The translations under genes were made by a program, and so were the position numbers. The notes below the pieces were generated by a model. It had not been told where the DNA came from. It worked only from the letters and a program-made list of their open reading frames with translations, and made no database searches. Shown here in pieces: positions 1-64,000 of a stretch of DNA of 64,000 nucleotides (within the stretch, counting starts at the first letter, position 1; each line of letters starts with the position of its first letter). The stretch lies in NCBI GenBank assembly GCA_963669175.1, contig OY769902.1, forward strand, positions 1,696,001-1,760,000. The letters run 5' to 3'. This DNA is from a bacterium. GTDB taxonomy: Bacteria > Electryoneota > Electryoneia > Electryoneales > Electryoneaceae.

Positions 1-1356
1 ACGCCAGTTGGCCTTGGGGATGTATTCGTTCCAATTCTCCCACAACACCCAGTCATTGGTGCGCCACTTGACGTCGCCGGTCATCGGGTCCATCAGGATA
101 AAGCCTTCACCGCCCGGCTCTTTCCACTGGACCTTGATCCCGGTTTCATCCTGGATTTTGCGTCCCATCAGACCATAGGTGTAAATAAGAACGCCGTAAG
201 GACAATCCCAGTACACTTCAGTAACATCGTAACGGTTTTTCACTTCCAGGCCAACCAGCGGGATTTTGAAGTAGACACCGGGGGTGGTGTAGTAGGCAAG
301 GCGGGTGGTATACTTAATCTCGCCTGTCAAGAAGTCCATGCCGTAAGCCAGGACATGAGAACCACCCGGTCCCCAGTTCCAGGTTTCTTCACGCATCGGG
401 TTATGGTTCTTCACACCAATGACGACCAGAATGCCGTTATCATAGGCCATCACATCGCTGGGCCAGATCACAAATTCTTCACCCGTTTGCCAGACTTCTT
501 TACCTTCATCGAGGTCAAAAAGTCTCAGTGTTTTTTTCAGGCCAAGCAGGATATAATGCTTGCCTTTGTATTCCAGTGGATCGAGTTCTTCGCCCGGATC
601 GAGCTCTTCCTCGATATTCCACATGACAGCGCCGGTCTGTAAATTGAAAGCCATGGTCTGGTTTTTACCGAACAGGGCAATTCCGATTTTGCTGATGTTG
701 CCTGTGGGTGTGTTGTTTTTGTCTGAGAATTTGATGTCGTAGGCGCCAAGGATTTGTCCATTGGTGACATCAATAAGGATGGATTGTTTCTTTCCGATGG
801 CGAGGATTCTTCCGCCGATATCGTAATCCCAGTAATGGATCGTGGGCACACCTGCTTCGATGTACTTGTCCCACAGATCAGGCGCTTCAATTTCCCAGAT
901 TTTTTCGCCGGTGTTCGCATTGTACCCGGCCCAGACTTTCTTGAACTCAAGGACAAAGATTCCTTCAAAGTCTATCCGGTCATAATAATCCTTGATTTTG
1001 TATTCAAGCTCTTTTTGCCATTTCAACTCGCCCGTCATCAGGTCATAGGCAAACATCTTATCTTTTTTGGTTGTGTATGTATACAGGCCATCCTGCACTT
1101 CTTCATTGCCGTATACCGGTTCTTCGAGCTCTTTATCCCAGAGCTTTTTCCCACTGTCAGTTTCATACACCCATACATAATCCTCTGAGCGCACCAGGGT
1201 GAGTTTGTCATTCTCACCGATCAGGTACACGTGTTCGATTTTTTTGGATGCGACACTGAATACTACTTCTGGTTCAGGATCTCCGGCGACAGCAGATAAG
1301 CTGAACAGAAATCCGAGAAGCAGAGCCCCCAGTATGACAAATCGTACTCCTCGCAT
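1..1356 (-). CDS. Secreted PQQ-like/BamB-like beta-propeller repeat protein (3' end lies outside the window)
   Basis: Not in the ORF track because there is no stop in the window. Manual translation: ATG at 1356 with RBS AGGGAGGGAG, signal peptide MRGVRFVILGALLLGFLFSLSAVA, open to base 1. Repeated propeller-blade motifs: 'AYDLMTGELKWQ', 'YNANTGEKIWE', 'FNLQTGAVMWN', 'FDLDEGKEVWQ', 'MDPMTGDVKWR'. Confidence 0.8.
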   Translation of the reverse strand, partial: MRGVRFVILGALLLGFLFSLSAVAGDPEPEVVFSVASKKIEHVYLIGENDKLTLVRSEDYVWVYETDSGKKLWDKELEEPVYGNEEVQDGLYTYTTKKDKMFAYDLMTGELKWQKELEYKIKDYYDRIDFEGIFVLEFKKVWAGYNANTGEKIWEIEAPDLWDKYIEAGVPTIHYWDYDIGGRILAIGKKQSILIDVTNGQILGAYDIKFSDKNNTPTGNISKIGIALFGKNQTMAFNLQTGAVMWNIEEELDPGEELDPLEYKGKHYILLGLKKTLRLFDLDEGKEVWQTGEEFVIWPSDVMAYDNGILVVIGVKNHNPMREETWNWGPGGSHVLAYGMDFLTGEIKYTTRLAYYTTPGVYFKIPLVGLEVKNRYDVTEVYWDCPYGVLIYTYGLMGRKIQDETGIKVQWKEPGGEGFILMDPMTGDVKWRTNDWVLWENWNEYIPKANWR

Positions 1357-1723
1357 AGTACTCCCTCCCTCGTTAAAACGGTTGTAAAAGAACAAAGAAT
1401 AAACGCCTGGTCGAGTGTAGCTGAAAAGTTCTGCCATGAAAGCGAAAAAGGCAAGAGAAGGGATAGTAAAAATAGAAATCGCTGTTGCTTATGTTATCGC
1501 ATGAGAGACTGCGAATTGTGATGCTAATCACAAAAATGAGTAATAAATCCAGCCCCCAAACGGGATTTCGAACATATCACTATTCCCGTTCGTTGTACAA
1601 ATCTTTCGTTCAAGCTGGCGTAATACTATTATCTACTGTATTTTACAAAAATACTACCACACCCGATCCGGTCCTGATGCCTTCCCGGTTGGTCATCCAG
1701 GCTGGATTCTCAGGAGGTTTGGC

Positions 1724-4700
1724 ATGCATCGGTACCGGCTCACGCTGCTGCTTACAGGAATCGTATGCGCTTTTGCCGCGTTCGGTTCAGACTCTACCCG
1801 CGATTTCAGCCTGGAGGAACCGGGGCGACTTGAAAAAGTGCGTATTGCCGCCAACCAGTGGGACGTCATTTTTCACTGGTCACCAGAAGAAATCGTCCTC
1901 TGGAAAACTGCCATTGAAGCCAATACAAGTCTTGATGAGTCAGCAGAAATTTCTTTGCCCGGCCGCCAGATCCTGATCCCGTTCTGTTCGGAGATTGACT
2001 ATTCCATTATAGCACAACGTGTTTCGAATACACCTGTACCTCATGCTGTAGCCGCCCTGATCGAACAGGAACAGGCTGGGGCCATGGTCGAGGCGGGTGA
2101 TCCGGTTGTCTTCCGTGATATTCATGCTGTTCCCCTCCAGGTACGTCCCTACCAAAGGCAGGGAAATTCCTGGTTCCCGGTGGAAGAAATCAGGATCGCA
2201 GTGCGTCGAAACAACCATATACAGGTCAATGGAACTGTATCCCCGGCATTTCTTCCCTTGTACCGTTCTTTCCTGGATGAAGATGAACTGGATGAGCTGG
2301 GCGTGGCGACAGAATCCGGCGGATACATCATTGTCGGCGGAGCAGCATACCTTGAGCAGATGCAGGGGTGGCTGGACTGGAAGCGACAATGCGGTTTTCC
2401 TCTCCATATCATCGAAACGGGCGCATCACCAACCTTCAGCTCTTTAAGAAGCCAGATTGAAACACTTTACCATGATACCGAACCTCGCCCGGAATACCTG
2501 TTGCTTGTCGGTGACCCGCACCTGGGGCCTTCAACCATCCCCGGCGATTATGTTGAAACACTGTATTACGGTGATATCATTACCGATCATCATTATGTAA
2601 CCATTGACGGGAATGATGAATTTCCGGAAATGCTTGTGGGTCGCTGGTCTGTTGTCAACCTGTCTCAATTGCTGGTTTTGTCCGGCAAATCCATGGATTA
2701 TGAGAAGGGTGTCTATTTGCATGATGATCCCACCTGGACGGAAAAGGGTGTGGTCATTTGCGACAATAATTACAATTCGGTTGGCTATACCACGACCTGG
2801 CTGCGTCAACAAATGCTTGAAAATGGCTATACGCAGGTTGATTCTTTCTGGGCGCCGCCCACTTCCGCTGCGGCCCCAATCATTAACTCAATAAACCAGG
2901 GACGAGGCTGGGTCTCCTATCGTGGCTTCGGATCCACAACCGGATGGACCGAGCCGAATTTTCATGTTGAAGATTTGTCCGGATTGACCAATGATGGCAT
3001 GACCCCGTTTGTCACGGGCATCGTGTGTGGTTGCGGACGTTTTGATGATGACACCGATCCCTGTCTTGGGGAAGCCATGACCAGGATGGGCACGGTTTCT
3101 ACTCCGACGGGTGCGGTTGGCTTCATCGGACCAACGGAAATAGACACCCACACCCGTTGGAATAACTGCAATGTCAGGGGAATTTTCACCGGTGTGCTTT
3201 GGGAAGGCGTTCAGACAATGGGCGCGGCCATGCTGCGCGGAAAAATGAACATCTGGAATAACTTTCCGGGAAGCCGTGATCCAGGCTATTCGACCAATTC
3301 GGCGCGTTTCTATTTTGATTGTTACAACCTTCTCGGTGATCCAGGGGTGATGATCAGAACCGGGTGCGCCATTTCCCTCCAGCTTACCCTGCCGGATACG
3401 CTTGGAATAAATACGCAGACACTCGCAACAAGAGTGACCCTGCCGAATCAACAGCCTGTTGAAAACGCACGGGTGACTGTATTTGGTGAAAACGGAACAA
3501 GCAGTTCAATGCTTTCTGCTGCAGATGGGTTTGCCTGGTTTGATGTGTCCGATTGGACATCCGTAGCCTCACAACTGAAGGTGACTGCCGTTATCCGGAA
3601 TGGTATCGCGGTTGAAGACAGTGTGATGATTGATGTTCCCGAGCTTGCCATTTCCCTGGATGATCTGACTTCCGAAAGCCCGGTTTATGCTGGCGAGATG
3701 GTTACCATGACAGCCTATCTAAGTTCGGTGGGTTCTGCTTCAGGAATTGCCTCTGCTGTGTTGCAGGTCATGGACCCATCTATCGAAATCACAGGAAACG
3801 ATCAATGGCAGTTCGATCTCGATGACCCAGTTGATCCACTGGAATTTACCATCTCGATACCCTCTACCATGCTTGATGGTTATGATCCGGGATTGACGCT
3901 GCTGGTGCTCGCTGGCGGTGAAATGGTGCAGGTCAGGTTGCCCGTCGTCATCCAGGCCCCATGTGTGGAAACGTATGATGACAGCCTGATAGTTGGGCGA
4001 CCGGGTGACGCCGTAGCGCTACCGTTGATCTATTATAATAATGGTCACAGGACAGTAGACGGAACTTTTGAATTCACCATTGAGTCGCCAGGGGTAAATC
4101 TGCTCAGCAGTGAAGTACAACTCCCCCAGATGCTCGCGCCGGGTGACAGTATTGTATTTTCCGATCAACTTATTGTCTCAGTGGACCCAGCATCGTATCC
4201 CGGTGACAGGTACACTCTTGCTTGGGAGTTTACCGGCCAGCCGGAATATGAAGTTTCCGGAGAAATCAAGATTATAACGGGCGCTCAACAGTTGAATGAC
4301 CCTTATGGTCCGGATAGCTACGGATATCGCGCTTTTGATAATACGGACACATGTTATTGGCATGCGCCCCTGTTTGACTGGTTTGAAATCAACCCCTATG
4401 AGGGAGGTTGTGGAGTGTCCCTTGCTTTACAGGATTTCGGTCGGGAACAGGATGCTTCCACTTTGAGACAATTACCATTCGACTTCACGTATTACGGTGA
4501 AACGTATAACCAGGTCACAATTTGCAGCAATGGCTGGCTGGTCATGGGAGAAACGGACCAGGTTTACTATCTGAACTGGCCGTTGGATGAAGGGATGACG
4601 CCACCGAATATGATAGCGCCGTTATGGGATGATCTAAACAGAACTTCCGGTGATATTTGCGTAGCCTACGATGAAGAAGGGGATCGCTATATCATTGAGT

Positions 4701-6460
4701 GGTCAGGGTTGAACCAGGAGGGGGCAAGTGGTCAGGACCACCTGGTATCGCTGCAGGCAGTGCTTTACAACCCGCAGTCCTACCCGACGTCGTCAGGAGA
4801 TGGAATCATCGATTTTTACTACCTGGCGGTTCAGGACGGGATCATGGATGAGAACGGTGCGACCGTAGGAATCAGAAACCGTGCTGGCGATGCCTGTCTC
4901 CAGTTGCGTTACTACAACGACGGACCAGATGCTGTGCTGCCGTTTGGACCGGGAACAGCATACCGTTTCGCTACAGGGGCAACTCCTGACGGTTTCGCGG
5001 TACGGATGCTGGACTACCGGATCTTTGATGATGGAAGCTATGGCAGCGGTGGAGATGGTGATGGTAATGCCGACAATGGCGATACCCTGGCTGTCAGAAT
5101 GCGTGTGAAGAATTATGGCGCAGTTGCCTCCGGCGAACTTGAGCTGACCGCTTCAACCAGCGGGGAGCATGTCTTGTTGCTGGATAGCCTTGTTTCCATT
5201 CCAGCTCTGGAGGCCGGTGAATCGGTTTACCTTGATCAAGTGGTTCGGTTCAAGGTTGATGATCACATTTCCGACGGCGACTGGGTTCGTGTCAGCATAC
5301 AGATTTCTGATGACGATTCTGTGTACACACGACAGGCTTTTTCGTTTGAAGCCTATGCGCCGTCCTTAAAGCTCGCTGAAACCTGCCTCTATGATGATCC
5401 TCCCGGCGGGAATGGAAATGGACGTGTCCAGGCCGGCGAAGATGTGCAGGTTGCCCTCAATATGCGTAATTCCGGACGCAATGATGCCGGTAGGGTGACC
5501 GCATCACTGGGTAGCCATAACGACTGGGCGCTGGTACACAGTGGAACAGCGACCATTGATGCGGTTCCCCAAGGCCAGTCACTCCCGTTTTCTCCCATGT
5601 TTGACATCGAGATAACCGATGCCGCCCCGATGCCAACACTGCTGCAGATGCCCTTAACGATTTCAATTGATGGGGAAGTGTCCGGCCACGAAGTTCTTGA
5701 GCTGGGAATTGATGACGGAATCTATTATGAACCGTTTGGCCATGATGCTGATATGCACTGGTATCTGGAAGGGGATTGGCATATCAGTTCCGTGCGTGCC
5801 ATCTCTGGGAACCGTAGTCTTCGCTGGGGAGATCAATCCGGAATGTGGTATACCGGTGGCGCCTATGAAGAAGCGGTTTCGGATACTTTCCGTGTCAATC
5901 CGGGAGATAGGATTGAATACTGGGCGAATTACGCAATCCAGGGCGGATTCGTCCTGCTCAAACTGATTCGTGTTGGTCAGGATACGATAGTAATATCCAA
6001 TATGAATGGCTTTTCGAACGGATGGGTAAATCGGGATCGATATCTTCAGGTCAACCGGGAGAATATGCTGGCCAAATTGCAACTACGTACAACCGTGTAT
6101 TATGAGGATGGAACCGGAACCGGGTTCCATATTGATGATATCCATATCTATAACCCTTCCGGCATCGAGGATGAGGAAAATCATGTAACCATCCCGGAAC
6201 AGTGGCAGGTTCTCGGGCCTTACCCGAACCCGTTTAACCCGGAAACCCGAATAACCCTGGCAATGCCGGTTGCAGATAATGTATCTGTGGATGTGTTTGA
6301 TGTGCTGGGCAGACATGTGACCAGGCTGGAACAGGGACGTCTGGCTGCGGGGTATCATGAACTGGTCTGGAAGCCGGATGTCGCGTCCGGTATTTATTTC
6401 ATGAAGGTGAACACAACGTCTGGATTTACGACTGTAAAGAAATTAACATTTATACGGTGA
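1724..6460 (+). CDS. Gingipain-like peptidase C25 family multidomain protein with T9SS C-terminal sorting domain
   Basis: 1578 aa with a signal peptide. C25-type motifs 'EYLLLVGD', 'DGNDEFPEMLVGRW', 'GAVGFIG', 'YNLLGDP'. Accessory 'GPDSYGYRAFD' and Ig-like repeats. C-terminal 'YPNPFNPETRI...SGIYF...KKLTFIR'. Confidence 0.88.
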   Translation: MHRYRLTLLLTGIVCAFAAFGSDSTRDFSLEEPGRLEKVRIAANQWDVIFHWSPEEIVLWKTAIEANTSLDESAEISLPGRQILIPFCSEIDYSIIAQRVSNTPVPHAVAALIEQEQAGAMVEAGDPVVFRDIHAVPLQVRPYQRQGNSWFPVEEIRIAVRRNNHIQVNGTVSPAFLPLYRSFLDEDELDELGVATESGGYIIVGGAAYLEQMQGWLDWKRQCGFPLHIIETGASPTFSSLRSQIETLYHDTEPRPEYLLLVGDPHLGPSTIPGDYVETLYYGDIITDHHYVTIDGNDEFPEMLVGRWSVVNLSQLLVLSGKSMDYEKGVYLHDDPTWTEKGVVICDNNYNSVGYTTTWLRQQMLENGYTQVDSFWAPPTSAAAPIINSINQGRGWVSYRGFGSTTGWTEPNFHVEDLSGLTNDGMTPFVTGIVCGCGRFDDDTDPCLGEAMTRMGTVSTPTGAVGFIGPTEIDTHTRWNNCNVRGIFTGVLWEGVQTMGAAMLRGKMNIWNNFPGSRDPGYSTNSARFYFDCYNLLGDPGVMIRTGCAISLQLTLPDTLGINTQTLATRVTLPNQQPVENARVTVFGENGTSSSMLSAADGFAWFDVSDWTSVASQLKVTAVIRNGIAVEDSVMIDVPELAISLDDLTSESPVYAGEMVTMTAYLSSVGSASGIASAVLQVMDPSIEITGNDQWQFDLDDPVDPLEFTISIPSTMLDGYDPGLTLLVLAGGEMVQVRLPVVIQAPCVETYDDSLIVGRPGDAVALPLIYYNNGHRTVDGTFEFTIESPGVNLLSSEVQLPQMLAPGDSIVFSDQLIVSVDPASYPGDRYTLAWEFTGQPEYEVSGEIKIITGAQQLNDPYGPDSYGYRAFDNTDTCYWHAPLFDWFEINPYEGGCGVSLALQDFGREQDASTLRQLPFDFTYYGETYNQVTICSNGWLVMGETDQVYYLNWPLDEGMTPPNMIAPLWDDLNRTSGDICVAYDEEGDRYIIEWSGLNQEGASGQDHLVSLQAVLYNPQSYPTSSGDGIIDFYYLAVQDGIMDENGATVGIRNRAGDACLQLRYYNDGPDAVLPFGPGTAYRFATGATPDGFAVRMLDYRIFDDGSYGSGGDGDGNADNGDTLAVRMRVKNYGAVASGELELTASTSGEHVLLLDSLVSIPALEAGESVYLDQVVRFKVDDHISDGDWVRVSIQISDDDSVYTRQAFSFEAYAPSLKLAETCLYDDPPGGNGNGRVQAGEDVQVALNMRNSGRNDAGRVTASLGSHNDWALVHSGTATIDAVPQGQSLPFSPMFDIEITDAAPMPTLLQMPLTISIDGEVSGHEVLELGIDDGIYYEPFGHDADMHWYLEGDWHISSVRAISGNRSLRWGDQSGMWYTGGAYEEAVSDTFRVNPGDRIEYWANYAIQGGFVLLKLIRVGQDTIVISNMNGFSNGWVNRDRYLQVNRENMLAKLQLRTTVYYEDGTGTGFHIDDIHIYNPSGIEDEENHVTIPEQWQVLGPYPNPFNPETRITLAMPVADNVSVDVFDVLGRHVTRLEQGRLAAGYHELVWKPDVASGIYFMKVNTTSGFTTVKKLTFIR

Positions 6461-6485
6461 GCACATTTCATGAGCTGAGGTTAGG

Positions 6486-7082
6486 ATGGAGATAGATCTT
6501 TGGCAGGCAATCCTTGGCGTGATCATAGGATTGGGGCTTTCGGCGGCATGCGGATTCAGGATTCTGTTACCGCCATTTCTCATGGGGTTGGCGGTAAAAG
6601 CGGGCATGCTGCATCTGTCGGACGGGTTCTTGTGGATGGGGAGCTGGCTGGCGATCATCGCTTTCGGTGTGGCAAGTTTGTTTGAAATTCTGGCCTACTT
6701 TATCCCGTGGGTCGATAACATGCTGGACACCATTTCCACACCGACAGCCATCATTGCCGGTGTTCTGGTTACTGCGGCGGCCGCGGGTGAGATGACGCCG
6801 TTACTCAAATGGAGTCTCGCGGTCATCGGTGGTGGATCGGCAGCCGGGCTGGTGCAGGGATCGACTGTCGCGGTACGGGCGATCTCTACCGGGACAACTG
6901 GAGGACTGGCGAATCCGCTTGTTTCTCTTGTCGAAGTGGGGCTGGCCGGAGTGATGTCGGTGGTTGCGATTGTAGCGCCGGTGTTGGGCGCTATTCTGCT
7001 GGTTGTCGTGATCGGATTCGCGATTAATCGTATCCTGGCGTGGCGCAGGAAAAAACGTGCGAAAGTAGTTGTGGTATCTTAG
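6486..7082 (+). CDS. DUF4126-family membrane protein
   Basis: Hydrophobic 198 aa with 'GLGLSAACGFR', 'EILAYFIPWVDNMLD' and 'TGGLANPLVS' motifs typical of this family. Confidence 0.8.
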   Translation: MEIDLWQAILGVIIGLGLSAACGFRILLPPFLMGLAVKAGMLHLSDGFLWMGSWLAIIAFGVASLFEILAYFIPWVDNMLDTISTPTAIIAGVLVTAAAAGEMTPLLKWSLAVIGGGSAAGLVQGSTVAVRAISTGTTGGLANPLVSLVEVGLAGVMSVVAIVAPVLGAILLVVVIGFAINRILAWRRKKRAKVVVVS

Positions 7083-7135
7083 ATATTCATGATTAGAGAG
7101 GGATCAAACTACCCGAAAGTGTCCGCAGGAAAATC

Positions 7136-7361
7136 GGGACTGCTACACTTTTCCGCCAAAGACATTACCAGAACACAAGATCAGAAAGAAACTGGTTGAC
7201 CAAAGAATACTGATCTTCAAATAAAAACGGCAGAAAAGGTAGCTGTCCCAGGATTTTCGGTAAATATTGCACTATAGCAGGCGAAAAATCCGGTACAGCT
7301 ACTTTTTCGGAAACTCTAGATTAAAATCCTGATTTGACAAAGATGAAAAGGTAGCAGTCCC
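7136..7361. repeat. Cluster of four GGGAC/GTCCC-type REP-like motifs (two inverted pairs)
   Basis: GGGACTGCTACACTTTTCC (7136), GAAAAGGTAGCTGTCCC (7233), GGTACAGCTACTTTTTC (7292), GAAAAGGTAGCAGTCCC (7345). Same family at 44286-44505 and 61791-61979. Confidence 0.7.
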
Positions 7362-7505
7362 ATTTTTCGCAGCCAACCTGTCATCCCGGATTGCCGGTTC
7401 AATGAGACGATCGACAGGCAACAATAATCCTTTCATCCATCATCATTTCTTTGTTGGCTATAGACACTTCTCCACAGACGAAACAGCGCGGCATCTTTCA
7501 GACAT

Positions 7506-7536
7506 AAAAATACCGGACCTCGAGGTCCGGTAAAAA
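7506..7536 (-). terminator. Intrinsic terminator of the small gene at 7557-7751
   Basis: Perfect palindrome TACCGGACCTCGAGGTCCGGTA (7511-7532) followed by a T run on the minus strand. Confidence 0.65.
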
Positions 7537-7556
7537 CTCTCCGTTGTTGAAGCCTT

Positions 7557-7751
7557 TTATTCTTCAACAGCCGGAATGCTTGCGTTGAGCGCGGCTCGTC
7601 CCTGGTCACTGATCTGTACCGTATCCGGTCCACTCATCAGCGAGCTTGACTGTCCCTGCGCATTGCCAGGCTCGACATTCTGGTAAAGCCCATCCGCCGT
7701 TGCCTTCTGCACATCCAACGCATTTCCCAGGCCAGCTATGGCACCGGTCAT
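7557..7751 (-). CDS. Small hypothetical protein (64 aa) with a 'DTVQIS' motif
   Basis: Strong RBS AAAGGAGG before the ATG at 7751 and its own terminator. Sequence MTGAIAGLGNALDVQKA...PDTVQISDQGRAALNASIPAVEE. Confidence 0.65.
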   Translation of the reverse strand: MTGAIAGLGNALDVQKATADGLYQNVEPGNAQGQSSSLMSGPDTVQISDQGRAALNASIPAVEE

Positions 7752-7850
7752 AAGCGCCTCCTTTCGTAGAGAACCCTTGCTGGACCACGTTGTGCGGTCC
7801 TTCCGCAACATGATCCAGGCAGCAGGTCCGCTAAAAGGCGCCTGTTATTA

Positions 7851-7889
7851 CTATCGCAAAAAACGGGCGCCCCTTGATGAGCGCCCGTA
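7851..7889 (-). terminator. Intrinsic terminator of the DUF4097 gene, overlapping a possible sigma-28-like promoter
   Basis: Minus strand reads ACGGGCGC-loop-GCGCCCGT followed by a T run. The same bases read TCAA-N15-TGCGATAG. Confidence 0.55.
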
Positions 7890-7916
7890 TGGATTTCCGT
7901 AGAACCAGAGCCGTGA

Positions 7917-9089
7917 TCAGATTTTCTTGACTTTGATTTTTCCTTGCGTGGTCACTTCCACATCTACACCACCGCCATTAACCGAGCCTGAACCATGGCT
8001 TTTATCCTTATTGATATCAATGGCAAATTCGGAACTGATTTTTCCTGAGCTACCCGTGCTGAGGTCAAAATCATACCCGCCATCACCTGGTAACGCCAGG
8101 GTAACACTGCCCATCCCCGAGCTTAGTTCAATGATGGGATTCTCAATGTCATCGAAACCGAGCAACTCCACATCCAGCGATCCCATCCCTGTGCTGGCGA
8201 CAAGGCTGCATATGCTTTCATCCACGTCAACTCTCCCGGCGCCAGTGCTGATGTCCAGTTTGCCGGTATGGGATTCGACATCAATTGCTCCTGCTCCGGT
8301 GGAAGCTTCAAAGACGCCCTTACATCCCCTGATATTGATATCTCCGCCGCCGGTGCTGACATCGACTTTTACTGTGGCAACGACTTCCTCAAGGTATAAC
8401 GCGCCGCCGCCGGTGCTGAGATCAATTCTGTCGCAGGCGCTGTGAGTCATCTCGCTGCCGCCACCCCCGGTTGATGCATCCACCAGGCTGCCGGTAACAT
8501 GCGACAGCTCGATTCCGCCGCCACCGGTCGAGAGATCCAGGTTGCCGTTGACATGATCGCCTTCGATGGACCCGCCACCCGTCGATGCTTCGATGTCGCC
8601 GGTGATGTTTTCAAAATTAATAGAACCTGCGCCTGTGGAAATGGAAAATTCACCGGTAAGACCGTCGAGTTCAACACCACCGGCCGCAGTAGACGCATGC
8701 ACACTTTGTTTCGCAGGCAAAAAGACCTCGAGATCGAAACTCCATTCACCCTTTGAATTCTGTGATTCACCACGCAACAGGTATCCAGCGTCATCCCGGG
8801 TGAGCTCAGGTATTTCTTTCTCCAGAAGCGCTTCTGCTTCGGCGAAATCCACATCATTTGCGTGGAAAGCGATCGTCAGCAATGGATCACCGGCTTCAAT
8901 GGTCATACTGCCAAGGAAGTGTTCAATCTTGAATAGCTGTCCAGCCTGTGGCTCGAACGTGTATTCGATAACCGCTTTCCAGTCGTCACCATCCTGTTCC
9001 CAGGAAATTTGTGGCTCAGGCGCCGCCAGCAATACAACAGGTAAAGAAAGTAATACCAGCAATACAAGCCAGTGTTTCGCCGTCTTCAT
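7917..9089 (-). CDS. DUF4097-family beta-strand repeat (adhesin-like) exported protein
   Basis: Signal peptide MKTAKHWLVLLVLLSLPVVLLA and many '(A/L/I)STGGG.I' repeats. Start moved to ATG 9089, which has a GGAGG RBS. Confidence 0.85.
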   Translation of the reverse strand: MKTAKHWLVLLVLLSLPVVLLAAPEPQISWEQDGDDWKAVIEYTFEPQAGQLFKIEHFLGSMTIEAGDPLLTIAFHANDVDFAEAEALLEKEIPELTRDDAGYLLRGESQNSKGEWSFDLEVFLPAKQSVHASTAAGGVELDGLTGEFSISTGAGSINFENITGDIEASTGGGSIEGDHVNGNLDLSTGGGGIELSHVTGSLVDASTGGGGSEMTHSACDRIDLSTGGGALYLEEVVATVKVDVSTGGGDINIRGCKGVFEASTGAGAIDVESHTGKLDISTGAGRVDVDESICSLVASTGMGSLDVELLGFDDIENPIIELSSGMGSVTLALPGDGGYDFDLSTGSSGKISSEFAIDINKDKSHGSGSVNGGGVDVEVTTQGKIKVKKI

Positions 9090-9128
9090 GGATTCCTCCA
9101 TCCCTGAATGAAAAGTGTCTTACTCCTG

Positions 9129-9156
9129 TGACAAGGATAAGGGCGAGTTAGTTACA
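9129..9156 (-). promoter_or_regulatory. Possible ECF-sigma promoter
   Basis: Minus strand TGTAAC-N17-TGTCA about 40 bp upstream of the DUF4097 start; resembles the AAC/GTC pattern of ECF promoters. Confidence 0.3.
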
Positions 9157-9322
9157 ACAAAGAGAGGCGCAGCTATCGACGGTACCGAAAGCAGAGTGGA
9201 AGCATGACAAGAAACTCAAAGATCACACCCATATGCCCTTTATGTCCTGTTACATAGGAGTGCATGAGTTTCATTTTGGGATCATTCTTTGTATGATATC
9301 ATTAGCCAACCAGGGAGCGTTA

Positions 9323-10813
9323 ATGACAGATGTGCCTGCACGCCATGATGCACCGGGTCCGGTAGTTATTACGGACGATGATCCAGCCCAGATTCGCCTG
9401 CTTGAGCACCATATCGCACGGTTGGGATACGAGACCGAATCCTTCCAGTCCGGGGAAGACTTGTTGGAAAGCATCAGCGCCGGGTTAAAGCCGGGGTGCG
9501 TTCTCCTGGATTTGATGATGCCGGGGATCGGGGGCGAGGAGACCCTGAAACGCCTGTCGGTGATGGATGCCGAGATTCCGGTGATCATCGCCAGCGCCCA
9601 GGAGAAGGTGGATGTCGCCATCCGGGTGATGAAACTCGGGGCGTTTGACTATGTTGTGAAACCATTACAACGGGCGGACCTGGAGATCCTGCTACGGAAC
9701 GCCCTGGAACGCCGGGCCATGTCGCTGGAACTCTCACGTTTGCGTGAACAAGTACGTCAGGCCAATGCTTTTGACCGGATGATCGGACGTTCCCCTGCGA
9801 TGAAACGTGTCTTCGCACTTCTCGAAAAAACCCTTCGTAACGATATCACAGTGCTGGTGCTTGGTGAGTCGGGGACTGGAAAAGAACTGGTTGCCCGCGC
9901 CATCCACCAATATGGCCTGCGTTCATCCAAACCGTTTGTCGTTGTCAATTGTGCGGCCATTCCCAAGGAACTGGTAGAATCAGAACTGTTCGGCCATGAG
10001 AAAGGTTCGTTTACCGGTGCAGTAGCACGGAAAATCGGGAAATTTGAGCAGGCGGATGAAGGGACCATCTTCCTGGACGAAATCGGGGAACTGGCGCTCC
10101 CGGTTCAGGCCAAACTTCTACGGGTTTTGCAGGAACGTGAAATCGAGCGAGTCGGCGGCACACACACAATACCGGTGAATGTCCGGGTTATCGCTGCTAC
10201 CAAACAGGAGTTGCCGGATATGGTAGCCGCCGGCAGTTTTCGTGAGGATTTGTTCTACCGTATCAACACGTTTCAGGTTGATCTTCCGCCCCTGCGCGAC
10301 CGACGGGAAGATATTCCCATCCTCATCAATCACTTCATTGATAAGCATCGGTCATCATTGGGAAACAGTACGCTATCCGGTATTGATAAAGATGCCATGA
10401 TCCGGCTGATACACTATGACTGGCAGGGCAATGTTCGCCAGTTGGAAAATGTGATCGCGCGTGCAATAGTGCTGGCTGAGCAGGATCTGATCATGCCATC
10501 TGATCTACCACCCGAGATCGGCGGGGTTGAGGTCAGTGATGATGTTGACTATGCGGAAGAAGAGCCCCTTTCACGAGCTACCGCCCAGGAGTTTGTCTTG
10601 AGGAACAGCGACCCTGCGCTGGTGCCTCTTTTTAATAATCCCGACGATATCCTCCCATTGGAAGAGGTTAAGGAGCGGGTATTCAGAAGGGCCTGGGAGG
10701 TGTGTGATGGCAACACATCGCTTGCCGCGAAAAAACTTGACATCGGACGCGCTACTGCTTTTCGTTTTGTCGATCAATACGGGCTGAGAAGAGAAGCGAA
10801 TTCGGATATGTGA
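9323..10813 (+). CDS. NtrC-family sigma-54-dependent response regulator (REC + AAA+ + Fis-type HTH)
   Basis: REC 'DDD...LDLMMPG...KP', Walker A 'GESGTGKE', 'ESELFGHEKGSFTGA', 'FLDEIGE', 'FREDLFYR', 'WQGNVRQLEN', C-terminal HTH. Start placed at ATG 9323 after GGGAG. Confidence 0.95.
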   Translation: MTDVPARHDAPGPVVITDDDPAQIRLLEHHIARLGYETESFQSGEDLLESISAGLKPGCVLLDLMMPGIGGEETLKRLSVMDAEIPVIIASAQEKVDVAIRVMKLGAFDYVVKPLQRADLEILLRNALERRAMSLELSRLREQVRQANAFDRMIGRSPAMKRVFALLEKTLRNDITVLVLGESGTGKELVARAIHQYGLRSSKPFVVVNCAAIPKELVESELFGHEKGSFTGAVARKIGKFEQADEGTIFLDEIGELALPVQAKLLRVLQEREIERVGGTHTIPVNVRVIAATKQELPDMVAAGSFREDLFYRINTFQVDLPPLRDRREDIPILINHFIDKHRSSLGNSTLSGIDKDAMIRLIHYDWQGNVRQLENVIARAIVLAEQDLIMPSDLPPEIGGVEVSDDVDYAEEEPLSRATAQEFVLRNSDPALVPLFNNPDDILPLEEVKERVFRRAWEVCDGNTSLAAKKLDIGRATAFRFVDQYGLRREANSDM

Positions 10814-10862
10814 ACCAATGATCTCGGCAGTTTTCACGTTATGGTATTCGAGTATTTCACTA

Positions 10863-11233
10863 ATGGCATTTACAAATGTGATATTTGATAGAACGGAAAG
10901 GGCAAGAACCACGGAAGTGGTTCTCTGAATTAGCCCACCGTCCAGCGCCGTCTGTTTGGCGCTCACGGTAGGAAAAGGATGCGTTCACTTTGCCAACTCC
11001 GGCAGCGAGTTGCCTAATGGCTTGTGCTGTATATTTATGATAATACAAAGATTAATCCTGTTTGCTGTCGATTCGCGATATTGTGAATTGTGTTGAGAAA
11101 ATACTTCCAATTTTGGATTATTGCTTTATCCAACCCGCTTCGGGGTTGAAAAAGAGGTGTCTTTCTACCCGGGGTGCGCGCTAAAAAGACAGCGCGTACC
11201 CCGGGCTCACTTATTGTACTCCTTCGGAGTACC
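10863..11233. repeat. REPIN-like doublet of TAG-type palindromic units in inverted orientation
   Basis: The left unit (about 10863-11035) is an inverted copy of about 59325-59526. The right unit (about 11127-11233) has hairpin CCCGGGGT-GCGCGCT-AAAAAGAC-AGCGCGT-ACCCCGGG flanked by small hairpins. Confidence 0.75.
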
Positions 11234-11493
11234 CCGGTGTCTGGCTGTTCAGTCGGGTATCAGGTCGGTCTGTTCCGTCAAGTTGGCTGATCAGTCGGGC
11301 AATCAGATCTGGCTGTTAGGTAGGAAAGTCATAAAAGGTAGTTGGGGATAGCTATCAGGTCAGTCTGTTTGAGGTTGTTCAGAATTCTGTTCATGAATTC
11401 CTGTTAGATTTCCGGATGGACAGGCATACGCCGGTTGGCGCACAGGTGTCCGGGGCAACAATCTACCTTCTTTACTTTTTTACTTCTTCCCCC

Positions 11494-11652
11494 TGTGATT
11501 TTGAACAACACCCTCCTGCAAGTGTGTTAGAAATCACACAATAACGGAATTGCAATCTGGTAAGGAAAATATAATAATTCTATAAATATTAAATGGTAAT
11601 GCTCTACGGAATGTGCAATCAGTCTGAGAAGTCAATTGGCACATGGGTTGCG
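11494..11652 (+). promoter_or_regulatory. Sigma-54 promoter with candidate enhancer pair
   Basis: TTGGCACATGGGTTGCG at 11636-11652 (GG-N10-GC). AT-rich tract at about 11565-11600. Inverted pair TGTGATTTTGAACA (11494) / TGTTAGAAATCACA (11525). Confidence 0.75.
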
Positions 11653-11695
11653 AAACATGATTGCAGCGGAGCCATGTGTACAATTGGAGGATCTC

Positions 11696-12664
11696 ATGCA
11701 CAACCGTAAAAATTTCTGGCTGTTCCTGCTTTTTATCCCCGCATTCCTGGTGCCGGTGGTAGCGATAGGTAGTACCGCGACTGGTATAGACCTTTCGGGC
11801 GACCAGCCGATCGCGTTTCGGGCCCAATCCGGACCGATGATGGATGGCCCGGTTGAAAAGGTACGTGAAGCCATCAAGAAGGTCGCATCGGGCGCTTCTG
11901 AAGACTTTTCATCCGTTTCCATGGATGACGAGGAAGAGGATGAAGATGATGATGCGTATGAATGGCATCGTTGGGGAAAAGACAAGAAGGAACGGCATTA
12001 CGACCGTTTTCATGGCATGGGCGGCTTCATTGTAAGCTACCAGATGTTCAGCTCGGATGACCTGGATAAACTGGCTGACCAGATGGGTGTGGAGCGTCTT
12101 GACGGTGGCATGGTTACCTTCGGCGGCTTCGGCATGGGGTATGTGGGTCGTGGCTGGTACATCGGCGGTGGTGGTTTCGGTGGTTATACGCGCTCAACCG
12201 GAGTATATGTCGATACCAATGGCGACTCGTACAACCGTGAGCTTGGCGTCGGCTTCGGCGGCGGTGGTTTCATGTTTGAATACGCTCCCCTGATGCTGGG
12301 GCCGGTGAATATCGGCGCGGGGGCGCTGGTCGGTGGTGGCGGCCTGTATGTACGGATGATACAGGATACAGGCATTTACACATGGGATGACCTGAGCCGT
12401 CCCTATTGGGATGACCCTGTGGCCTATGATGCCGAGAACACGGAGACCGAGATTGACCAGGGCTTCTTCCTGTTCCAGCCTTATGTCAGTGCACGTATCA
12501 AGGCGCTTGACTGGATGGGATTCACCGCATCAGTAGGATACAATCTGACAGCGGTAGGAGAAGGCAAAGACTGGTATTTCAACGATACAGAGATCAAGGG
12601 CGGTGGCCCTGACGTGTCTGCCAGTAATGTATTCTATCGTGTCGGTGTCATCTTCGGTGGATGA
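11696..12664 (+). CDS. Exported glycine-rich protein, probable outer-membrane beta-barrel
   Basis: RBS GGAGG, signal peptide, acidic linker, alternating aromatic/Gly strands, C-terminal 'VFYRVGVIFGG'. Confidence 0.7.
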   Translation: MHNRKNFWLFLLFIPAFLVPVVAIGSTATGIDLSGDQPIAFRAQSGPMMDGPVEKVREAIKKVASGASEDFSSVSMDDEEEDEDDDAYEWHRWGKDKKERHYDRFHGMGGFIVSYQMFSSDDLDKLADQMGVERLDGGMVTFGGFGMGYVGRGWYIGGGGFGGYTRSTGVYVDTNGDSYNRELGVGFGGGGFMFEYAPLMLGPVNIGAGALVGGGGLYVRMIQDTGIYTWDDLSRPYWDDPVAYDAENTETEIDQGFFLFQPYVSARIKALDWMGFTASVGYNLTAVGEGKDWYFNDTEIKGGGPDVSASNVFYRVGVIFGG

Positions 12665-12749
12665 CAGGCAGGCATTGACAAACGCTGAAAATCGTGAGTC
12701 GGTTCAACATAAAGATGTAAACGTCTGCAAGACGGACTCTGGACAAACG

Positions 12750-12780
12750 AATGCCCCGGTACCCTGAAACCGGGGCGTTT
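12750..12780 (+). terminator. Intrinsic terminator
   Basis: Hairpin AATGCCCCGGT...ACCGGGGCGTTT between convergent genes. Confidence 0.6.
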
Positions 12781-12865
12781 GCTGTTTGTGGCAGGAAGGA
12801 TTCTTCCTACAGGGTGACACTGAAAGGATAGACATCAAATACAATATGAATACGGATGGCACAGC

Positions 12866-13990
12866 TTATCCCCTGAATCCCATAGCACGCCAGACACGGA
12901 ACTGGTTTTCTACCAATTCTGACGGTGAGGGTTCCTGCAGAATCCGCCGGTAGGCATTCTGTCCCATGGCGCGGGCATCATCCATGTTACGGGCCAGTTG
13001 GAGCAGAACTGACGCGTAATGTGCCGGATTACGTGTGCCGATCAGCGATCCGCTCTTGCCATCTTCCACCAACCTGGCAATGTCGCCGACCCGGGCGCAT
13101 ACGGAAGGCCGTGCAGCGATCATGGCTTCAAGCAGCGCGTTGGGCGTGCCTTCGTAGTGAGAAGTCAGCAGGAAAACGTGGGATCGTGCCAGCACCGCCG
13201 GGATATCATCCTGAAAGCCCAGGAATTCCACGTTGTCCTGTATAGCCAGGTCCTGTGCCAGTGTCCTCAGCCGTGCTTCTTCCACACCACGTCCGCACAG
13301 CAGAAAGCGCCAGGGATTCTTGTACTGTTTAGCAAAATGTGACAAGCTTCTAAAAGCGAGATCCCAATCCTTTTCCGGGTTCAATCTGCCGATTCCAATA
13401 ATCGTGAAGGCATCATCCTGCGGCCATGCAGGCGCTGGGCGAGAGCGGTCCACATCAACTGCGTTGGGAACAAACTCAACCTGTTTCGGCGCAAAGGGAC
13501 CATGAATCTGTTGCAGGCGTGCGGCTGTATCGGCGCTGTTGGCGAGGATTGTACCGGGATAGCGTACGCATAATCCGGAAAGAAGCCGACCATTGGCGCG
13601 GATCATGGCGTTCCAGTCGCTGCGAATGCTGCCGGTTACCAGCGCAGGTATGCTTCGCGCTGCCAACCAGGTTGGAAAGTTGGTGTAGAATGCCATGGAA
13701 TGGACAATCTCGGGGCGTGCAGTTGTCAGCAGACGTCGAAGCATCCGGACTTTCCCCCAAGAATTCAACCCGGCCGGAATCGGGATCACATCGACACCAA
13801 GCTCACGCCAGACCGGCATCCAGGGTGAATCTTCCTTATGGGTGAAAGAGACCACCAGGGGCTTATACCGGTCAATGTCCACGTGGGACAGGATATGGTT
13901 TAACTGACGTTCTATGCCGCCATCATCGAGGTTCCCGACAACATATACCAGACGGTTGTGGTTGGATCCCGGATGGTCTGCTGGCGTCAT
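12866..13990 (-). CDS. Glycosyltransferase family 4 (GT-B)
   Basis: 'GGIERQL', 'GRLNPEKD', 'TSHYEGTPNALLEAM' (EX7E motif). Confidence 0.92.
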   Translation of the reverse strand: MTPADHPGSNHNRLVYVVGNLDDGGIERQLNHILSHVDIDRYKPLVVSFTHKEDSPWMPVWRELGVDVIPIPAGLNSWGKVRMLRRLLTTARPEIVHSMAFYTNFPTWLAARSIPALVTGSIRSDWNAMIRANGRLLSGLCVRYPGTILANSADTAARLQQIHGPFAPKQVEFVPNAVDVDRSRPAPAWPQDDAFTIIGIGRLNPEKDWDLAFRSLSHFAKQYKNPWRFLLCGRGVEEARLRTLAQDLAIQDNVEFLGFQDDIPAVLARSHVFLLTSHYEGTPNALLEAMIAARPSVCARVGDIARLVEDGKSGSLIGTRNPAHYASVLLQLARNMDDARAMGQNAYRRILQEPSPSELVENQFRVWRAMGFRG

Positions 13991-15546
13991 TGACCTCCTC
14001 CGAAAACCAGGGGAATCTGGTATCGCAGGTAAGCCGTATAGGTTTCAAGGTCGCTGTTGAAGGTTCCATCGGTGTTGCTGTCCAGATCCATATGTGTTTC
14101 CAAGCCAAGCTGCAGGCCCGGTAAAGGTTCCGCGGAAATGTCAAGCCGTAAATACGTATTCTCGTGGTAACGTCCGGACGGGAAAGGCTGATCAATAAAC
14201 GAATCGGCAAAATCGGAATACGGATCGTTGATAATGGAATTCTCGCCCCACCTGTACGAACCGTACGCTGCCTCAAGGATCATGGGCCAGCCGAATACCA
14301 TGCGGCCACCCACTTCGTACCGGTCCGCATCGTTGCCGATGGGGTGGAACAGCAGTTCACCACGGGACACAAAATTATTGGTGCCGACAAAATGCTGGAG
14401 GGTATAGGTGTTGATCCGGAGATATTCGCTGAACAGGGTCACGCCCATCCAGCGCGAGCGAGCGAATTGCGGTGTCCAGGCCAGCCGTCCCAGGTATGCC
14501 ATGTTGTCCGGACGGCCCTCTTCACGATCCTCATCGTCAAGCTGGAATTCATCCATTAAAAGGGTGGTGCTGATACGGAGCTGGTTGAATGCATACCAGT
14601 CCAGGTAGGATACCCAGACAGCATTGTTGAAATCGGCGGAAGTCGCATTGGAACGGTTATTCTGGTCCGTTTCAAGGTGCAGGGCAATGGGATTGAGGAA
14701 GGCCAAATCAAGCGGACGGTCGATTCCTGACAGAATCGTGATTTCACCCAACCCAAGCAGGAAGTTCTTCCCGTTGGAATATTCCAGCATACGTCCGGAG
14801 ATATACCGCTGGAACACATTTTGGGTGCCCGGTTCTTCATAGGCTTCCAGGAAACCGTAGAAGTAACGAGCTTTCATCTTCCAGAAGGAAAGGGTTACCG
14901 ATAGTCTTTCGTAGGACGGCTGATTGGCGGAGAGGACCAGGTTATTCTCGGTGAGCGGTCCCCAGATATTACGGTTGCGCCCGTACTCCACCTGGTACCA
15001 ATCGCCTTTTATCCCCAGGTAAGCCTGGTCAAACTCACCGGTATCGAACCCGAAACGGCTCCGGTCACGCGCCACTCCGGTAAAATGCGGCATGCTGGCG
15101 GCTTCGTTGGTTGCCTGGGAATAAATGCCACCGTAGATATTTTCATGGAAGATAAAATTGACCAGCATACGTGGCTGAAGTGCGACGTCGTCATAGGTTT
15201 TTGCATCGCCGGATTGTGAGGCGAAGCCCAGGCCGGGCATGGCAACCACACCGATGCCGTTACGCGACTTATCGCGTGCCGCATCAATCTTGCTGCCCCA
15301 GCGGTCGAACGATTTCAACATCCAACGGTAGGCTGTATGTTCCGATTCCCAGCGTACTCCTTTTGCCGGGAGCGGATGCTCGAGCTGCTGATCCTCCCAG
15401 AAGTAGCCTGCATCCAGCAGGTACTCGGTCCGTTTGGAATATTCAAAGTCAAGCGGAAATACCTGCGCCAGTCCCGTCTGTGCCAGGAGAACTAGCAGTA
15501 TCAGCCCAAGTACACCTTTACCTGTCAGTTCATGCTTTGAATTCAT
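13987..15546 (-). CDS. wzi: Capsule assembly Wzi-family outer-membrane protein
   Basis: Signal peptide after start 15546, 'GRNRNIWGP...NLVLS', 'GLGEITI...AFLNPI', 'HPIGNDAD'; lies in a glycosyltransferase cluster. Confidence 0.75.
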   Translation of the reverse strand: MNSKHELTGKGVLGLILLVLLAQTGLAQVFPLDFEYSKRTEYLLDAGYFWEDQQLEHPLPAKGVRWESEHTAYRWMLKSFDRWGSKIDAARDKSRNGIGVVAMPGLGFASQSGDAKTYDDVALQPRMLVNFIFHENIYGGIYSQATNEAASMPHFTGVARDRSRFGFDTGEFDQAYLGIKGDWYQVEYGRNRNIWGPLTENNLVLSANQPSYERLSVTLSFWKMKARYFYGFLEAYEEPGTQNVFQRYISGRMLEYSNGKNFLLGLGEITILSGIDRPLDLAFLNPIALHLETDQNNRSNATSADFNNAVWVSYLDWYAFNQLRISTTLLMDEFQLDDEDREEGRPDNMAYLGRLAWTPQFARSRWMGVTLFSEYLRINTYTLQHFVGTNNFVSRGELLFHPIGNDADRYEVGGRMVFGWPMILEAAYGSYRWGENSIINDPYSDFADSFIDQPFPSGRYHENTYLRLDISAEPLPGLQLGLETHMDLDSNTDGTFNSDLETYTAYLRYQIPLVFGGGQ

Positions 15547-16747
15547 CTGCAATAGCTTGAACGCTTTCCACGACATAATCAACCTCGTCATCACGCATGG
15601 TTGGGAAGATCGGTAGAGAAATCAGTCTCGGCCACCAGGCGGCAGCATTTGGGAAATCAGAAGCTTTGTATCCGTATGTATTCACATAGTATGGATGCAT
15701 GTGCAGCGGTAGATAATGAACCGAACAGAATACTTCGCGTTTTACCAACTCGTCAATAAATGCCGCCCGGTCAATACGCAGTGTGTCCAGGTTCAGGCCA
15801 ATCTCATACAGGTGCCAGGAATGTTGATGTGTTTCCGGCGAATCAGGCGGTAAATGAATAGCAGCGCACTCAGCAAGACCGGCGTTCAAGCGTGTCGCCA
15901 CACGAAGCCTTTCTGCCAGCAGTTCATCCGCGCGCTCCAATTGGTGAAGGCCCAAAGCGCCAGCGAGATCGGTCATGTTGTACTTGTATCCCGGTGCGAT
16001 AATCTCGTAATACCAGGATCCGATTTGCTGGAATCGCTTCCACGCATCCCGGCTCATGCCATGCAGGGACATCACCTGCATACGTTCTGCCAGTTCATCA
16101 TCGTCGGTTATCGCCATGCCACCTTCGCCGGTGGTGATGCACTTGTTGGCATAGAAGGAGAAGCAGCCAACTTTCCCGAAACGGCCGGCATCTTTCCAGT
16201 CACCGTTCGTCGTTTTGAATTTGCTGGGGAAGGCGTGGGCAGCATCTTCAACAATCGTCAGATCGTGCTGTTCGGCAATGGCTGTGATTTTATCCATGTC
16301 ACAGCAATATCCGCCATAATGCATTGGAATGACTGCTTTCAGCGGACCATACTGGGAAGGAGAAAGACCGGCTGTCGGTTTGCCGCTTTCCAGGTCCAGA
16401 ATGGTCTTTTCCAAAGCCTCCGGGTCCATGCACCAGGTATCATCACAGTCGACAAAGACAGGGATGGCGCCAAAATAGCGTACAACTTCCGCAGTAGCGG
16501 CGAAAGTCAGTGTCGGCGCCAGGACCATATCGCCCTGCTTAATCCCGATCGCTTCCAGGGCAAGGTGCATGGCAGCGGTACATGAATTCACTGCAATGGC
16601 GTGTTTTACACCCAGGCGTTCAGCAAAGTTCTTTTCAAACTGTTTTACTTTCGGGCCGGTTGTCAGCCACCCGTTCCGAAGCGAATCGGTCACTTCGGCA
16701 ATCTCAGTTTCGCTCAATTCGACACGAAAAAAAGGGACACCACTCAT
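15530..16747 (-). CDS. DegT/DnrJ/EryC1/StrS PLP-dependent sugar aminotransferase
   Basis: 'GWLTTGPKV', 'NSCTAAMHLAL', 'EDAAHA', 'FSFYANKCITTGEGG', 'GYKYNMTD'. Start at ATG 16747. Confidence 0.95.
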   Translation of the reverse strand: MSGVPFFRVELSETEIAEVTDSLRNGWLTTGPKVKQFEKNFAERLGVKHAIAVNSCTAAMHLALEAIGIKQGDMVLAPTLTFAATAEVVRYFGAIPVFVDCDDTWCMDPEALEKTILDLESGKPTAGLSPSQYGPLKAVIPMHYGGYCCDMDKITAIAEQHDLTIVEDAAHAFPSKFKTTNGDWKDAGRFGKVGCFSFYANKCITTGEGGMAITDDDELAERMQVMSLHGMSRDAWKRFQQIGSWYYEIIAPGYKYNMTDLAGALGLHQLERADELLAERLRVATRLNAGLAECAAIHLPPDSPETHQHSWHLYEIGLNLDTLRIDRAAFIDELVKREVFCSVHYLPLHMHPYYVNTYGYKASDFPNAAAWWPRLISLPIFPTMRDDEVDYVVESVQAIADEFKA

Positions 16748-16851
16748 TGTCCCGCCTTCCTGAAAAAATGTCAATGACAAACGTGCAACACGACAAAGTT
16801 GCACGTATTCCACTACTACTCACGGAAAACTATTTTCCGTTTTTACAAAGG

Positions 16852-19158
16852 CTACCAGATATCGAGTTTTTCCGGCATGTTGTAAGAAACTGCACAGATT
16901 ACTTCATCCCACTGGGTTAAGACTGTTGACCAGTCACACTTCTGTACAGTATCCAGCCCGTTGCGGGTTATTTTCCTGTATAGCTCATCATCTTCGATCA
17001 GGTCAATGATGTATTTGGCCATTTGCTTGTCATCATTATCATTTACCAACAGGCAGTCGTGGTCATGTTTGACCATGTAGCTGATCCCACCGACATTGGT
17101 ACTGACGACCGGGATGTTGCATGCCATGGATTCCAGAAGGCTGACCGGTGTATTGTCAATGTGCGTCGGGTTCACGAAAATGTCCATCTTCTTCAGAACA
17201 GCGGGCACTTCCTTGAATGGAATTCCACCCAGGAATTCAACATTCTTGTCCAGCTTACGTTCCTGGACCTCGCGTTCCAGGCTTTTCTGGTAGGCTGGAT
17301 CTTTTACCGGACCGATAATATGCAGCATCGTATCCGGGTACTTCATACAGACACGCTCAATTGCGCGTATTGCCATTTTGACATTGTAGAGCGAAATGAT
17401 TGAACGCAAGTAGACGATATTTTTCCTGTTATCCTTCATCGTGATTTTTTCATACATATCCACATCAAGCGCATTGGGGATGGTAATAATATCGCCACGG
17501 TACTGAATCAACTGCTGACGCAGGTAGTTTGATGGCGCAACAGATGTGTTTGCGAGGCTAAGGAAGTAGCGGACAATCTTCGGCCTGCGTTTGGCAAGGG
17601 CAGGTAGATTGCCGCCATGAAGAACATGGATATATGGCTTGTTCAGGAAGCTCAGGACCATCGAAGTGACTGCGGCCCACAGGAATGACTTCGAGCTGAA
17701 GACATCAATGAAGGCGATATCATAGTCTTTCTTGAACCTGATCAGCTTGTACACCATATCATAAGCGCGCAAATAAGGATTGGATATGGTGGATGCATGG
17801 TAAACCTGGTAACCATGACGTCCCAGATGAGTCATAAGTTCTTCGCTGGCCTGCCGGTAACCGGGTACATGAGACAGGTGATTGCCAATAAAGAATAGTC
17901 TGGGCCGGTTTTGATTAAAGCGTTTTATATGAAGTTTTGCCAGTTGATTGATATGGCTGGCAAATCGCCTTCCGTTTACTTTGCTGTCAGCCAGTTGCTC
18001 AATGCGTTTTCGTCCCAGTACCGAAAGTCTTGAGCGTAATTCCGGGCTATCAAGCACCTGCTCGATACGATCAGCAATAGCATCCGCATCACGTGGCGGG
18101 AAAAGAAGTCCATACTTGCTATTTCCCAGAAGTTCCGGGATGCAGGTAATAACTGAAGCAGCAACAGGAGTACCGAGCGACATGGCCTCTTTCAATACGG
18201 TGGGCATCGAATCACCCAGCATGGATGATGGATGTACCAGCATTGTGGCTCTTTTCATGGTGGCGTGAACAAAATCGTTCGGTTGCCAACCATAAAAAGT
18301 TGTCCGGTCCTGAATGCCAAGGTCAGCAGTCAGTTTTCTAAGCGCTTTTCCTTCCTTACCATCACCGATCAATTCAAGATTGACGTAGCGTCCCCGTTGT
18401 TTCAAAATATGTATGGCTTCAATCAGGTAATTAAATCCCTTGTTGTAGTCCATCCCGCCGACTGCTACAATAAGGTCTTCTTTCCGCTTTCCGGTATAGC
18501 AGGAAAAATCTTCTATATCAATTCCAAGTATATGAAGATAAATTTTATGCTTAATCTTGTCATAGACTTTGGGGAATTTTTTTGACAAGTATAATTTATT
18601 GTATTTACAGACAGTAACAATGCTGTCTGCATATAAAAGTTTCTTCTCCATAATAATAGGTGTTCGATATAAATCTGTTCCGGCATGAAGAAACATCACA
18701 AAAGGCGAAGATGATTTCATCAATTTGTGAAAAAAGATAGAACTGGTTGCCGAGTAATTACCCCAATAAGAAATAGTCATGTCGTACTTATTGGTGTTTT
18801 TATTGGCGTAAACAGCACCAAGCAACAATGAATAGATGCTCTTGGCAGTAGCAACCGGCCCATAGGGTAAACTGTGAGGTATAATGTACAATATCTCGAA
18901 AAGTAACCTGAACATTATAAATATGTTAAGTCTAAAGAAAGAAAATATTGCCTTCAGATAGGAATAATGAAAGATTCGATCTCGTCTTAAAACTTCCGGG
19001 CCAAGGTAGTCCGGAACATAGCGGAAAAGGTCTGCTTCGAGTGGACGAAGTGTGTAAATGTCTACCTCGTGCCCCGCATCAATCAGTGTGCGAATGTCCC
19101 GCGAGAAAAAGGTACTCACGCGTGCGGGAAACGCATTGGAAAAAACCGCTATCTTCAC
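16852..19158 (-). CDS. Tandem double GT4 glycosyltransferase (two GT-B modules fused)
   Basis: 768 aa with two donor-binding motifs, 'DSMPTVLKEAM' and 'DNTPVSLLESM'; GTG start. Confidence 0.88.
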   Translation of the reverse strand: MKIAVFSNAFPARVSTFFSRDIRTLIDAGHEVDIYTLRPLEADLFRYVPDYLGPEVLRRDRIFHYSYLKAIFSFFRLNIFIMFRLLFEILYIIPHSLPYGPVATAKSIYSLLLGAVYANKNTNKYDMTISYWGNYSATSSIFFHKLMKSSSPFVMFLHAGTDLYRTPIIMEKKLLYADSIVTVCKYNKLYLSKKFPKVYDKIKHKIYLHILGIDIEDFSCYTGKRKEDLIVAVGGMDYNKGFNYLIEAIHILKQRGRYVNLELIGDGKEGKALRKLTADLGIQDRTTFYGWQPNDFVHATMKRATMLVHPSSMLGDSMPTVLKEAMSLGTPVAASVITCIPELLGNSKYGLLFPPRDADAIADRIEQVLDSPELRSRLSVLGRKRIEQLADSKVNGRRFASHINQLAKLHIKRFNQNRPRLFFIGNHLSHVPGYRQASEELMTHLGRHGYQVYHASTISNPYLRAYDMVYKLIRFKKDYDIAFIDVFSSKSFLWAAVTSMVLSFLNKPYIHVLHGGNLPALAKRRPKIVRYFLSLANTSVAPSNYLRQQLIQYRGDIITIPNALDVDMYEKITMKDNRKNIVYLRSIISLYNVKMAIRAIERVCMKYPDTMLHIIGPVKDPAYQKSLEREVQERKLDKNVEFLGGIPFKEVPAVLKKMDIFVNPTHIDNTPVSLLESMACNIPVVSTNVGGISYMVKHDHDCLLVNDNDDKQMAKYIIDLIEDDELYRKITRNGLDTVQKCDWSTVLTQWDEVICAVSYNMPEKLDIW

Positions 19159-19218
19159 AATACAACTCCAGTGGTGTTAAAAAAAAACCCTGCAAACCGA
19201 ATAAAGCATAGCCGAGTA

Positions 19219-20286
19219 TCAGCGTGTCATTTTCTGCATCTGTGGTCTTTTCTTTCTGAGTACAATGAAGTCTTTCACACCCTCAAGGAAGCCCAACCCA
19301 TAAGATACCTGGAAAGTAGCAAATATCACGGGTAGAATTGGCAGGTAGCGCCAACCATGTTTGCGAGATTCGCTGAAGCTTCCATATAGAACAAAACACG
19401 CATAGGCCAGCCATTCAGCGGCAAGAATCAATTTATTGAATTTGTAAAGATTATGCCAAGGCCCTGTCTTTTTTATTGCAGATAGTAGCCTGGTAACGAG
19501 TAGCGAGCAAGTGAAGAATAAGGATGATCCGACAAACGTGCCGGGAACAAGGTGACGTATAGAAGCGGGCAGTTTATGTTTCTGAATCACACGGATTTTA
19601 TAGTACCCGTATTGGCGGTACTGTTTAAACAGCTTGACAAGTGAATTCCGTGGATAGTAATAACTCTTCAGGCGAAGTGACTGATAGACCGTTTTCCCAT
19701 TTCTATTCAACCTGAGGTTGAACTCATCATCCTGGTTGCGTGTCAGTTCTTCGTCAAACAAGCCAACTTCATCAAAAAGTTCTTTATGCCAGCAACCGCC
19801 GAAAACAGTATCGATCTTACCTTCATATTCCGTGTCGTGATGACGTGATCCCCCGATAACCAGCGGGGATTGATAGCCGATTGCCACAGCGTTTGACAGG
19901 TAATTGGTGCCACGAGCGATAACTGGCCCGCCAACAGCATCAGCCCCGGTTTCGATGAGGACATAGACCGATTCCCGGATATAATCCCTGGGGAAAACGG
20001 AATGCACATCGAGCCTGACAAGAATATCTCCCCTTGCAGCCCGGATAGCATGATTCAAAGCGAAAGGGGTTGTCAGTTCGGGATTGTCGATCATACGAAT
20101 GCGCTTATCGAGGCGGTGATAATGGTCCAGGATTTTTCGTGTGCCATCATCAGACATCCCATCGGCAATAATCACCTCAAAACCACCATCCGGGTTTGTC
20201 TGCGCAAGTACGGAATCCAGGAAAGCGCCAATGTGCTTGACTTCATTCCTGCAGGGAACTATCACGCTTATGTTTGGCTGAGTCAT
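19219..20286 (-). CDS. Glycosyltransferase family 2 (ExoA-like)
   Basis: 'SVIVPCRNE', 'ADGMSDDGT', 'RLDVH', 'RNQDDEFNLR', 'KQYRQYGYYK'. Confidence 0.92.
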   Translation of the reverse strand: MTQPNISVIVPCRNEVKHIGAFLDSVLAQTNPDGGFEVIIADGMSDDGTRKILDHYHRLDKRIRMIDNPELTTPFALNHAIRAARGDILVRLDVHSVFPRDYIRESVYVLIETGADAVGGPVIARGTNYLSNAVAIGYQSPLVIGGSRHHDTEYEGKIDTVFGGCWHKELFDEVGLFDEELTRNQDDEFNLRLNRNGKTVYQSLRLKSYYYPRNSLVKLFKQYRQYGYYKIRVIQKHKLPASIRHLVPGTFVGSSLFFTCSLLVTRLLSAIKKTGPWHNLYKFNKLILAAEWLAYACFVLYGSFSESRKHGWRYLPILPVIFATFQVSYGLGFLEGVKDFIVLRKKRPQMQKMTR

Positions 20287-20354
20287 GATATCACTTCAAA
20301 GTTAAACACCATCCGGGTTTGCCTTGCTGAATAGACAATATACCAGTGGCACGT

Positions 20355-21047
20355 TCAATGTGTATTGGTCTTTTCCATGAGAGCTTTGTAGATCCGTGCA
20401 TTCAGGCTTGCTCCTGTCAACCCCGTATGATCATTGGCTGTGTGAGGTTCATCCGGAATACCCAGTTGCTGGCTCAGTCGAGAACCATATAAATCCCTGA
20501 ACCCCAACGTCCAGGCCATGGAAGGTATATCCATCACATAGTAATAATACATCTCACGCCAGGTACCATCCGACGTACGAAAAAGATGATCAAGAAACGA
20601 TGCGTCAAACCATGAATTGAATGCTACCATAAGTACATTTTTATCTCCGGCCGTACGTTGATGAAAATCACGTATAAGCTGTACTGCCTCGGTGGATTCT
20701 ACCGCCTCCAGTGATAGCCAACGATCAACAGAGAATCCATTTACCTCAACGGCGCCTTGAGATGCTCGCTCGGGATGATCCGGTAGAATGCGAATAAAAA
20801 GTGAGTCAATGACATCGCCGTCAACTGTCGTATATACCATGCCAATGTCAATCATTTCATGCCAGCCCGGCACCAATCCCGTGGTTTCAACATCAATAAA
20901 CGCCAGCAACCACGCGTCGGGCAATTCACCGGGTAATCCCTCAATCGTATCACCGGCTTGATCTACCGCCGTAACATACCCTGGTTCCTGGGCGAAAAGA
21001 GGTATGTAAAGAATGAAGAAGTAAAGAGTTAAAACAATCCAACGCAT
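20355..21047 (-). CDS. DEDD-family 3'-5' exonuclease-like protein with N-terminal signal peptide
   Basis: ExoI 'FIDVETTGL', ExoII 'AFNSWFDASFL'; N-terminus MRWIVLTLYFFILYIPLFA|QE. Confidence 0.75.
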   Translation of the reverse strand: MRWIVLTLYFFILYIPLFAQEPGYVTAVDQAGDTIEGLPGELPDAWLLAFIDVETTGLVPGWHEMIDIGMVYTTVDGDVIDSLFIRILPDHPERASQGAVEVNGFSVDRWLSLEAVESTEAVQLIRDFHQRTAGDKNVLMVAFNSWFDASFLDHLFRTSDGTWREMYYYYVMDIPSMAWTLGFRDLYGSRLSQQLGIPDEPHTANDHTGLTGASLNARIYKALMEKTNTH

Positions 21048-21215
21048 CGTGACATCTTCCAGTTGTTAGCAGTTGACCGGAATATACCAACCAGCGGAGA
21101 AGCGAACAAGCAAACCTCAATACATGACCAGGGGAGCTTGATACCCGTATCAAATAATGAAAGCAAGCAAAAATGTTTGTACTTTCTTCTGCCCGTTTCA
21201 CCCAAAGAGTACGAG

Positions 21216-21587
21216 ATGGAAATTCTTCTGGTCGAACTGATAGCCGTTTTATTGCCGGGTATTGTGCTGAGCTTTAGCATTGCATACTACCGTTTGAGGA
21301 AGACTCTGTCCTTACGGATGGTGCCGTTCAACATTATTTTTACACATTGCAGCACCGGTGGCCTGATCGCAGTCAGGCGATGTGCGGTAATTCCGGCAAT
21401 CGCAGCGCTTGCTGTGGCTGTTGTCCTACTTGTAGCGCTCAGTGTTACGCCGCTCGCCGAACATACCGCCCTGGTCAAACGTTCTATTATCGTGTTACCG
21501 TCAGGTCTCGTGTTCTATACCTGGTGGGGAATAAACCTGAAGAAGAAATGCCTGAAGGAAAAACGGGTTCGCGATTTGTATAATTGA
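21216..21587 (+). CDS. Small hypothetical membrane protein
   Basis: Three hydrophobic segments; start uncertain (ATG 21216 chosen). Confidence 0.45.
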   Translation: MEILLVELIAVLLPGIVLSFSIAYYRLRKTLSLRMVPFNIIFTHCSTGGLIAVRRCAVIPAIAALAVAVVLLVALSVTPLAEHTALVKRSIIVLPSGLVFYTWWGINLKKKCLKEKRVRDLYN

Positions 21588-21602
21588 TCAAGCGCCGGTT
21601 TG

Positions 21603-21872
21603 CTAGTGGACCGAATCACATAAATCGATGGATACTGAGCTGCGCATTATCGTTCAGGACGAGACGCATTCCTGAAGACATAGCGGGTTATTTCAAAGGA
21701 ATGGAACGACGTCATGAACGATGAGGCGCGCTCCCTTCGGGCATGTCACAAGGCGGCTGTCTGCTGCGTTGATTTCATTTACAGTAGCCCGCTACACCTG
21801 CATGAAATCGTCTTGCACCCAACTCGCCCGTGACAAGCAGAACTCCTCGATTCACGTGATCCGGTCCACTAG
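21603..21872. mobile_element. 270-bp MITE bounded by CTAG with 26-bp imperfect terminal inverted repeats
   Basis: Left end CTAGTGGACCGAATCACATAAATCGA; reverse complement of right end CTAGTGGACCGGATCACGTGAATCGA (23/26 identical). No credible internal gene. Confidence 0.75.
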
Positions 21873-21981
21873 ACAGGATTTCGTGTCGCTGAAGCAAATT
21901 GTTGAATTGTGGTTCTGCTTGTGGTGAAATGACCACACAAGACAGCAGGCGTGTGGAAACAGGTTCACACTGTCGTTCTAT

Positions 21982-22350
21982 TTACACGTAATTGTGTGTC
22001 CCGATGACAACCGGGATACCGAGTTTCTCTTCCAGTTTCACTTTCAGCGCCTCCACATCAAGCGGGCAATCACCATGCGCGATAGCCTGCTTGATACAGG
22101 TGCCGAAATGGATGGCATCAACCCGGTTGCCGATCATTTTTTCTATGAATCCCTTGACCATGACCGCACGTGGCATAAGCAGTCCGGGGCAATCACCACA
22201 GTCTGTCATTCCAACAATTTCAACATCTTCCCCGTGTACACCGAAGTCGCCTGCCAGCTCGCCAGCTCCCTTGAAGCACTTTGCACAGGCCACGCAAGTG
22301 TGGTCTTGAATCCGCTTGCAGTAAAGGATGAGAATCTTTTTTGCCGCCAT
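21982..22350 (-). CDS. CGGC-domain putative metal/Fe-S binding protein
   Basis: 'CVACAKCF', 'MTDCGDCPG', 'IHFGTCI', 'CP', C-terminal 'VVIGTH'. Start MAAKK at 22350 after GGGGAG. Confidence 0.85.
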   Translation of the reverse strand: MAAKKILILYCKRIQDHTCVACAKCFKGAGELAGDFGVHGEDVEIVGMTDCGDCPGLLMPRAVMVKGFIEKMIGNRVDAIHFGTCIKQAIAHGDCPLDVEALKVKLEEKLGIPVVIGTHNYV

Positions 22351-22586
22351 GAACTTCTCCCCCGGATGGTGATCTTGATGTGCAGGATAACAGGATAGCA
22401 CACGAAAGCAGAAGACGCAAGCAAACTGTCATAAAGATTGCTGAATTTTTCTGCGATAGCCTTCAGGATAGCAAGTAAACAGAAGGCTGTGCCGGAGAGA
22501 AAAGAAGTTGCTTATGCTTTTCTCTGGAATTCGATGTTTGTGAACACGATATTGATGCGGGTGAGAAAGACATTCATACTGGAGGG

Positions 22587-25118
22587 ATGATGATAAAGAA
22601 ATCGTTACTACTGTTCTGTTTACTGCTGCCCGGGATTCTCCTGGCCCAAAGCCAGGTACCTCCCCTTGATTATTTCAGTAACGGACGTGGCGCGTACAAC
22701 TTGATCGCTCTGCCTTATGGCCCGGTTGCATTTCCGGATGCCGGGGGAGCGTTATGGACCAACCCGGCAGGTATCGGAATAGATGGTTCGAGTGGCTTAA
22801 TGCTACTCGGTACGACGACTTCCGGTGGTGACAATGAATCCAGTGGTTTCGAGGAGGATTGGGGCTGGGGATTCAACTTGGGGCAACTTGGCTTTGGTGT
22901 TGAATACGCACGCAGCCGTGGCCTCGATGCGAACCGCTATACCATGGGGTTTGCCGGTGAAATGACTGAAGGCTGGACAACCGGCTGGGCTTATCACTGG
23001 TCTGACCGCCTTGATCGGGACAATTCCTGGGATTTCGGCACCTTGATACGTCCGTGCAGCATGTTGTCCGTCGGCGCTATGGTCACTGAGATCGGTCGTC
23101 CGAGAATCAATGGCATGCGCGTTTCGCCGACCTATCACCTGGGCTTGGGCGTTCGTCCCTTTGGCAATACTCTGACGCTGACTGCCGACGCGACCCTGTG
23201 GGAAACAGCCAATGTGGACTATGGTGACTCGATGGATGTCACCCTTGGCGCGACTTGGCAACCGGTTCCCAACATAGCGCTGCGCGGTGGCTATGCCCTG
23301 GACAGCGAGACCATTTTCGCCGGGATCAGCATTTCCAGTGCGTTCTCCACAATATCCAACTATTCTGGTATTCGTAACGAGAGCGTAACGAATCAGCCCG
23401 ACATGGTCGGTTCGACATATATGCGATTCTCTTCACAGTGGGCGCCGGAGCTCAACGATTACATCTTCAAGAAGCCAACCGTGGTACGCTACAAGCTGCG
23501 TGGCAGCATTGTAGAAGAATCTGCACCATTCGGCCTCTTTTATGAACGTCACCTGACACTGCTTGATCTGCTTGAACGTGTCCGCCGGATGACCAATGAT
23601 CCTTCCATTGATGGCCTGGTCCTGGAGATTGAAAATGTATCCATGGGATCCAGTGATCGTGCAGAACTACGGATGGCGTTGAATGATTTCCGGGCTGCCG
23701 GAAAGAAGATCGTTGTTTATTCAGAGGATTATTCCAGCCTGGGTAGCTACTACCTGGCCAGTGTTGCGGACCATGTGATCATGCACCCGGCCGGAGCGGT
23801 AATGATGCCCGGTATCCGCACCACCATGCCTTATTTCAAGGGAACCCTTGAAAAGCTGGGCATTGAAGCGCAGTTCATTACCATTGGCAAATACAAATCG
23901 GCAGCAGAAGTATTCACGCGTGACGGGATGAGTGACGCTGCACGTGAATCCATGACCGCCTACGTTGAGACCCTGTGGGATGTTATCCTCAGGGATGTTT
24001 CTGAAAGCCGTGGCGTCAGCCGTGAAAAGGTGGAAGAGTGGATCAATACGACCATCTTCTCCGCAGATGACGCTCTGGACCAGGGAGTTGTTGACGCCCT
24101 GGCATTCCACGACGAGTTGAACGATGAAGTCAAGACCATATTCGATGATAAAGCGGTCCGTTCCATTCCGTTTGCGATGTATAACGCGCGTGTAGAACCG
24201 CCGAAGGAATGGACGAACATGAGTTCACCGAAGATTGCGATTGTCTATGCGACTGGCAACATCGTGTCGGGTGAATCGCATTACAGTCCGTTTGGTGGCG
24301 GCCATACCATGGGCAGCACAACCCTGGCCCGTGCCATTCGTGAAGCGCGTAGTGATCCACGAGTAAAGGCAATCGTATTCCGCATTGATTCCGGTGGTGG
24401 TTCGGCGTTGGCCTCCGATGTGATTCTGCGAGAAATCCAGAGAACCGTGGAAGGCACAGATGGTTCTGAAGGTATCCCGGTGATCGTATCAATGTCCGAT
24501 GTAGCCGGTAGTGGTGGTTACTATATCGCCTGTCTTGCCGACAAGATCATCGCCCCGGAAACCTGTATTACCGGGTCCATCGGTGTACTGGGAGGCAAGT
24601 TTGTCATGAAGGGCCTGTACGACAAAATCGGATTGGCGCATGATGGTGTCGAGCGTGGCGATCATGCAGGTATCTGGTCAACCACACGTTTGTGGGATGA
24701 AGAAGAGCAGGATGTCCTGCGTCACGAGATGGAAGTCACCTACGACCGTTTCACCGGCTTCGTCGCTGAAGGACGTGAGATGTCCCAGGATCGTGTGAAG
24801 GAATTGGGACAGGGGCGTATCTGGTCCGGTCGTGATGCCGTCGAAAACGGTCTGGTCGATGAGAATGGCGGCTTCCTGTATGCGATCAATGTGGCGCGTG
24901 AAGCTGCCGGTATCGCTGAAGGACGCGAGATTGGCTACAAAATCTACCCGCGCCATGGTGGTCCCAGCATCGGTCGTGAATTGCGGATGATCACTGCGTC
25001 CATGCTTCCTGAATCTGTACGCCAGGTACTTAAAGCTGAAGCGTACATGGAACAGCTCAATACTGGTGAACCCCTGTTGCTGTGTCCATTGGAAGATACA
25101 GGAATGATTGAAAAGTAG
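22587..25118 (+). CDS. sppA: Signal peptide peptidase SppA (protease IV) with an extra N-terminal beta-rich domain
   Basis: Two S49 domains: 'GKYKSAAE' (Lys), 'RIDSGGGSALASD', 'AGSGGYY' (Ser), 'TGSIGV', 'GRIWSG'. Confidence 0.92.
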   Translation: MMIKKSLLLFCLLLPGILLAQSQVPPLDYFSNGRGAYNLIALPYGPVAFPDAGGALWTNPAGIGIDGSSGLMLLGTTTSGGDNESSGFEEDWGWGFNLGQLGFGVEYARSRGLDANRYTMGFAGEMTEGWTTGWAYHWSDRLDRDNSWDFGTLIRPCSMLSVGAMVTEIGRPRINGMRVSPTYHLGLGVRPFGNTLTLTADATLWETANVDYGDSMDVTLGATWQPVPNIALRGGYALDSETIFAGISISSAFSTISNYSGIRNESVTNQPDMVGSTYMRFSSQWAPELNDYIFKKPTVVRYKLRGSIVEESAPFGLFYERHLTLLDLLERVRRMTNDPSIDGLVLEIENVSMGSSDRAELRMALNDFRAAGKKIVVYSEDYSSLGSYYLASVADHVIMHPAGAVMMPGIRTTMPYFKGTLEKLGIEAQFITIGKYKSAAEVFTRDGMSDAARESMTAYVETLWDVILRDVSESRGVSREKVEEWINTTIFSADDALDQGVVDALAFHDELNDEVKTIFDDKAVRSIPFAMYNARVEPPKEWTNMSSPKIAIVYATGNIVSGESHYSPFGGGHTMGSTTLARAIREARSDPRVKAIVFRIDSGGGSALASDVILREIQRTVEGTDGSEGIPVIVSMSDVAGSGGYYIACLADKIIAPETCITGSIGVLGGKFVMKGLYDKIGLAHDGVERGDHAGIWSTTRLWDEEEQDVLRHEMEVTYDRFTGFVAEGREMSQDRVKELGQGRIWSGRDAVENGLVDENGGFLYAINVAREAAGIAEGREIGYKIYPRHGGPSIGRELRMITASMLPESVRQVLKAEAYMEQLNTGEPLLLCPLEDTGMIEK

Positions 25119-25176
25119 GAATCTATTGGTCCGGGTGATGTTTCCCGGTCCATCAGGTTGAACTCGAGAGTTGATC

Positions 25177-25225
25177 ACCCGTTCCCCTGTCTATTGCATT
25201 CAGGGGGGCGGGTTTCTTATTTTTT
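25177..25225 (+). terminator. Intrinsic terminator of sppA
   Basis: ACCCGTTCCCCTG...CAGGGGGGCGGGT followed by TTCTTATTTTT. Confidence 0.6.
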
Positions 25226-25459
25226 ACTATGCATGGAACGGCATTATTACTGAGTGTTATAGAAAATATTGAGATTGCACTCCAGGCAGGTAGTGTGGTT
25301 TCCTTCCAAGGTCGCACAACGGTTTACTTTTCGAAAACATGCGCTGCAAAATGGAAGGTGTTCTCTCTGTAGTATGGATATGGAAAATATTGCCATGAAA
25401 TCAACTGGGGACAAGCGGGGTGGTAGGGAGCAGGATTGTAGAAAGTTGAGAAAGAAAAG

Positions 25460-25936
25460 ATGTTTGTAGAACAACATACACATAAACAGAATTCGATTGA
25501 ACGGTCTTTCCCCCAGGCGTCTCACCTGGGCAGGGGGGAATGGGTCGGCAATGAGACCATTTTGCTGGTTGATGATGAAGAGCTGGTATTGGCATACTTG
25601 ACAAAAGCCCTAATCAGGTTTGGCTATAAAGTGCTGACAGCTTCTGATCCGGAAGAAGCGCTGGTGGTATTCCGTAATAACCAGGACAGGATCAACCTTG
25701 TAGTTCTGGACGTTATCATGCCGGGGATGAATGGCGCACAACTGTTGAAGAAGATTCATGCCATCCAGTCTTCGACTCCGGCGTTGATTATCTCTGCATT
25801 TTCCGAACAGGATATTGAGAAATTATTTCCGGATGGTTTGAACAAGCTCACATTTCTGCAGAAGCCTTTTGTCCCCGGTGATTTGTTGAGCCGGTTGCGA
25901 ATCCTGCTGGATGGCAAGCAGGGCTTGATAAATTGA
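25460..25936 (+). CDS. Stand-alone response-regulator receiver protein
   Basis: 'ETILLVDDE', 'LDVIMPGMNG', 'IISA', 'LQKPF'. Confidence 0.88.
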   Translation: MFVEQHTHKQNSIERSFPQASHLGRGEWVGNETILLVDDEELVLAYLTKALIRFGYKVLTASDPEEALVVFRNNQDRINLVVLDVIMPGMNGAQLLKKIHAIQSSTPALIISAFSEQDIEKLFPDGLNKLTFLQKPFVPGDLLSRLRILLDGKQGLIN

Positions 25937-26142
25937 ATTATATCGTTTGAATTTTTAGTCTTTTTCATTTTTTATTTACTTCTCTCGAGCGATTGCATTT
26001 GCAGGCAACCTTGTTTATACTCTTCGGTTAAGTTGGGTGTAGCAATACTTGCACGCCATATGTTCAGCGCCATGGTTTTCTTGGATTTTCTCGCGATGAT
26101 TGGCGTAGTCACTTCATTACCAAGCACTACAATTGGAGCATC

Positions 26143-26604
26143 ATGCGAGGCCTGTCTTTAAATACCGATCGTCACGCTCTTGTCAAGGACCGCCCCCGTC
26201 TGGAAGAAGTCACCTCCTACCGTGGAAGCGAAGCGATCCTTGTCATCGATGATGACGAATTTGTTGCCGATTATGTGGCGAATGTTCTGGAGACATTCGG
26301 ATACAGAGTCTTTACTGCATCCAATGGGTATGAAGGACTGGATAGCTACAATGAAAACAAAGATGAAATAGATGCCGTTATTCTCGACATTATGATGCCG
26401 GGGATGAATGGCGCTGAAGTGTATCGTCGGTTGCATGGGGTGAACCCGGATCTTCCGATCCTGATTATATCCGGCTACGTTGAAACTGAGGTTGCCCAGT
26501 TATTCCCGGGTAATCGTCTCCCGAAGAGCTTTCTCCAGAAACCGTTTTTACCGGTGGATCTGATGGCATGCTTGCGTTTTCATTTTGATCAGGTCTCCGT
26601 ATAG
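26143..26604 (+). CDS. Stand-alone response-regulator receiver protein (paralog of the previous gene)
   Basis: 'EAILVIDDD', 'LDIMMPGMNG', 'IISGY', 'LQKPF'; RBS GGAG. Confidence 0.88.
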   Translation: MRGLSLNTDRHALVKDRPRLEEVTSYRGSEAILVIDDDEFVADYVANVLETFGYRVFTASNGYEGLDSYNENKDEIDAVILDIMMPGMNGAEVYRRLHGVNPDLPILIISGYVETEVAQLFPGNRLPKSFLQKPFLPVDLMACLRFHFDQVSV

Positions 26605-26629
26605 ACGTGATTTTTCCGTTTTCAGAGAT

Positions 26630-26664
26630 AAAAAAAAGCCACCCTGTCCTGTCCCGGGTGGCTT
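26630..26664 (-). terminator. Intrinsic terminator
   Basis: Hairpin AAGCCACCC...GGGTGGCTT with an A run on the left (T run on the minus strand). Confidence 0.65.
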
Positions 26665-26689
26665 GTCATTTCAGGGCTGTACTTACCAG

Positions 26690-27103
26690 CTATTTGGCCG
26701 GTGTCGCTTCGGCAGATTCTTCCTCTTGAATCACATCGAAGTTGATTACCTCGTCCAGGTCACGGCCCAGGTTGTTTAATTCGAATTTGGCCGATTCCAG
26801 CATATAGGGATCGACATTTGCGCCATAAGCATCAATGAACTTCTGATAGGCTGCACGCGCTTTGGACGTGTCAAACATGGCATAGGTGGAACCGAGCGTG
26901 AATTGGATATTGGCAGCTTTATCACTGTTGGGATATTGTGTCAGCAGAGTTTCATATGTATTTGCTGCAAGTTCGTACTTCTGCTCCTGGGCAAAAGACT
27001 GCGCCTGCTTGAACAGATCTTCTTCGCACGGTTTTCCCGAACAGGCTCCAAAGAAAATTCCAGCGGCAAGCGCCAGGATTACCACAATAGCCGACTGTCT
27101 CAT
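26690..27103 (-). CDS. TPR lipoprotein (YbgF/BamD-like repeats)
   Basis: Lipobox 'FGAC'; 'LFKQAQ...YELAANTYETLLTQYPNSDKAANIQFTLG'. Confidence 0.8.
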   Translation of the reverse strand: MRQSAIVVILALAAGIFFGACSGKPCEEDLFKQAQSFAQEQKYELAANTYETLLTQYPNSDKAANIQFTLGSTYAMFDTSKARAAYQKFIDAYGANVDPYMLESAKFELNNLGRDLDEVINFDVIQEEESAEATPAK

Positions 27104-27197
27104 GGTTCCAACCTCTCACTGGTGAAAGATGGTTAAAAGTAGCTGTTGTCTTTTTCGAAACGCAAGAATACGGATGAAAAAAGGAAAATTCAAGCTA

Positions 27198-28127
27198 TTA
27201 TCCGGGGAATAGCTCAAAAACCATGGCTGCTGCCCCGGTTAATCCGGCTTTTTCACCCAGATTGGCTCGCTGAACTGTCACATCCGATACATTAGCTTTA
27301 TACGCAATTGCCTTCATTGTGTTCCTTGCCGGTTCCAGCAAGACTTCCCCGGCTCCGGAAATTCCCCCGCCGATCAGAATCAGCGAAGGGTTGAAAATGT
27401 TCAGAAAAATGGCAAGTCCGCGCCCTAACCATTCGCCGACAATTTCCCATACTTCCAACGCTTCAACGCTTCCTTCTGCTGCCAGCTTGCTCAACGCGGC
27501 AGGAGAGGCCGGGACTTTATCGGCACGATAAACCTGTCGTGCAGCCCGCATGACTCCCCTGATATTGCAATATACTTCAAGGCATCCGTGAGCGCCGCAG
27601 CCGCAGATGGGGCCATCAGGATGTAACTGTATGTGCCCCAGCTCCGCGCCGCCGCCACCATGACCACGGAGCAGACTGCCATTCACAAGCACACCGCCGC
27701 CAACACCGGTCCCAAGGGTCAGAACCATAAAGTTGTCATGGTTCTGCGCCGCACCCCAACGATGTTCCGCATAGACGACTACATTGGCATCGTTTTCCAG
27801 GAGGACGGGGATATCGCCAGCGACATTTTGCAGGATATCCGCCAGGGGAACATTATCCCACAAAGGGAAATTGGGAGGAGTCCTTACAATCTTCTGGGTT
27901 TTATCAATCAATCCCGGGCTGCCGATGCCGATCCCGATAACCGGAGACGGTGAAAGGTTTTTGGCTCTGTGGATTACATCGGATAGAATCGCAACAACTG
28001 CATCCGGAGAACGATCCTCCAGTTCAATCCGTTCATCGTGCAGGCTGGCGCCCGTCTCATCCACCAGTCCCCATTTTACCGCAGAACCGCCCAGATCGAG
28101 GCCCAATGCAACCCGTGGCATGGTCAT
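27198..28127 (-). CDS. ROK-family sugar kinase (glucokinase-like)
   Basis: 'GLDLGGS', 'ENDAN', 'TLGTGVGGG', 'ELGH...CGCGAHGCLE'. Confidence 0.93.
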   Translation of the reverse strand: MTMPRVALGLDLGGSAVKWGLVDETGASLHDERIELEDRSPDAVVAILSDVIHRAKNLSPSPVIGIGIGSPGLIDKTQKIVRTPPNFPLWDNVPLADILQNVAGDIPVLLENDANVVVYAEHRWGAAQNHDNFMVLTLGTGVGGGVLVNGSLLRGHGGGGAELGHIQLHPDGPICGCGAHGCLEVYCNIRGVMRAARQVYRADKVPASPAALSKLAAEGSVEALEVWEIVGEWLGRGLAIFLNIFNPSLILIGGGISGAGEVLLEPARNTMKAIAYKANVSDVTVQRANLGEKAGLTGAAAMVFELFPG

Positions 28128-30334
28128 AACGAACTCCTTTCTACACCCTTCAATTCAGTGCCATTCAAGAAAAGTGTCAGCTCGCCACTTTCTCCTGCCT
28201 TGCGTTCCAATAAGGCTGTTCTTCCCGGTAAGATGTTTATGGATATACTGCAACGAATCTCATCAACGATGACATCCTTGAGGTCAATACTCAGCTTGTC
28301 CTTCCCCTCGATATGGCTGACACAATACCGTCCACGAAAGGGATCACTTTCGATAAGCAACTTGTTCGTTCCAACCGCGAGAATACAGGTATACTCCCTG
28401 TCTTGCCAGAATTCAAGCGGGTCCGGGGGCGAGATCAGGATGCGGCTATGAATCGGAGAAGGGTGCAGCCCCAGAACCGCTTCATAAAAATAGCGAACAC
28501 GTTCACCAATAGTCGCCAGCGCTTCCGGGCTGCCGCCCGGTAATGGCTGCCGTAGTGTCGGGGTACGGCTGTCGTAATACTCAGCATAAGCAAGCGTTTT
28601 CAGGGATTCCCAGTCGTTCTGATGTATACGGTTGTTTTCCCTTATGCGTGTGTATCCGGCAGTCCAGTAGGGTGCGTTGAAACAAACATTCTTAAACAGG
28701 AGATCGCTGTTCCACCGCAAGCCGAGGTCGCATTTCCAGTCATCCGGAATGAGATTGACCAGGTAACGACTATTGACATCATCGCGGTCAATCAGCATTG
28801 ATGTTTCAACATAACCAAGGTTGTACGCGGGATTAGCCAACGCTTCCTGCCAGGCTTCTATATGCTTCTCTGTCCACAAGAAACGGTCACGTTTTAATGT
28901 GGCGCTTATCTGCGCCTGTCCTCTGAACCCGATATCCGTATGGTAGCCAGCGGTCTTTTTCAGAAGAGCTACCCATTCACTGTCATGGGATGACCACCGT
29001 TGTCCGCGTCGGGTGACTTCCTTCAGCATCTGGTACAGGGCGAAACGGTCCTCACTTCCTCGAGGTGGCAGGTTCAACAGATCCAGTTTTCGGGTCCAGT
29101 GCGAGGGATACTTTTTAAAACCTTCACCGTCTTCAGCCGTGGCAGCTTTGCCGATTGCATCGAATAAAACCGCCAGTGATTCCCTGTGCTGCCCAATCAC
29201 CCCGGTATGGCCTGACAGGTCAATCCAGTCCATCCAGCCAACCAGTTCAAACAGGCTTTCTTCCAAATTCAGCATGGAATCCGGTATGGCCAGCAGCGAA
29301 TCGAAACGCGATTCAATCTCCGTGTTCCCACCGCTTGCATACCACCAGGCCGGGATAGCGCGAATCAAGGTAGCGCCATCGGGTTCCAGACCAAGGGGCG
29401 GCAACGGCAACAGACCATGCAACGGACCGGAATCCAGGAAATGACTGGTCGTCAGCCAACGATCCCAGGAAACAGCCACAGCGAGAGTGGTGTCCTTTGA
29501 GAAGAAGGGAGCACGGTTCAATATGTTCAACGCATGGGTTTCCGTGCGCATACGAATTGCCGCTGCATCTTTACCGCACTGTTGCAGGGCTGACAAGGCT
29601 GCTTCCTTTGTCAAACCCGCGCCCAGAAATACAGTGACATTATCTGTATCCCTGAACCTGAAAACACCCGGTTCAAAGACTGTTGCCGCTTTATCCAGAG
29701 GTGAGTAAGCTTCTGCATAATCAATGCGGTGCCGTGAGGGAGCGGGTAACCATTCAGCGTCAGCACGCACTGCCACGAAGCCATACAAATCTGATCCTAC
29801 AAAAAGAACATTTTCTCGTTTATCATAGGATGCGTAACTGTCCAGATAACTCAATCCGGTCGGACGGATGTCAAAGGACAGAGATAATTCGATTACCTGG
29901 TCCAGCGGCGGGGCGATCAATTCAAGCAAGGCGACAGGATTTTCCGTATCCAACGTGATTCGCGTGCCTATCCCGTCCGCCTGGCTGGTTTGAATGAAGT
30001 CAGGACGTACGGCATCCGGTGCGGACACCATGGGTTTTGTCGGAGCTTTCTCCAGTTGCCAGCGCCATCCGGCCAGTAATCGCATGGGGCCGAAATACAG
30101 ACCATCAACCGGTAAGGTATCCGGCGCTGCATCCACCTGATCCCTGTATGGCAGGCAGGCCATCATCCCGCTGGGAGATATCAACAGGGCATGGCCCGGC
30201 TGACTGGTGCGGAGTTCACTCATCCTGTTCAACCAGGCCGCAGTATGTACCGGTGGTTCCGGCGTTTTTCCGCAGCCAATGAGACACAGCAGGAGTATAA
30301 TGCCCCACCCAGGCATCCCGTGTCGCATGCGCAT
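28124..30334 (-). CDS. Large hypothetical lipoprotein, possibly a degenerate glycoside-hydrolase-like fold
   Basis: 736 aa, lipobox 'LIGC', overlaps the ROK gene by 4 nt. 'YFYEAVLGLHP' resembles the C-terminal signature of (alpha/alpha)6 glycosidases, but no clear catalytic motif is visible. Confidence 0.6.
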   Translation of the reverse strand: MRMRHGMPGWGIILLLCLIGCGKTPEPPVHTAAWLNRMSELRTSQPGHALLISPSGMMACLPYRDQVDAAPDTLPVDGLYFGPMRLLAGWRWQLEKAPTKPMVSAPDAVRPDFIQTSQADGIGTRITLDTENPVALLELIAPPLDQVIELSLSFDIRPTGLSYLDSYASYDKRENVLFVGSDLYGFVAVRADAEWLPAPSRHRIDYAEAYSPLDKAATVFEPGVFRFRDTDNVTVFLGAGLTKEAALSALQQCGKDAAAIRMRTETHALNILNRAPFFSKDTTLAVAVSWDRWLTTSHFLDSGPLHGLLPLPPLGLEPDGATLIRAIPAWWYASGGNTEIESRFDSLLAIPDSMLNLEESLFELVGWMDWIDLSGHTGVIGQHRESLAVLFDAIGKAATAEDGEGFKKYPSHWTRKLDLLNLPPRGSEDRFALYQMLKEVTRRGQRWSSHDSEWVALLKKTAGYHTDIGFRGQAQISATLKRDRFLWTEKHIEAWQEALANPAYNLGYVETSMLIDRDDVNSRYLVNLIPDDWKCDLGLRWNSDLLFKNVCFNAPYWTAGYTRIRENNRIHQNDWESLKTLAYAEYYDSRTPTLRQPLPGGSPEALATIGERVRYFYEAVLGLHPSPIHSRILISPPDPLEFWQDREYTCILAVGTNKLLIESDPFRGRYCVSHIEGKDKLSIDLKDVIVDEIRCSISINILPGRTALLERKAGESGELTLFLNGTELKGVERSSL

Positions 30335-30386
30335 GCTTCTACCTCTTTGTTCGCAGTTGTTGATGCGCTACCCTTCCAGTCCCCTG

Positions 30387-30926
30387 CTACGCGCGGTTCT
30401 TAAACGGCAGGAAGCTCATGAAATCCGTGTGGTGTACGATGTACGCTTCCGTGGTGCGTTTCACCATGTCACCTTCACCCGCGTGGGCGGCGATGATATG
30501 GCAGACCTCTTCCGGACAGCCGGCTTCCATGGCCAGCGCAACACCTGAGAAGGGGTGACGAACATGCTTGCCGAACGAACTCTGGACCGCTTTACCGTCT
30601 ACGGTTTCGTATTCAAGCAACTTGCCGACATCGGCCAGGATAGCGCCGCTGACAACGATGTCCAGGTCAATCGGGAGTTCATTACCAAAGAAACTCTGCA
30701 TGATCTTGGCGCTCTCGTAGGAAAGGTGAACCACCGCACGTTTATGCGCCATGAAGCTGACCTTCAGATCCTTGACCAGTAGCGTGAATGGAATTTCTTC
30801 CAGGTCTGCCGCGGTCAAGGGGCTGCGTTCCAGGGCCAGCGCCCAGGTCTTCGCGGTTTTTTCACGCAAGTCGATGTTCTTGATCCAGTTCAGTTCGGGC
30901 CAGAGTTTCTTCGCTTCTTCCAACAT
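30387..30926 (-). CDS. HD-superfamily (HDIG-type) phosphohydrolase-like protein
   Basis: 'AH', 'GAILADVGKLLEY', 'RHPFSG', 'HIIAAHAGEG', 'HHTDF'. Start 30926. Confidence 0.8.
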   Translation of the reverse strand: MLEEAKKLWPELNWIKNIDLREKTAKTWALALERSPLTAADLEEIPFTLLVKDLKVSFMAHKRAVVHLSYESAKIMQSFFGNELPIDLDIVVSGAILADVGKLLEYETVDGKAVQSSFGKHVRHPFSGVALAMEAGCPEEVCHIIAAHAGEGDMVKRTTEAYIVHHTDFMSFLPFKNRA

Positions 30927-31092
30927 GGTTTGTTTCTCCCACTCGTATGTTGTTTTGTGTTGCGTTCTTGTCAATCATTCTATTCACAATGCCAATTGGC
31001 AAGTATTGTTTTATTCTTCTGGTAGTTGTTCCAGAAAGTCATTGCCGTTTAAGTTTAAGGTTGGTGATAGCTTCTTTCTGGCACGATACGGT

Positions 31093-31177
31093 TATCTCGT
31101 ATAGGGTCCGATTCTTTTTGATTGCCTTCTTTCAGCTATCGCGTATGGAGTCCGATTCCTTCTGATTGCCTTCTCTG
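31093..31177 (+). repeat. Two-copy direct repeat, 44-bp period
   Basis: TATCTCGTATAGGGTCCGATTCTTTTTGATTGCCTTCT versus TATCGCGTATGGAGTCCGATTCCTTCTGATTGCCTTCT. Confidence 0.6.
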
Positions 31178-31197
31178 GAAATATGTAATTAGTTGTT

Positions 31198-31411
31198 TTA
31201 GCAGGCTTTAGCCTGCTCTTCTTAGCCCCCGGCTTTAGCCGGGGGAGCAGGGATAATAACGATATCGAGCGCCCTTCAGGGTGCTTTTCTGATTCGTATT
31301 GATTCTATCATGAGAAAGCACGCTAAAGCGCGCTCATAGCTTTTGTAATACCCATCCACCCGGCTAAAGCCGGGTGCTAAGAGGAGCCTGCTGAAGCAGG
31401 CTAATTGCTTT
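31198..31411. repeat. REPIN-like multi-hairpin element (uninterrupted allele)
   Basis: Hairpins GCAGGC-TTTA-GCCTGC, CCCCCGGC-TTTA-GCCGGGGG, CACCCGGC-TAAA-GCCGGGTG, AGCCTGC-TGAA-GCAGGCT. An inverted, interrupted copy lies at 54531-55148. Confidence 0.85.
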
Positions 31412-31553
31412 CGAATCAGCAAATGTTTTGGGAACTACCAAGGCACAAAACCTGTAGTTCCACCCCTTCGGGGTGGAGAGATTGTTGCCCTATGTTTTCC
31501 CGGGGCTTACGACCCGCGCTATTCATGTTTCGCCCCTTCGGGGCTCTGCAATC

Positions 31554-31822
31554 TGCCTATTCTCGAGCGAATGTGACAGCGTTTTCTAGAGATTATTTCG
31601 TTTGCCTGTTCTAGAGCGTAAATGACAGCACCCCTTCGGGCTCTGCAATCTGCCTATTTTCGAGCGAATGTGACAACGCCTCCTCAGGATGCGTTTGTTT
31701 CCTTTGCTCGAATATAAATAGCATTATTTCCTCACGACTATTTCGTTTGGCTATTTTCGAGCGTAAATGACAGCGTTCCCTCGAGACTATATTGTTGCCT
31801 GTTCTTGATCAAAATGACAGCG
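31554..31822 (+). repeat. Degenerate tandem repeat, about 48-bp period, six copies
   Basis: Core TGCCTATTYTCGAGCG(A/T)A(A/T)(G/A)TGACAGCG starting at 31554, 31603, 31651, about 31699, 31748 and 31796. Confidence 0.7.
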
Positions 31823-31873
31823 TCTATGTTGCTGCCTGATTTCAATTCTTTATTCTTAATTTTTAATTCTTAA

Positions 31874-33313
31874 TTAGATAAGCTCTCCCGGTTGGTTCAG
31901 CACCAGCAGTCTGGGTTCAGTCATTTCTTCCATCGCGTAACGGATGCCTTCCCGTCCGAATCCGCTGTCTTTCACCCCACCGTAGGGCATGGAATCCACA
32001 CGGAAGGACGGCACATCGCCAATCACGACTCCGCCGCATTCGATCTCGTTCCAGGCGTAAAACGCATGATGCAGATTCTCGGTGAAGACCCCAGCCTGCA
32101 AGCCATACTGGCTGTCATTGACCCGGGCTACAGCGTCTTTGAAGTCGTCAAACGGTTCCACACAGGCTACCGGGCCGAACACCTCCTTTGAGCTGATGCG
32201 GTCATGTGGGTTCACATTGGTGAGGATCGTGGCAGCGTACATCGCCCCCTCTCGCTTGCCCCCGCAGAGTAATTTTGCGCCGTGGTCAACCGCTTCATGC
32301 ACCCATTCGTCTACACGTCTGGCGTCCCATTCCGTGATCATGGGGCCGAGGAAGGTGTCCTCGTTCAACGGATCGCCCATCTGGAGCACACTTGCCTTTG
32401 CAACGAGTTTTTCCAGCAAATCGTCATACAGGCTGGAATGGACGAAGATGCGCTGCACACTGATGCAGGATTGCCCGGACTGGTAAAATGCCCCGAAGAC
32501 GATACGGTTCGCGGCATATTCGGGATCGGTTCCAGCATCTACTATACATCCGGCATTGCCACCCAGCTCGAGACATACCCGCTTTTTCCCGGCACGGGTT
32601 TTCAGATCCCAACCCACATCCTGTGAACCGGTAAAGGAGAGCAATTTGAAGCGCTCGTCGGTGATGAAAAGCTCGGCGTCGTCACGTGGGCATGGCAGAA
32701 TGCTGAATGCTCCTTCGGGAAGGTCGGTTTCCGCCAGTGTTTCCCCGATGATCAGGGCGCCAATCGGTGTTTTCGATGCCGGTTTCAACACAAAAGGACA
32801 GCCAGAGGCAATCGCCGGGGCCACCTTGTGAGCTGCGAGGTTCAGGGGAAAATTGAACGGGCTGATCAACGAGACCGGACCAATGGGGACACGCTTCGTG
32901 AGGGAGGTGTAGCCGTGAGCGCGTTTCGAAATATCCAACGGCATATATTCCCCGCCCATGCGAAGCGCCTCTTCTGCGGCTACTTTGAAGGTGTCGATCA
33001 GGCGTGTGGTTTCACCCCGTGCGTCACGGATCGGCTTTCCGGCTTCGATACAGAGGGCACGTGACAGCTCTTCATGACGTTCCTTGAATTTCTCCACACA
33101 ATAGGAAAGCACCTCGCTGCGCTGATAGGCCGGGAGTTTACGCATGGCTTCCGTGGCTTTTACCGCAGCATCGGCGGCCTGGTTTATCACGGTAGCATCC
33201 GCCTTGGCAACACGGGTGGCAACTTCGCCTGTATATTTGTTGGTCACTTCAAGGTCTGTGTTGGCAAAAACGGGTTTGTTCGCGAGATAGTACGGATACG
33301 TCTCTTTCAACAT
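31874..33313 (-). CDS. NAD(P)-dependent aldehyde dehydrogenase
   Basis: 'PFNFPLN', 'FTGS', 'LELGGN', 'GQSCIS', 'EVFGPV', 'PYGGVKDSGFGREG'. Confidence 0.96.
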   Translation of the reverse strand: MLKETYPYYLANKPVFANTDLEVTNKYTGEVATRVAKADATVINQAADAAVKATEAMRKLPAYQRSEVLSYCVEKFKERHEELSRALCIEAGKPIRDARGETTRLIDTFKVAAEEALRMGGEYMPLDISKRAHGYTSLTKRVPIGPVSLISPFNFPLNLAAHKVAPAIASGCPFVLKPASKTPIGALIIGETLAETDLPEGAFSILPCPRDDAELFITDERFKLLSFTGSQDVGWDLKTRAGKKRVCLELGGNAGCIVDAGTDPEYAANRIVFGAFYQSGQSCISVQRIFVHSSLYDDLLEKLVAKASVLQMGDPLNEDTFLGPMITEWDARRVDEWVHEAVDHGAKLLCGGKREGAMYAATILTNVNPHDRISSKEVFGPVACVEPFDDFKDAVARVNDSQYGLQAGVFTENLHHAFYAWNEIECGGVVIGDVPSFRVDSMPYGGVKDSGFGREGIRYAMEEMTEPRLLVLNQPGELI

Positions 33314-33462
33314 GGAAGCCTCCGGGTTTGATCAGCAGGTAATCAGATGGAATATACGATTTCCAAACCAGCAACTGGAAGGGAAAATCCTTTTCCGGCT
33401 TGCATTGCGAAAAGGCTGGTATCAGGGATACTTTGCCTGTAACAAACCGGGTGATAGCGTTC

Positions 33463-34182
33463 ATGCTGAAACAACTTCCCAGATTGGCGGTTACTTACGT
33501 CCGTGGCCGGTGGCTTCAACGGAAAGCGCAGGCGATTACCCTGGCTGACCAGCGACGCTTCATCGAGGAAATCGCTCCCATGTATGCCGAGGATCGCTGG
33601 CGTTCACGCAAGCGTATTGCGGAAGAGCTGAAGGTCTTGAAACCCTGGCTGAACAAGGGCCCGGTTCTGGAGTTCGGTTCCGGCGCCGGGGCTGTGGTAT
33701 CGATTCTGAAACGATGGGGCGTAGATGTGTATGGTGTTGAGTACTCGCGCCAGATGATCGCCCAGACCTGTCTGCGAGATGATACCATGCCACTGGTACA
33801 AGCAGATGGATTGAACCTGCCGTTCGCTGATTGCAGTTTCCCGGTCGTTTTTCTATGGGGAAATACTCTTGGCCCGGTGCCACGTGAGATCAATCGCCAC
33901 TTAATGCTGAAAGAAGCCAGGCGAGTGCTGAAACAGGATGGGATATTGGCGATTTCGGTACGAAACCGGTTCAGCTCAATCGGACGCGCTGTGCAACCGC
34001 TTGAGTATCCCTTCAAGTATCATGCACGCAAAGGCGAATGGACCTCATCACAACAGGGCTATAATCGCTCCTATGGCTACCTGGACCTTGAAGAAGTGTT
34101 GGAGCGTGCGGGATTCGAGATTCACACCCGCCTGACAAAACGGAAAGACGCTACATTAGCCGTTATCGCATGTCTGAAATGA
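33463..34182 (+). CDS. Class I SAM-dependent methyltransferase
   Basis: 'VLEFGSGAG', 'ADGLNLPFADCSF', 'RRVLKQDG'. Start uncertain. Confidence 0.85.
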   Translation: MLKQLPRLAVTYVRGRWLQRKAQAITLADQRRFIEEIAPMYAEDRWRSRKRIAEELKVLKPWLNKGPVLEFGSGAGAVVSILKRWGVDVYGVEYSRQMIAQTCLRDDTMPLVQADGLNLPFADCSFPVVFLWGNTLGPVPREINRHLMLKEARRVLKQDGILAISVRNRFSSIGRAVQPLEYPFKYHARKGEWTSSQQGYNRSYGYLDLEEVLERAGFEIHTRLTKRKDATLAVIACLK

Positions 34183-34254
34183 CAGTAGCCCGGCCATGCT
34201 TGGCCGGAAAAATGCTGTTCAAAATGTCATACCCATAATATGTCAGCCCTATAA

Positions 34255-34338
34255 ATGTCATCCCCGAAGCAGCATCTGTTCGCTGCTATCGGGGATCTCG
34301 AGGATAGTCAATCAGAATCCCGACAGCAAGCAGTCGGG
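34255..34338 (+). repeat. GTCAT-type REP element, copy 1
   Basis: GTCATCCCCGAAGCAGC-ATCTGTTC-GCTGCTATCGGGGATCTCGAGGA plus a downstream CCCGAC..GCAAGCAGTCGGG hairpin. Confidence 0.8.
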
Positions 34339-34525
34339 CCAAACCACCATGGAATTCAGGTTGCATGGCCCGATGTGCATGAGGTGAAGCACAAATTTCT
34401 GACGACGGTATCGATGTATGGTGCAGCATGAGCGCGAATGATATTGGACGCACATCGGGATATCACAACTACTTTGATCAGCATCCCGACAGGATGTTGT
34501 CAGGCCAAACCACCAAGAGGGTACC

Positions 34526-35545
34526 ATGTCGAGCCGGTTCTTCTACTTGACCTTCATTCTGCTGCTTGTCTCCTTCATTCCTGCCGGTTTCTGCCAGGAG
34601 ACCGATACGGAACTGGACACCCTTGCCCTCATGCCACGCTACCGTGAAGCGTTGGATTTTGAAGCGGTACAGGAATTGTTCAGACGTGAAGTGATGCCGG
34701 GCCTGATCACCGAAACGGAAATGCGTGATTTCTACGAGCATGACCGTTGGCAGGTGGAAGCGGCGCATATCCTGATTACTGTTGACATGCCGGAAGCGGA
34801 AGCTTCGGCGATAGCGTTGATGAATAAACTGTATGAGAAGATTACGTCAGGCGAAGAGAGTTTTACCGACGTAGCGCATGGTCACAATGAGGATGAATCC
34901 ACACCGGACGGCTACATCGGCTGGATTTCCTGGGGAAGCATGGTGCCCCTTTTCGAGCAGGTTGTCTGGGACATGGAGCCGGGTGAAGTCAGCCTGCCAT
35001 TTCGCACAACGTATGGCTGGCATATCGCCAAAACGATTAACAAGCGTGAACGTCCCAATTACGGCAGCTTTGAGGAGGAACGTCATCGTGTCGAGACCAG
35101 GCTGGCACGTTTGCACCAGGGCGAACTGGATCAGGCCAGTGAATATTATATCGAACGCTTGAAAGATGAGCGCGGGTATTCAGTACATCGAGACAATATT
35201 GAAGCGATCCATACAGCGGCGGCGCTGGCGGATGCACGTCGTACCCTGCCCGAGCAGTTGAGCGAAGATATGAATAGCCTGCCGCTGGTGTCCTGCGATG
35301 ATGGTGCGCTGTCAGTTACGATCGTTGAAATGTATGAGCTTGCGCCGGATGCGGACCTGCTTGAAGCGGCGCTGGATGATCCCAATATGCTTCAGGACGC
35401 TGCGGAGACAGTACTCCGTGATTACCTGCTACTCCCGGATGAGGCAAGGAAGCAGGGATGTTATGACGATCCAGAAGTCATCCGTAGAGCCCGTATCGCT
35501 GCCGGTCTGCCGGTGGATTCACAAGATGGACAGGATAGCAACTGA
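34526..35545 (+). CDS. Exported parvulin-type peptidyl-prolyl isomerase (PrsA/SurA-like)
   Basis: Signal peptide; 'HILI', 'GYIGW', 'MVPLFEQ', 'GEVSLPFRTTYGWHI'. Confidence 0.88.
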   Translation: MSSRFFYLTFILLLVSFIPAGFCQETDTELDTLALMPRYREALDFEAVQELFRREVMPGLITETEMRDFYEHDRWQVEAAHILITVDMPEAEASAIALMNKLYEKITSGEESFTDVAHGHNEDESTPDGYIGWISWGSMVPLFEQVVWDMEPGEVSLPFRTTYGWHIAKTINKRERPNYGSFEEERHRVETRLARLHQGELDQASEYYIERLKDERGYSVHRDNIEAIHTAAALADARRTLPEQLSEDMNSLPLVSCDDGALSVTIVEMYELAPDADLLEAALDDPNMLQDAAETVLRDYLLLPDEARKQGCYDDPEVIRRARIAAGLPVDSQDGQDSN

Positions 35546-35638
35546 TAAACAGGATGAAAAAAAGATAAAAGGATGGAATGAAGGCATTTTTCTCTGCATC
35601 ACCACATTCAATGACAAATACCCACGGAACACATACAC

Positions 35639-35722
35639 ATGTCATCCCCGAAGCAGCGTCTGTTTGCTGCTATCGGGGATCTCGAGGAAGAGGCAAAAAA
35701 AAACCGACTGGCAAGCAGTCGG
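35639..35722 (+). repeat. GTCAT-type REP element, copy 2
   Basis: GTCATCCCCGAAGCAGC-GTCTGTTT-GCTGCTATCGGGGATCTCGAGGA plus a CCGACTG-GCAAG-CAGTCGG hairpin. Confidence 0.8.
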
Positions 35723-35767
35723 ATAAAAACAGTTCAGTATGAAAATCTGTGCTGAAACGAACACAAT

Positions 35768-36526
35768 CTATTGTTCAGTCGTTCTGTTTTCTTCTCCGCC
35801 TTCATCCAGCGATTCCAGCGGTTGTTCCGGTTTTCTGGTTCTTGTCGGGTCCGGCGCCGGAATAATCTGCGCTGCTTTTGGTTGCACATGCTGGTCCGGG
35901 CCGAGGGTTGCGCTCAAATCCCGATACAGGTCATTCAGCCACTTTCCCGCGACAAGGTTCGATGCTTCAACAAAACTGGTCACACGTGCGTTTTTGCGAA
36001 GCTCGTCATACCGGTATTGTTCCTGGAAGACTTTGTATTTCCGGTAAGGTTCCGGCTCGACACGAAATATAGTGATGCGCACTTCGAATACGGCGGAAGG
36101 GTTCCGTTTAACATCATTGGAAAAAAGCTGCAACAGCTTGCCATGCAGCTCATATTCCGGGACAACACCGACCGCCTCCTGGAACACCCCCTCTTCGAAC
36201 AGGTTGGTTTCCACGAGAAAATCACTCATGATATCCGCGATGAGCTTTTGTGGCGCTGCCGACCAGCGATGGTAATAGAATCGATTCATTTCGTTTTCTT
36301 CAACACGATAGTTGATACGGTCACTTTTCTGATCGGCGGCAGCGGTGAACGGCATGATATAAATTGACGCGGGAAGACTGACCCCGTTGGGGATGGAATC
36401 CAGTACTGGATCAATGGAATATCGTGTGATGACAATCTTTTCACTGGGTAAACTGACACACCCGGCGATCAACAGGATCGCGATGAGCCCCAGCGGTATG
36501 CCAAGTTTCAGCAGGCGCTTCATCAT
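35768..36526 (-). CDS. ABC-transport auxiliary lipoprotein (PqiC-like)
   Basis: Lipobox 'IAGC', 'RINYR', 'YHRWSAAP'; last gene of the mla-like operon. Confidence 0.82.
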   Translation of the reverse strand: MMKRLLKLGIPLGLIAILLIAGCVSLPSEKIVITRYSIDPVLDSIPNGVSLPASIYIMPFTAAADQKSDRINYRVEENEMNRFYYHRWSAAPQKLIADIMSDFLVETNLFEEGVFQEAVGVVPEYELHGKLLQLFSNDVKRNPSAVFEVRITIFRVEPEPYRKYKVFQEQYRYDELRKNARVTSFVEASNLVAGKWLNDLYRDLSATLGPDQHVQPKAAQIIPAPDPTRTRKPEQPLESLDEGGEENRTTEQ

Positions 36527-37503
36527 TTCTCCTTCGGCGGTGGTTCAGTGTTTATGATGTGAGAAGGATAGGCTTCCAGGGACATCATCAGTGAATTAAG
36601 CTGTTCCAGGGTCGCGTTCATCTCGTTTACCGTCTGAGCCAGTTGCAGGATGATCCGCGAGGAAGAATACTGAGACTGGTTCACGAGTTGAGCGCTGTTA
36701 GATAACAGTAAATCCATCTGGGTAAACAGACTGTCTGCCTTATCACTGACTCGAAGCTGAGCGATATCGTTTTCCAGAATCTGCAGGGTAAGGTTGAAAT
36801 GATGTACACCCTCACGCAATTCTGCGAGCGTTGTATCAATCTCCTGGGCATAATCGGCAGCATCGAGAGTGAGTAGCAGTTCCTCCATCAAAACGAGGTT
36901 GTCATTCAGCTTGATCGACCATTGGGTCAGTTCCGGGCGAGTCATAATGCTGTCGATATTATCCAGCACACGTGTCCCTGTATCCAGGAAGTCCTTGGTT
37001 TTATGACTGATGCCCTCTGTGTCAATAACCATAATTTTCGCGTACACATCTCGAAGCGCCGTCTCAATTGCCTCAAAACTACCGGGCTGCGAGTGAATCA
37101 CCCGGAAAGGTGTTTCAAACGAGAACGACGGATGGTCATCCAGCAGTTCTTCTGCCGGGTAGTTCATCTCGATATACTTCATGCCGGTAATGCCGGCCAG
37201 GGCGAGGCTGGTGCGAAGGCTGTCGGTTACAATAAACTCCGGGTCCAGTTCCAGTTCCACTTCAACCAACTGGCCGTCAGGGGCTACGCGAATATTGGCC
37301 ACACGCCCCACATCAACACCACGGAACTTTACCGCAGCGTCCAGGATCAGGCCTTGAACAGAGGTGTCGTAATAGGTTACGTAATGCGCTGTCTTCCTGA
37401 ACCAATTCGAGATTCCGAAATAAATCAGCGCTACAATCGCGAGAGCCGTTCCGACTACCACGAAAGACCCAACCCAAAACGCTTTGCTTTGAGGTGACGG
37501 CAT
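36523..37503 (-). CDS. mlaD: MlaD/MCE-domain protein
   Basis: N-terminal TM helix, 'SVQGL..DAAVKFRGVDVGRV', 'GITGMKYIE', helical tail. Start 37503 after GGAGG. Confidence 0.9.
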   Translation of the reverse strand: MPSPQSKAFWVGSFVVVGTALAIVALIYFGISNWFRKTAHYVTYYDTSVQGLILDAAVKFRGVDVGRVANIRVAPDGQLVEVELELDPEFIVTDSLRTSLALAGITGMKYIEMNYPAEELLDDHPSFSFETPFRVIHSQPGSFEAIETALRDVYAKIMVIDTEGISHKTKDFLDTGTRVLDNIDSIMTRPELTQWSIKLNDNLVLMEELLLTLDAADYAQEIDTTLAELREGVHHFNLTLQILENDIAQLRVSDKADSLFTQMDLLLSNSAQLVNQSQYSSSRIILQLAQTVNEMNATLEQLNSLMMSLEAYPSHIINTEPPPKEK

Positions 37504-37650
37504 CCCGCCTCCCTGGTCATGGCAGCACACACTCCCCTGTTTGTGCTGCCTCTGAATCAATCTAATGAATAGACCGATTTCAAATTGCAAATATTAATAT
37601 ACAATCAAACTGACGCCAGTATAAGTGAGCAGGACCGGAATTTTCCGATG

Positions 37651-38412
37651 CTATTCAGGCAATCGTTCACGATTGAAAAACGCCCGCACTCGCGGATCAT
37701 CACTATTCTCTTTCAATTCTCGTGGATCACCCTCAGCAATAATGCCGTGCGCGTCACGATCCAGCATGATAACACGGTCCGCGATTTTAAAAACACTTTC
37801 CAGTTCATGGGTTACCACTACCATAGTCGTATTCAGTGACGTATTGATGGCAAGCATCAGCTCGTCCAGTTCTACAGCCGTAATCGGGTCTAACCCGGCG
37901 GATGGTTCATCGAAAAACAGGATGTCCGGATCGAGTACCATGGCTCGTGCAAGTCCGCCACGTTTCTGCATACCGCCGCTCATCTCTGCCGGCATCAGAC
38001 GTCCACGATTCGCCAACCCAACCATTCCCAGCTTGATCTGAACCAGGTCACGGACCATCTGACGGTCGAGCTTACGATATTCGCGAAGCGGCAGGGCCAC
38101 GTTTGCGCCCAGGGTCATTGACTTCAGCAACGCGCCGGACTGAAAGAGAACACCGAACCGCTTGAGCAGGTCGCTGTATTCCCTTTCTGAAGCGGTGACA
38201 ATATTCACATCACCATACCAGACACTTCCGCCCTGCGGCTGACGCAACCCGATCAGATGCCGGAGCAACGTCGATTTTCCGCACCCGCTGCCGCCAAGCA
38301 CGACGAAAATCTCGCCCTCGTACACGTCAAACGACACATCATCCAGCACCACGTTGTCGTCAAACGCAACTGTGAGGTTCTCCACCCTGATCAGTGTTTT
38401 CCTGTCCGCCAT
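37651..38412 (-). CDS. mlaF: MlaF-type ABC ATPase
   Basis: 'GGSGCGKST', 'MSGGMQKR', 'FFDEPSAGLDP', 'VTHE'. Confidence 0.92.
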   Translation of the reverse strand: MADRKTLIRVENLTVAFDDNVVLDDVSFDVYEGEIFVVLGGSGCGKSTLLRHLIGLRQPQGGSVWYGDVNIVTASEREYSDLLKRFGVLFQSGALLKSMTLGANVALPLREYRKLDRQMVRDLVQIKLGMVGLANRGRLMPAEMSGGMQKRGGLARAMVLDPDILFFDEPSAGLDPITAVELDELMLAINTSLNTTMVVVTHELESVFKIADRVIMLDRDAHGIIAEGDPRELKENSDDPRVRAFFNRERLPE

Positions 38413-39551
38413 CAGCCAACCCCCAGGTAATGGAACAGGACTACGAATATGGAGTCAGCAATTACGATGAGGAAAATCCCGGCTACTACAGATTTTGTCG
38501 TGCTCTGTCCGACACCCAGCGCGCCGCCGGAGGTGGACATGCCGTAATAACAGCCCGCCGCAGCGATCAGTATACCAAAGAAGAAGGATTTCATTACTCC
38601 GGAGATGATGTCCCAGGAATCAATAGATCCCTGCATTTCCTGGAAAAAAGCTGGCATGGTTACATCAAGGCTGGATATAGCCACGACCAATCCGCCAAGG
38701 ATACCGAAAAAGTCGGCAAAACAGGTCAGGATCGGCAGGGCAAGCATAACAGCAATCAACCGGGGAATAACCAGGTAATCCAGGGGTTTGATCCCCATGA
38801 CCGTAAGTGCGTCAACCTCCTCGGATATTTTCATGGTGCCGATTTCAGCGGCAAAAGCCGATCCGGAACGGGCGGTGAGCATAATCGCCGCCATCAATGG
38901 TCCCATCTCACGGAATACCGAGAGTCCAACCAGGTCCGCTATGAAGATATTCGCACCGAGCTGTTTTAACTGGATAGCGGATACAAACGCAATCACCAAC
39001 CCGACCAGGAAACTGATCAGGGAAACAATCGGAAGTGCATCCGCCCCGGTGCTCTGAATCAGGTAGATCACCTGGGACCAGCGGACTCGGGTCGGATGTC
39101 CAAGTGCGAAGACCATGGACAGAACAACACGCCCAACATATTGCAGCATCTGACGAGCGTCATTCCAACGCTCCAGCGCCCAGTCGCCAACCACTTCGAA
39201 ACTATGCCGATGTTTCCATGTGGCCGGTTCGGGGTCTTTGAGAAGTTCGTCCAGGTTGGCAAGATGCAACAAGGGTTTGACCTTATCACTGACTTCGCCG
39301 ATTTGCAAAGATTTACAGCAGTCAACGAGGTCACGCATCAGCACAGCGATCATGGCCGCGCCGGACGAATCAAACCGTTCGATTCCGGTCAAATCCAGTA
39401 CGATTTCGCTGGCGTTGGCATTGGTAGCCAGCTCTGTGACTCGACTGCGTACTTCTTCCACATTGGGAAAGTGCAGCATACCACGCATGAAGATGGTTGC
39501 TTTGTCTTTGCCAGTGGATTTAATCTCAGCCGCGAAATCGTTTTCACTCAT
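38412..39551 (-). CDS. mlaE: MlaE permease with N-terminal STAS domain
   Basis: STAS 'LDLTGIERFDSSGA'; 'REMGPLMAAI..ARSGSAFAAEIGTMKISEEVDAL', 'VGQSTTKSVV'. Confidence 0.93.
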   Translation of the reverse strand: MSENDFAAEIKSTGKDKATIFMRGMLHFPNVEEVRSRVTELATNANASEIVLDLTGIERFDSSGAAMIAVLMRDLVDCCKSLQIGEVSDKVKPLLHLANLDELLKDPEPATWKHRHSFEVVGDWALERWNDARQMLQYVGRVVLSMVFALGHPTRVRWSQVIYLIQSTGADALPIVSLISFLVGLVIAFVSAIQLKQLGANIFIADLVGLSVFREMGPLMAAIMLTARSGSAFAAEIGTMKISEEVDALTVMGIKPLDYLVIPRLIAVMLALPILTCFADFFGILGGLVVAISSLDVTMPAFFQEMQGSIDSWDIISGVMKSFFFGILIAAAGCYYGMSTSGGALGVGQSTTKSVVAGIFLIVIADSIFVVLFHYLGVG

Positions 39552-39567
39552 AGGGAATATTGCCTGA

Positions 39568-39924
39568 TCAGAAACCGGGCATCTTCATCCCTGGCGGCAT
39601 CATCCCTGCCATGGGGCCGGTTACCTTGGCCATGTGTTCGGATGCAGCTTCCTGGGCTTGGCGCAGACCTTCGTTGACCGCCGCCAGAACGAGATCTTCC
39701 AGCATTTCCACATCATCGGGATCAACGGCTTCCGGGTTGATCTTGATGCCCAGAACTTCCAGCTTGCCATTGGCGCGCACTTCCACCATGCCGCCGCCGA
39801 TGGATGCGGTTACTTCCAGGTCAACCAGCTCTTCCTGCGCCTTCATCAAATCAGCCTGCATCTTCTGGGCCTGCTTCAGAATGTTACCCATTCCGCCACC
39901 GCCCATGCCCTTCATGCCCTTCAT
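39568..39924 (-). CDS. ybaB: YbaB/EbfC nucleoid-associated protein
   Basis: 'KQAQKMQ', 'GGGMV', '[16 protein letters not shown]'; directly downstream of dnaX. Confidence 0.95.
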
Positions 39925-39965
39925 CTGACCTCCAGTATCGTAGAGTATGTGTATGCTGTGTTGTA

Positions 39966-41861
39966 CTACTCGTCAAACCGTAAATCCAGTCGCTCGACCA
40001 TCTGCTTCCAGACCGGATGCTCTTCCAGTTCCAGCTTGAATTCTTCCTGCTTGAGTTCCCGGCTGCTCAACCGCCTGGGGGGGCGCATGTTGTCCGGGAT
40101 ATCGCCACGATTCACCTGGATCTGGCGCAACACTCCGAACTGTTTGCGAAACGCCTTGTTCAGTGTTTCGCGAGACTGATTCACCTGCTCATAGGCAAAC
40201 TTGTCTTTCGGTGCGAATGTAATGGTCAGCGCCGAGTCAGTCAGATCCGTGGGCGCGCCCTCTTCAACCTGCGGCCCCAGAGTGTGCTGTTCATCGTATA
40301 CGGCATCAGCAAATTCAAGCCACTGCTTTCGAACGGTATCCAATGTCAACGAATCAGTGACCGCGCCAGCATCCGAATCGATTTCTACATCTTCTTCATC
40401 ATCGAGAACATCTTCATCCACCGGCTCTTCAACCGTCGGCTTGATTTCTTCGGTCTTCGCTTCTTTTGGTTCTGACGGTTCTACTGGCGTCTGAACCTTT
40501 TCTGCCACTTCATCCGCTTTGACAGCCGGTTTCTCTTGAACCTCTTCCGCCTTCTTTTCCGGTTCTTCCTTCACCTGAGGAGGCGGAGGTGGAGGCGGAG
40601 GCGGAGCTGCCGCTTTCGGCTGTGCCGGTTTGGGTGGTGGTGGTGGAGGCGGTGCAGCAACCTTTGGCCTGGCTGGTACAGGCTCACGCTGTACCGGATG
40701 CTTGAATGATTCCGGCGCTACGCCCATCTTCTGCAACAACGCGCCCAGCTCAATCGCACGATCCATCCGTGCCAGCCGCACAAGGAAAAGCTCCAGCCGC
40801 AGTTGCGGGTCCAGCGCCTCGCGCAGGATATCTTCCGTCTCCGCAGCCCATTCCGCCATGCGCAGCAAATCTTCCACGCTATGTTGGGTATAAGCTTCGG
40901 TATACTGGTTCCGATGCGGTTCAGATACATCCAGCTCGTTTGCCTGTCCGCCACTGTGCAGGTAGAGCAGGTTCATGACATGCCGCTGGAATCCATGCAG
41001 GAATTCACGTGGATCATGTCCGCCACCGCTGATCAAGTCCGCCAGTTCAAGCGCAACCGCAACCTGTCCCGTTGCCGCCATATCGGTCGTGCGGAAGAAC
41101 AGGTCCGTATCAATCAAGCCCAATGCCTGACGCACCACTTCACCGGTGATCGGATCATCGCCCTGGTAGGCTACAAGCTGATCAAGGATGGAAAGCGCGT
41201 CACGCAATGCGCCTTCAGCCTTCACCGCGATGGAAACCTGCGCCTCATCATCAATCGCCAGGGAATCGCCCTGTACAATTCGTTCGATCTGCTCACGAAT
41301 GCCCTTGGTGGGAATACGTTTAAAATCAAACCGCTGACAACGGGACAATACTGTAGCCGGAACCTTGTGAATCTCTGTAGTGGCGAAGATGAACATGGCA
41401 TGTTCGGGCGGCTCTTCCAGCGTCTTGAGCATGGCGTTGAACGCGGCCTGGGAGAGCATATGAACTTCGTCGATGATATAGACTTTCTTTTCCAGTGAAG
41501 AGGGGCTGAACTTGATATTTTCTCGCAAGGTGCGGATGTCATCCACCTTGTTGTTGGAGGCGCCGTCGATCTCAATCACATCCAGCGCGTTCCCCCCGCT
41601 GATGTCCTTGCAGGCGTCGCACTCGTTGCAGGGTTCGGGCAGACCATACTCGTCCGTTTGCAGGTTACGGCAGTTCACCGTCTTTGCCAGCAAACGCGCT
41701 ACAGTGGTCTTTCCCACGCCACGCGGGCCGGTGAAGATATAGGCATGCGCTACCCGTCCACGTGCAATCGCCTGCTGTAACGTGCGGGTGACATGCTGTT
41801 GCCCGATCACTTCATGAAACTGTTGCGGTCTCCAGCGCCGCGCCATTACCAGGTATGACAA
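39966..41861 (-). CDS. dnaX: DNA polymerase III subunit gamma/tau
   Basis: 'ARRWRPQQF', 'GPRGVGKTT', 'EIDGASN', 'IIDEVHML', 'SRCQRFDF', Pro-rich linker. Confidence 0.97.
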
Positions 41862-42123
41862 ATCCTCTCTCCCGGTGGATGCGATTTCGATTCATCAAGC
41901 CAATCCGCAGGATACAACGAATTGGCCTGTGTCGCCATGCAATCTCGAATATACCCTCCATTCACCGATGCGGCAAGCTGAGAAGCGGAAGGGTTTATCA
42001 TCGAGTTCAGAAGAGAACCATGATTCTCTCCATAAAGAAAATAATTACTAACCATATGTTCAGCGATTCTATCAGATGTATATTGTCTCTCCCGGAAAGA
42101 CTTCACCAGGTATTGAGGATACT

Positions 42124-44160
42124 ATGCCGCCATTTCAGCTTGTCAGCAAATTCGAGCCACGCGGGGACCAGCAGAAAGCGATCAAACAACTGGTCACCGG
42201 CTTCCAGAAAGGGCTTAACGCCCAGGTATTGCTGGGAATTACCGGCTCGGGGAAGACGTATACCGTCGCCAATGTAATCAAGCAACTCGGGCTTCCCACG
42301 CTGATCATGAGCCACAACAAGACCCTGGCCGCACAATTATATGGAGAATTCAAGCAGTTCTTCCCGGAAAACGCGGTCGAGTATTTCATCAGTTATTACG
42401 ATTATTACCAGCCGGAAGCGTATATACCTACCACCGACACCTACGTGGAGAAAGAGACCTCGGTAAACAATCAGATTGAACGCCTCCGTCTGCGCGCCAC
42501 CTCATCCCTGTTCGAACGTGATGATGTTGTTGTTGTTGCCAGTGTCTCCTCCATCTATGGTCTTGGTACGCCGCAGGACTATAAGAAGCTTGGCCTCTTC
42601 CTTGAACCGGGATTGCAAATAGAACGTGATAAAATTTTGCTCCGCCTGGTCGAAATTCAATACGAACGCACCAATGCGGATCTCGACTATGGAACATTCC
42701 GCGCTCGTGGAGATGTGGTTGAAATCCTGCCATCCTACGAGGAGGACGTTTTCCGGGTCGAAATGTGGGGCGATGAAGTGGAGAAAATCAGCCGGGTTCA
42801 CAAAGTAACCGGTGAAGTGAAAGCCCCGTTGAAAGGTGTGGTTATCTATCCGGACAGCCATTATGTGGCAACACGGGAACGGTTGGACAGGGCGATGGAA
42901 GCTATCCGTGAAGAGATGGAAATTCGCCTGGTTGAACTGAAAAAGCAGAACAAACTGGTTGAAGCACAACGTATTGAACAGCGTACCCGATTTGATCTGG
43001 AAATGCTGGCGGAAGTGGGGTATTGCAACGGTATCGAGAATTATTCACGTCACCTGATCGGGAGCAAACCGGGCGATCCGCCCAACACGCTGTTCGATTA
43101 TTTCCCCGAAGACTTCCTGGTCGTGGTTGATGAGTCACATGTCACCGTTCCCCAGATCGGTGGCATGTTCAACGGCGACCGTTCACGAAAAACCACCCTC
43201 GTGGAACATGGATTTCGCCTGCCCTCGGCGCTGGATAACCGTCCGCTGAAATTCCATGAATGGGAAGGTAAAGTTCCACGCATCCTCTTTGTCAGCGCCA
43301 CTCCGGCCAACTATGAACTGGAGAAGTCCAAGGGTGTGCTGGTCGAGCAGATTATTCGTCCCACCGGCTTGCTCGATCCGAAAATCGAGATCCGTCCAAC
43401 CAAGGACCAGGTTGACGATCTGCTGGAAGAGATCCGTGGGCAAGTTGGACGAGGGGAACGAGTGCTCGTAACCACCCTGACCAAGCGCATGGCCGAGAAC
43501 CTGTCGGATTACCTGAGGAAACTGGATATTCGTGTCCGTTATCTACACAGCGAAGTGGACAGCCTGGAACGTGTGCAGATTATCCGAGATCTGCGTCTGG
43601 GCAATTTCGATGTACTGGTGGGGATTAACCTGTTGCGTGAAGGTCTGGACCTGCCCGAAGTCAGCCTCGTTGCGATCCTTGATGCGGACAAGGAGGGGTT
43701 CCTGCGTAGCGAAACCAGCCTGATGCAGACTTCAGGACGCGCCGCGCGAAACGCCGCCGGACGTGTCATCTTCTACGCCGACAACATCACCAAGTCGATG
43801 AAAAAAGTGATTGACGAAGTGAACCGTCGCAGGAAAATCCAGCAGGAATACAATGAAGAGCACAATATTGAACCCAAGACCATCAAGAAGACCGTCGAAG
43901 AGATCATGGCTCAGACCAGCGCTGCCTCTGCTGCCATGCGCAAGGAAGATGTGCCGGATGAATTGTCACGTGTCAAACCGGCGGAGTTGACCCCGGACGA
44001 GAGAGAAGAACTGATCGCGCGACTGGAAGAACAGATGTTCCGTTACGCGGACGGCCTGGAGTTCGAGAAAGCGGCCCGGATTCGTGATGAGATCGAACGT
44101 ATCCGCAGTGGGGATGCCCCGGAAGAAACCCGCCTGAAAGCGCCACCGAAGAAGAAGTAG
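42124..44160 (+). CDS. uvrB: Excinuclease ABC subunit B
   Basis: 'GITGSGKT', '[10 protein letters not shown]', '[11 protein letters not shown]', 'DESH', '[10 protein letters not shown]', UVR domain '[11 protein letters not shown]'. Confidence 0.98.
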
Positions 44161-44285
44161 AACTTGACTCACAGGATGATAGGATAGAAGAATGATACAA
44201 ATGTGAGATTTGAATAAAACAACTTTTGAACTTTCAAACTTTGCAACTTTCAAACTCCCAAGATATTGTGAGACAAAGCAGGCAC

Positions 44286-44505
44286 GAAAAGGGGACGGAA
44301 TCCTTTTTCCCGCGCATATACTGGCCACTCTCGTTACTGTTTCGGAAAAGGAAGCTGTACCCTTTTCGATGTGAGATAGCTGACTCACAGGAAATAATAT
44401 CGAGCGAATAGCCTGATCACCGGCAAAAGGGGACAGTCACCTTTTCGATTATCTGTATTATGATGTATCTCACCTCGCGTAACGAAAAGGAAACAGTCCC
44501 CTTTT
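44286..44505. repeat. Cluster of four GGGAC/GTCCC-type REP-like motifs
   Basis: GAAAAGGGGACGGAATCCTTTTTC, GAAAAGGAAGCTGTACCCTTTTC, AAAAGGGGACAGTCACCTTTTC, GAAAAGGAAACAGTCCCCTTTT. Confidence 0.78.
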
Positions 44506-44804
44506 GCTGCCCGGCCTCCCCGCAATATTTCATCTCCTCCCCAAATATAGTTGTCGAGGATCAAACGGGGATTTTAGGGTCTTTTGCGAGCGTTTCCGCT
44601 TACTAACTTCTGAAGGACTGATTCTCCCTGTAGAATAAACCCCGCCGGGCAGCCGCTTCCGTTTCGCTTCAGCGTGCTTCAAGCCGTCGGGGCCAAATGT
44701 TCCAGATCATCCAATTCCGTCGTGGAGACAATCTGCTGAAAATGGATGACTTTTCGGTTATCTTATTGACGGGTGCATGGGTACAACGGTCAACGGAGGT
44801 TCTG

Positions 44805-47072
44805 ATGCGCAGAGGCGCTTGGATTGTAATAATTACTGGAATCAGCATTTTGTTGACGGCAGTGTTCGTGTTCGGTTCCAGCAGTGAACGTAGTACAACA
44901 GGAACTCTTCCCGAGGCTCCGCAGGGAGTTGAACGCATCGAAAAAGCCCACCTGGTAACGGATCAGCTTGAATTGCAGCAGCCACAACCGGAGCGTGCGA
45001 GCCTTTCAGAACTGGACGACTGGGTTCTTATCGAAGAGGAAACCCGAAGTCTTTCCATTCCCCCGCAAGGTTGGATGGCGATCAAGTACGACCTGCCTGC
45101 ACGCAACATGTCCATCATCAGGCCTGAGGACAGTTTCACCGATATGACCTGGGAAGCAATAAATCGTTGCCCCGGGTGGATTCGCAATGACCTGATCGAC
45201 AACATGCGTCTATTCGGTGAACTGACCTTCTTGCCGGATATCTGGGCGGAAGCGATCCTGAATTGTGAAGACCCGTATGTTGATGAACTTTGCTATTTCT
45301 TCGCCCATATCTCGTCGCAATTGTATACCACCGGCTTGATCAGTTGGGATATGGACCTGATCATGGAGAATATTGAAGGTGTCTACGCCGCGGACAGCTT
45401 GCTGGATTATGTCACGATCAACGATTACGGCACATCGCAGGATGAGGACTATTATTCAACCGTTGAATACCGCATGGGAACCTGGGGTGATTCGGTGACA
45501 TGTGATACGACCACCATCGAAATTGATCGTGATATCTACTACATGTACATCGTCCACCCGCGCCTGACAGATGAATCGCCAAAGTATATCAACCCCGCGA
45601 ATGGCAATAATTCGGTGCCGCCGGATGGAAGATTCTGGCGGGACTATTTACTGTATGAACCTGATTCGGGCTATGTTTCTCTCGCTGACCAGTTGGCAGA
45701 TTGCGGAATCATGTACGGCAACAAGACCAACAACAACACGTCAGACAATGGCGCAATCGGCCTGATTACCCGTTGGATCCAGGATATCATGGACTTCGGC
45801 AGCGGCAACGAGCGTCCTATTCAGCCGGTCCGCATCTATAACCTCCATTTGGGGCGTTGTGGAGAGCACCAGGATATCACCGCTGCCGCCGCGCGCGCTG
45901 CATTGATTCCCTGTCTTGGCACGACTTCCATCACCGAGGACCATGTCTGGGATGAATTCTACGATGGCGAGAACTGGATCGCCTGGGAGCCGGTGAACAA
46001 TTATATCAACTCGCCGTTAGCCTATCAGGGCTGGGGCAAACAATTCCCGGCGCTTCTGGACTGGCGCAGTGACGGCTGGGTGTGGACGGTAACAGACCGT
46101 TACCACAGCGAAACAGCATGGCTGGATGTCTATGTGGAGGATGCGGACGGCAGTCCGATGGACGGCGCCCGGGTCAAGATCATGGGCGAGTACCTGTATG
46201 GCGGCTTCCAGGTAGGATCCTGCGCGTGGACCAACTCGGACGGCTGGTGCGGGTTCCCGGTCGGGCTGGAGAAGAACATCTACCTGTCCATCACCTCTGA
46301 AGTCGGCAGTACAGGAAATGTGCTGGCGCTTTCTGCCGATGACAGCGAAGCCGGCCAGACCTATTCCTATACCGAGACCTTCGGCGACGTTACAGAAGGG
46401 TATTACCCTACATATGTTGACGAGCCGGGGCCGGGACTGGATATGTTCAATCTCGTAGCAGACATCGCACTGACCGACGAGAAAGCGTACGGTCAACTCT
46501 TTACCAATGCGGATTTTATTGCCAGTGTGGGGAATGATGCCGACATCTCGCACCGTCTGGAAACCTTCGTCTGCACCGAAGAATCCTATGCCCTGTTTAC
46601 GCAGGGGGAGCCATTCACTGCCTATATGTATCCGGTCAACGATGATAGCGGGCAAACCGCCAACGTGACCATGAACGTCCCGGAAGAACAGGTGTACTAT
46701 GTGGTTATCGCCAACATGAACAGTTGGCGAACTTATCAGCGCCTGGATGTAACCGCACAGTTTTACGCGGATGAATCGGTTGATGTTGCGGACAACACAA
46801 CACAGCCGGAAGCGTTTGTCCTGGGCGATGTGTACCCGAACCCGTTCAACTCCTGCGCGAATATCCGGTTTAATCTCACTGCACCGCAGACAGTCAAGGC
46901 CACTGTTTATAACGTGCAGGGCCGTATGGTGGAACAGGTCAACCTCGGCAGCATGAATACCGGTGAACATCGTGTCGCCCTGGATCTGGCCGGACATGGC
47001 AGCGGTACTTATTTCGTACGAGTGCAGGCAGGCAAGCATGAAGCGGTTCGGAGACTGATGCTGGTGAAGTAA
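44805..47072 (+). CDS. Transglutaminase-like (PNGase-type motif) protein with T9SS C-terminal sorting domain
   Basis: N-terminal signal; 'GRCGEH', 'EDHVWDEFY', 'WIAWEP'; C-terminal 'YPNPFNS...SGTYFVR...RRLMLVK'. Confidence 0.85.
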   Translation: MRRGAWIVIITGISILLTAVFVFGSSSERSTTGTLPEAPQGVERIEKAHLVTDQLELQQPQPERASLSELDDWVLIEEETRSLSIPPQGWMAIKYDLPARNMSIIRPEDSFTDMTWEAINRCPGWIRNDLIDNMRLFGELTFLPDIWAEAILNCEDPYVDELCYFFAHISSQLYTTGLISWDMDLIMENIEGVYAADSLLDYVTINDYGTSQDEDYYSTVEYRMGTWGDSVTCDTTTIEIDRDIYYMYIVHPRLTDESPKYINPANGNNSVPPDGRFWRDYLLYEPDSGYVSLADQLADCGIMYGNKTNNNTSDNGAIGLITRWIQDIMDFGSGNERPIQPVRIYNLHLGRCGEHQDITAAAARAALIPCLGTTSITEDHVWDEFYDGENWIAWEPVNNYINSPLAYQGWGKQFPALLDWRSDGWVWTVTDRYHSETAWLDVYVEDADGSPMDGARVKIMGEYLYGGFQVGSCAWTNSDGWCGFPVGLEKNIYLSITSEVGSTGNVLALSADDSEAGQTYSYTETFGDVTEGYYPTYVDEPGPGLDMFNLVADIALTDEKAYGQLFTNADFIASVGNDADISHRLETFVCTEESYALFTQGEPFTAYMYPVNDDSGQTANVTMNVPEEQVYYVVIANMNSWRTYQRLDVTAQFYADESVDVADNTTQPEAFVLGDVYPNPFNSCANIRFNLTAPQTVKATVYNVQGRMVEQVNLGSMNTGEHRVALDLAGHGSGTYFVRVQAGKHEAVRRLMLVK

Positions 47073-47096
47073 GTCGCCTCAGACTCTTTCAGATAT

Positions 47097-47130
47097 AACA
47101 ACACCGGGACTTCTATCCCGGTGTTGTTTT
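47097..47130. terminator. Bidirectional intrinsic terminator
   Basis: AACAACACCGGGA-loop-TCCCGGTGTTGTT between convergent genes. Confidence 0.75.
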
Positions 47131-47168
47131 GTATGAAAGGTTTGTGGAAAAAAGCATTCAAACCATGT

Positions 47169-48146
47169 CTACGAATAATACATCTGTTTCACCTTGGAAA
47201 GTGTATCATAACCATATGCCACATGGTAGAAATGACCTTCTTTGGGAATCACATGAAAGGCGACATCTTTCAGTTTGGTCTCATAGTATTTTGCGAATAC
47301 CATGGGGACAAACAGATCATCCTCACCCTGAAAAACATCAATATGGGCGGTAATATCTTCAACATTAAAATCCCAGGTCTGCACAATGCGCTGGGCATCG
47401 TAGGACGGTCCCTTGGTGCCATGTTTGAAGGATTCCTGCATATCACGCATGAACATGTACTGGAAATCCTCATGGGCAAACAACCTGTTGTCCGCCTCAC
47501 ATAAGCTGCCGGAAAACATCTTGGTGAAAGTCTTTGGGCTCTTCAGAAGCTTTTGTGATAATCCAACAAAACTGTACATGACTTCGAATTCCCATAACGG
47601 CATATGGTTGGCCAGCTTGGCATAAATCCTGTCGGTGAAGCCGATCTGTTTCTGCATTACCGGATCGCCATAAAGCGGTGATGCGCAGGCCAATGCGCAG
47701 ACACAAGTCAGCCGCTGGGGCATATGCCGTGCGGAAGCCATCAGGGTAGGACCGCCGCCGGAAATACCCATGATTGCAAACTTGTCCAACTTCAAATGAT
47801 CGGCCAGTTCTTCCATGTAGCCGGCATAGCTCATATGCGTCCATTTGGTAAAACTGGAATCGGATATACCCGGGCGTGTAGGAACAATGATGCGAAATCC
47901 AAGATCCTGTCCCGGCTTATGCAACAGCATGGGGTGGATATGCGCGCCAGTGCCATGGTAGAAAAGTATGGGGTGACCTTTGGGATCACCGTATTCATGC
48001 ACCCCCAGTTTTACGTTGTCACTCGTTGTAAAATAGAACATTTGCTCATGCAGCTGATCAACTTCTTCTCTGGTCAGAACGGTAAATGTTTTTGTGATAT
48101 CATCCGGTTTTTCGCCACTGTTGGATGCTACGGTATCCTTTTGCAT
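47169..48146 (-). CDS. Alpha/beta hydrolase
   Basis: 'FYHGT', nucleophile 'GISGGG', 'QGEDD', 'EGH'. Confidence 0.9.
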   Translation of the reverse strand: MQKDTVASNSGEKPDDITKTFTVLTREEVDQLHEQMFYFTTSDNVKLGVHEYGDPKGHPILFYHGTGAHIHPMLLHKPGQDLGFRIIVPTRPGISDSSFTKWTHMSYAGYMEELADHLKLDKFAIMGISGGGPTLMASARHMPQRLTCVCALACASPLYGDPVMQKQIGFTDRIYAKLANHMPLWEFEVMYSFVGLSQKLLKSPKTFTKMFSGSLCEADNRLFAHEDFQYMFMRDMQESFKHGTKGPSYDAQRIVQTWDFNVEDITAHIDVFQGEDDLFVPMVFAKYYETKLKDVAFHVIPKEGHFYHVAYGYDTLSKVKQMYYS

Positions 48147-48253
48147 GCCACATTTCCCCTTGTATATCAACGAAAAAATCACGATGAAGACCAATAACTT
48201 GAGCAAGATATAAAGTCGAGTGTTGAAAGGCTACGTGGGAGCGTGGAAAAATC

Positions 48254-48288
48254 AAAAAACCCGTTCAGCGACTGCTCGCTGAACGGGT
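48254..48288 (-). terminator. Intrinsic terminator of the three-gene cassette
   Basis: ACCCGTTCAGCGA...TCGCTGAACGGGT with a T run on the minus strand. Confidence 0.75.
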
Positions 48289-48330
48289 ATGAAGTTTCTT
48301 CAACAAAAGCTGGAGGAAGAACCTGCGAAG

Positions 48331-51027
48331 CTAGAACTTGTACGTATACATCACCGAGAAGATGTAGTCATTGCGCTTATAATACGTGGGCTGAGGGATG
48401 GAATAACCACCATTGATAACGGTTTCTTCCGTCATGTCAAACTTCTGACCGTTCCAGTATTCCCACTGACCATTTTCGGAGATGCTGGTAACACTCAAGT
48501 AGCCGGTAATAATATGGTTGGGATAAAATTCATAGTCGACACCGGCTGCAAAATCAATCTGCATCATATCCACAATCTGGTATTTGATCGTGCCAGCCCT
48601 CAGCGCGGCAGCTTCCAGTGGATCCGTCGTTGTAAGGCCTGGATCTGTTTGGTTGATCAGGCTTTCACCACTGCCAATCAGTAAACGCGGACTGAAATAT
48701 GGGACCAGTTTGCGGTTCAAGAACAAGAACTCAATCCTCGGCGAGAAAGTGAAGTAGTTGATGTCAGTCTCGCCGTTGCTTGCGGTCTGTTTGGCATTGG
48801 AAATCGCCAGTATAGTACGATATGGTCCGGGATACTCTGTTCCAACCTGGAATGCAAGAACAAACTGGTCGGCATCACTATCCGCCTGGTACTCATTGCT
48901 GCGATTGGACGTTATCACGTTCAGTGAAAGCTGATGGTCAAGGTTACCGGTCTGGAGCCTGTAGGCGGCGCCAACATTGATCAGATTGTTGGTCAACGAT
49001 TGACGTGTGTCAATAATCGTCGCGGAATCAATCGGCGCATTATCGTAGGGGAAAATGGCCGTTGAATCACCATCATTTTCAAAAAGCTGGTGCCGGTAGG
49101 TCACGTTGAAATCGGGATACCGTGGATCGGTGTACAAATTCACCCCTACCATGATCTCGTTGCGATCAAGCGTCAAATCACTCTTGTCGTTCACATTGTT
49201 CTGGTAGTGAGAATACCCAAGGTTCAGGTACAACTTGCTGTTGAGCATGCGAATCCGGTCACGGACGTAATATCCTGCTTCGTCGTTGTACATGGAAGGA
49301 TTACCCAGCGTAATGTAGCTGGTGTTAATCTTCCTGTAGCCGATGCGCAAGTCGTTGAACAGGTAGCGTAGTCTCAGCTTGGTGTCGTAGGAAAGAGAAT
49401 TGGCTATGATGGACTTGGCAACGTCTTCAGCCTTGATCGTCGAACCTGTGCTGTCCTCAGACAGCCCATCGTCCGGCAAAGGCTGGAAATACGAGTTGAT
49501 CCAGATGATGTTTTTGTAGTTTTTCAATTCACTGAAGGCTTCTTCATACGTATTGTCGTTGTAAAGCGACATCGCAACGCTGGTTGACCATACGATTCGG
49601 CGCCGGTCAAAATTCATATCCAGGTTCAAACCTGACACCACGTTGTCTTTTGGCGTTGCGCCCGTATAGGTCGTGCGGGCGTATAAACTATCAAGATTTG
49701 TTATATAGGCCAGATCACCAGCATCCGGAAGTCGATCCAGGTATACAGAGTTCCGAACGTCTACCACTTTCATTGCAGTATAGCCGAAATCGACACGGTC
49801 CTTGAATCCCAGGTTACTCGAGATTTTCACTGCGGACAGCATACGTCGGAATGTGCCGGTGTTATTAATGGTTCTTTGCACATTATAGGACGTGTCCGGG
49901 ACCACATTGGAGCTGTCAATACTCATGGTCACCGTGCGCTGCTGATAACTGAGGCCGCTAACGTGGCGGTACATCTCGCCATAAACAGCATATACATTTA
50001 TCGGGCCTGGTTTAATGGCCAGCTCGATACCGCGCACCCGGCTGCCATAAAGAACCAGTTCATTGTACTTGGGGTTCACATCACCGACACGCAGCCGCCA
50101 CCATGGCATACCCATGGAGAACAGGAAACGATGTTGCGGCTGGAGGGAAGAATGTTCCTTGCTGGTAAAACGACCCCGCGCAACAGCGTTGAATTTTCCG
50201 GCTTTGAAGGTGATGGAGAAGGCTTCATTGCCGTAACTTAATCCTTGTTCCGAATATTGGCTTGCCACACCTTCACCGCTGACAAAACCGGTGACATATT
50301 TTCTGTACCCGGCCCGGCTTTCACGTTCCGCTGGCGATACCATGTTAAAGAACCAGGTGCTTAACACCTCCCGACCAGAATCTGTCTGGTGGAACAGGTC
50401 AATCCTGTGTCTGCCGGGTGTCATATCACTAATGACAGCAGTAAGCACTTCAGCGCTGATCATGGCTTCACCGGTTCTATCCTTACCGTCTACGTGAAGA
50501 ACGATCCGCTGCGGGTCGATTTGTCCGAGAGCGTTGTTAAAAGCCAGGGCGACCAGGACTTCACTTCCCATGATGGACTTGCCCTGTTCCGGACTGATGA
50601 TCAGGATCTGGGTGTTGGTGACTTCGTCGCCGGTTCCCTGGATGGATACCAGAACCGGGTTTACATCACCATTGTCCGGGTACGTAATCGTTGTCCCGTC
50701 ATTGAATTCCATGGCGATGTAGTATTCCATCCCCACAGAAACAACTTCTCTACCGGGAATTGCCGCGGAGTAGGTATTCCCCGCAAGGTCCATCTCCACG
50801 TAATCGTACGATTCTTGGTCAACATTTCGGTACCACAGGTAGGCTAGCGATACCTGGTTGACATCGTAATCACCGGCCACACGGGCTTCGACATTAATGG
50901 GACGTCCCATTTCGCCGAATGTAACGGGTGAATGTTCAATGTAAACAACAGCGTTTGTGCCGGCTAATGCCATAAATGGCAGACCAATCACGCAGGCAAC
51001 AAGAAAAACACGGAGAGCATACTTCAT
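48331..51027 (-). CDS. Large hypothetical outer-membrane protein (N-terminal Ig-like domains + beta-barrel)
   Basis: Signal peptide from 51027; 'IEHSP...YSAAIP...EYYI' Ig-like domain; amphipathic strands; C-terminal beta-signal 'YIFSVMYTYKF'. Confidence 0.75.
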   Translation of the reverse strand: MKYALRVFLVACVIGLPFMALAGTNAVVYIEHSPVTFGEMGRPINVEARVAGDYDVNQVSLAYLWYRNVDQESYDYVEMDLAGNTYSAAIPGREVVSVGMEYYIAMEFNDGTTITYPDNGDVNPVLVSIQGTGDEVTNTQILIISPEQGKSIMGSEVLVALAFNNALGQIDPQRIVLHVDGKDRTGEAMISAEVLTAVISDMTPGRHRIDLFHQTDSGREVLSTWFFNMVSPAERESRAGYRKYVTGFVSGEGVASQYSEQGLSYGNEAFSITFKAGKFNAVARGRFTSKEHSSLQPQHRFLFSMGMPWWRLRVGDVNPKYNELVLYGSRVRGIELAIKPGPINVYAVYGEMYRHVSGLSYQQRTVTMSIDSSNVVPDTSYNVQRTINNTGTFRRMLSAVKISSNLGFKDRVDFGYTAMKVVDVRNSVYLDRLPDAGDLAYITNLDSLYARTTYTGATPKDNVVSGLNLDMNFDRRRIVWSTSVAMSLYNDNTYEEAFSELKNYKNIIWINSYFQPLPDDGLSEDSTGSTIKAEDVAKSIIANSLSYDTKLRLRYLFNDLRIGYRKINTSYITLGNPSMYNDEAGYYVRDRIRMLNSKLYLNLGYSHYQNNVNDKSDLTLDRNEIMVGVNLYTDPRYPDFNVTYRHQLFENDGDSTAIFPYDNAPIDSATIIDTRQSLTNNLINVGAAYRLQTGNLDHQLSLNVITSNRSNEYQADSDADQFVLAFQVGTEYPGPYRTILAISNAKQTASNGETDINYFTFSPRIEFLFLNRKLVPYFSPRLLIGSGESLINQTDPGLTTTDPLEAAALRAGTIKYQIVDMMQIDFAAGVDYEFYPNHIITGYLSVTSISENGQWEYWNGQKFDMTEETVINGGYSIPQPTYYKRNDYIFSVMYTYKF

Positions 51028-51136
51028 GCGGCGCCCCTGGTATAGTTCGTGGTTCCTTCCGGTCCCTCCCTCAGAATTCAAATGTAGAGTGTTGGCAGAA
51101 GCAACCTCAACATTATCAGGAGACCCCGAACAGAAA

Positions 51137-51168
51137 ATACAGCCCGCCGGCCTTGCCGGCGGGCTACA
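51137..51168 (-). other. GC-rich hairpin between the FecR-domain gene and the barrel gene (terminator or GTAG-type REP)
   Basis: Minus strand GTAGCCCGCCGGC-AAG-GCCGGCGGGCT followed by GTATTTTC. Confidence 0.5.
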
Positions 51169-51203
51169 GGAAGTCCGTAAAACTCAACTTGGTTTACAAC
51201 TGA

Positions 51204-51899
51204 TCAATCGGTCTGTTGGTATTGAATGATCAACGTCTTACGTTGCCCATTCTCGTCCTGAAGTTCGATTTCAATGTAGTCCGTCGAACCCTCATCGTTT
51301 ACCTCGGGCACGGAGCCCTGATCGGCGCCTCCGGTTTCCATGTTGCCGTCCGGATCGACGGTTCCCATGAAACCAGGTCCGATTTCCGACTCCTGACCTG
51401 TCTGAATATTCAGCAGGCTTACGAGACCTTCCAGGGTGATCTGGAGAGTGGTGCCATCCGGTTCAACGATGACCCAGAACTGGGTGCCTTTGACCGACGC
51501 GACTGCGGTCGGGGTAGCCACTTCCATGGCGCCCTTCTGCTGGGCCACGTTTGCAAACAACTCACCCACTTCCATGTTGACACGTTTCGAAAGCGAATAG
51601 TCATCGTTACGTGTCGCAGTTACTGTAATTTCAGTATTGGGTCGAATTTTTATCTGGGTTTTGTCATCAGTAAATACCATGGATACGAAGCCGTCCGCAC
51701 CGGTCCGCACCATGTGACCGTCGTCAAGGACTTCGCCGAAATTCAGCTTGGTCCAACCCTGACCACGGTTTACTTCAGTTTTGCCTTGAACGACGGTAAC
51801 TACTGCAATCGCCTTGGCGCCATCCGCCATCGCACATACCGCAAGCAGGAATACCAGCAGAATGGCGAACGCTGCGGTTCCGAATCTATGCGTTCTCAT
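51204..51899 (-). CDS. Exported FecR-domain protein
   Basis: Signal peptide; 'VRTGADG...FTDDKTQIKIRPNT', 'VATPTAVASVKGTQF', 'LEGLVSL'. Confidence 0.85.
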   Translation of the reverse strand: MRTHRFGTAAFAILLVFLLAVCAMADGAKAIAVVTVVQGKTEVNRGQGWTKLNFGEVLDDGHMVRTGADGFVSMVFTDDKTQIKIRPNTEITVTATRNDDYSLSKRVNMEVGELFANVAQQKGAMEVATPTAVASVKGTQFWVIVEPDGTTLQITLEGLVSLLNIQTGQESEIGPGFMGTVDPDGNMETGGADQGSVPEVNDEGSTDYIEIELQDENGQRKTLIIQYQQTD

Positions 51900-51920
51900 G
51901 GTTCTTTCTCCTGTTTGCGC

Positions 51921-53120
51921 CTATTCCGCAATGATTACGTTTTCAACATCAAAACCTGCGCCGAGCATCAGGTTTGTCAGTTCTGAGATTGAACGTCCGC
52001 TGACCCCGCCGAAAGAGATGGTGGAAGGGGAATAGCCGGACAATTGGTTTACGATATACGCGTACTGTTCCGGTGAAAGTTTGTTGCTCAGAATATCCAG
52101 CAACTGATTCATCATCGGATCCATGCCAGGCTCATTGCCTGCTGCACGATGACCACTACCACCCATACCAACAAAGGTAAACTCGCCTGGAGCGCTTCGG
52201 AACGTACGGAAGCCGCCGGGGATAACAGTCGGCGCCTGCATTTCAACCATCCAGGCATACCGTCTTCCCCTGATCAGCGGACTTTCACCCATTCCCGTAC
52301 CGAGGAAGAAATGGTGATCGTACGTTTGAGGATGACCGGCAAACTTGGTCTGGCTGGCATCCTGTGAACGCTGCAAAATGACATCCATCGGGTCCATATT
52401 TTCCTGGCCGGGCTGGAACTCGACGATGTACAGCATAACCTGGTCCGGGGATACCGGTGCGCCGGTCCAGGTCCAGTTGAACTCCACAGTCGGTGATGTG
52501 ATATCATCGTACGGCACGGGGTTCATGGGGATGGGGCGCGAAGGATTGTATACCTGGATCGTTGCCAGGTAATGACCATCCGGCGAGACCATGCCATTGA
52601 AATCACCAGGACGAAGTTCCACACCCAGCATATACACCGATGCCGCCAGGTTCAGACCATCAATAAGGTCTGCAAACTCAGCCGGGGATGCGGTCTGGCT
52701 GTGATCACCGTCCCTGCGCATAAAGGCAAGGTCGTTGCTCCACTGGTTGTTGTACAACCTGCCACCGGGTACGTTATCTGCCCACTGGCCAAGTGCAAAC
52801 GGACGGCTGGCATACTCAATGATTCTTCCGTGTCCGGCTACTTCAAGGTATACGTAGAGCACATAATCGTCATCGCGTTCTGCATCAGTGATTCCTGAGA
52901 TCTGGATATACATGATCGGTGGAATATCACCGAAATCCCAGTCTTCACCCTGCTCCAAAGCGTTCACATCAACAACGTCCCCAATCGGAAATATCTGGGG
53001 CGTTATGCCGTATTGAGCCTGCTGTGTGAAGCCGCTGGAGACGTAGAAGGCGTTTGCCTGTAACGGCAGGATCAACAAACCCGCCAGCACAAACAACCCA
53101 CACAACTCTCTCCACTTCAT
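51921..53120 (-). CDS. Exported hypothetical protein with Ig/Fn3-like modules
   Basis: RBS AGGAGGT, signal peptide; 'PIPMNP...EFNWTW...LYIVEFQPGQ...LIRGRRYAWMV' Fn3-like pattern. Confidence 0.65.
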   Translation of the reverse strand: MKWRELCGLFVLAGLLILPLQANAFYVSSGFTQQAQYGITPQIFPIGDVVDVNALEQGEDWDFGDIPPIMYIQISGITDAERDDDYVLYVYLEVAGHGRIIEYASRPFALGQWADNVPGGRLYNNQWSNDLAFMRRDGDHSQTASPAEFADLIDGLNLAASVYMLGVELRPGDFNGMVSPDGHYLATIQVYNPSRPIPMNPVPYDDITSPTVEFNWTWTGAPVSPDQVMLYIVEFQPGQENMDPMDVILQRSQDASQTKFAGHPQTYDHHFFLGTGMGESPLIRGRRYAWMVEMQAPTVIPGGFRTFRSAPGEFTFVGMGGSGHRAAGNEPGMDPMMNQLLDILSNKLSPEQYAYIVNQLSGYSPSTISFGGVSGRSISELTNLMLGAGFDVENVIIAE

Positions 53121-53285
53121 GGTGGACCTCCTGTAAACTGTTTCAAGCCAATGGTTCGCACCACGGGCAGAGCTTTTCGATGACACTATCCCTCATCTAA
53201 TAAACTACGAACGAACCATGTGGGAATTGTGCCCAGTATCACTCTTTTTTTAAAAAGAGAAACCTGAATGGAGTCTCAAAGAGTA

Positions 53286-54422
53286 TCAATTTTTTCTACG
53301 ACCTGATCCTTTCTTTTTAACTCTATTTAAAAACTCTGATATGCCATGATCTTGATAATATTTCCATGCTTTTCGATATCCTTTGCCATAAGCCGGATCA
53401 TCATTTTCTTCAAGCTGATCCAAATGATAGTCTGCGAGTTTACTGTGAATGGATTCCAGCATAATTCGCATGGCTACATTTGCCGAGCCTTCCCGCCAGT
53501 CGGCATGGCCGCCGTCCGCATCATTCTCGTGTTGCCAGACATGAAAAAGCTCATGTGCGGCAACACCGGATAACATATCACGCGGGAGACCATAAAGAAA
53601 ATAGATTGTTGTATCTTCACGAATAACTCTTCCATTCATTGTCTCCGAGTGAACCGAGTGCAGCCCATTGGCATCACCTTCGCCGCCATGCAATTCATGT
53701 AATTGATTTTTATCAACAAGGACGATGCTGATGTCATCCAGGCTGGTGTTGAATCGGATACCGTTGGCTTCCAGCACCGCAGCGGCTTCACGGACAATCT
53801 GAGCAGCCTTCCCGGCGTCGGTGACTTCCGTTTCACGGCAGACTTCACACTGAATACGTCCATCCGCCAATTTCCAGGCGTGTCCCGGCAGAGCAAAACG
53901 TCCGCAAGAATCACATAATTCAACCTGGTCCTTATACTCGGCGCTGATCGTGGTTCCCCACCAGTCCGTTACATAGGGACCGAGAATAGGCTGGCCGGTG
54001 ATAGCGCAAATCGGGGCAAGGTTCTCTACATAACACGATTCATGATACACCTTGCCATCAATGGTGAAGTATTTGTCCGATACAGGTGCGCCACACCATT
54101 CACAACGCGGCGAGAACTCATGGTGATAACAATCGGGGTGATAAAATTTGCCCTTGTGTTCGATATAGCTGCCATCGATACGAAACCCGCAGGCGGCGCA
54201 TTTGAAGCATTCCGGATGAAAGTATTTGCCATTGGCTTCGATGTACTGGCTGGTGATTACTTTACCGCATCCGGCACAGCGTACCCTCTGTGCCAGGGCA
54301 TGGGTCGGTAATACAATCAAGCCAACTGCAGCCGGTGTCACCACACGAACAAATCGCCTGCGATCCCACTTTTCGGCATCGGCTCGACATGTTCTCTCTG
54401 TGCTGTTCTTTTTGCAAGCCAT
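53286..54422 (-). CDS. LIM-domain / DA1-like zinc metallopeptidase with twin-arginine signal
   Basis: 'DRRRFV...ALA|Q'; repeats CxxC-x16-HxxC ('CAGC..FHPECFKCAAC..YHPDC', 'CEWC..YHESC'); 'LYGLPR...AHELFHVW', 'EGSAN', 'DPAYGKGYR'. Confidence 0.85.
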   Translation of the reverse strand: MACKKNSTERTCRADAEKWDRRRFVRVVTPAAVGLIVLPTHALAQRVRCAGCGKVITSQYIEANGKYFHPECFKCAACGFRIDGSYIEHKGKFYHPDCYHHEFSPRCEWCGAPVSDKYFTIDGKVYHESCYVENLAPICAITGQPILGPYVTDWWGTTISAEYKDQVELCDSCGRFALPGHAWKLADGRIQCEVCRETEVTDAGKAAQIVREAAAVLEANGIRFNTSLDDISIVLVDKNQLHELHGGEGDANGLHSVHSETMNGRVIREDTTIYFLYGLPRDMLSGVAAHELFHVWQHENDADGGHADWREGSANVAMRIMLESIHSKLADYHLDQLEENDDPAYGKGYRKAWKYYQDHGISEFLNRVKKKGSGRRKN

Positions 54423-54530
54423 AATCTATTAATATACTCTAACCTGACTTCAGAAGAAAAGCGAGGTGATTTTCTCTCGACGAAGCTGTTGTAAAGGGAA
54501 TAAGCAGTTCGCGAAAGTTCTTGTTGAGTG

Positions 54531-55148
54531 GAAAGCAATCAGCCTGCTTCAGCAGGCTCTTTTTAGCACCCGGCTGAAGCCCTGTCTCTTGCTCACATCT
54601 TCGTGTTTCTGCCACCCCAGAGGGGGTGGTATATTTTAGTGTAGGGTTGACGCTGTCTGTTTAGCGTCTACCCTACGAAAAAGATCAAACCTTATCTCAA
54701 CCCTGGAAGGGTTGCATAACGTATAATTTACACCCAATTGGTTTGTATAGAATATAAAATGCGTTATTTCCTGTATTTATTGAACGTACTAATATGAATC
54801 GCGTATTATGCAACCCTTCCAGGGTTGATTATTCGTTAGAATACCTGACATAGTGTACAGGCCAAACAGACGGCCTGTACACTATGCTAAAATAGGGAAT
54901 CCCGCCGGGATTCTAAAAATGCTATGTCCACAACTCTTTTACTGATACAGCTTTCAGAAGATGTGAGTAAGAGACAGGGCTTTAGCCGGGTGGATTAGTG
55001 TAACTAAATAAAAGAGCGCGCTTTAGCGTGCTTGCTTGAACAACAGATTGCTGTTTTGGAAAGCACCCTGAAGGGCGCTCGATATAGTTGTTATCTTTGT
55101 CCCCCGGCTAAAGCCGGGGGCTAAGGGGAGCAGGCTAAAGCCTGCTAA
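54531..55148. repeat. Inverted copy of the 31198-31411 REPIN-like element, interrupted by an insertion
   Basis: 54531-54581 joined to 54978-55148 reconstitutes the reverse complement of 31198-31411 with the same hairpin order. Confidence 0.82.
54582..54977. mobile_element. 396-bp non-autonomous element with IS50/Tn5-like 19-bp terminal inverted repeats
   Basis: Left end CTGTCTCTTGCTCACATCT; right end (reverse complement) CTGTCTCTTACTCACATCT. Flanks GGCTGAAGCC and GGCTTTAGCC. No transposase inside. Confidence 0.8.
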
Positions 55149-55369
55149 TACTAATGGATAGAACCCCCTTGAGGCGAATACTTATGGATAGAATTCCCTT
55201 GAGATAGTAAACGGAAAGAAGCGCTTTTCAGAAACTGTGATAGAAGACAGATGTTTCGGCGAGAATAACTTTCGCTAATCTGAAGCCGCAAGAACTTCCG
55301 AGAATACCATACGTGGAACATATCCATTGTGACACGGTACAAGTTTCAGGACGAAAACAGGCTGGATTC

Positions 55370-57322
55370 ATGCGTAACGATAGATATACATATTTGTTGA
55401 TTATTTCCCTGCTGGCTTTCTCCTTTTTCCCACTGGAGAAATCAATAGCACAATCCCGCAATGTTGTGGTTCCTCGATCCCAGCAGACAGAAGAAATCCG
55501 TCAGGAAGCGACCAGGAAAAGCCGTACCGCTACCAGGCTTGAGCAAAGAGGGCAAATCGACGAGGCGTTGGCAATCTGGGATTTACTGGCGGACCAATTT
55601 CCCGACAACAGCTCCTATTTTGAAGGGCAGGTGCGTTGCCTGACCACGTTGGCCAGGTATAATGAAGCTGCAAGGTTACTGGAAGAGCGGATACCGCTGG
55701 AGATAGACCAGCGCCAGAAAGCGGAATACCTGGTGCGGCTTGGCGGGGTGTACCAGAAACTGAACAAACCGACCCAGGCCGAGGTCAATTACCGTCAGGC
55801 CGAGGAGACCGCTCGAGGGGTGGAAGGCGCTTATCATGCGGTGGCCATGGAGTTTCTGCGTCAACGTCAAACAGAGCGGGCGATTAGCATTTTAAAGTCT
55901 TCGCGAGTTGATCTCGAGAACCCCTATTTGCACGCGTTTACCATCGCATCCCTGAAACAGAATACCATGGACTGGGCCGGAGCGACCGAAGAATACCTGT
56001 TGGCGCTCCAGGAAAGCGGCACACGCAGGCAATCCGTCCTGCGGTCTTTTGCCACTTTCCCCAACGATCCGAATACGGATAAAGCTGTTGAGGCCAGCAT
56101 TCGTGCGGAGCTGGACCGTACCGAGAAGGAGCAGCCCTGGCCCGGGTATCGAGACGCTCTGTGGCAAATCCTGATCGATCAACGGATCAAGAGCGGCAAT
56201 TTTGAAGGCGCTGTGGATCTGCTGGAAACAATCCAGGAGGAAGAGGGCGAAGAGGGCTGGCTGCTTCAGTTCGCCCAGACAGCCGTAGACGAAGGCGCGC
56301 ACGATGCTGCCAGACGTGCGCTGGAGATAGCAGCGCAACGCACGCAAAGTGAAAATCGACGCGCTGAAGTTGATCTTGCCCTGGCGACCCTGGTGCAAGC
56401 AGAAGGCGATTTCTCGCAGGCGGACAGTTTGTATGGCACTGTTATCGGAAGGCTGGAGAAGAATCCTACCCTGGCTTATTCAGCCCTGATCCGGCGTGGA
56501 CAGATGCGATTGACGTATGTCGATAATCCATTGGGGGCGTTGGAAGATTTCGAACACCTTGCCGAATTGCAGGGTAAGCAGGTGGAGCAACAGGTTGAGT
56601 ACCTGCTGGCTGCCACACTGCTTCGTCTGCACCGGTATGATGAAGCGCGTCCACATCTGCAACAGACGATTTCGCCCCAACTTCCTGACGAGCCTCAGCG
56701 CGGAAGAAGACGTCCAAGGCAACCGGTTGCCTACGATGCCGGACTGGGCGCTCATGCCGCGTATCTGAATGCACGGTTATCATGGTGGGAGAACAACCCG
56801 GAACGAACAACCGCTATCCTCGATAGCATGCTGAAGCATCCCACCGGCGCAGAAGTGGAAAACGAAGCGTTTGACCTGCTTTTCCTGCTGAGCAGTAAAG
56901 CGGATTCAAGTATTCTCCGTCGATTTGCACAAACAGACCAGGCATTGTTTGAACAACGAGTAGAAGATGCGGAGAACATGCTCGCGTCCATTGCTACGGA
57001 CACCGCATCATCCTTGTCCGCAAACGCTTCCTGGTGGCTGGTGGAAATCGCTGTGCAGACCGGGGCGGAGGATGTCCCGGAAGTTGTTGACGCTTATGTC
57101 ACGCAGTATCCGGGCACCCCGCGTGCAGAAGAGGCATGGCTGAACCTGGGAATCTGGTATGAGGATCAGGGCTTGACTGATGAAGCGAAAACCTGCTATG
57201 AAACGATACTTATCGACTATTATGACGGCCTGCTGACCTCGGAGGCACGATTGCGCCTGGATCAACTGGCGGGAATGGAACTGCCGCCCCTGCAACCACC
57301 TTCGCCTTTTGAGACGCCGTAG
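55370..57322 (+). CDS. Exported tetratricopeptide-repeat protein
   Basis: Signal peptide and many TPR-like helix pairs; C-terminal 'YPGTPRAEEAWLNLG...YETILIDYYDGLLTSEARLRL'. Confidence 0.85.
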   Translation: MRNDRYTYLLIISLLAFSFFPLEKSIAQSRNVVVPRSQQTEEIRQEATRKSRTATRLEQRGQIDEALAIWDLLADQFPDNSSYFEGQVRCLTTLARYNEAARLLEERIPLEIDQRQKAEYLVRLGGVYQKLNKPTQAEVNYRQAEETARGVEGAYHAVAMEFLRQRQTERAISILKSSRVDLENPYLHAFTIASLKQNTMDWAGATEEYLLALQESGTRRQSVLRSFATFPNDPNTDKAVEASIRAELDRTEKEQPWPGYRDALWQILIDQRIKSGNFEGAVDLLETIQEEEGEEGWLLQFAQTAVDEGAHDAARRALEIAAQRTQSENRRAEVDLALATLVQAEGDFSQADSLYGTVIGRLEKNPTLAYSALIRRGQMRLTYVDNPLGALEDFEHLAELQGKQVEQQVEYLLAATLLRLHRYDEARPHLQQTISPQLPDEPQRGRRRPRQPVAYDAGLGAHAAYLNARLSWWENNPERTTAILDSMLKHPTGAEVENEAFDLLFLLSSKADSSILRRFAQTDQALFEQRVEDAENMLASIATDTASSLSANASWWLVEIAVQTGAEDVPEVVDAYVTQYPGTPRAEEAWLNLGIWYEDQGLTDEAKTCYETILIDYYDGLLTSEARLRLDQLAGMELPPLQPPSPFETP

Positions 57323-57406
57323 AGAAGTGAAAAACGTAAAGAAAGTGAAAAAGGTGAAAAAAGTGAGAAGCGTATCGATGCCTGTCCGGGGACAGTGATA
57401 ACAGCC

Positions 57407-58990
57407 TCACAACTTTATATCAAGTGAATCTTTCACCTTCCTGACAACGTAAATCCATTCCTGGCCAACACGTAGTGAGTCGCTCGGGCTGAATCCCGCA
57501 AGATCCGTCAGCACAATACCGCGTTGCGAAGAATCGTCTGGCGCCAGTCCGATAACCAGGAGTCGATTACTGCCCTGGAATACGCTGTCCGGGAGTGGGG
57601 AAGGACAGGCAATTCTTGTGCGCTCACGTTCATGCTGTGCGATAGTTATCTGCAAGTTGGCAGACGATATATTCCGTACCTGTATCGTATTCAATGTGGG
57701 AAAATCGACCATTGCCGCGCGTGAGGAATAGGAACCATCGAAAAACACCAGGGCTGCTTCTCCTTCCGGATCAAGGCTGATAATCGCATCACGCCACTCG
57801 CCAAGGTTTCTGTCGTTCGCTTTTATACTGCTTGCAGTGCAAGGCGGTGTGATGGCATACACTTGCCATGGATGGGTAAACCAGAGCAGCGACAGTAAAA
57901 GGACGACACCTGTCGCGGACCAGGCCTGCCAGGAACTGCGTGCCGCAAACACAAGCATCAAAGCGGCTATCAGGGTCAACGCCGGGACCAGCAGCAGGAA
58001 ATAGCCGTCATGAAACAACACAACTAATGCGATTACGGGCAAGATTGTCCAGGCCAGGAAAAAGGAACGGATGTAACTGTCCTGATCACGCCATGCAGCC
58101 CAGAGCACATGAAGCCGGGGCAGCAGGGCTACGGGGGCAAAACCGATAGCCAGCAGCAAATATATCCCTGAATGGCTCAGTTGATAGAGAAGGCTTCGTG
58201 TTGTGGTATGGAATCTGCCGATTTCGAAATCCCGTATCCCGCGAGCGAGGTATTCCACACCCTGACCGGATGCGATTGCAGCGGGCAGAAACCATAACAG
58301 GATGCCAATGAGCAAAGCGGCAAGCGAGGTCAGCATGTGCGATGAACGGGCGTAATCCTTTTTCATTCCCCACACCAGCAATGGGATGAGCAACAGGCTT
58401 TCCGGACGCCAACCCCCCATCCACCCGATAAAAAACGCGGCAATACTCCAGTACCACAGGCTTCTTTTATCCCAGAGTACCAGCCATGCTCCAAGAATAC
58501 TGATCACAGCAGATGCGGAGTAACTCAAGCCGATTTCACTGTAAAACCAGAGCAGGGGATTAAATGCCATCAACACAGCGGCCAGGAGGGCGAACAGCTC
58601 CGCTTCCTGCAAGTTCAGGCCGATACGTTCTGCCAATGGACCACGCGCGAACCAGTGTAAAAGGAAAATCGCCAGCAGGGTTTGTAACAGCGATGCGGCA
58701 TGCAAAACATCCAGTGCGGCGCCCTGAATCAGGAGACGAAGCGCCTGTAAAACCAGCACATGGTTCAGGTAACCGGGGAAATGAGGCATGTCTTCACCCG
58801 GATGCCATCCGTCAACCGCCATGATGAAATTGAAGCTTTCCCAACCGTATGGCTCGGCGGCGACATAGGGGAGACGGCTGACCAGGGTGATCAGTAGCAA
58901 CAGCCAGATACCGTAACGGTAAAAGGCGGTGCCACCCGTGGTCAGAGCTTGATCTGCCGTGTTCAGGCTTGCTTCCTGGGGTGAACTCAT
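57407..58990 (-). CDS. Polytopic membrane protein, probable GT-C glycosyltransferase
   Basis: About ten or more hydrophobic segments; first loop 'WESFNF...MPHFPGY', 'FNPLLWFYSE', 'GGWRP'. Confidence 0.6.
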   Translation of the reverse strand: MSSPQEASLNTADQALTTGGTAFYRYGIWLLLLITLVSRLPYVAAEPYGWESFNFIMAVDGWHPGEDMPHFPGYLNHVLVLQALRLLIQGAALDVLHAASLLQTLLAIFLLHWFARGPLAERIGLNLQEAELFALLAAVLMAFNPLLWFYSEIGLSYSASAVISILGAWLVLWDKRSLWYWSIAAFFIGWMGGWRPESLLLIPLLVWGMKKDYARSSHMLTSLAALLIGILLWFLPAAIASGQGVEYLARGIRDFEIGRFHTTTRSLLYQLSHSGIYLLLAIGFAPVALLPRLHVLWAAWRDQDSYIRSFFLAWTILPVIALVVLFHDGYFLLLVPALTLIAALMLVFAARSSWQAWSATGVVLLLSLLWFTHPWQVYAITPPCTASSIKANDRNLGEWRDAIISLDPEGEAALVFFDGSYSSRAAMVDFPTLNTIQVRNISSANLQITIAQHERERTRIACPSPLPDSVFQGSNRLLVIGLAPDDSSQRGIVLTDLAGFSPSDSLRVGQEWIYVVRKVKDSLDIKL

Positions 58991-59202
58991 GCCGTAAAAT
59001 AGAAAGCCCGGACAGATGATGAAAGAGAAATCTTACACTCTAGTGCGGATATTTCACGAACGAAACATGGATAATCATCTTAACACAGTTCATATCAGCA
59101 CAACACAACTGATTCATACAGCATTTTTCAGGGGACAGTTTGCTCCGGTATCCCTTTGCATGTTTATTCCCTGTTTCGCTGGCAAAATGAGGCTGGGTTT
59201 CG

Positions 59203-59526
59203 GCAACCGCCCCGGCAGGGGCAACCTGTATTAGCCCCGGGCAGCCGCCGTTTGTTTGGCGGCTACCCGGGGAGATGATTCCCACCATATATTTACTCCG
59301 GCAGGAGTAACCTAAAAATTAATAAAGATATACAACATGAATGGTATGGCAACCCGCTGCCGGGGTTGTTCATGAGGAGAGCATTCATTTCCCACCGTGA
59401 GCGCCAAACAGACGGCGCTGGACGGTGGGCTAATACAGAGAACCACTGCCGTGGTTCTTCTCCTGCCCTTTCCAACGAGGATTCTTGCCCTTGCATTTCC
59501 ATCAAGGATCACATGTGCAAGTGCCA
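59203..59526. repeat. REPIN-like doublet of TAG-type palindromic units
   Basis: TAGCCCCGGGCAGCCGCC-GTTTGTTT-GGCGGCTACCCGGGG and, inverted, TAGCCCACCGTCCAGCGCC-GTCTGTTT-GGCGCTCACGGTGGG. The right part is homologous to 10863-11035. Confidence 0.8.
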
Positions 59527-59762
59527 GTCGCGCAATATCCGGTCCACTAGCAATTCAACAGTAACGCGGGTCTTCGGAGCAGAGGTATTTACAGGATGCA
59601 CATGATGGGGAAGGATGAACAGGATAGGAATCATTGGTAAACATCAAAAGAAAAGGGTTCTCAGTTTTGGATTTAATTTTGTATGAACCCTGTTTGACGA
59701 GCAAACAGGGGCAGGTTATAGGGGGCAGGTTGCAGGGATGAAATTTTATGAATTTATCAAAG

Positions 59763-59795
59763 AAAAGGCTGTCAATCCTTTGAATTGACAGCCTT
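59763..59795 (-). terminator. Intrinsic terminator of glnS
   Basis: Hairpin AAGGCTGTCAAT...ATTGACAGCCTT followed by a T-rich tail on the minus strand. Confidence 0.7.
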
Positions 59796-59819
59796 ATGAT
59801 AAACCTTATTTGGAAAGCT

Positions 59820-61529
59820 TCATCCCTTTTTCTGAATCTTTGCCCAGGAATCGCGCAGGGTGACGGTCCGGTTATAAATGACATGGTCCGGCGTGGAATT
59901 CTTATCCATGCAGAAATAGCCTTTGCGCTCGAACTGGCAACGGAAGCCCGGTTCCTCTTCGCCCAGTGAGGGTTCCAGCTTGCAACCGTTCAGAACCTGT
60001 ACGCTGTCGGGATTGATCGCTTGCTTGAAGCTGACGCCATCGCTCTCATCCATCGGGTTGGACTTGGTGAACAGGCTTTCATACAAGCGCACTTCAGCGT
60101 CAACCGCATGTTTCGCCGATACCCAGTGCAGTGTCGCTTTTACCTTGCGGCCATCGGGAGAGTTGCCGCCGCGTGATGCCGGATCATAGGTGCAGCGCAG
60201 TTCAACGATATTCCCCGCATCATCCTTCACCACCTCGTTGCAGGTCACGAAATAGGCGTAACGCAAACGAACCTCACGTCCCGGCGCCAGGCGGAAGAAC
60301 TTCTTGGGCGGATCTTCCATGAAGTCATCACGTTCGATGTAAAGTTCACGGCTGAATGGCACCTTGCGCATTCCGGTATCCGGATCTTCCGGGTTGTTCA
60401 CACTATCCATCTCCTCAACCAGGTCTTCCGGGTAGTTGGTGATGACGACCTTGAGCGGATCGAGAACCGCCATACGTCTCAACGCGCGTTTGTTCAAATC
60501 TTCACGGATGGCAAACTCGAGCTGAGAAAATTCAACCGTACTGTTCCGCTTGGCGACACCGATCATATCACAGAAATTCCGGATGGATTCCGGGGTGTAG
60601 CCACGACGCCGCAGGCCGGAAAGGGTCGGCATGCGTGGATCATCCCAGCCGCTCACGATGCCTTCACGCACCAGCTCCAGCAGGCGACGTTTGCTCATGA
60701 CAGTATAGGTCAGGTTCAGACGCGCGAATTCGTACTGATGTACTCGGGGTTCTTCGAAAAGCTGATCGAGGAACCAATCGTACACCTCACGGTTGTTCTC
60801 GAATTCCAGAGTGCAGATGGAATGAGAAATGCCTTCGATGTAGTCAGACATGCAGTGGGCATAATCATACATCGGGTAAATGCACCACTTGTCCCCGGTC
60901 CGGTGATGGGCAGTGTGACGAATGCGATACATCAACGGGTCACGCATTTTCATATTGGGGTTTGCCATGTCAATTTTTGCGCGAAGCGTTTTTTCACCGT
61001 CCTTGAATTCACCGTTACGCATCCGTTCGAACAGGTCCAGGTTTTCCTCAACGCTACGATCACGATAAGGACTGTCCTCACCGGCCTGCTTCACGGTGCC
61101 GCGAGTTGCACGAATCTCCTCTTCCGTCAAGTCGCAGACATATGCTTTCCCCACTTCAATCAACTGCACCGCATAGTTGTACAGTTTTTCAAAGTAGTCC
61201 GACGCAAAATGAAGACGATCACCCCAAGTGTAGCCCAGCCACTTGATGTCTTCCTGGATCATGTCTACGTAAAGTGTCTCTTCGGTCAGCGGATTGGTAT
61301 CGTCAAATCGGAGATGCGTGATTCCGCCAAAATCCTCGGCAACGCCAAAGTTCAAGACGATGGATTTCGCATGGCCGATATGAAGGAAACCATTCGGTTC
61401 CGGAGGAAACCGGGTCTCGATCTGACGGTTGTACGTATTGTTCCGAATGTGTTCGCGGATGATCTCACGGACAAAATCGGTATTCTCGGAAGATTGTGTT
61501 GCAGCTTCGTTGTTCGCTTTATCTGACAT
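59820..61529 (-). CDS. glnS: Glutamine--tRNA ligase
   Basis: '[15 protein letters not shown]', 'RFDDTNP', 'YPMYD', 'MSKR', 'GWDDPRMPT', 'QFERKGYF'. Confidence 0.97.
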
Positions 61530-61790
61530 GGTCAATCTCGCTCTCACATCGTCATGTTACAGCTTTTCTTTACCGGACTTTTCCGGGCAATTTGTTGACT
61601 GGAAGGTACAGGAAATCTACGAAGCGGGAAACCCCTTGGAAACATGTTCGGCTTGTCCGGTTCTCTTCAAGAACGGGTTCTTCATAGTGATAAAAAGTGA
61701 AGCCAAATGCAGAACACCTCTTCCTATGGTTCAATCGTCATCTTATAATTCAGCATATGGTACATTGTATGGTTGAAAGCAAAGAGATGG

Positions 61791-61979
61791 AAAAAGGGGA
61801 CTGCCTCCTTTCCCTGGAGTAAAACTATCCCACTGTGAACATGGACCGGGAAAGGTGGCTGTACCCTTTTCCTTGCGAGCAGGCAAGTAGTCCATGGAAA
61901 AGGGTACAGTTTCCTTTTCTGCAAGTTCAGCGAGAGTGTTTTGTGCGAGCATGAAGAAAAGGATTCCGTCCCCTTTTCC
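61791..61979. repeat. Cluster of four GGGAC/GTCCC-type REP-like motifs
   Basis: AAAAAGGGGACTGCCTCCTTTCC, GAAAGGTGGCTGTACCCTTTTCC, GAAAAGGGTACAGTTTCCTTTTC, GAAAAGGATTCCGTCCCCTTTTCC. Confidence 0.78.
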
Positions 61980-62066
61980 TGACAGCATGTCTATAATTCC
62001 ATAATGACTGAACTTAATCAAGGAAAGCCATTTTAATACTTGCATGAATCGGACAAAGGAGTCTGT

Positions 62067-62966
62067 ATGGGCAACCGTCCCGTTGTCTTCGGTGAAATTC
62101 TAATGGACGTCTTCCCTGATGGTCAGGCTATCCCGGGAGGCGCTCCGTTTAACGTGGCCTGTCACCTTGCCGCGTTCGGAGCAGATCCGCTCTTCATCAG
62201 CGCCGTGGGAAATGATGACCATGGTCGTCAACTTCTCCAACTGATGGAAAGCAATCGAATGGATATCTCCGGAATTCAGATATCAGATACCCATCCAACG
62301 GGAACAGTCGCTGTTGCCATAAGGAACAACGAACCGGAATACACGATCCAGACCGAAGTGGCCTGGGATTTTATTGAACCTTCACACCAACTACTGGAAC
62401 AGGCGACTTCATCTGGCAACATCCTGGTATTTGGAACCCTTGCCCAACGGTCTGTCGTTTCAAGGAATTCCCTGCAGCGATTACTTGCCGATTCAAGCAT
62501 GCTGTCGCTTGTCGATTTGAACCTTCGGCAGCCTTTTATTGCTGAAGAAGTCATCAAGGACAGCTTGAAGCGTGCATCTTTTGTCAAGCTGAATCGTGCT
62601 GAACTGGGGAGAGTAACCGGACATGTCAGCAGATCAGAGCATGACCTTATTCAGGATGCTCGTGAGCTGGTCAACCGTTACCGGAGCGACGCCCTGTGGG
62701 TCACTTGCGGCGAGGAAGGTAGCTGGTATATCGGCAAAAACGGTGATGTTGAACATTATCACGAAACCAGGAATGAGAATATCGCTGATACAGTTGGCGC
62801 TGGCGATGCCTATACCGCAGTCCTGGTGCTTGCATATATAAACGGATGGAATACCGGCATTACCCTGAAGCGAGCGCATCGCTTTGCTGCGGCAATTTGC
62901 AGTGTTCGTGGCGCGCTTCCGGCCGATCACGAGTTCTATTCGCCCTGGATAAGGGAATGGAAATAG
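62067..62966 (+). CDS. PfkB-family carbohydrate kinase (fructokinase-like)
   Basis: 'GGAPFNVA', 'DLNLR', 'VKLNRAE', 'DTVGAGDAY'. Confidence 0.93.
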   Translation: MGNRPVVFGEILMDVFPDGQAIPGGAPFNVACHLAAFGADPLFISAVGNDDHGRQLLQLMESNRMDISGIQISDTHPTGTVAVAIRNNEPEYTIQTEVAWDFIEPSHQLLEQATSSGNILVFGTLAQRSVVSRNSLQRLLADSSMLSLVDLNLRQPFIAEEVIKDSLKRASFVKLNRAELGRVTGHVSRSEHDLIQDARELVNRYRSDALWVTCGEEGSWYIGKNGDVEHYHETRNENIADTVGAGDAYTAVLVLAYINGWNTGITLKRAHRFAAAICSVRGALPADHEFYSPWIREWK

Positions 62967-63105
62967 GGCGAAAACGTGACAGAACACGATTGGAGCAATC
63001 CCGGTTTTTGTTTGGAAAACACAGATTGATAAAATCTCTTGTTGTAAGCAGCAGCAACAGGTTGTAAACTATGTGTTCACATTGTACCCAGGGGAGGGGA
63101 TTAGT

Positions 63106-63822
63106 ATGAACCTGTCAGACTTGCAGTCGCAACAACCTGTAATTACCCGTGAACAAGCGGAAGTTCAGATCAGGGCATTCATCAACAAGGTTTACGGCTG
63201 GATGGCGCTTGCCCTGATTCTGACGGGATTTGTCGCGTGGTGGGTGGCGAATGATTTGGCGCTGGCACGTTTTATCGCCAGCAACAACTTCATCTTTTAC
63301 GGTTTGTTGATCGGCACTCTTCTGATGGTGGGCGCGTTGTCCGGTTGGGTTCACCGGATGTCGCCGGTTACCGCGATTGCTGTATTTATGGGCTATTCGG
63401 CGTTGAATGGCGTACTATTGAGTTTCATCTTCCTCGTTTATACGAAAGAATCGATTGCCTCCACATTTTTTATTACCGCAGGCACTTTTGCCGTGATGAG
63501 CGTGTACGGGTTTGTCACCAAAACAGACCTCACCCGCATCGGAAACCTGTTGTTCATGGCCCTGCTTGGATTTCTACTTGCCAGCCTTGCCAATATCTTC
63601 TTCCACAGCGAAACATTGTACTGGGTGACTACCTATGCAGGTATCCTGATCTTTGTCGGTTTAGTGGCTTATGACACCCAACGGTTGAAGATGATGGCGT
63701 TGGGTACTGTCAATGATGAAGACATGATGACCCGGGCATCGGTTATCGGTGCGTTGCGGCTGTACCTGGATTTCATTAATCTGTTCCTGTTGCTGCTTCG
63801 TATTTTCGGACGGCGGCGGTAG
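63106..63822 (+). CDS. Bax inhibitor-1/YccA-family membrane protein
   Basis: 'KVYGWMA', 'YGFVTKTDL', 'AYDTQRLK', 'ALRLYLDFINLFL..LRIFG'. Confidence 0.93.
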   Translation: MNLSDLQSQQPVITREQAEVQIRAFINKVYGWMALALILTGFVAWWVANDLALARFIASNNFIFYGLLIGTLLMVGALSGWVHRMSPVTAIAVFMGYSALNGVLLSFIFLVYTKESIASTFFITAGTFAVMSVYGFVTKTDLTRIGNLLFMALLGFLLASLANIFFHSETLYWVTTYAGILIFVGLVAYDTQRLKMMALGTVNDEDMMTRASVIGALRLYLDFINLFLLLLRIFGRRR

Positions 63823-63900
63823 TGAAACGATCCTACTAAATCGGTCTACGTTGGAAGCTTTACGTCGTCAGGTCACACGCATGAAAATCGTATGCGCAAG

Positions 63901-64000
63901 ACCTGACGAAACTGGCGCTGCATTAGACCTGACGAATCTGGCGCTGCATTAGACCTGATGAAACTGGCGCTGAATTAGACCTGATGAAACTGGTGCTGCA
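63901..64000 (+). repeat. 26-bp tandem repeat, nearly four copies, truncated by the window end
   Basis: ACCTGA(C/T)GAA(A/T)CTGG(C/T)GCTG(C/A)ATTAG at 63901, 63927, 63953 and 63979. Confidence 0.9.

Follow-up and report, generated by a model that had tools for sequence, protein, structure and literature searches.

The window (the whole 64,000-nt stretch of DNA that was analyzed) carries on its minus strand an open reading frame of 378 amino acids that begins with ATG. The encoded protein consists of a leader, a row of zinc fingers and a C-terminal region resembling a zinc peptidase, and its features are located as follows:

53286..54422, minus strand: whole gene, encoding a 378-aa LIM-finger, DA1-like predicted zinc peptidase with an export leader (stop codon at 53286-53288)
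54423..54443, minus strand: conserved 21-nt block 5' of the ATG, with TATATT 8 nt before the ATG and no Shine-Dalgarno sequence
54291..54422, minus strand: leader peptide, residues 1-44, with a long charged n-region, a weakly hydrophobic h-region and A42-L-A44, followed by Q45
54345..54365, minus strand: twin-arginine motif D-R-R-R-F-V-R, residues 20-26
54114..54278, minus strand: canonical LIM domain, fingers 1 and 2, residues 49-103 (Pfam LIM and CRP1 matches)
54021..54104, minus strand: extra single LIM-type finger 3, residues 107-134 (C107, C110, H127, C130)
53832..54008, minus strand: LIM-like domain, residues 139-197, made of a degenerate finger 4 and an intact finger 5
53289..53822, minus strand: gluzincin-type predicted catalytic domain, residues 201-378 (structure match and Pfam DA1-like)
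53490..53555, minus strand: putative active site H290-E-L-F-H294, x16, E311-G (zinc ligands and catalytic Glu)
53373..53390, minus strand: motif Y345-G-K-G-Y-R, in which Y345, G346 and G348 are invariant

We regard the start codon as sound on two grounds. It lines up with the start of the closest relative (L002), likewise an ATG, and the DNA directly upstream is conserved: the 21 bases 5' of the ATG differ at just two positions between the window and L002, and the flanking DNA diverges. This 21-nt block is unique in the genome and is possibly a promoter or a leaderless start. A sigma-70 promoter scan returned 4 sites versus 5.2 in shuffled sequences, i.e. no excess, and an Rfam search of positions 53000-55400 gave no match. 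The nearest alternative starts downstream are the GTG codons at V27 and V28, and a start at either would leave out the charged n-region, which the sister protein has kept as well. The RR motif that an earlier reading of the sequence alone (the sequence-only reading) had picked out lies inside the translated protein, and the leader has the parts which that reading described, with D20-RRR-F-V-R26 followed by a hydrophobic stretch and A42-L-A44. In the AlphaFold2 model the leader is drawn as a helix from residue 21 to 36 with low pLDDT.

The first three fingers, at residues 49-72, 75-98 and 107-130, share the spacing CxxC-x16-HxxC, as originally noticed. LIM domains follow the pattern CxxC-x16-23-HxxC, two residues, CxxC-x16-21-CxxC/H/D, and fingers 1 and 2 present all eight ligands of it (C49, C52, H69 and C72; C75, C78, H95 and C98) on either side of the two-residue spacer F-K, with His instead of Cys as the seventh ligand and a short helix after the second finger. 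The Pfam LIM profile (PF00412) scored 49 bits against a cut-off of 22.9 (E 7.3e-13) in two stretches, the better of which spans residues 49-103, and the fingers matched CRP1 by sequence with an E of 2.4e-9. The AlphaFold2 model was of high confidence (pLDDT 90.9, pTM 0.78; pLDDT above 90 in the LIM region). With this predicted model, VIA-align placed the LIM region on the CRP1 structure (Z 8.4, rmsd 1.5 Å over 60 residues) and residues 45-182 on PINCH LIM4-5 (Z 10.8), and the top Foldseek matches were all tandem LIM proteins (3mmk_A at 2e-7; 7d2t_B with TM 0.65). The fingers are thus, as modeled, of the true LIM type with a two-finger treble-clef fold, which upholds the LIM identity proposed at the outset. 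The same zinc-ligand pattern and fold are found in PINCH, paxillin, CRP and LMO/Lhx; however, these eukaryotic tandem-LIM adaptors are cytoplasmic or nuclear scaffolds without an enzyme, whereas the fingers of the window protein are fused to a peptidase domain and are predicted to reside outside the cytoplasm.

The remaining fingers show how the protein departs from the plant DA1 arrangement. Finger 3, in which H127 and C130 are invariant, is gapped against the plant profile in hhalign and represents an insertion that plant DA1 lacks. The following LIM-like domain aligns with the plant LIM-like domain, but its finger 4 is degenerate, as was suspected from the sequence: C139 (in CAIT) is the sole ligand kept, and the position of HxxH reads SAEY. 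The LIM-like domain of the DA1 family has both zinc sites, and here the third ligand pair is lost and the fourth is intact; this finger has degenerated likewise in 8 of the 179 proteins of the family. Finger 5 is the CxxC...CxxC finger of the sequence-only reading (residues 170-195; C170, C173, C192 and C195), with C192 and C195 invariant.

The C-terminal region matched the Pfam DA1-like family (PF12315) with 48.2 bits against a cut-off of 25 (E 1.1e-12; best stretch 322-369), and with 51.8 bits summed over the frame in the genome search. Residues 201-377 of the model aligned in VIA-align with M1 aminopeptidase, LTA4H and thermolysin at Z 8.5-10.7, the best match being 1z1w_A (Z 10.7, rmsd 3.0 Å over 148 residues) and thermolysin reaching Z 8.7. 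What the window protein has in common with these gluzincins is the HExxH motif, a downstream Glu as the putative third zinc ligand and, in the predicted model, a similar, thermolysin-like catalytic fold over ~150 residues. In contrast, the identity to them is just 11-16%, and the M1-type N-terminal beta-domain and C-terminal helical domains are absent, the accessory module being zinc fingers. By sequence, the PDB yielded LIM chains and two weak PCF11 matches at E<=1, and no solved DA1-type peptidase. The motifs listed in the sequence-only reading were all located (LYGLPR at 276, HELFH at 290, EGSAN at 311 and YGKGYR at 345). H290, E291, H294, E311 and G312 are invariant in the family alignments, and the spacing HExxH-x16-EG occurs in 152 of the 179 family members. 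Zinc would be bound by H290, H294 and E311, with E291 as the catalytic base, and Y345 is a candidate for the Tyr that stabilizes the transition state.

DA1 is an important regulator of organ and seed size in plants, and the suggestion that the window peptidase is related to it was borne out over the whole LIM, LIM-like and HExxH unit: a profile built from bacterial sequences only aligned with a plant-only DA1 profile over 304 columns, from the first finger to the C-terminus (hhalign, 99.9%, E 2e-34), although the identity to a plant DA1 is ~25%. Dong 2017 (PMC5322733) places DA1 in clan MA and gives the plant active site as HEMMH-x15-EE. The window protein has HELFH-x15-R-E-G at this place, with the spacing and the invariant second Glu preserved and an Arg where plants have the first Glu. 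The differences are as follows: First, plant DA1 has a UIM region where the window protein has its export leader, and no UIM family was found in a Pfam scan at E<=0.1, in agreement with the original remark that no ubiquitin-interacting motif is visible. Second, the window protein has the extra finger at 107-134, and its LIM-like domain has lost the first zinc site. Third, it is predicted to be extracytoplasmic, whereas plant DA1 is nuclear or cytosolic. On the other hand, finger 5, with which the LIM-like domain closes, is intact in the window protein, and its DA1 counterpart holds the C274 position, at which the C274Y mutation abolishes peptidase activity (Dong 2017, PMC5322733).

Relatives of this protein are common in bacteria. 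We counted 1,041 clusters (50% identity) at E<=1e-30, and the genomes that carry them are those of environmental MAGs, from Electryoneota, Calditrichota, Zixibacteria, Ignavibacteriota and other groups; the cultivable Caldithrix abyssi and Melioribacter roseus have family members as well. One relative has already been named 'protein DA1' by a source. Prokaryotic LIM domains were reportedly described by Burroughs, Iyer and Aravind in 2011 as partners of membrane-associated peptidases. Bacterial LIM-like peptidases appear also in Dong 2017 (PMC5322733), which cites Burroughs 2011 and notes Roseiflexus. The view of LIM domains as eukaryotic, from which the sequence-only reading started, is therefore out of date, and its guess that bacterial DA1-like sequences may already be on record was correct. 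The bacterial LIM-peptidases in print have the same LIM and LIM-like plus DA1-type peptidase architecture as the window gene, which is, judged by its sequence, a member of this published radiation. A literature search found no bacterial member with a reported peptidase activity or zinc content, and neither LIM nor DA1 comes up in the paper on Electryoneota.

The spread of the family also bears on the proposal that the protein is a eukaryote-directed effector, taken over from a eukaryotic LIM/DA1 protein or imitating one. Such an origin would suit an architecture otherwise best known from plants and a protein with an export leader. However, the family is large in bacteria, its carriers are free-living environmental organisms, and the tree follows their taxonomy, with 11 label changes versus 19.1 after shuffling (0 of 200 shuffles as low). 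On this tree the window protein is nested well within a clade of the Electryoneota/Calditrichota type and is remote from the plants. The region has an ordinary GC content, and no secretion-system signal was seen beyond the general export leader. We consequently regard the effector proposal as highly improbable. The other possibility offered in the sequence-only reading, a bacterial precursor of the LIM-DA1 architecture, is neither favoured nor disfavoured by the tree, in which the plants sit on a long branch without a supported bacterial sister. The sole plant-bacterium grouping, of plants with Chloroflexota, has an SH-aLRT of 11 and carries a long-branch warning, and was rejected as evidence of a sister relation.

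The window protein carries a leader and is thus predicted to be exported, as the sequence-only reading had proposed, and such a leader is the norm in the family: a hydrophobic leader is present at the N-terminus of 123 of the 179 proteins (112 plain, 7 with a lipobox and 4 with RR, as classed by simple hydrophobicity and regular-expression rules rather than by a trained predictor), the N-terminus is short or truncated in 46, and 8 are without a leader. The Chloroflexota forms L044 and L045 are probably cytoplasmic because they lack the leader, which in the window protein is of the Tat type. Tat signals bear a motif of the (S/T)-R-R-x-F-L-K type at the boundary of the n- and h-regions. The motif D-R-R-R-F-V-R agrees with this consensus at the RR, F, L-like and K-like positions, and the sister protein has T-R-R-R-V-I-R. 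The n-region is unusually long (19-20 residues), and two further features of Tat signals, a weakly hydrophobic h-region and an AxA site (A42-L-A44), are both present; the Kyte-Doolittle (KD) maximum of the h-region is 2.48 (1.87 in the sister) versus 3.0-3.4 in the nearest relatives with plain leaders. The genome encodes TatC (220.5 bits) and has two TatA matches (58.2 and 43.4 bits), one of which adjoins tatC. An RR motif of the same type occurs in 11 of the 1,647 leader-bearing ORFs of the genome, and of the other ten, seven were scanned, three of which turned out to be a 4Fe-4S dicluster protein (DRRKFVK), a DUF362 protein and a metallophosphoesterase. Proteins of these three kinds are typical cofactor-loaded cargo of Tat.

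A convincing Tat-style leader was seen in the window gene and its sister only, and the leaders of the other relatives are plain or of the lipoprotein type; therefore, export of the zinc fingers in this family does not need Tat. The window protein might likewise be exported unfolded by Sec, or remain in the inner membrane through a signal-anchor that is not cleaved, and then fold and take up zinc in the periplasm, the RRR being just part of a charged n-region. This would be in keeping with the plain Sec-type or lipobox character of 119 of the 123 leaders in the family, from which the fingers are evidently able to fold after Sec export, and with the occurrence of other RR motifs of the genome on probable Sec cargo, e.g. 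two proteins with T9SS sorting tails. The Tat-signal profile TIGR01409 (NCBIfam, E<=10) gave no match on the leader, nor PF10518 TAT_signal (Pfam, E<=0.1) on the protein, both being short models whose weak matches are discarded by the HMMER filters. On the other side stand the fit of the motif to the Tat consensus and its retention in the sister, the long n-region, an h-region less hydrophobic than those of the nearest plain-leader relatives, and the near-identical motif on the 4Fe-4S protein of the same genome. Weighing these, we consider Sec export or anchoring the less likely possibility, though a realistic one, and the features of the leader point rather to the Tat route, which we think moderately probable. 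The zinc-loaded Tat export suggested in the sequence-only reading thus held in part: the leader, the fit of its motif and h-region, the encoded TatC and TatA, and the rarity of the motif in the genome and its presence on cofactor proteins speak for it, and the silence of the curated Tat models and the plain or lipoprotein leaders of the relatives speak against it.

Exported Cys-ligated zinc directs attention to the thiol redox background of the envelope. Among 42 family-carrying genomes, DsbB was detected in none and VKOR in two, both of which carry leaderless forms of the family. However, not one of the 79 genomes of the phylum has DsbB or VKOR, whether the gene is present or not, which rules out their absence as a specific correlate of the gene. 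Because it is phylum-wide regardless of the gene, we take this absence as a permissive background, in which Cys-ligated zinc fingers could persist outside the cytoplasm.

Downstream of the peptidase gene lies the cassette to which the sequence-only reading had tentatively linked it. The relevant features are:

53121..53285, minus strand: 165-nt spacer between the peptidase gene and p421, with AGGAGG and ATG at its end
51921..53120, minus strand: p421, a secreted protein with FN3-like beta-sandwiches (true start MKWRELC)
51204..51899, minus strand: secreted protein with a FecR domain (FecR231; Pfam FecR 2.1e-12)
51138-51168: strong terminator-like hairpin after the FecR gene, with a 14-bp stem, 10 G-C pairs and a T tail

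The peptidase could be the first gene of a four-gene envelope module and process or regulate p421, the FecR protein or p916, an outer-membrane protein of ~900 amino acids. The four genes are on the same strand, no terminator-like site was seen in the 165-nt spacer, and the order of LIM gene, p421 homologue and FecR homologue is kept in L002 and in L003 (Ca. Electryonea clarkiae), whose peptidase matches that of the window at just 47% identity. In L003, however, the gene after FecR looks like dnaX from its N-terminal sequence, not like a barrel protein, and in the window the terminator-like hairpin separates the FecR gene from p916. Where the two can be aligned, the spacer is 79% identical to that of L002 and shares long unchanged blocks with it; since it is so conserved and has its own AGGAGG, p421 may have its own promoter or 5'-UTR. 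Furthermore, the neighbours recur in 2 of 49 related loci (p916 in 1 of 49) and the rest of the family has unrelated neighbours, and the genome contains two more copies of the p421/FecR/p916 set without a LIM-peptidase, which is itself single-copy. These observations render a functional module unlikely; what stands of the proposed link is the shared strand and the gene order kept in L002 and L003, and it is weakened by the 2 of 49 loci and by the two paralogous cassettes that lack the gene. The structure of p421 bears nothing on the question, because its model is of low confidence (pLDDT 63) and its matches are generic (FN3-type, at Z about 8); p421 matched no Pfam family. Across the family, the recurring neighbours are FG-GAP proteins with T9SS tails (10 loci), Ser/Thr kinases (8), PBP1 (5) and a few housekeeping genes, and no conserved partner, substrate or neighbour was found among the recurring neighbour clusters.

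Taken together, the product of the window gene is very probably a zinc metallopeptidase that belongs to the bacterial DA1-like family and works outside the cytoplasm. Translation would begin at the ATG at 54422, and the 44-residue leader would direct export of the folded, zinc-loaded protein by Tat and then be cleaved. The mature protein, from about residue 45 to 378, would comprise a canonical LIM domain, the extra finger, a LIM-like domain without its first zinc site, and the gluzincin domain. A chain would hold about five zinc ions, in fingers 1, 2, 3 and 5 and the catalytic site, versus about six in a relative whose finger 4 is intact. The mechanism by which plant DA1 is activated would not apply here, because the protein has no UIM and would meet no ubiquitin outside the cell. 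By analogy with the LIM domains of eukaryotes, which bind extended peptides, the fingers may act as a rigid platform attached to the peptidase, on which envelope or secreted proteins are held by extended segments and cut at the HExxH site.

A broader reading may be put together from four parts, which as a whole we consider rather improbable. First, LIM fingers would be routinely extracytoplasmic in a large family of bacterial peptidases. Second, exported fingers would be possible only in lineages without disulfide formation driven by DsbB or VKOR, and in VKOR lineages the protein would have stayed cytoplasmic and leaderless, this being also the form that groups, weakly, with plant DA1. Third, one genus would have shifted from Sec to Tat, the protein passing the membrane in a folded, zinc-loaded state, with the loss of one structural zinc site. 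At last, the downstream FN3-like and FecR-domain envelope proteins may be substrates.

[quoted passage not shown] Furthermore, a Cys/His zinc-finger family that is mostly exported, here apparently by Tat, raises questions about zinc loading and thiol redox in FCB-type envelopes. The bacteriological interest is modest but real, as the family is already catalogued and has been in print since 2011 and again in 2017; the unusual details of the window member, as read from its sequence, are its Tat-type leader and the lost zinc site of its LIM-like domain.

The window gene is a minus-strand ORF (53286–54422) with an ATG start, encoding 378 amino acids in DNA of ordinary composition (GC 0.48–0.51). 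Each motif named in the sequence-only reading was found in its product, and exact residue positions could be assigned:

D20-RRR-F-V-R26, leader motif, with a hydrophobic segment after it and A42-L-A44 ahead of Q45
Residues 49–72, 75–98 and 107–130, three CxxC-x16-HxxC fingers
C139, sole ligand kept in the fourth finger
C170xxC...C192xxC, fifth finger
LYGLPR 276, HELFH 290, EGSAN 311 and YGKGYR 345, peptidase motifs

The start codon was assigned by comparison with the closest relative, the sister gene at locus L002 (67% identity). The ATGs of both genes align, and the DNA immediately 5' of them is nearly identical within divergent surroundings:

54423–54443, minus strand, 21-nt conserved block GTTAGAGTATATTAATAGATT, adjoining the ATG at 54422, two mismatches to L002

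The start is thus upstream of the RR motif, which belongs to the ORF as had been read. The block occurs once in the genome; it lacks a Shine-Dalgarno sequence and has TATATT 8 nt ahead of the ATG. Judging from these features, it could be a promoter for an mRNA with little or no 5' leader.

Pfam assigned a LIM domain (49 bits, cut-off 22.9) and a DA1-like domain (48.2 bits, cut-off 25) to the window protein, and no UIM family in the same scan. A sequence search against solved structures retrieved LIM proteins (CRP1, 2.4e-9; paxillin, 6.9e-9) along with two weakly matching PCF11 chains; DA1-type peptidases were absent from its results. The AlphaFold2 model, built with 36 relatives as input, has a pLDDT of 90.9 and a pTM of 0.78, with low confidence solely at residues 1–16 and 38–41. 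All of its top Foldseek matches are tandem-LIM proteins, and an aligner independent of Foldseek matched residues 45–182 to PINCH LIM4-5 (Z 10.8), so that the proposed LIM character of the finger region holds both by profile and by modelled fold. With the same aligner, residues 201–377 matched the catalytic domains of M1 aminopeptidases, leukotriene A4 hydrolase and thermolysin (Z 8.5–10.7). The model thus predicts a gluzincin fold for this region, in agreement with the invariance of H290, E291, H294 and E311 in the alignment.

The proposed kinship of the peptidase to plant DA1 was borne out by aligning a profile of bacterial sequences only with one of plant DA1/DAR1 only (99.9% probability, E 2e-34). 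The match covers 304 columns and extends from finger 1 to the C-terminal end. Bacterial fingers 1 and 2, separated by the canonical two-residue spacer, correspond to the plant LIM domain and fingers 4 and 5 to the plant LIM-like domain, and HELFH-x15-RE is aligned with the plant HEMMH-x15-EE, whereas bacterial finger 3 is an insertion relative to the plant profile. These pairings give the order leader, LIM, one extra LIM-type finger, LIM-like domain lacking its first zinc site, and DA1-type peptidase; unlike plant DA1, the window protein has no UIMs. Among 179 bacterial-type proteins (182 minus two eukaryotic LIM-only matches and one plant protein), HExxH-x16-EG spacing is present in 152. The LIM-like domain retains a complete first zinc site (CxxC...HxxH) in 123 of the 179; 44 show variant ligands there, and in 8, among them the window protein, its sister and the members P0003, P0005 and P0011, the site is degenerate. 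The degenerate finger-4 segment is nevertheless folded in the window model with pLDDT above 90.

A word-indexed search returned 38 relatives, nearly all bacterial or metagenomic, of 300–400 aa and with both Pfam domains, and an exhaustive profile search returned 11,489 cluster representatives at E<=1e-3, with 1,041 still passing E<=1e-30. The expectation that bacterial DA1-like sequences already exist in databases was therefore correct; one is even named 'protein DA1 [Candidatus Electryonea clarkiae]'. By sequence, the window gene belongs to the known bacterial family of predicted DA1-like LIM-peptidases. A passage of Dong et al. 2017 (PMC5322733) cites Burroughs 2011 for bacterial LIM-like peptidases. 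As anticipated, no functional study of any bacterial member was found in the literature searched, Burroughs 2011 and Supplemental Fig. S7 of Dong et al. being outside its scope. The window protein is set apart by a credible Tat-type leader, restricted to its genus, by a LIM finger additional to those in plants and by the lost zinc site.

The gene occurs in species-representative genomes of Electryoneota, Calditrichota, Zixibacteria, Ignavibacteriota, Cloacimonadota, Spirochaetota, Planctomycetota, Bacteroidota and Chloroflexota, patchily within Electryoneota (16/79 genomes; 11/51 of high quality). A quick maximum-likelihood tree was computed from 45 sequences: five from plants, all angiosperms, and 40 of the 47 bacterial ones (46 loci and the window), selected by a filter on motifs and length. 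The window protein pairs with its sister (SH-aLRT 99) within an Electryoneota-type clade adjoining a Calditrichota/Hatepunaea clade. Taxon labels are clustered on the tree (11 changes versus 19.1 when shuffled; a value this low in 0/200 shuffles), suggesting that descent was mainly vertical. All plant sequences fall on a single long branch, joined to a long Chloroflexota branch with a support of just 11 and a long-branch warning; thus, the tree does not place the origin of plant DA1, and the window gene holds no special position toward it there.

Among the same 179 proteins, 112 have a plain hydrophobic leader, 7 a lipobox and 4 an RR motif, making predicted export the family norm, though not universal; 46 N-termini are too short to judge, 8 lack a leader by our own rule and 2 lack HExxH. 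Five of eight divergent members inspected are leaderless: L044 and L045 (Chloroflexota), L030 (Spirochaetales), and L039 and L046 (Bacteroidales). At L045, the open frame extends just 9 codons upstream of the start.

As to the route, the twin-arginine leader proposed earlier stands as a motif in a genome with Tat machinery (TatC and two TatA genes), but curated Tat-signal profiles gave no match on it, and the leaders of other family members, the sister apart, do without RR. The sister retains TRRRVIR in place of DRRRFVR. The window protein has a long n-region and an h-region of low hydrophobicity: 2.48, compared with 1.87 in the sister and 3.0–3.4 in the nearest relatives with plain leaders. 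A crude catalogue of the genome lists 3,536 ORFs; of the 1,647 whose N-terminus includes a hydrophobic segment, only 11 carry a suitably placed RR motif. Seven of the other ten were scanned with Pfam; they include a 4Fe-4S dicluster protein (DRRKFVK), a DUF362 protein (QRRDFIR) and a metallophosphoesterase (SRRHFLS), families typical of cofactor-bearing Tat cargo, besides two proteins with T9SS tails and two without a Pfam family. On balance, we lean towards Tat export of the window protein. Cysteines precede the RR in both leaders, C3 and C12 in the window protein (about 54387–54416) and three in the sister.

DsbB and VKOR are tied to disulfide formation in the envelope. Across 42 family-carrying genomes (that of the window and those of 41 loci, excluding L014 and the weak loci L047–L050, with L006, L033 and L037 in genomes already counted), DsbB was found in none and VKOR in two, both Chloroflexota with leaderless family proteins. 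Neither was found in any of 79 Electryoneota genomes, carriers and non-carriers alike, which rules out their absence as a specific correlate of the gene; a non-oxidising envelope is instead a permissive background that would make exported Cys-zinc fingers feasible. A passage of Williams et al. 2022 (PMC9324843) interprets Electryoneota as facultatively anaerobic and as reaching their highest abundance in anoxic water.

The suggested functional link to the three downstream genes (p421, FecR-domain gene and p916) fared less well. These genes form a module present in three copies, encoding a secreted FN3-like, a FecR-domain and a roughly 900-aa protein, the last ending in an aromatic residue and probably an outer-membrane barrel:

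48331–53120 of the window, module copy downstream of the window gene
About 2122981–2137617 of the genome, outside the window, second copy
About 4861875–4867208 of the genome, outside the window, third copy
51138–51168 of the window, minus strand, terminator-like hairpin (14-bp stem, 10 G-C pairs, T tail) between the FecR gene and p916

The shared strand, the absence of a terminator-like site in the spacer before p421 and the order LIM gene, p421, FecR retained in L002 and in the Ca. Electryonea clarkiae locus L003 favour the link. However, p421 and FecR homologues lie downstream at just 2/49 loci and p916 at 1/49, other loci have heterogeneous neighbours, and the two further modules have no adjacent LIM-peptidase, the window peptidase gene being single-copy. 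Moreover, the strong hairpin follows the FecR gene ahead of p916, and the 165-nt spacer, which shares 79% identity and long conserved blocks with its L002 counterpart, has its own AGGAGG ahead of the true p421 start (MKWRELC). We therefore regard the link as unlikely. The p421 protein has no Pfam family, and its low-confidence model resembles two FN3-type sandwiches; the 916-aa ORF probably starts at an internal MKYALRVFL rather than at the TTG at 51081. One module copy directly adjoins a giant ORF of 11,593 aa (4826820–4861601), and another is broken up by inserted genes.

Upstream, the gap to a divergent TPR gene (54423–55312) is unusually long (about 890 nt); it contains hairpin or terminator-like sites at 54541–54558, 54610–54631, 54811–54827 and 54897–54913 and matched no Rfam family. 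A 527-aa multi-pass membrane protein (57407–58990, minus strand) weakly matches, below threshold, the TMEM260-like protein O-mannosyltransferase family (E 0.005). At five loci of the Calditrichota/Hatepunaea clade (L008, L009, L011, L012 and L026), a class A penicillin-binding protein (transglycosylase and transpeptidase) is encoded directly upstream on the same strand. In Zixibacteria, Planctomycetota and Chloroflexota, large Ser/Thr protein kinases containing TPR or WD40 repeats are often encoded 3' of the DA1-like gene on the same strand, one to three per locus (cluster c2, eight loci: L032, L034, L037, L038, L044, L045, L042 and L025), which could reflect a genuine association in these lineages.
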